A DNA stretch of 4,459 bases, from the IMG/VR virus record IMGVR_UViG_2648501841_000012; one strand, given 5' to 3'. The position numbers were made by a program, and so were the translations under genes. Shown piece by piece: positions 1-4,459 of this stretch. The notes under the pieces were generated by a model. It was given only the letters and a program-made list of their open reading frames with translations. It was not told where the DNA came from and did not search any database. The stretch's first letter is position 1; each line of letters begins with the position of its first letter. Origin of the DNA: a virus (Duplodnaviria > Heunggongvirae > Uroviricota > Caudoviricetes).

Positions 1-252
1 GTTCGCCAGCAGCGGCTGAAATTAAGCCTGTCCGGACGGCTGGCAATAAAAATTATTGCAGAACCACCGGATAAGCGCCGCCGTGACCTGGACAACATTC
101 TGAAAGCACCGCTGGATGCGCTGACGCATGCGGAAGTGCTCATTGATGTCGAGCAGTTGGATGAAATCAATATTGTGCGCGGTCAGCCTGTGCCAGGTGG
201 ACGGCTGGGCGTGAAGATTTACGAAATCAGAGGTGGTAACGATGGCGCGTGA
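1..252 (+). CDS. rusA: RusA-family Holliday junction resolvase, C-terminal part (5' end upstream of window)
   Basis: Frame 1 is open from base 1 to TGA at 250-252. Translation ends ...[65 protein letters not shown], which carries the RusA signature block (RRRDLDN..K...DAL...V.DD.Q) as recalled for DLP12/lambdoid RusA. Absent from the supplied ORF track only because it has no in-window start. Confidence 0.85.
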
Positions 253-613
253 TATCCAGATGGTTCTTGAGCGATGGGGGGCATGGGCAGCAAATAATCA
301 TGAAGATGTAACATGGCCCTCGATAGCTGCTGGTTTTAAAGGATTAATCCCGACTAAAGTGAAATCACGTCCTAAGTGTTCTGATGATGACGCCATGATA
401 ATTTGTGGTTGTATGGCACGATTAAACAAGAATAATCAGTATTTGCACGATTTGTTGGTGGATTATTACGTAGGTGGAATGACATTTATGGCTCTTGCAC
501 GTAAGCATAGATGTTCTGATGGGCTTATTGGTAAAAGGCTTTATAAAGCGGAAGGTATTATTGAAGGAATGCTTATGGCTCTGAATGTCCGGTTAGATAT
601 GGATATGCGGTAG
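242..613 (+). CDS. Q: Late-gene antitermination protein Q (small Q type of Qin/phage 21/933W-like lambdoid phages)
   Basis: Track ORF 233-613. I prefer ATG at 242 ([25 protein letters not shown]...) with GAGGTGG at 229-235 as Shine-Dalgarno over the GTG at 233. The N-terminal sequence is recognisably the small Q antiterminator family (memory-based, not searched). It sits immediately after rusA, the canonical lambdoid order, and its start overlaps the rusA stop by 11 nt. Stop TAG at 611-613. Confidence 0.8.
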
Positions 614-764
614 GGATATATAGTGATGAGGGTTATGTTTTCTGTGTTTATAATTAACATGTTTATTTTTTGATGGTCATGTATTGTGGAAGGTAGATAA
701 AATGTTGCCTGGTGAATTGAAAATATTGATAATCAATCTTCATCATTAAATAAAAGGAGTGCTT

Positions 765-1583
765 ATGTGGATTGTGTTAGTACTGTCACTGTCAACTCTC
801 AGTTGGCATAAGGTAGTGGCTTTTTCATTGTTGACGGTGTCTGTTGTCCTGGCTGTGCTTAATGATATTATTGATTGGTCGGTGTTATTTTTTGTTGCTA
901 CAATCGTTTTTTTTATTATTTTGAAGTTCAACTGGAAATATAACGCCTGGGCTAAATCTATATATGAAGTTGGCATAGTTTTATCAGCCATAGCATTATT
1001 TTTCCATCTATGGCCAGGGTTTCACAATCCTGTAGTGCTAAATTCTGTTACTGTTGGCCCTCAAAGTACTCCCTATACAATGTATTTTAATTTTGATAAA
1101 GCGCTGGTGCCATTTTTGTTAGTCCTGTGTACATCTTCTTTGTTTAAAAAAGAAGTAAAATCAGAAGTGTCTTTGTGGAAGTGGGGGGCTCTGTCGCTCT
1201 CTGTTCCTCTTATCCTGTTTTTGGCTGTTTTTTTTGGTGGATTAAAGCCAGAGATTCATTTTCCTGAGTGGTTGCCAGAGTTTATATTGGCTAATTTGTT
1301 TTTTGTGTCTCTGGCAGAGGAATCATTATTTAGAGGGTATATTCAATCACGGCTATCAGAAGTAACGTCTCCATTGGTTGCATTAATTGTGGCGGCTTTG
1401 TTGTTTGGTTTTTATCACTATTCAGGTGGTGCTTTACTTGTATTATTTGCCACGTTATCTGGTGTTGTGTATGGATTGTCATGGATGTGGAGTGGGCGTT
1501 TGTGGGTTGCCACCCTTTTCCATTTTGGTTTGAATCTGTGTCACTTGTTATTCTTTACCTATCCATTTTTAAAACATAATTGA
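765..1583 (+). CDS. CPBP-family (CAAX protease / Abi, PF02517-like) intramembrane glutamic endopeptidase; polytopic membrane protein
   Basis: Track ORF 759-1583. ATG at 765 with AAGGAG (754-759) 5 nt upstream is preferred over GTG 759. The protein is highly hydrophobic with multiple predicted TM segments. The three CPBP catalytic motifs occur in order: EExxxR (SLAEESLFRG), FxxxH (LFGFYHY), HxxxN (FHFGLNL). The gene is markedly AT-rich compared with rusA and nanS-p. Confidence 0.8.
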   Translation: MWIVLVLSLSTLSWHKVVAFSLLTVSVVLAVLNDIIDWSVLFFVATIVFFIILKFNWKYNAWAKSIYEVGIVLSAIALFFHLWPGFHNPVVLNSVTVGPQSTPYTMYFNFDKALVPFLLVLCTSSLFKKEVKSEVSLWKWGALSLSVPLILFLAVFFGGLKPEIHFPEWLPEFILANLFFVSLAEESLFRGYIQSRLSEVTSPLVALIVAALLFGFYHYSGGALLVLFATLSGVVYGLSWMWSGRLWVATLFHFGLNLCHLLFFTYPFLKHN

Positions 1584-1663
1584 TTTTTTCTATGGTTTTA
1601 AATTTATAAGACTGAAAAATAGCAGGACGTGACATTTGCATGAAAAATATGCACGGCAAAGCA

Positions 1664-1677
1664 TTTACGTACGTAAA
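1664..1677. repeat. Perfect 14-bp palindrome TTTACGTACGTAAA; candidate binding site for a dimeric DNA-binding protein
   Basis: Bases 1664-1677 equal their own reverse complement. An adjacent inverted repeat TGCAT-N7-ATGCA lies at 1638-1654. Both are in the intergenic region about 50-90 nt upstream of the 1725-1746 terminator. Function is not established. Confidence 0.5.
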
Positions 1678-1724
1678 AAATCAGGTATGCTGTTAAGAGT
1701 GGTTATTTCGCCGCATAGCTTGAC

Positions 1725-1746
1725 CCCGCCTCTGAGCGGGTTTTTT
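1725..1746 (+). terminator. Rho-independent terminator
   Basis: All-GC 5-bp stem CCCGC (1725-1729) / GCGGG (1736-1740), 6-nt loop CTCTGA, followed by TTTTTT (1741-1746). It lies 140 nt downstream of the CPBP stop codon. Confidence 0.65.
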
Positions 1747-1869
1747 GTGCCCGCAAAGTAGCGCAGTGCGTTAAATGTGCTGGTAGTTATTAATACAGGT
1801 CTTTCAGCTTGCTGGCTTTTTCGACAAGAGTTATTGGTGTGTCACGTTAACCGGAAAGGGTAAAAAGAC

Positions 1870-2109
1870 ATGCTGAAACAGCAGGATATGACAGAAACCG
1901 CCAGAGTTGTGTTTGATGAATTAAGCGTCACCGAACCGGCGACGGTCGGGGAGATTGCGCAGAATACGTACCTTTCACGCGAGCGCTGCCAGTTAATACT
2001 GACCCAGCTGGTTATGCGGGTCTGGCAGACTATCAGTTCGGTTGTTACAGACGCCTTCAGTCCTGAAGGCTTTTTTATTTGTGGTAAATGGGCGGCTGGT
2101 GGGTGTTAG
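1870..2109 (+). CDS. Hypothetical small protein (79 aa), possible helix-turn-helix; coding status uncertain
   Basis: Track ORF. GGAAAGGG lies 10 nt upstream of ATG 1870. Segment GEIAQNTYLSRERCQLILTQL looks like a helix-turn-helix recognition region, with weak unverified resemblance to small PapI/FaeA-like regulators. The frame runs straight through a canonical intrinsic terminator at 2053-2080 (hairpin encodes AFSPEG, T-run encodes FFIC), so a full-length translated product is doubtful. Confidence 0.4.
   Translation: MLKQQDMTETARVVFDELSVTEPATVGEIAQNTYLSRERCQLILTQLVMRVWQTISSVVTDAFSPEGFFICGKWAAGGC
2053..2080 (+). terminator. Rho-independent terminator embedded in the 3' end of ORF 1870-2109
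   Basis: 7-bp stem GCCTTCA (2053-2059) / TGAAGGC (2064-2070), 4-nt loop GTCC, followed by TTTTTTATTT (2071-2080). Confidence 0.7.
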
Positions 2110-2137
2110 CGGCACCTGTCAGTCCTTTGCTTATGTG

Positions 2138-2168
2138 TTGATGATAATTTACCTTTTGGGGCTATAAT
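2138..2168 (+). promoter_or_regulatory. Candidate sigma70 promoter for the AraC-family gene
   Basis: -35 TTGATG (2138-2143), 19-bp spacer, perfect -10 TATAAT (2163-2168), 35 nt upstream of ATG 2204. Consensus match only; the spacer is at the upper limit. Confidence 0.4.
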
Positions 2169-2203
2169 TGAACTAACCAATTGCTAATGAAAGTAAAATT
2201 ATA

Positions 2204-2917
2204 ATGGTTGTTGTCTGTTCAGTTATCATGGTTTGCTCCCCAATTAATATTTTTCTTGAAAAGGATACGTTGTCACTTAAGCCCGGCTCAGTCGTTCTGG
2301 CCACCAAATGCATCAGGGCGCTTTTCCTTATGCATTATGGCAAAGTTAAAATTTTCGATATAAACCATTCCATAGTAAGTCAATATCTGGAAATTCAGCA
2401 TAAGCTGACAAGAACTCATCTGACTGACGTTCCGCTTTATCTGTCACTGGAACCCAACAACCCTGCGTTGGCTGAGGCTTTAATTACCAGCCAGAGATTT
2501 TCCGGAGATACCACGGATATGTTTCTTATGATGGCATGCCTGTCGCTGTTTGAATCAGATGAACGGATATTATTATTTTTAAGTGGATGTTTATCCAGTA
2601 TAAGTGCCAAAGTCAGGGCGATAATTCAGACAGATATATCAGCAAGCTGGACGCTTGGTGCGATTGCGTTACGCCTGCATATGAGTGAGAGTTTGTTAAA
2701 GATAAAACTGAAAAATGAAGGGCACATGTTCAGTCGCTTGTTGCTGGAAGAGCGGATGCGTGTTGCTGTCAATATGTTATGTTCCCGGCATGGATATGGA
2801 CAGGCTGTAGCAGAAAAATGCGGTTATTCAAGCTGGTCCTACTTTATTTCTGTATTTCACCGCTATTATGGCTTCCCGCCAGACAGATATGTATCCAGGC
2901 AAGGGCTTGATTATTGA
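2204..2917 (+). CDS. AraC/XylS-family transcriptional regulator (prophage-borne; possibly PatE/Psr-like)
   Basis: Track ORF. The C-terminal ~100 aa carry the AraC double-HTH signature (WTLGAIALRLHMSESLLKIKLKNEGHMFSRLL ... GYSSWSYFISVFHRYYGFPPDRY). No obvious Shine-Dalgarno, so the start (2204 vs internal ATG 2228) is uncertain. By context it resembles the prophage-encoded AraC-like regulators described in EHEC (PatE, PsrA/PsrB); that is memory, not an alignment. Confidence 0.8.
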   Translation: MVVVCSVIMVCSPINIFLEKDTLSLKPGSVVLATKCIRALFLMHYGKVKIFDINHSIVSQYLEIQHKLTRTHLTDVPLYLSLEPNNPALAEALITSQRFSGDTTDMFLMMACLSLFESDERILLFLSGCLSSISAKVRAIIQTDISASWTLGAIALRLHMSESLLKIKLKNEGHMFSRLLLEERMRVAVNMLCSRHGYGQAVAEKCGYSSWSYFISVFHRYYGFPPDRYVSRQGLDY

Positions 2918-2935
2918 TTTTCATCTGATTATTAT
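2907..2935 (+). promoter_or_regulatory. Candidate sigma70 promoter of the tRNA operon
   Basis: -35 TTGATT (2907-2912), 17-bp spacer, -10 TATTAT (2930-2935). Predicted start around 2942, a few nt before the tRNA 5' end at 2946. It overlaps the AraC stop codon (2915-2917). Confidence 0.45.
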
Positions 2936-2945
2936 TTTTTGACCC

Positions 2946-3021
2946 AGCCCTTTAGCTCAGTGGTGAGAGCGAGCGACTCATAATCGCCAGGTCGCTGGTT
3001 CAAATCCAGCAAGGGCCACCA
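2946..3021 (+). tRNA. ileZ: tRNA-Ile2 (anticodon CAU, lysidine type, reads AUA); could be auto-annotated as tRNA-Met
   Basis: Hand-folded 76-nt cloverleaf: acceptor AGCCCTT/AAGGGCC (A1:C72 mismatch), D-arm GCTC-AGTGGTGA-GAGC, anticodon arm AGCGA-CTCATAA-TCGCC (anticodon CAT at 2979-2981), T-arm GCTGG-TTCAAAT-CCAGC, discriminator A, encoded CCA. The arms closely match E. coli ileX-type tRNA-Ile2 as recalled. The symbol follows the ileZ-argN-argO naming of Stx-phage tRNAs and is memory-based. Confidence 0.85.
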
Positions 3022-3028
3022 TCACATA

Positions 3029-3105
3029 CCGCCATTAGCTCATCAGGAAAGAGCGCCAGCTTTCGAAGCTGGTTGCGCGGAGTTCGGGTCCCCGAAGGCG
3101 GTCCA
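3029..3105 (+). tRNA. argN: tRNA-Arg (anticodon UCG), atypical T-arm
   Basis: Hand-folded 77 nt: acceptor CCGCCAT/AAGGCGG (one A:A mismatch), D-arm GCTC-ATCAGGAAA-GAGC, anticodon arm CCAGC-TTTCGAA-GCTGG (U33, anticodon TCG at 3063-3065, A37), variable TTGCG, T-arm CGGAG-TTCGGGT-CCCCG (one mismatch, G at position 58 where A is usual), discriminator T, encoded CCA. The symbol is positional (middle gene of the trio) and memory-based. Confidence 0.6.
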
Positions 3106-3118
3106 TTATCTGTATCCT

Positions 3119-3195
3119 GCGTTGTTAGCTCAGCCGGACAGAGCAATTGCCTTCTAAGCAATCGGTCACTGGTTCGAATCCAGTACAACGCGCCA
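3119..3195 (+). tRNA. argO: tRNA-Arg (anticodon UCU, reads AGA/AGG)
   Basis: Hand-folded 77 nt: perfect acceptor GCGTTGT/ACAACGC, D-arm GCTC-AGCCGGACA-GAGC, anticodon arm ATTGC-CTTCTAA-GCAAT (anticodon TCT at 3153-3155), variable CGGTC, T-arm ACTGG-TTCGAAT-CCAGT, discriminator G, encoded CCA. Resembles the argU type. Confidence 0.85.
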
Positions 3196-3209
3196 CACTT
3201 ATTTTCCCT

Positions 3210-3234
3210 GGCTCGCTTTTGCGGGCCTTTTTTT
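3210..3234 (+). terminator. Rho-independent terminator of the tRNA operon
   Basis: 7-bp stem GGCTCGC (3210-3216) / GCGGGCC (3221-3227) with one G:U pair, TTTT tetraloop, then 7 T (3228-3234). It lies 15 nt downstream of the last tRNA. Confidence 0.75.
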
Positions 3235-3375
3235 AAATGTCTCACAATTCAGGCGGTTGACTGTTGTCTGGTTTGCGGGGAGTTTGTTAAAAGAAACTGG
3301 CATGGTGAATCCCCCTGTGCGGAGGGGCAATCAGCGAGTAGGTATATGGGATAATCGCGGATTCAGGTGCTGGTA

Positions 3376-3528
3376 NNNNNNNNNNNNNNNNNNNNNNNNN
3401 NNNNNNNNNNNNNNNNNNNNNNNNNNNNNNNNNNNNNNNNNNNNNNNNNNNNNNNNNNNNNNNNNNNNNNNNNNNNNNNNNNNNNNNNNNNNNNNNNNNN
3501 NNNNNNNNNNNNNNNNNNNNNNNNNNNN
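3376..3528. other. Run of 153 N (assembly gap or masked sequence); true length and content unknown
   Basis: Contiguous n characters from 3376 to 3528. All track ORFs with poly-X translations are artefacts of this run. Confidence 0.95.
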
Positions 3529-3736
3529 CAGGGAGACGCGGGCGGCAAGGAATAAACAACAAAACGTGAAGTAATATTTCAGCTGGCGAATAATATCCGA
3601 CAGTAATCACTCTGCGCAATAGCGCGGCCTTTTTCGTATTGCGGGCTGTTGTCTCTCTTCTGCCATTGTCCTGTAACTTCCGGACTTCAGCCCGCTCCTC
3701 ATTTTACTCACAATATTATCCCGGCCGGGAGGATTC

Positions 3737-4459
3737 ATGGCATTTAAACACTATGATGTTGTCAGGGCGGCGTCGCCGTCAGACCTTGCGGAAAAGCTGA
3801 CACACAAACTGAAAGAGGGCTGGCAGCCATACGGCGGACCGGTTGCCATTACGCCGTACACACTGATGCAGGCGGTGGCTATTGAAGGAGATCCACAGGT
3901 CGGCCCTTCATCTAAGCCGGACTGGTTCTACGTGGTTGTGCTTGCCGGACAGTCCAACGGCATGGCCTACGGTGAAGGGCTTCCGTTACCGGATTCTTAC
4001 GATGCTCCGGATCCGCGCATTAAACAGCTGGCGCGCCGCAGCACGGTAACTCCGGGTGGAGAGAGTTGTACGTATAACGACATCATTCCGGCCGACCACT
4101 GCCTGCATGATGTGCAGGATATGAGTACGCTGAATCATCCGAAGGCAGACCTGAGCAAAGGGCAGTACGGCTGTGTCGGCCAGGGCTTACATATTGCCAA
4201 AAAACTGCTTCCGTATATCCCGAATAACGCGGGGATCCTGCTGGTACCATGCTGTCGTGGTGGTTCTGCATTCACCCAGGGCGCTGAGGGGACATTCAGT
4301 GCGGACACGGGGGCCAGCCAGGATTCGGCACGCTGGGGTGTGGGTAAACCGTTATATCAGGATCTGATTGCGCGCACTAAAGCTGCATTACAGAAGAACC
4401 CGAAAAATGTGTTGCTGGCGGTGTGCTGGATGCAGGGAGAGTTTGACATGAGCGCCGCC
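3737..4459 (+). CDS. nanS-p: Prophage NanS-p-type sialate O-acetylesterase (N-terminal DUF1737-like domain + SGNH/SASA esterase domain); 3' end beyond window
   Basis: ATG at 3737 preceded by GGGAGG (3727-3732). Frame is open for 241 codons to the window end, so it is absent from the track (no stop). N-terminus MAFKHYDVVRAASPSDLAEKLTHKLKEGWQPYGGPVAITPYTLMQAVAIEG is the DUF1737-type domain; WFYVVVLAGQSNGMAYGEG is the SGNH block I with the GQSN catalytic-serine motif. Homologues lie downstream of stx in Stx phages (e.g. 933W), from memory. Confidence 0.85.
   Translation, partial: MAFKHYDVVRAASPSDLAEKLTHKLKEGWQPYGGPVAITPYTLMQAVAIEGDPQVGPSSKPDWFYVVVLAGQSNGMAYGEGLPLPDSYDAPDPRIKQLARRSTVTPGGESCTYNDIIPADHCLHDVQDMSTLNHPKADLSKGQYGCVGQGLHIAKKLLPYIPNNAGILLVPCCRGGSAFTQGAEGTFSADTGASQDSARWGVGKPLYQDLIARTKAALQKNPKNVLLAVCWMQGEFDMSAA

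Follow-up and report, generated by a model that had tools for sequence, protein, structure and literature searches.

A CPBP-family intramembrane endopeptidase gene between the antiterminator gene Q and a probable late promoter in prophage Sp4 of Escherichia coli O157:H7

The type II CAAX prenyl endopeptidase Rce1 (PDB 4cad) is a multi-helix membrane protein of the PF02517 family that carries the motifs EExxxR, FxxxH and HxxxN. To the same Pfam family belong the bacteriocin self-immunity CPBP ('Abi') proteins of lactic acid bacteria, of the PlnI, PlnT and SkkI type, which have intact motifs and whose genes lie in bacteriocin operons. Also characterised in bacteria are CPBP proteins of a non-catalytic scaffold or regulator kind, such as Staphylococcus aureus SpdC (also called LyrA), which has the CPBP fold and serves as scaffold for the SagB glucosaminidase (6u0o), and streptococcal Abx1. 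To our knowledge, few functions have been assigned to CPBP proteases in Gram-negative bacteria.

Lambdoid phages carry cargo genes in the interval between the antiterminator gene Q and the lysis genes, examples being the porin gene (nmpC/lc) of DLP12/PA-2 and the stx genes. For the Q family treated here, the established order is Q, the late promoter pR', a pause site, a terminator and the late genes (10.1101/651190). In lysogens, pR' is constitutively active but its transcription is terminated at tR' (PMC7547250).

Here, we analysed a stretch of 4,459 nucleotides (hereafter the window) that holds a CPBP gene directly after Q. Positions 600-2200 of the window match many E. coli O157:H7 chromosomes with 100% identity; in strain Sakai the host prophage of the gene is Sp4, in which the CPBP gene is locus ECs1085 and Q is ECs1084. 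Sp4 is decayed: it contains IS elements, and its terminase, portal and lysozyme genes are frameshifted. The Sakai annotation of ECs1085 reads 'phage CAAX amino terminal protease family protein', and the RefSeq product name is 'CPBP family intramembrane glutamic endopeptidase' (WP_000265265.1), so its CPBP identity and intact motifs are already annotated and not new. In the literature, no paper mentioning ECs1085 and no functional study of it was found; a search combining CPBP, prophage and O157 returned no paper, and one combining CPBP and phage defence returned nothing relevant. ECs1085 is an uncharacterised member of a known family and the finding is modest, the only mildly new point being the precise cargo slot between Q and pR' and the recurrence of the CPBP gene in it. 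We consider it fairly probable that ECs1085 encodes an intact CPBP glutamic intramembrane endopeptidase and constitutes a one-gene cargo cassette of Sp4 in this slot, probably with a lysogenic-conversion function. The features of the window are listed in Table 1.

Table 1. Features of the window, with coordinates counted from its first nucleotide
Feature	Position	Strand	Basis or remark
RusA gene, 3' end	from 1		
Antiterminator Q gene, Q21/933W-type family, 123 aa (ECs1084)	242..613	+	PF06530, E 8.7e-52; RefSeq CDS; left edge of cargo slot
AT-rich Q-CPBP spacer with sigma-70-like site and Shine-Dalgarno sequence	614..764	+	consensus scan; GC 34-36%
CPBP (Rce1-like, PF02517) intramembrane glutamic endopeptidase gene, 272 aa (ECs1085)	765..1583	+	
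Subfamily-specific conserved block, residues 81-117 (HLxPGFHN...VGPxSxPFTMYFNFDKALVPF)	1005..1115	+	alignment columns and model
Motif 1, EExxxR = E185-E186-S-L-F-R190	1317..1334	+	invariant in 32-sequence alignment
Motif 2, FxxxH = F214-G-F-Y-H218	1404..1418	+	invariant in 32-sequence alignment
Motif 3, HxxxN = H253-F-G-L-N257	1521..1535	+	H253 invariant; N257 in at least 90% (one D)
3' flank of cargo cassette	1584..1663	+	shared by close CPBP alleles only; runs right up to the -35 hexamer
Probable late promoter pR': -35 TTTACG 1664-1669, 16-nt spacer with invariant ACGTACGTAAAAA, -10 TATGCT 1686-1691	1664..1691	+	homology and consensus
Short leader (GTTAAGAGTGGTTA...) and intrinsic terminator, probable tR'	1692..1746	+	terminator scan; comparison with EH2201
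Frameshifted TrmB-like gene	1870-2109		
AraC-family regulator gene	2204-2917		
Three tRNA genes	2946-3195		
Run of N	3366-3528		
DUF1737 and SASA esterase	from 3737		

The CPBP open reading frame runs over 272 codons from the ATG at 765 to a TGA stop at 1581-1583. It is preceded by a Shine-Dalgarno sequence (AAGGAG, 754-759) five bases 5' of the ATG; the alternative start GTG at 759 overlaps this sequence, and the RefSeq start is likewise ATG 765. An earlier note on this DNA, made from the letters and their reading frames, had assigned the frame to the CPBP family with all three motifs complete, and a profile search upheld that placement. PF02517 matches residues 169-258 over profile positions 3-92 of 93 with an E-value of 1.4e-19 and 70.6 bits, compared to a cut-off of 22.4, which is far above chance. 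All 363 relatives found in 5.8 billion protein clusters carry PF02517 as well. PHROGs gave a full-length match to a family without assigned function, and NCBIfam gave only sub-threshold matches of the protein to myxosortase and ABC-permease/CPBP core models. The motif residues proved to be conserved among orthologues: in an alignment of the window protein with 31 relatives (32 sequences, 47-84% identity), E185, E186, R190, F214, H218 and H253 are invariant, and the seventh, N257, is nearly so (Table 1). The same alignment revealed a block specific to the subfamily, with invariant or near-invariant columns at H81, G85, N88, S101, Y107, N109, D111, K112, A113, P116 and F117.

Using the alignment of relatives as input, AlphaFold2 produced a confident model with a mean pLDDT of 94.5 and a pTM of 0.91. 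It contains about nine long helices, in agreement with the hydrophobic segments, and a beta-hairpin loop (residues 90-107, with strands 90-95 and 104-107) between helices 4 and 5. The top two Foldseek matches in the PDB were SpdC (6u0o_A) and Rce1 (4cad), with modest scores (E ~0.05, TM 0.40-0.45); a profile search of the PDB by sequence returned no match at E up to 1, and the CPBP folds present in viral structure libraries were all distant ones, from giant viruses and from Bacillus phage G. A non-catalytic membrane scaffold or regulator resembling SpdC or Abx1, which would modulate a host membrane enzyme or sensor kinase, would agree with the best structural match being SpdC in complex with SagB and with the existence of characterised bacterial CPBP proteins of that kind, but is very unlikely with catalytic residues that stay invariant or nearly so across the 32 homologues, down to 47% identity. 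This pattern argues for retained catalysis.

Approximately 530 E. coli records match the query stretch (gene and flanks) at 99% identity or more, and in about 565 of the 5,426 complete E. coli genomes 80% or more of the 600-2200 stretch (gene and flanks) is present; carriers thus make up about a tenth of the complete genomes and are mostly O157:H7. Among prophage alleles dN/dS ranges from 0.11 to 0.30, and every compared allele has 272 intact codons, which indicates purifying selection and agrees with the view of the earlier note that the gene is not a relic. A decaying passenger gene without current function in a defective prophage, as might be supposed from the IS elements and frameshifted genes of Sp4, from the frameshift in the neighbouring TrmB-like gene and from a frame break in three of 40 IMG/VR copies, is highly improbable in view of these dN/dS values, the intact codons of each compared allele and the number of nearly identical E. 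coli records.

The position of the gene directly downstream of Q, which had also been noted before, recurs in other phage-borne copies. Between the Q stop and the CPBP ATG lie 151 nt in the window, and in all 40 IMG/VR loci with a close relative (62-100% identity) a Q gene (79-100% identical) is found about 150 nt upstream. Taking these 40 loci together with several genome and read-assembly contigs, the CPBP gene stands directly 3' of Q in every phage-borne copy with a readable flank. An 84%-identical allele has Q on one side and, on the other, an stx1 operon of divergent sequence (92-93% identity to stx1a/1c), and alleles of 62% and 59% identity lie 3' of a Q21-type Q and are followed by the TTTACGTACGTAAA element. 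More distantly, an allele of 55% identity is next to a lambda-type Q (PF03589), where the order is a promoter-like TTGATT/TATGCT, a strong terminator, the CPBP gene and a holin gene. A tblastn search of the deposited phage genomes in INPHARED (50,697 records) gave no match to the CPBP gene.

Such repeated placement at the boundary of Q and lysis would be explained by a function in the lytic cycle, the protein acting on phage or host membrane proteins, for example in lysis timing or inner-membrane remodelling. The gene adjoins Q of two unrelated families (PF06530 and PF03589), near holin genes, and read-through from Q would give expression at the early-to-late switch; yet the interval between Q and lysis is a general cargo hot spot with unrelated genes, the CPBP gene is absent from most lambdoid phages that have this type of Q, and the ~50%-identical orthologues are stable chromosomal genes without phage context. 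Taken together, we regard a lytic-cycle function as distinctly unlikely.

Promoter use and timing we infer from the elements on either side of the gene. In the AT-rich spacer that separates it from Q, a consensus match to a sigma-70 site (TTGCCT, 17 nt, GATAAT; 705-733) represents a putative promoter, and its hexamers are retained in the 84%-identical allele as TTGCCA-17-GATAAT. A terminator scan of the window found no terminator-like site between Q and the CPBP gene, which leads us to expect co-transcription with Q, transcription from the site at 705-733, or both.

On the 3' side, positions 1664-1746 hold a probable pR'-tR' cassette. Its terminator consists of the stem-loop CCCGCCTCTGAGCGGG at 1725-1740 and the T-tract TTTTTT at 1741-1746. 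We collected the promoter-leader-terminator element from 122 loci, which yielded 30 distinct versions. GTTTACG is retained in 26 of these, and a -10 hexamer TATnnT occurs at constant spacing in 29, in the variants TATGCT, TATCCT, TATGAT, TATTCT and TATACT; fixed positions 1, 2, 3 and 6 with variable positions 4 and 5 are the pattern expected of a sigma-70 -10. Where Q is 79-100% identical to that of the window, GTTTACG..CGTAAAAA shows practically no variation. Leader and terminator are conserved too, and the conservation starts exactly at the -35 regardless of the preceding cargo, the sequence upstream of GTTTACG varying with the cargo present. In the Stx2a phage Stx2_EH2201, the matching leader and terminator start 38 nt after the Q stop, at the canonical location of pR'-tR', and are followed by a TrmB-like gene, a methylase, tRNAs and stx2. 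In phages of which Q is only ~48% identical (phiP27, EH2201) the -35/spacer half differs and the leader is kept, as would be expected if this half carries a Q-specific loading site. The -35/-10 pair at 1664-1691 scores 8/12 and is not called by the promoter consensus scan, the folding energy of the leader does not differ significantly from that of shuffled sequences (z -1.2), and in Rfam no family covers leader or terminator, the search giving only tRNAs and weak sub-threshold matches. StxS was considered as a homologue of this element and rejected, as it is 258 nt long and comes from a different Q allele.

With the probable pR'-tR' located 3' of the CPBP gene, the gene would lie between Q and pR' and outside the late operon. 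By this arrangement ECs1085 would be an ordinary accessory gene and not a true late gene.

Comparison of phages with Q alleles 83-87% identical to that of the window indicates that the interval from Q to the -35 serves as a general cargo hot spot. The gap between the Q stop and the element measures 504, ~890, 1074, 1534, ~1650, 2362 or 3026 nt. Most often the slot contains a minus-strand OmpC-like porin gene (PF00267, E 5e-155), as does DLP12 with nmpC; other contents are ORF6N-domain proteins and a 161-aa protein without assigned function. In phiP27 the slot holds a 409-aa T5orf172/MUG113 protein, and in PhiR40_1 a minus-strand gene without assigned function. The GC content of the CPBP cassette is 35-39% versus 46-54% at the left flank. 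Of the traits of a moron, a prophage cargo gene with expression of its own, presence or absence among related phages and low GC are observed, and positions 705-733 offer a putative promoter by consensus; the CPBP gene has no private terminator and would use the probable tR'. Such a map of the slot is of importance for predicting the expression timing of genes near Q, including those in stx phages.

These data bear directly on the model proposed in the earlier note, in which Q turns on the gene as one of the late genes and its product is an abortive-infection or exclusion factor, or the processor of a partner peptide encoded downstream. In phages the CPBP gene always adjoins Q, and porins and T5orf172 proteins, which are among the other cargo of the slot, are types often tied to exclusion or defence. 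Moreover, in the phage with a lambda-type Q the relative follows a promoter-like site and a terminator and precedes the holin gene, so that this 55%-identical allele would be the first late gene in its phage. Judged by gene order, the late-gene idea thus would fit one branch of the family, with lambda-type Q, and not the gene of the window, where the probable pR'-tR' on the 3' side speaks against induction with the late genes. Nor did the proposed partner peptide hold: the 41-codon ORF at 1636-1761 overlaps the promoter-like site and the terminator, and the ORF at 1870-2109 is a frameshifted TrmB-like copy that is also present in phages without the CPBP gene. The downstream small ORF was therefore rejected as a candidate partner, the neighbours of the chromosomal homologues being variable as well. 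A search for a co-conserved small-peptide gene near the CPBP gene, in prophage loci and among chromosomal homologues, found none, and no bacteriocin or peptide gene cluster is present, the neighbours being Q, the promoter/terminator, the TrmB-like pseudogene and the AraC regulator. The suggested tie to abortive infection likewise found no backing: PADLOC-DB v2 gave no family match for the protein at E up to 0.01, hence no link to a known defence system, and the old Pfam name 'Abi' is no evidence of abortive infection. We therefore hold the model of the earlier note to be unlikely.

The relatives outside phages point to a chromosomal origin. Among contigs of one genome per species we found 190 relatives of the CPBP protein; at ~50% identity, many Enterobacterales have a lone copy of the gene on the chromosome, frequently with modF on one side and gpmA on the other. 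The best 80 of the 190 belong to Providencia, Photorhabdus, Xenorhabdus, Proteus, Serratia, Yersinia, Enterobacter, Buttiauxella, Cedecea and other genera; in 47 of these 80, modF and/or gpmA/galE adjoin the gene, and in none of them is Q a neighbour. No neighbouring gene is constant across genera among the chromosomal homologues, so no partner is evident there. In a neighbour-joining tree, the phage-borne alleles form one clade that includes a single chromosomal copy (P0010). This suggests capture from an Enterobacterales chromosome followed by spread among lambdoid phages, a reading that is only suggestive since the tree has no support values. The subfamily is represented by stable genes on the chromosomes of dozens of Enterobacterales species and, in prophages, by a mobile gene.

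Returning to the one-gene cargo cassette in the Q-to-pR' slot, we propose the following course of events. The cassette (~614-1663) would derive from the lone chromosomal gene family widespread in Enterobacterales and would sit at the end of the Q transcription unit rather than in the late operon. During induction, RNA polymerase transcribing Q may read on into the CPBP gene, and the sigma-70-like site in the AT-rich spacer could allow expression in the lysogen; transcripts from either source would stop at tR'. The CPBP protein is predicted to insert in the inner membrane, where a site formed by E185, E186, H218, H253 and N257 would cleave a membrane-embedded or membrane-proximal segment of a peptide or protein. 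Because no phage partner gene is linked to the CPBP gene, this target would be supplied by the host or by an invader. The benefit would probably be lysogenic conversion, for instance protection against a membrane-active peptide or a superinfecting phage. As far as comparative data go, ECs1085 thus most likely encodes an accessory protease in a single gene, expressed together with Q, by a separate promoter, or in both ways. Its product is most likely an active single-component inner-membrane endopeptidase that protects the lysogen as the product of a conversion gene.

A more specific and in our view doubtful reading is that a CPBP clade captured from the chromosome was recruited beside Q, in two unrelated Q families and including phages with a divergent stx1, to act by a single protein in exclusion or immunity at the inner membrane. 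It might then cleave the ejected or tape-measure protein of an incoming phage, or a membrane-active peptide toxin. If true, this would represent a way of defence that current catalogues do not list, would bring a membrane protease encoded by one gene into the conflict between phages and their hosts, and would offer a handle on the chromosomal family.

Compared to the described systems, ECs1085 shares with Rce1 the Pfam family, the three motifs and the multi-helix membrane fold, but the two proteins are only ~15% identical (TM-score 0.40), and ECs1085 has four additional N-terminal helices as well as the subfamily-specific loop of residues 81-117. We know of no prenylated CAAX substrates in bacteria, and the substrate of ECs1085 must therefore differ from that of Rce1. 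SpdC is the best structural match (prob 0.99, TM 0.45), and several homologues of ECs1085 are named 'lysostaphin resistance A-like' by NCBI; in contrast to SpdC, to which identity is 14%, the ECs1085 family keeps every catalytic residue (N257 in at least 90%), is Gram-negative and has no linked partner gene. With the weakly matching CPBP proteins of myxosortase and CTERM sorting (MrtP, MrtC, MrtS, MrtJ and others) only the catalytic core is shared: the models score 19-46 bits against cut-offs of 75-435, the best being 46 versus 435, and no genes for CTERM-tagged substrates were seen near ECs1085. The self-immunity proteins of the PlnI, PlnT and SkkI type resemble ECs1085 in that, in both, protection of the carrier is attributed to one membrane protein, whereas a bacteriocin or peptide gene is adjacent to ECs1085 neither in the prophage nor among the chromosomal homologues. 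Finally, ECs1085 has its neighbourhood in common with the lambdoid cargo between Q and lysis. In phages with 83-87% identical Q, the slot between Q and the promoter is precisely where the porin gene lies, on the opposite strand, whereas the stx and tRNA genes are located downstream of the terminator and inside the late operon, and ECs1085 lies upstream of the promoter.

The CPBP gene occupies a variable cargo slot between the antiterminator gene Q and the probable late promoter pR' (see the table for coordinates). In the loci compared for this slot (L081-L138, L007 and L008), the contents differ by phage: they can be the CPBP gene, a porin encoded on the minus strand, ORF6N proteins, a T5orf172/MUG113 protein or unknown proteins. 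The slot is followed by a conserved promoter-leader-terminator element, which, judged from its sequence, is probably the pR'-tR' of the present Q21-type prophage. In a comparison across phages, the palindrome TTTACGTACGTAAA was found without variation where the phage Q is 79-100% identical, and this palindrome could be the loading site for Q.

Features of the window around and downstream of the CPBP gene
Feature	Position	Remarks
Variable cargo slot	614-1663	Q stop codon to -35 of probable pR'
Promoter-like site, leader and intrinsic terminator	1664-1746	conserved; TTTACG, 16 nt, TATGCT
TrmB-like small gene (phrog_331)	1870-2109	frameshifted per RefSeq
AraC-family regulator	2204-2917	best NCBIfam matches YdeO and GadX, below cut-off
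Three tRNA genes	2946-3195	ileZ-argN-argO arrangement of Stx phages
Run of N	3366-3528	163 nt
DUF1737 + SASA (sialate O-acetylesterase-like) protein	3737-4459	start only

Among the genes located 3' of this element, the TrmB-like gene is intact (about 65 aa) after the terminator in phiP27, PhiR40_1, SfV and Stx2a phages. The AraC-family regulator corresponds to Sakai ECs1087, which was named psrA and described as a prophage-encoded regulator of type III secretion (PMC13502914); a 2024 review places PsrA differently, as z1789 in OI-50. The first of the tRNA genes is Met (CAT) according to ARAGORN, whereas it is annotated as Ile in RefSeq and in Sakai, and the gene of the DUF1737 + SASA protein measures 1,851 nt in the full prophage. 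The run of N differs in length from its counterpart in O157:H7 PV15-279, which spans only 100 nt (L001 14778-14877), and a sub-threshold Rfam match to the sRNA STnc100 (29.8 bits versus 47) extends into it. The position of this run is that of the stx genes in Stx phages.

By microarray, three genes of unknown function in prophage CP-933M of EDL933 (Z1346-Z1348) were expressed well in stationary cultures that had not been induced, and their expression was 2-3 fold higher in an rpoS mutant (PMC2907692). These genes may be the CPBP gene and its neighbours, as a candidate mapping of the locus tags.

Outside phages, the CPBP orthologue is found in Providencia, Photorhabdus, Xenorhabdus, Serratia and Yersinia (loci L144-L222; e.g. 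L016 and L018) as a lone gene at a fixed chromosomal site, with modF on one side and gpmA (or galE) on the other.

In other phages (L002 6820-8833; also L003, L004 and L054), a CPBP allele with 84% identity has Q on one side and, on the other, a divergent stx1 operon with 92-93% nucleotide identity to stx1a/1c. The terminator that follows the promoter element in these phages has an interrupted T-tract (GGGCTTTATATG), and toxin transcription might depend less on Q as a result. A more distant CPBP gene (55% identical) is present in a locus with a lambda-type Q (PF03589; L140 4741-6268), where Q is followed by a promoter-like pair (TTGATT/TATGCT), a strong terminator (4831-4856), the CPBP gene and a holin gene. 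The order of gene and terminator is thus reversed, the terminator preceding the CPBP gene next to the lambda-type Q and following it in the window.

Follow-up and report, generated by a model that had tools for sequence, protein, structure and literature searches.

Can an open reading frame (ORF) that runs through what looks like a strong intrinsic terminator be a functional gene? The question is raised by a 79-codon ORF in the window analysed here, the whole 4,459-nucleotide stretch of tailed-phage DNA (IMG/VR record IMGVR_UViG_2648501841_000012) to which all coordinates below refer. The first-pass annotation had remarked that the ORF overlaps a hairpin and T-run and stops about 30 nt beyond them, and this description holds: the stem-loop occupies positions 2053-2070, six Ts follow at 2071-2076, and the TAG (2107-2109) comes 31 nt past the T-run, with the hairpin, the T-run and the sequence beyond making up codons 61-79. 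At the other end, GGAAAGGG can be read directly at 1853-1860, and the ATG follows 9 nt later. The answer that we favour, with a probability of roughly 90%, is that the locus is a small protein-coding gene which a one-base deletion has inactivated in a single prophage lineage, that of Sp4 in E. coli O157:H7.

A small gene and its one-base deletion

Alignment of the ORF with four intact E. coli alleles reveals that a G is missing between positions 2016 and 2017 (ATGGCGGGT having become ATGCGGGT). This is the sole indel within the ORF, and re-inserting the G restores a frame of 65 amino acids. The translations of the intact alleles stop at a TGA located within the hairpin, corresponding to 2064-2066 in the window. 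The shift sets in after codon 49, and because the lost G makes the frame miss this TGA, the ORF runs on to a chance TAG and appears to read through the terminator. The resulting tail (RVWQTISS...KWAAGGC) has no counterpart among the orthologues, and the residues lost to the shift (A50, G51, L52, Y55, Q56, G58, C59, Y60, R62 and L63) vary little or not at all within the family. All three marks of a frameshifted pseudogene are found together: an indel that changes the frame, a common intact form beside a disrupted one limited to a single lineage, and conserved residues lost downstream.

A true 3' end displaced by a frameshift was among the alternatives of the first-pass annotation, and it is the one borne out by the orthologues, with their extra G and their TGA in the hairpin, and by the 'frameshifted' label of PGAP. 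Its suspicion of a mis-called gene was right as regards the 79-codon call, which the Sakai record contains as ECs_1086; the locus itself, however, is a genuine protein gene fallen into decay, not a spurious one. As for whether the ORF or the hairpin is the conserved element, the orthologues do not keep the 79-codon ORF; what they keep is an ORF of 63-65 codons with a codon-level pattern of conservation, and the hairpin as well.

The pseudogene is not new to the databases. RefSeq/PGAP reaches the same conclusion for the same locus in NZ_AP018488.1, whose sequence matches the window at 100% identity, and annotates 1870-2066 as a frameshifted pseudogene, under the name 'TrmB family transcriptional regulator, frameshifted' (e.g. 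ECpv15279_RS05550). The older Sakai record differs, with a 240-nt, 79-aa ORF annotated as ECs_1086 in prophage Sp4, upstream of psrA; adding 1,176,473 to a window position gives the coordinate in Sakai NC_002695.2. The conflict between ORF and terminator thus has an ordinary cause, the pseudogene status of the locus having already been flagged in RefSeq.

Table 1. Features of the window around the small gene
Feature	Position	Strand	Basis or remarks
Q antiterminator gene, Q933-like	233..613	+	Pfam Phage_antitermQ, E = 8.7e-52; annotated antiterminator Q
Late promoter pR' homologue	1664..1691	+	-35 TTTACG (1664-1669), 16-nt spacer, -10 TATGCT (1686-1691)
First terminator-like hairpin after pR'	1725..1746	+	Terminator scan; CCCGC/GCGGG + T6
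Conserved box	1808..1845	+	CTTGCTG-N-AGAGTTAT..TGT.TGTCAC, ahead of the small gene
79-codon ORF	1870..2109	+	ATG start, 79 aa; codons 50-79 are out-of-frame read-through
Frameshifted pseudogene of 65-aa small protein (ECs_1086 locus)	1870..2066	+	PGAP 'frameshifted'; ancestral stop TGA 2064-2066
Intrinsic-terminator-like hairpin + T6	2053..2076	+	Stem 2053-2059/2064-2070, loop 2060-2063; overlaps ancestral stop
Remnant (first ~55 nt) of conserved ~135-nt leader	2084..2140	+	Elsewhere ahead of DNA methyltransferase
psrA (ECs1087), AraC-like regulator	2204..2917	+	Next gene downstream; Pfam HTH_18 / HTH_AraC

The intact gene, of 63-65 codons, belongs to a sizeable family. It matches PHROG 331, a family annotated with no function (E = 6e-37), and has 295 homologues, typically of 63-65 aa, in Escherichia, Shigella, Salmonella, Klebsiella, Citrobacter and Buttiauxella, with additional loci in Kluyvera, Proteus and others; WP_000917737.1, WP_000917767.1 and WP_000917763.1 are intact relatives of 65 aa. 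In comparisons with other genera, synonymous differences approach saturation (pS 0.74-0.85) and non-synonymous ones are few (pN 0.08-0.13). The median pN/pS is 0.19 (322 pairs) and the median dN/dS 0.09, values which indicate that the small protein is under purifying selection across the Enterobacterales.

A hint of the nature of this protein comes from its predicted fold. Among Pfam models, TrmB comes nearest (E = 0.003), its 17.8 bits being below the cut-off of 25.6, and DprA_WH, MarR_2 and HTH_20 match more weakly; the 'TrmB family' of the PGAP name is unsupported at the curated Pfam threshold. Sequence searches of the 65-aa protein against NCBIfam, PADLOC and PDB gave no significant match. 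A structure model has helices at residues 4-18, 26-33 and 37-49 and a short fourth one, with a mean pLDDT of 62, and the top Foldseek matches to it are all winged-helix domains (IclR, Lrp/AsnC, MarR, Z-alpha), the best E-value being only 0.35. Because the structure prediction is of low confidence, the fold search only hints at the fold class; the small protein is probably a winged-helix DNA-binding protein.

The deletion allele occurs in 360 of 5426 complete E. coli genomes, at exactly one place in each; O157:H7 accounts for most of the strains listed. The intact allele was found at 2881 places in 1768 genomes, and one O157:H7 genome carries a second, intact copy upstream of another AraC-like gene. 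The deletion is restricted to one lineage and the intact form is spread over many genera. In that lineage, an RNA ending at the terminator would offer ribosomes no in-frame stop and would call for ribosome rescue, and an RNA reading through it would yield a protein deprived of the conserved C-terminal third. The Sp4 copy is thus most likely non-functional on terminated and read-through RNA alike, although a truncated or altered 79-aa product may conceivably retain some residual activity.

The stop-codon hairpin and its probable late-operon setting

The hairpin overlapping the ancestral stop consists of GCCTTCA (2053-2059), a GTCC loop (2060-2063) and TGAAGGC (2064-2070), followed by TTTTTT (2071-2076) and ATTT. 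The terminator scan found in it the stem, loop and U-tract expected of an intrinsic terminator (7 pairs, 4 of them G-C, around a 4-nt loop), and RNAfold gives it -10.5 kcal/mol (z = -3.08), with 2 of 200 shuffled sequences folding as well. Since the window contains nine terminator-like sites and its shuffles 4.6 +/- 2.0, a single scan match is weak evidence by itself. This one is no chance match, however, because a hairpin is kept at the same place, over the stop codon or directly adjoining it, in 23 of 25 orthologous loci despite different stems. There are at least seven different stem sequences among the loci, with compensatory changes (for example GCCTTCA/TGAAGGC, GCCTCCA/TGGGGGC, GCTGCCA/TGGCGGT and GCTGCCAG/CTGGTGGC), and the stop codon is found either in the loop or in the 3' arm. 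These structures were folded locus by locus, RNAalifold having missed the hairpin on alignment A3, in which MAFFT had split its loop. With the stop inside or beside the hairpin, a transcript of the intact gene ending at the T-run keeps its stop codon. The T-tract is well developed (7/8 T) only in the E. coli/phiP27 type and comprises 2-6 of 8 positions in the other loci; given so poor a T-tract beyond the E. coli type, the hairpin may have been conserved for something other than termination.

Homology of the region upstream suggests that the gene lies in the leader of a late operon. The Q of the window is 80% identical to that of the Sakai Stx2 prophage Sp5, and positions 1664-1752 give a 75% alignment with the DNA just after the Sp5 Q. 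The Sp5 pR' start was located by dRNA-seq 258 nt before tR' (PMC7547250). On the Sp5 sequence, this published start falls just after TTTACG-N16-TATCAT, and by homology the pR' transcript of the window would start near 1695-1696. The block formed by the -10 hexamer and GTTAAGAGTGGTTA recurs in O158, G8, cdtI and phiP27.

A first terminator-like hairpin follows behind three types of pR'/Q (Q933-like, lambda-like with TAACGATGGG, and a third type), its stem and loop varying in sequence; taken alone, the fold of the window's copy is unexceptional (z = -0.85). Leader hairpins of this kind need not terminate efficiently, since the Sp5 counterpart sits inside the 258-nt transcript. Farther on, the conserved box contains two blocks with little or no variation across the 18 aligned sequences, that of Proteus included, separated by a spacer of fixed length and variable sequence. 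The box may be bound by a protein, or it may represent the small gene's own promoter (-35 TTGCTG, 17 nt, -10 TATTGG). The final T usual in a -10 hexamer is missing from this candidate, for which the promoter scan has no entry. By eye, neither a sigma-54 promoter nor an IHF site nor a small helix in the 5' UTR fits the box across genera.

The same module lies behind different Q types with different promoter blocks, in each case after Q and a pR' matched to the Q type, which is the location expected of a Q-antiterminated late leader. Judging by homology, the order in the window would be a Q933-like Q, an inserted CPBP gene, the pR' homologue, the first hairpin with its T-run and the conserved box, followed by the small gene with its terminator and then psrA, tRNAs and late genes. 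The terminator at 2053-2076 would most likely act as a barrier to unmodified RNA polymerase in the lysogen, to be overridden by Q-modified polymerase after induction. Such a Q-overridable terminator, another of the alternatives of the first-pass annotation, is plausible because by homology the gene sits in a late-operon leader behind a Q933-like Q and its pR', and it fits the position downstream of a homologue of the Sp5 promoter.

A close parallel is the pR'-tR' leader of Stx phages, the source of the small RNA StxS (Sy et al. 2020, PMC7547250). Both leaders occupy the same place on the map after a Q933-type Q, with homologous pR' promoters and the same promoter-proximal hairpin, and both have a terminator that would stop constitutive late-promoter RNA in a lysogen, as predicted from sequence for the window. 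They differ in that their sequences are unrelated after the first 90 nt and in that the leader of the window carries a conserved 65-codon gene; its terminator would lie about 380 nt from a start placed by homology, as against 258 nt in Sp5. Another related system, beside the Stx-phage leader, is the 6S RNA of lambda. The small gene also recalls the morons of lambdoid phages, genes that carry a promoter and terminator of their own and are inserted into the late operon close to pR' (a concept used by Tree et al. 2014, PMC4104026). Like them, it stands with a terminator of its own downstream of pR', with a two-block box of fixed spacing ahead. Unlike them, it has only a candidate promoter (the -10 without final T), and it is a widely conserved part of an arrangement of Q, methyltransferase and lysis genes rather than a sporadic insertion.

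Methyltransferase, psrA and a putative cassette

In other phages, a strongly conserved and apparently structured leader links the small gene to a DNA methyltransferase. The remnant of this leader in the window contains a long hairpin, P1 (2094-2124), and the Chi sequence GCTGGTGG (2095-2102), and homology to the methyltransferase-type loci ends near 2140. In the full leader, a predicted helix pairs GGUCA with UGAUC directly ahead of the methyltransferase AUG. In all of these loci (21/21) the small gene is directly upstream of the methyltransferase, and in phages cdtI, phiNP, yong2 and phiP27 Q is followed by the small gene, the methyltransferase and then tRNAs/stx or lysis genes. The small gene is also found upstream of AraC-like genes such as psrA, for which the nearest NCBIfam models are YdeO and GadX, both below cut-off. 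The identity of psrA with ecs1087 in Sp4 (PMC13502914) was the only statement found by a literature search by locus tag, and a paper on the pR' region (PMC6266700) has nothing on the small ORF in its text. The promoter scan places a promoter-like site at 2141-2168 (ATGATA-16-TATAAT, 10/12 match).

An analogy comes from restriction-modification systems, whose controller (C) proteins, small regulators of the helix-turn-helix type, have their genes just ahead of the one that they control. A putative DNA-binding protein of 63-65 aa immediately 5' of a DNA methyltransferase resembles this layout, and the likeness is one of resemblance only: no sequence similarity to C proteins was found, there is no restriction gene, and the small gene also lies ahead of AraC-like genes.

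It could be imagined from these arrangements that, in many enterobacterial lambdoid phages, the late operon opens with an undescribed regulatory cassette made up of the small gene, the stop-codon hairpin and the ~135-nt leader. Expression of the DNA methyltransferase downstream may then be set by the winged-helix protein, the structured leader or both. In Sp4, psrA may have replaced the methyltransferase, with the leader cut to ~55 nt, and the frameshifted gene may survive only within a constitutive pR' leader RNA ending at 2076-2080, for which a StxS-like role is possible. Taken as a whole, this cassette is a doubtful proposition.

Other readings of the locus and what it implies

The first-pass annotation had also proposed a small RNA, and one may suppose that the locus is now a non-coding one, producing a constitutive RNA from pR' or the box that ends at 2076-2080 and acts, whole or processed, as a regulatory RNA like StxS. 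The unit does lie downstream of a homologue of the Sp5 pR', whose leader is cut by RNase E into the 74-nt Hfq-binding StxS (PMC7547250), and a hairpin with a U6 tail is typical of Hfq-dependent sRNAs. The Hfq study, moreover, left aside sites within 100 nt of annotated features, so that one inside the annotated ECs_1086 would have gone unseen. Similarity to StxS is nevertheless confined to the promoter-proximal 90 nt, homology to Sp5 stopping about there after the promoter, and the region is conserved as a protein, with saturated synonymous sites and low pN. Rfam has no match in 1600-2300, nor anything at the ORF, terminator or leader when the window (at E up to 1 or 0.1), the unmasked O157 locus and five orthologous loci are searched. 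None of the known prophage sRNAs StxS, AgvB, AsxR, HnrS, STnc100, Esr41 and Pas matches 1870-2109 in sequence or structure, and in the case of HnrS the sequence that defines it, the complement of the last 15 nt of mazF (derived from MG1655), is absent from the window and the loci compared.

In the available portion of the tables of Tree et al. 2014 there is no entry for ECs1086 or ECs1087. The Hfq-bound sRNAs of Sp4 that do appear in that portion, EcOnc05 and EcOnc08, map near 3330-3540, downstream of the tRNAs. The small-RNA proposal has thus found no backing, and we regard it as quite unlikely; with the frameshift limited to a single lineage, a function as RNA would be a secondary one. [quoted passage not shown]

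It is very unlikely that the 79-aa product represents a genuine protein variant with a new C-terminus of independent function, translated from RNA that reads through the terminator or is antiterminated by Q. The deletion allele is fixed once per genome in the 360 complete genomes, the first 49 residues with their three predicted helices (H4-18, H26-33, H37-49) are retained, and in two other rare variants of 79 aa (P0004 and P0009) a different change, close to the stop, leads to the same tail, PEGFFICGKWAAGGC. Each of these variants is, however, represented by only two sequences, and fixation in a clonal lineage such as O157:H7 is no proof of selection. The new tail is simply what results when the hairpin and the conserved non-coding leader are read out of frame, it displaces the invariant or near-invariant residues of the A50-L63 set, and PGAP calls the locus a pseudogene.

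There is next to no chance that the missing G is an error of sequencing or assembly, or that it is corrected by programmed frameshifting during expression: single-base indels in a short G run (GG to G) are a common type of error, but the run has only two bases, the deletion allele recurs at 100% identity in 349 records that come from many different laboratories and platforms, every time at a single place in the genome and with the intact allele in other prophages of the same genomes, and the site as read has no slippery heptamer (none at 2010-2020) or stimulatory structure, the relatives encoding the protein in a single frame. The deletion is real. It is likewise very unlikely that the intact form is the artefact, with its 2881 places against 360.

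A small gene inactivated by one lost base therefore accounts for the ORF. This corrects the old 79-aa annotation of ECs_1086, a correction that the current RefSeq pipeline already embodies with its frameshifted pseudogene. Where a stop codon is placed inside a terminator hairpin, any upstream -1 deletion will create an ORF that seems to read through the terminator, and such an ORF can serve as a quick flag for a pseudogene. In Sp4, psrA, which regulates acid resistance and type III secretion in EHEC, comes immediately after a late-operon leader containing two terminator-like hairpins, a position that bears on its possible coupling to prophage induction. In the phages that have kept it, the conserved leader may perhaps represent a cis-acting RNA, as yet undescribed, that belongs to phage methyltransferase genes.

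A frameshifted copy of a small prophage gene

E. coli O157:H7 chromosomes match the window at 100% identity; in strain Sakai, this is the late regulatory region of prophage Sp4. The first-pass annotation had drawn attention to an ORF whose last codons run through a hairpin and a T-run, and the sequence, the ORF listing and a terminator scan bear out the position of every element, including the Shine-Dalgarno-like GGAAAGGG. The observation is correct; its explanation is ordinary, and already on record in the current RefSeq annotation, PGAP labelling 1870-2066 as 'TrmB family transcriptional regulator, frameshifted'.

Features of the Sp4 late regulatory region (window positions unless a locus is named)
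Feature	Position	Strand	Remarks
rusA, end of gene			first in window gene order
Q	233-613	+	Pfam Phage_antitermQ; 80% identical to Q of Stx2 prophage Sp5
CPBP/Rce1-like intramembrane protease gene	759-1583	+	274 aa; PHROG 13291
pR' homologue	TTTACG 1664-1669, N16, TATGCT 1686-1691	+	then GTTAAGAGTGGTTA as in Sp5
Hairpin 1 and T6	1725-1746	+	~30 nt after inferred start
Two-block conserved box	1808-1845	+	CTTGCTG then AGAGTTAT..TGT.TGTCAC, fixed distance
79-codon ORF	1870-2109	+	ECs_1086
Terminator-like hairpin	2053-2059 / 2064-2070	+	stem GCCTTCA/TGAAGGC; loop GTCC 2060-2063
T-run (T6)	2071-2076	+	directly after hairpin stem
Leader remnant	2084-2140		first ~55 nt; rest replaced by psrA promoter region
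Long hairpin of leader	2094-2124
Chi sequence GCTGGTGG	2095-2102	+	part of long hairpin's 5' arm
Stop codon of 79-codon ORF	2107-2109		TAG
psrA	2204-2917	+	AraC-like; ECs_1087
Three tRNA genes	2946-3195
Masked N run	3376-3528		between tRNA genes and esterase gene
SASA-family esterase gene			last in window gene order
Complete leader	L005:1860-1994, L009:1708-1842, L027:2720-2854 and others		loci with the full ~135 nt

At the corresponding place, O145, G8, O158:H23 and 55989 carry an intact gene of 198 nt, encoding 65 aa and ending in ...AGLADYQ(F/C)GCYRRLQS (...RLPQ in 55989). Alignment with these relatives leaves a single length difference inside the ORF, ATGGCGGGT in the relatives versus ATGCGGGT in the window, which lacks one G between 2016 and 2017. 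The frame shift falls after codon 49, and the 65-aa protein is regained once the missing G is put back; beyond that point, codons 50-79 of the ORF read out of frame through the end of the gene, the terminator and what follows. Two rare database proteins of 79 aa from E. coli and Shigella (P0004 and P0009) lost the stop codon by a different, adjoining change. Their tail is the same out-of-frame PEGFFICGKWAAGGC as in the window's ORF, which shows that the 'read-through' ORF arises from any such shift.

The deletion is real and limited to one lineage. A 45-nt probe with the deletion at its centre, unable to seed on the other allele, found the deletion allele in 360 of 5426 complete genomes (349 of the 360 matching at 100%), always at one place per genome, O157:H7 making up most of the strains listed. 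The intact allele, sought with the matching probe containing the G, occurs at 2881 places in 1768 genomes, with as many as six in one genome, including other prophages of O157:H7 genomes. In O157:H7 F8492 (relative locus L031:2375-3421), an intact small gene (WP_000917763.1) in another prophage is directly followed by a second AraC-like gene and tRNA genes, with a DUF1133 protein gene before it.

Judged by sequence comparison, the intact small gene is a real protein gene. Its product is a member of PHROG 331 (E = 6e-37) with 295 detectable relatives, mostly of 63-65 aa, in Escherichia, Shigella, Salmonella, Klebsiella, Citrobacter and Buttiauxella; further loci occur in Kluyvera, Scandinavium, Phytobacter and Proteus and in phages phiP27, SfV, cdtI, phiNP and yong2. 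Against other genera, pS is 0.74-0.85 (near saturation) versus a pN of 0.08-0.13, with a median pN/pS of 0.19 over 322 pairs; an earlier estimate gave a median dN/dS of 0.09. Weak, sub-threshold Pfam matches (TrmB, DprA_WH, MarR_2 and HTH_20), a three-helix structure model of modest confidence (pLDDT 62) and fold-search matches that are all winged-helix domains, none of them significant, point to a small winged-helix domain. Searches with the 65-aa protein against NCBIfam, PADLOC and PDB sequences gave no significant match, and membership of the TrmB family is not established.

The hairpin over the stop codon

The TGA of the intact gene is formed by the first three bases of the hairpin's 3' arm (2064-2066); with the true stop codon inside the hairpin, the two elements are compatible. 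Where the first-pass annotation had wanted to decide which of the two, ORF or hairpin, is the conserved element, both are: the gene is kept at 63-65 codons with a low pN, and the hairpin, each locus being folded on its own, lies over the stop codon or right next to it in 23 of 25 loci, the exceptions being two Proteus loci. Stems vary (GCCTTCA/TGAAGGC, GCCTTC/GAAGGC, GCCTCCA/TGGGGGC, GCCTCC/GGAGGC, CTCCGC/GCGGAG, GCTGCCA/TGGCGGT and GCTGCCAG/CTGGTGGC), pairing being kept via changes on both sides. With a predicted fold of -10.5 kcal/mol (2053-2070; z = -3.08), the window's hairpin and T-run look like a good terminator. The T-tract is canonical in the E. coli/phiP27 type only (7/8 T), other loci having 2-6 of 8, and termination may not be the sole conserved role of the hairpin.

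The noncoding RNA ending at this terminator that had been proposed as an alternative finds no support. No Rfam family matches 1600-2300, HnrS is absent (its mazF-complementary sequence was sought), StxS is unrelated to the window beyond the promoter-proximal part, and the Sp4 sRNAs EcOnc05 and EcOnc08 shown in the tables of an Hfq study (Tree et al. 2014, PMC4104026) lie downstream of the tRNA genes, not at the ORF. That study left out sites near annotated ORFs, which leaves room for an RNA role of the decayed small-gene transcript; nothing speaks for one. EcOnc05 (+) and EcOnc08 (-) map to ~3333-3537, if numbering is equal in both versions of the Sakai record. Partly under the N run, 3272-3462 (+) is a full STnc100 sRNA gene in the unmasked O157 record (Rfam RF02076; 138 bits versus a gathering score of 47), of which the window shows the 5' part only (29.8 bits).

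A probable late promoter and a model of transcription through the region

The stretch 1664-1752 is homologous to the DNA directly after Q in Sp5, where the pR' start (dRNA-seq) and the tR' 3' end (Term-seq) are 258 nt apart (Sy et al., PMC7547250). Counted back from the tR' T-run, the Sp5 start falls just after TTTACG-N16-TATCAT; the window has TTTACG-N16-TATGCT followed by the same GTTAAGAGTGGTTA, which would place its pR' start near 1695. The CPBP/Rce1-like gene (no match in PADLOC) sits as an insert between Q and pR', separating the pR' homologue from its Q gene; at this spot other phages carry genes for a nucleoid-associated protein, a DUF4236 protein or a GIY-YIG nuclease, some on the opposite strand.

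Hairpin 1 is likewise placed after a lambda-type pR' (TAAATTTGCTCTAACGATGGG in 55989, with a PF03589 Q), a promoter resembling that of lambda itself, and also after a third type of promoter. The Sp5 counterpart of hairpin 1 spans about +28 to +50 of a transcript that still reaches 258 nt. All genera examined, Proteus included, have the conserved box ahead of the small gene, with a spacer of varying sequence; the box may be a promoter of the gene itself, with a poor -10 candidate, or a binding site.

Downstream, the AraC-like gene is psrA (ecs1087; PMC13502914), whose product is known as a prophage-encoded regulator of gadE and of type III secretion. Its start is at 2204 in PGAP (237 aa) and 126 nt further on, at window ~2330, in the Sakai record (588 nt); ahead of it, at 2141-2168, is a strong promoter-like site, ATGATA-16-TATAAT. 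The tRNA gene at 2946-3021 (+) is Met (CAT) according to ARAGORN and ileZ, a tRNA-Ile with anticodon CAT, in genome records.

The most likely model has four steps, the first, second and fourth of which we infer. In the lysogen, RNA started at pR', and perhaps RNA started at the box, would end at hairpin 1 or the terminator (2053-2076). After induction, Q-modified polymerase would pass both hairpins and reach psrA, the tRNAs and the late genes. From the intact gene, a terminated mRNA keeps its stop codon; from the Sp4 copy it would have none, and ribosome rescue would act on the product.

A conserved leader before a DNA methyltransferase gene

In all 21 loci, from many genera and phages, where the next gene encodes an N6_N4 DNA methyltransferase of ~350 aa, the small gene is separated from the methyltransferase ATG by ~135 nt of constant length. 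This leader has a mean conservation of 83%, versus 73% for the small ORF (leader higher in 187/190 pairs) and 75% for the first 600 nt of the methyltransferase gene (170/190 pairs). It has no conserved ORF in the aligned loci and no match in Rfam. RNAalifold predicts a long hairpin and a closing helix ending at the ATG of the methyltransferase gene; this ATG has a GATC before it and no Shine-Dalgarno sequence. In this structure 95% of cells are paired, and compensatory change occurs at six pairs, versus 1.6 +/- 0.9 in shuffles and 1-4 in slid controls, the structure coming from the same alignment. The Chi sequence in the long hairpin is kept in aligned enterobacterial loci except Hafnia phage yong2; in yong2 and Proteus, Chi is lost and the long hairpin kept through compensatory changes. 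Lying mostly outside the window's version of the locus, the conserved leader is the only part that may be new, and it is a candidate for an undescribed cis-regulatory RNA.

Follow-up and report, generated by a model that had tools for sequence, protein, structure and literature searches.

A masked interval between tRNA genes and nanS-p in an Sp4-type prophage of Escherichia coli O157:H7 probably encodes a pair of convergent small RNAs and not an empty toxin slot

In Stx phages, the toxin operon lies between the terminator of a trio of tRNA genes and nanS-p. In a 4,459-nucleotide stretch of viral DNA (IMGVR_UViG_2648501841_000012, the whole of which is referred to here as the window), the corresponding interval is short and is interrupted by a run of N, which raises the question of what occupies this interval and whether a toxin or another cargo gene could be concealed in it. 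A reading made from the DNA before any search (the sequence-only reading) had taken the roughly 500 bp at 3235-3736 for a stx-equivalent slot left without toxin, with the moron cargo moved upstream of the tRNAs, and had allowed for cargo of any kind if the N run stood for a gap of unknown size. On the evidence given below, we consider it highly probable that the window represents the segment from Q to nanS-p of the stx-negative prophage Sp4, that the slot is occupied by a convergent dyad of small RNAs (EcOnc05; EcOnc08/21), that about 100 nt without a protein gene lie under the N run, and that the place equivalent to stx is a point at 3235/3238.

The left edge of the window is the 3' end of a RusA gene, and the elements that surround the slot are as follows.

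233-613, Q antiterminator (Pfam PF06530, 126 aa)
765-1583, CPBP/Rce1-like membrane protease (Pfam)
1870-2109, short TrmB-like frame, frameshifted
2204-2917, AraC-type regulator psrA (ECs1087)
2946-3195, plus strand, tRNA trio composed of an ileZ-type tRNA (CAT), tRNA-Arg(TCG) and tRNA-Arg(TCT) (ARAGORN, Rfam); ileZ1/argN1/argO1 in Sakai Sp4
3210-3234, plus strand, intrinsic terminator of the tRNA cluster, GGCTCGC-TTTT-GCGGGCC followed by T7 (terminator scan)
3637-3736, plus strand, nanS-p leader with the Shine-Dalgarno sequence GGGAGG at 3727-3732, near-identical in 933W
3737-4459, plus strand, 5' part of nanS-p (ECs1088), DUF1737 and SASA sialate O-acetylesterase (PF08410, PF03629)

The slot is bounded on the left by the tRNA trio, in which ARAGORN places the end of tRNA-Arg(TCT) at 3195, and on the right by nanS-p, which starts with the ATG at 3737 and continues past the window edge; the distance from the trio to this ATG is 541 nt (3196-3736). 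When complete E. coli genomes were searched by megablast, both window flanks matched hundreds of O157:H7 chromosomes at 99.9-100%. Sakai Sp4 (ECs1083 to ECs1088) is 99.9% identical to window 1-3375 and likewise 99.9% identical to 3529-4459, while the corresponding locus of NCCP 13914 (L001) matches both segments at 99.9-100%. The arrangement is that of a lambdoid late-regulatory region, with Q (PF06530) followed by the tRNA trio and nanS-p, and the Sakai annotation assigns it to prophage Sp4. By these matches, the window is identified as the late-regulatory region of the stx-negative lambdoid prophage Sp4 of the E. coli O157:H7 Sakai type. Sakai Sp10 and the EDL933 prophage at 1.64 Mb, which were also considered, are related prophages at loci other than that of the window. 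Two details of the tRNA cluster were observed in passing. The tRNA at 2946-3021 that ARAGORN calls tRNA-Met(CAT) is ileZ (tRNA-Ile) in the Sakai, 933W and PGAP annotations; the CAU anticodon of ileZ is modified to lysidine. In addition, a promoter-like sequence, TTGATT-17-TATTAT at 2907-2935, overlaps the 3' end of psrA and adjoins the trio upstream, at the position of the putative tRNA promoter pT annotated in 933W.

Protein cargo of about 2.3 kb, comprising the CPBP protease, the frameshifted TrmB-like ORF and psrA, was found between Q and the tRNA trio, which agrees with the earlier placement of the moron cargo upstream of the tRNAs. The psrA gene of Sp4 (ECs1087) has been described as prophage-borne and as regulating gadE and type III secretion (PMC13502914). 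Annotations differ on its start, the Sakai coding sequence being shorter (window 2330-2917) and both PGAP and the ORF list beginning at 2204. The CPBP protease and the TrmB-like ORF each have an intrinsic terminator of their own downstream (sites listed at 1725-1746 and 2053-2076), as expected for independent morons.

The position of stx in relation to this interval was established by alignment to Stx phages. The visible window bears no likeness to stx1 or stx2, all blastn and tblastn matches being at chance level with E values of 0.065 at best, as the sequence-only reading had judged by eye for the slot flanks. When the Sp4 slot was aligned to the Stx2a phage LC645411, the alignment continued to about 3235, left out a stretch of exactly 1332 bp with stx2AB, and resumed at about 3238. 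A four-way alignment and the junction sequences of 933W and YYZ-2008 agree on the same point.

3235-3238, junction, the position of the stxAB cassette in Stx phages (alignment to LC645411, 933W and YYZ-2008)

The terminator at 3210-3234 aligns with the terminator annotated upstream of stx in 933W, where the order is argO, terminator, stxA2, stxB2, STnc100 (75 nt after stxB2), the convergent AsxR and nanS-p. In YYZ-2008 (Stx1), stx1AB is followed by STnc100, an AgvB-like sRNA and nanS-p, and in LC645411 the tRNAs are followed by stx2AB, STnc100 and an EcOnc08-type module as in the window. The approximately 450 bp made up of the sRNA dyad and the nanS-p leader are thus found downstream of stxB in all three phages. 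Since the sRNA pair lies between stxB and nanS-p in Stx phages, the stx-equivalent slot is a point at about 3235/3238 and not a stretch of 500 bp; the interval once read as an empty slot is the sRNA dyad with the nanS-p leader. The window has neither stxA nor stxB between the tRNA terminator and the dyad, where Stx-converting phages carry them, and the 3235/3238 junction is closed. The proposal of a toxin-less late region that resembles that of Stx phages is upheld.

Further comparison placed the window among known phages. With 933W/Sp5 (Stx2a) and YYZ-2008 (Stx1a), it shares the order Q, tRNA trio, terminator, sRNA dyad and nanS-p, as well as homologous tRNAs, terminator, STnc100 ends, hairpin and nanS-p leader. 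Unlike these phages, it is without stxAB, has another Q type (PF06530, 126 aa) and carries the 2.3 kb or so of cargo between Q and the tRNAs. Nil3 (AM051322), a stx-negative lambdoid phage from a bovine O157:H7 isolate, possesses the same junction of tRNAs, STnc100 and EcOnc08-type sRNA at 98.6% identity over 692 nt, but has a 933W-like nin/Q region without psrA-type cargo before the tRNAs.

We then consider the N run itself. The 502 nt at 3235-3736 consist of 349 real bases and 153 N (3376-3528), close to the earlier count of about 350 nt of real sequence. Base-by-base alignment revealed exactly 100 bases between the flanks in Sakai Sp4 and in NCCP 13914 (CTGAATTCACCGGGAGGCACCCGGCACCATGCAATGGCACATAGCGCCACTCTCCAGCCCCTCTCCGGAGGGGCTTTCTTATGGACAAAAAAAGCCCGCG). 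In 13 near-identical genomes (flank identity of at least 99.5%), taken from a spread sample of the matching complete genomes, the slot span was invariably 492-493 nt, giving 100-101 hidden nt, and the 545-nt span expected from a true 153 was found in 0 of the 13. At 153 N, the run exceeds by 53 nt what stands in its place in the relatives examined and, given the 100 bases there, is not to scale, barring a private 53-nt variant in the source; the supposition that its length is true does not hold in these relatives. Either an assembly gap whose size was estimated or a mask that altered the length could account for this. The region is common in toxin-free form: of 5426 complete E. coli genomes, 978 contain the uninterrupted 489-nt Sp4 slot at a query coverage of at least 80%, and slot spans of about 476, 945 and 979 nt were also seen in other E. 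coli. The slot region occurs in up to 14 copies per genome, and such a multicopy region would be expected to break short-read assemblies.

3376-3528, N run; the first 86 hidden nt are the 3' part of STnc100 with its terminator, and the last 14 nt are part of the minus-strand terminator

The last 14 hidden nt, AAAAAAAGCCCGCG, are the U-tail and the 3' arm of the terminator of the minus-strand sRNA. Judged from these alignments, the bases that correspond to the N run in close relatives contain no toxin gene and no other coding gene.

The left part of the slot encodes the plus-strand sRNA of the dyad, with the following features.

3264-3293, plus strand, putative sRNA promoter TTGTCT-18-TAAAAG with an upstream TG (manual reading, conservation)
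3271-3375, plus strand, visible 5' 105 nt of STnc100 (EcOnc05 of Sakai Sp4), with a CCCCT/AGGGG hairpin at 3312-3327 (Rfam, Hfq-CRAC)
3302-3375 (visible part), plus strand, frame opening with ATG 3302, translated as MVNPPVRRGNQRVGIWDNRGFRCW into the N run

The masked window alone scores 29.8 bits for STnc100 (E 9e-4), under the threshold of 47 bits, because the 3' 86 nt are N, and the unmasked twin was therefore needed. In NCCP 13914, Rfam returned STnc100 (RF02076) on the plus strand with 138 bits (E 1.5e-31) at L001 6372-6562, which in window terms is 3271-3375 followed by the first 86 hidden bases. Nil3 also scores 138 bits, and the gathering threshold of the family is 47 bits. The hidden part contains the STnc100 terminator, AGCCCCTC-TCCG-GAGGGGCT (terminator scan). 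In true coordinates, STnc100 ends about 220 nt upstream of nanS-p, a position that is the same in 933W, YYZ-2008, LC645411 and Nil3. Previous work mapped Hfq-bound RNAs in Sakai by CRAC and reported EcOnc05 at Sakai 1179806-1179914 on the plus strand, with a Northern signal of about 222 nt (Tree et al. 2014, Table S2, PMC4104026). Mapping of these coordinates places the EcOnc05 peak at window 3332-3375 plus 65 hidden nt, and the Northern probe used for EcOnc05 in that study (PMC4104026) is the reverse complement of window 3330-3364. The Northern size of about 222 nt is greater than the 191 nt of the Rfam match. The hexamers and spacing of the putative promoter at 3264-3293 recur as TTGCCT-18-TAAAAA in 933W and as TTGCCG-18-TAGAAA in YYZ-2008. 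The start of EcOnc05 is predicted near window 3300.

The window copy matches the full covariance model of the STnc100 family and shares with the family its position directly upstream of a sialate esterase gene in lambdoid prophages. Relatives of this copy include EcOnc27/sRNA103 of the Stx2 phage Sp5/933W and PasD of EPEC; PasD has been reported to be related to STnc100, with pasD directly upstream of an esterase gene (Zhu, Shabalina and Storz, bioRxiv 2026). The STnc100 copies of 933W and YYZ-2008 measure 206-214 nt, compared with 191 nt here, and differ in the central region. Effects on fimZ and espA are reported for the Sp5 copy EcOnc27/sRNA103 only. In EDL933, 11 STnc100 copies were found to be transcribed, one of them with Northern confirmation (Neuhaus 2017). 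PGAP annotates a partial 'hypothetical protein' pseudogene on the minus strand, antisense to STnc100 (L001 6391-6516; window 3290-3375 plus hidden bases), and does so in many genomes. This candidate has no Pfam match and lies inside the sRNA, and it was most likely annotated in error where an sRNA gene lies.

The right part of the slot encodes the convergent minus-strand sRNA and the conserved elements upstream of it.

3529-3584, minus strand, visible part of the convergent sRNA, EcOnc08 type (Hfq-CRAC, 7-copy alignment, fold)
3590-3619, minus strand, putative leftward sRNA promoter with -35 TTGCGC (3619-3614), an 18-nt spacer and -10 TATTAT (3595-3590)
3595-3680, minus strand, second Hfq-binding peak, EcOnc21 (coordinate mapping to Sakai)
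3612-3636, plus strand, GC hairpin CTGCGC-AATA-GCGCGG (3612-3627) followed by CCTTTTTCG (terminator scan)

The transcription start of this sRNA is predicted near 3584, and the 5' arm and loop of its terminator lie at 3543-3529. The complete intrinsic terminator is formed by 3529-3543 and the last 14 hidden bases, GCCCGCG-TCTCCCTG-CGCGGGC followed by T7. With a strong minus-strand terminator at this place, the leftward RNA ends back to back with STnc100. The sRNA has a fold z-score of -2.8, with a 5' part predicted to be weakly structured, followed by the terminator hairpin and U-tail. Conservation was assessed in an alignment of seven copies that represent six distinct sequences (Sakai, Nil3, which equals Sakai here, two Stx2a phages, PhiR5_2, 611R1 and E. 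coli H3). All seven copies keep the TTGCGC and TATTAT hexamers, the 18-nt spacer, the body and the terminator, and the terminator of 611R1 has compensatory changes. A consensus promoter scan of the window called neither the site at 3264-3293 nor that at 3590-3619; both putative promoters come from manual reading and conservation, from which we infer the start sites.

The published Hfq-binding data agree with this assignment. EcOnc08 (Sakai 1179938-1180010) and EcOnc21 (Sakai 1180016-1180101) were both reported on the minus strand with a Northern signal of about 271 nt (Tree et al. 2014, Table S2, PMC4104026). By coordinate mapping, the peaks of the EcOnc08/21/42 group coincide with the minus-strand sRNA of the window, the EcOnc08 peak covering window 3589-3529 plus 12 hidden nt, with its 5' edge (3589) about 5 nt upstream of the predicted start at 3584. 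The predicted short form is about 70 nt, in contrast to the Northern size of about 271 nt, and the EcOnc21 peak together with this Northern signal indicates a longer leftward transcript besides the short form. A candidate promoter for the longer transcript, ATGCCA-17-GATAAT at 3743-3715 on the minus strand, overlaps the nanS-p start codon. Further candidate starts of the minus-strand RNA lie near 3708, which would give about 190 nt, and inside nanS-p.

The minus-strand sRNA resembles AsxR and AgvB (Tree et al. 2014) in that it is convergent with STnc100, abuts the STnc100 3' end in the moron site downstream of PR', has the conserved TTGCGC -35 element, is short and Hfq-bound, and ends in an intrinsic terminator. 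In 933W, AsxR is likewise preceded by this TTGCGC -35, which is followed by a TAAAAT hexamer after about 18 nt. Membership of the AgvB (RF02702) and AsxR (RF02703) families was examined and rejected, with no Rfam match at E <= 1 in L001 3300-7000; the conserved 3' region of about 42 nt is missing, and body and terminator are non-homologous in the alignment. The AsxR/AgvB terminator reads GCCCGAAC..TCGGGC, compared with GCCCGCG..CGCGGGC in the window, and the body differs too. The minus-strand sRNA is a positional analogue of AgvB/AsxR outside that family. HnrS (EcOnc10-12), a 66-nt multicopy prophage sRNA, was also considered for the minus-strand RNA and was set aside by its coordinates (Sp9, Sp10, Sp12).

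The GC hairpin had been pointed out earlier at about 3614-3625 as uncharacterised. It is indeed present, but it is larger (3612-3627) and is a conserved element that overlaps the -35 of the putative leftward promoter. Its stem is conserved, only the loop differing in 933W and YYZ-2008; read on the minus strand, it supplies the TTGCGC hexamer of that promoter, and read on the plus strand, it resembles a weak terminator.

Two other views of the interval would place a protein-coding sequence in it. The view that the N run marks a gap of undefined length hiding stxAB or another moron gene gains something from the mismatch between 153 N and the 100 nt of the relatives, by which the scale may be off, and from the variable slot spans of about 476, 945 and 979 nt in E. 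coli. The flanks, on the other hand, are 99.9-100% identical to Sp4-type genomes, all of which have 100-101 nt in the sample, and on either side the N run breaks into an RNA element, STnc100 on the left and the minus-strand terminator on the right. An insert under the N run would therefore need to split a functional RNA, whereas stx in Stx phages lies to the left of STnc100 and not inside it, and stxAB, at about 1.24 kb, is far too long to fit 153 nt. The one longer variant examined, that of E. coli H3, has a second STnc100 copy and no annotated CDS. Hidden cargo is very unlikely, given that this place is taken up in close relatives by 100 nt of sRNA 3' end and terminator sequence, and we regard this view as barely credible. 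That the frame from ATG 3302 encodes a small protein, making the locus a small mRNA or a dual-function RNA, is only slightly more plausible and still very improbable. The frame does exist and enters the gap, as had been observed, but when unmasked in Sakai it comprises only 25 codons (MVNPPVRRGNQRVGIWDNRGFRCWY), with the TGA stop at hidden bases 2-4. Its intact ATG ORF and the ribosome footprints on some EDL933 STnc100 copies, with ribosomal coverage up to 3.2 (Neuhaus 2017), speak for translation, yet coverage is low on most EDL933 copies in the same study, the frame ends after 11 codons in 933W and YYZ-2008, and the conserved bases are those of the CCCCT/AGGGG RNA hairpin of the Rfam model. 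No Shine-Dalgarno sequence was seen upstream of ATG 3302, and the frame has no Pfam match. It is probably no gene but a non-conserved ORF inside the STnc100 sRNA. The E. coli H3 slot (975 nt, L012 301-1275) has two tandem STnc100 copies, one of the Sp4 type and one of the 933W type, which are about 250 nt apart with another terminator-like hairpin between them.

The remaining alternatives concern the history of the junction and the details of the dyad. It is possible, though we lean against it, that Sp4 descends from an Stx phage whose stxAB was removed by clean deletion, as opposed to a lineage that never had stx. Its flanks are colinear with Stx2a phages on either side of the 1332-bp cassette, and in 933W the stx2AB cassette lies between ATCTG direct repeats (L002 2405-2415 and 3738-3748), the right one before TCACAATTCAG. 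Gain of stx by insertion fits the same data equally well, no stx remnant was visible by blastn or tblastn, and Nil3 provides a toxin-free arrangement circulating in a separately described phage. The different Q type and the extra cargo between Q and the tRNAs also count against simple loss, and they mark the Sp4 region as mosaic. The ATCTG repeat of 933W could be a trace of illegitimate recombination. Two further readings seem improbable to us: that the source truly has 153 nt, as a private 53-nt insertion in the STnc100 3' part or between the terminators, and that the EcOnc08/21 transcript of about 271 nt begins at, or within, the region where nanS-p starts, and slows nanS-p translation in lysogens as a cis-antisense brake. 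If this brake were real, the dyad would be a Q-dependent insulator beyond being a source of trans-acting sRNAs, which would explain the conserved arrangement.

The preferred reading, a convergent sRNA dyad in the Q-to-nanS-p segment of Sp4, suggests the following scheme. Each sRNA would be made in the lysogen from its own putative sigma-70 promoter, would bind Hfq and may exert its effect in trans through base pairing. Within about 430 nt there are three terminators on the plus strand and one on the minus strand, and the plus-strand ones (3210-3234, the hidden STnc100 terminator and 3612-3636) would block read-through from the tRNAs, morons and sRNA into nanS-p and the lysis genes. Read-through past these terminators would occur only with Q-modified RNA polymerase, which would give the array a presumed insulating role. 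Convergent sRNAs between a moron coding sequence and a conserved phage ORF downstream of PR' have been described in Sp3, 4, 5, 9, 10, 11, 15 and 17 (Tree et al. 2014, PMC4104026), and a later review by Sy and Tree (PMC7873438) refers to 'dyads' of Hfq-binding sRNAs and calls the reason for the arrangement unclear. The locus is already known: Tree et al. (2014) found Hfq-binding sRNA dyads in eight Sakai prophages, and this one is that of Sp4. Its significance is small beyond correct annotation. For that annotation, the space from stx or the tRNAs to nanS-p is sRNA-coding and not an empty spacer, and an N run there hides RNA sequence and no toxin.

Two minor observations complete the description. 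In Sp4 beyond nanS-p (L001 8811-13239, L006 27131-31376), an IS629/IS1203 insertion is followed by pchA and an inverted lysis cassette, with holin, lysozyme and spanin on the opposite strand; the Sp4 late region is rearranged and, as a prophage late region, probably defective. Within the slot, the minus-strand sRNA contains GUUUUGUUGUUUAUU at 3551-3567, which we take to resemble the GU-rich R1 seed of GcvB. The plus-strand complement at 3551-3567, AACAACAAAAC, is similar to CACAACA, the consensus of GcvB targets given by Tree et al., and the same stretch varies among relatives (GTTTCATTG, GTTTTATTG).
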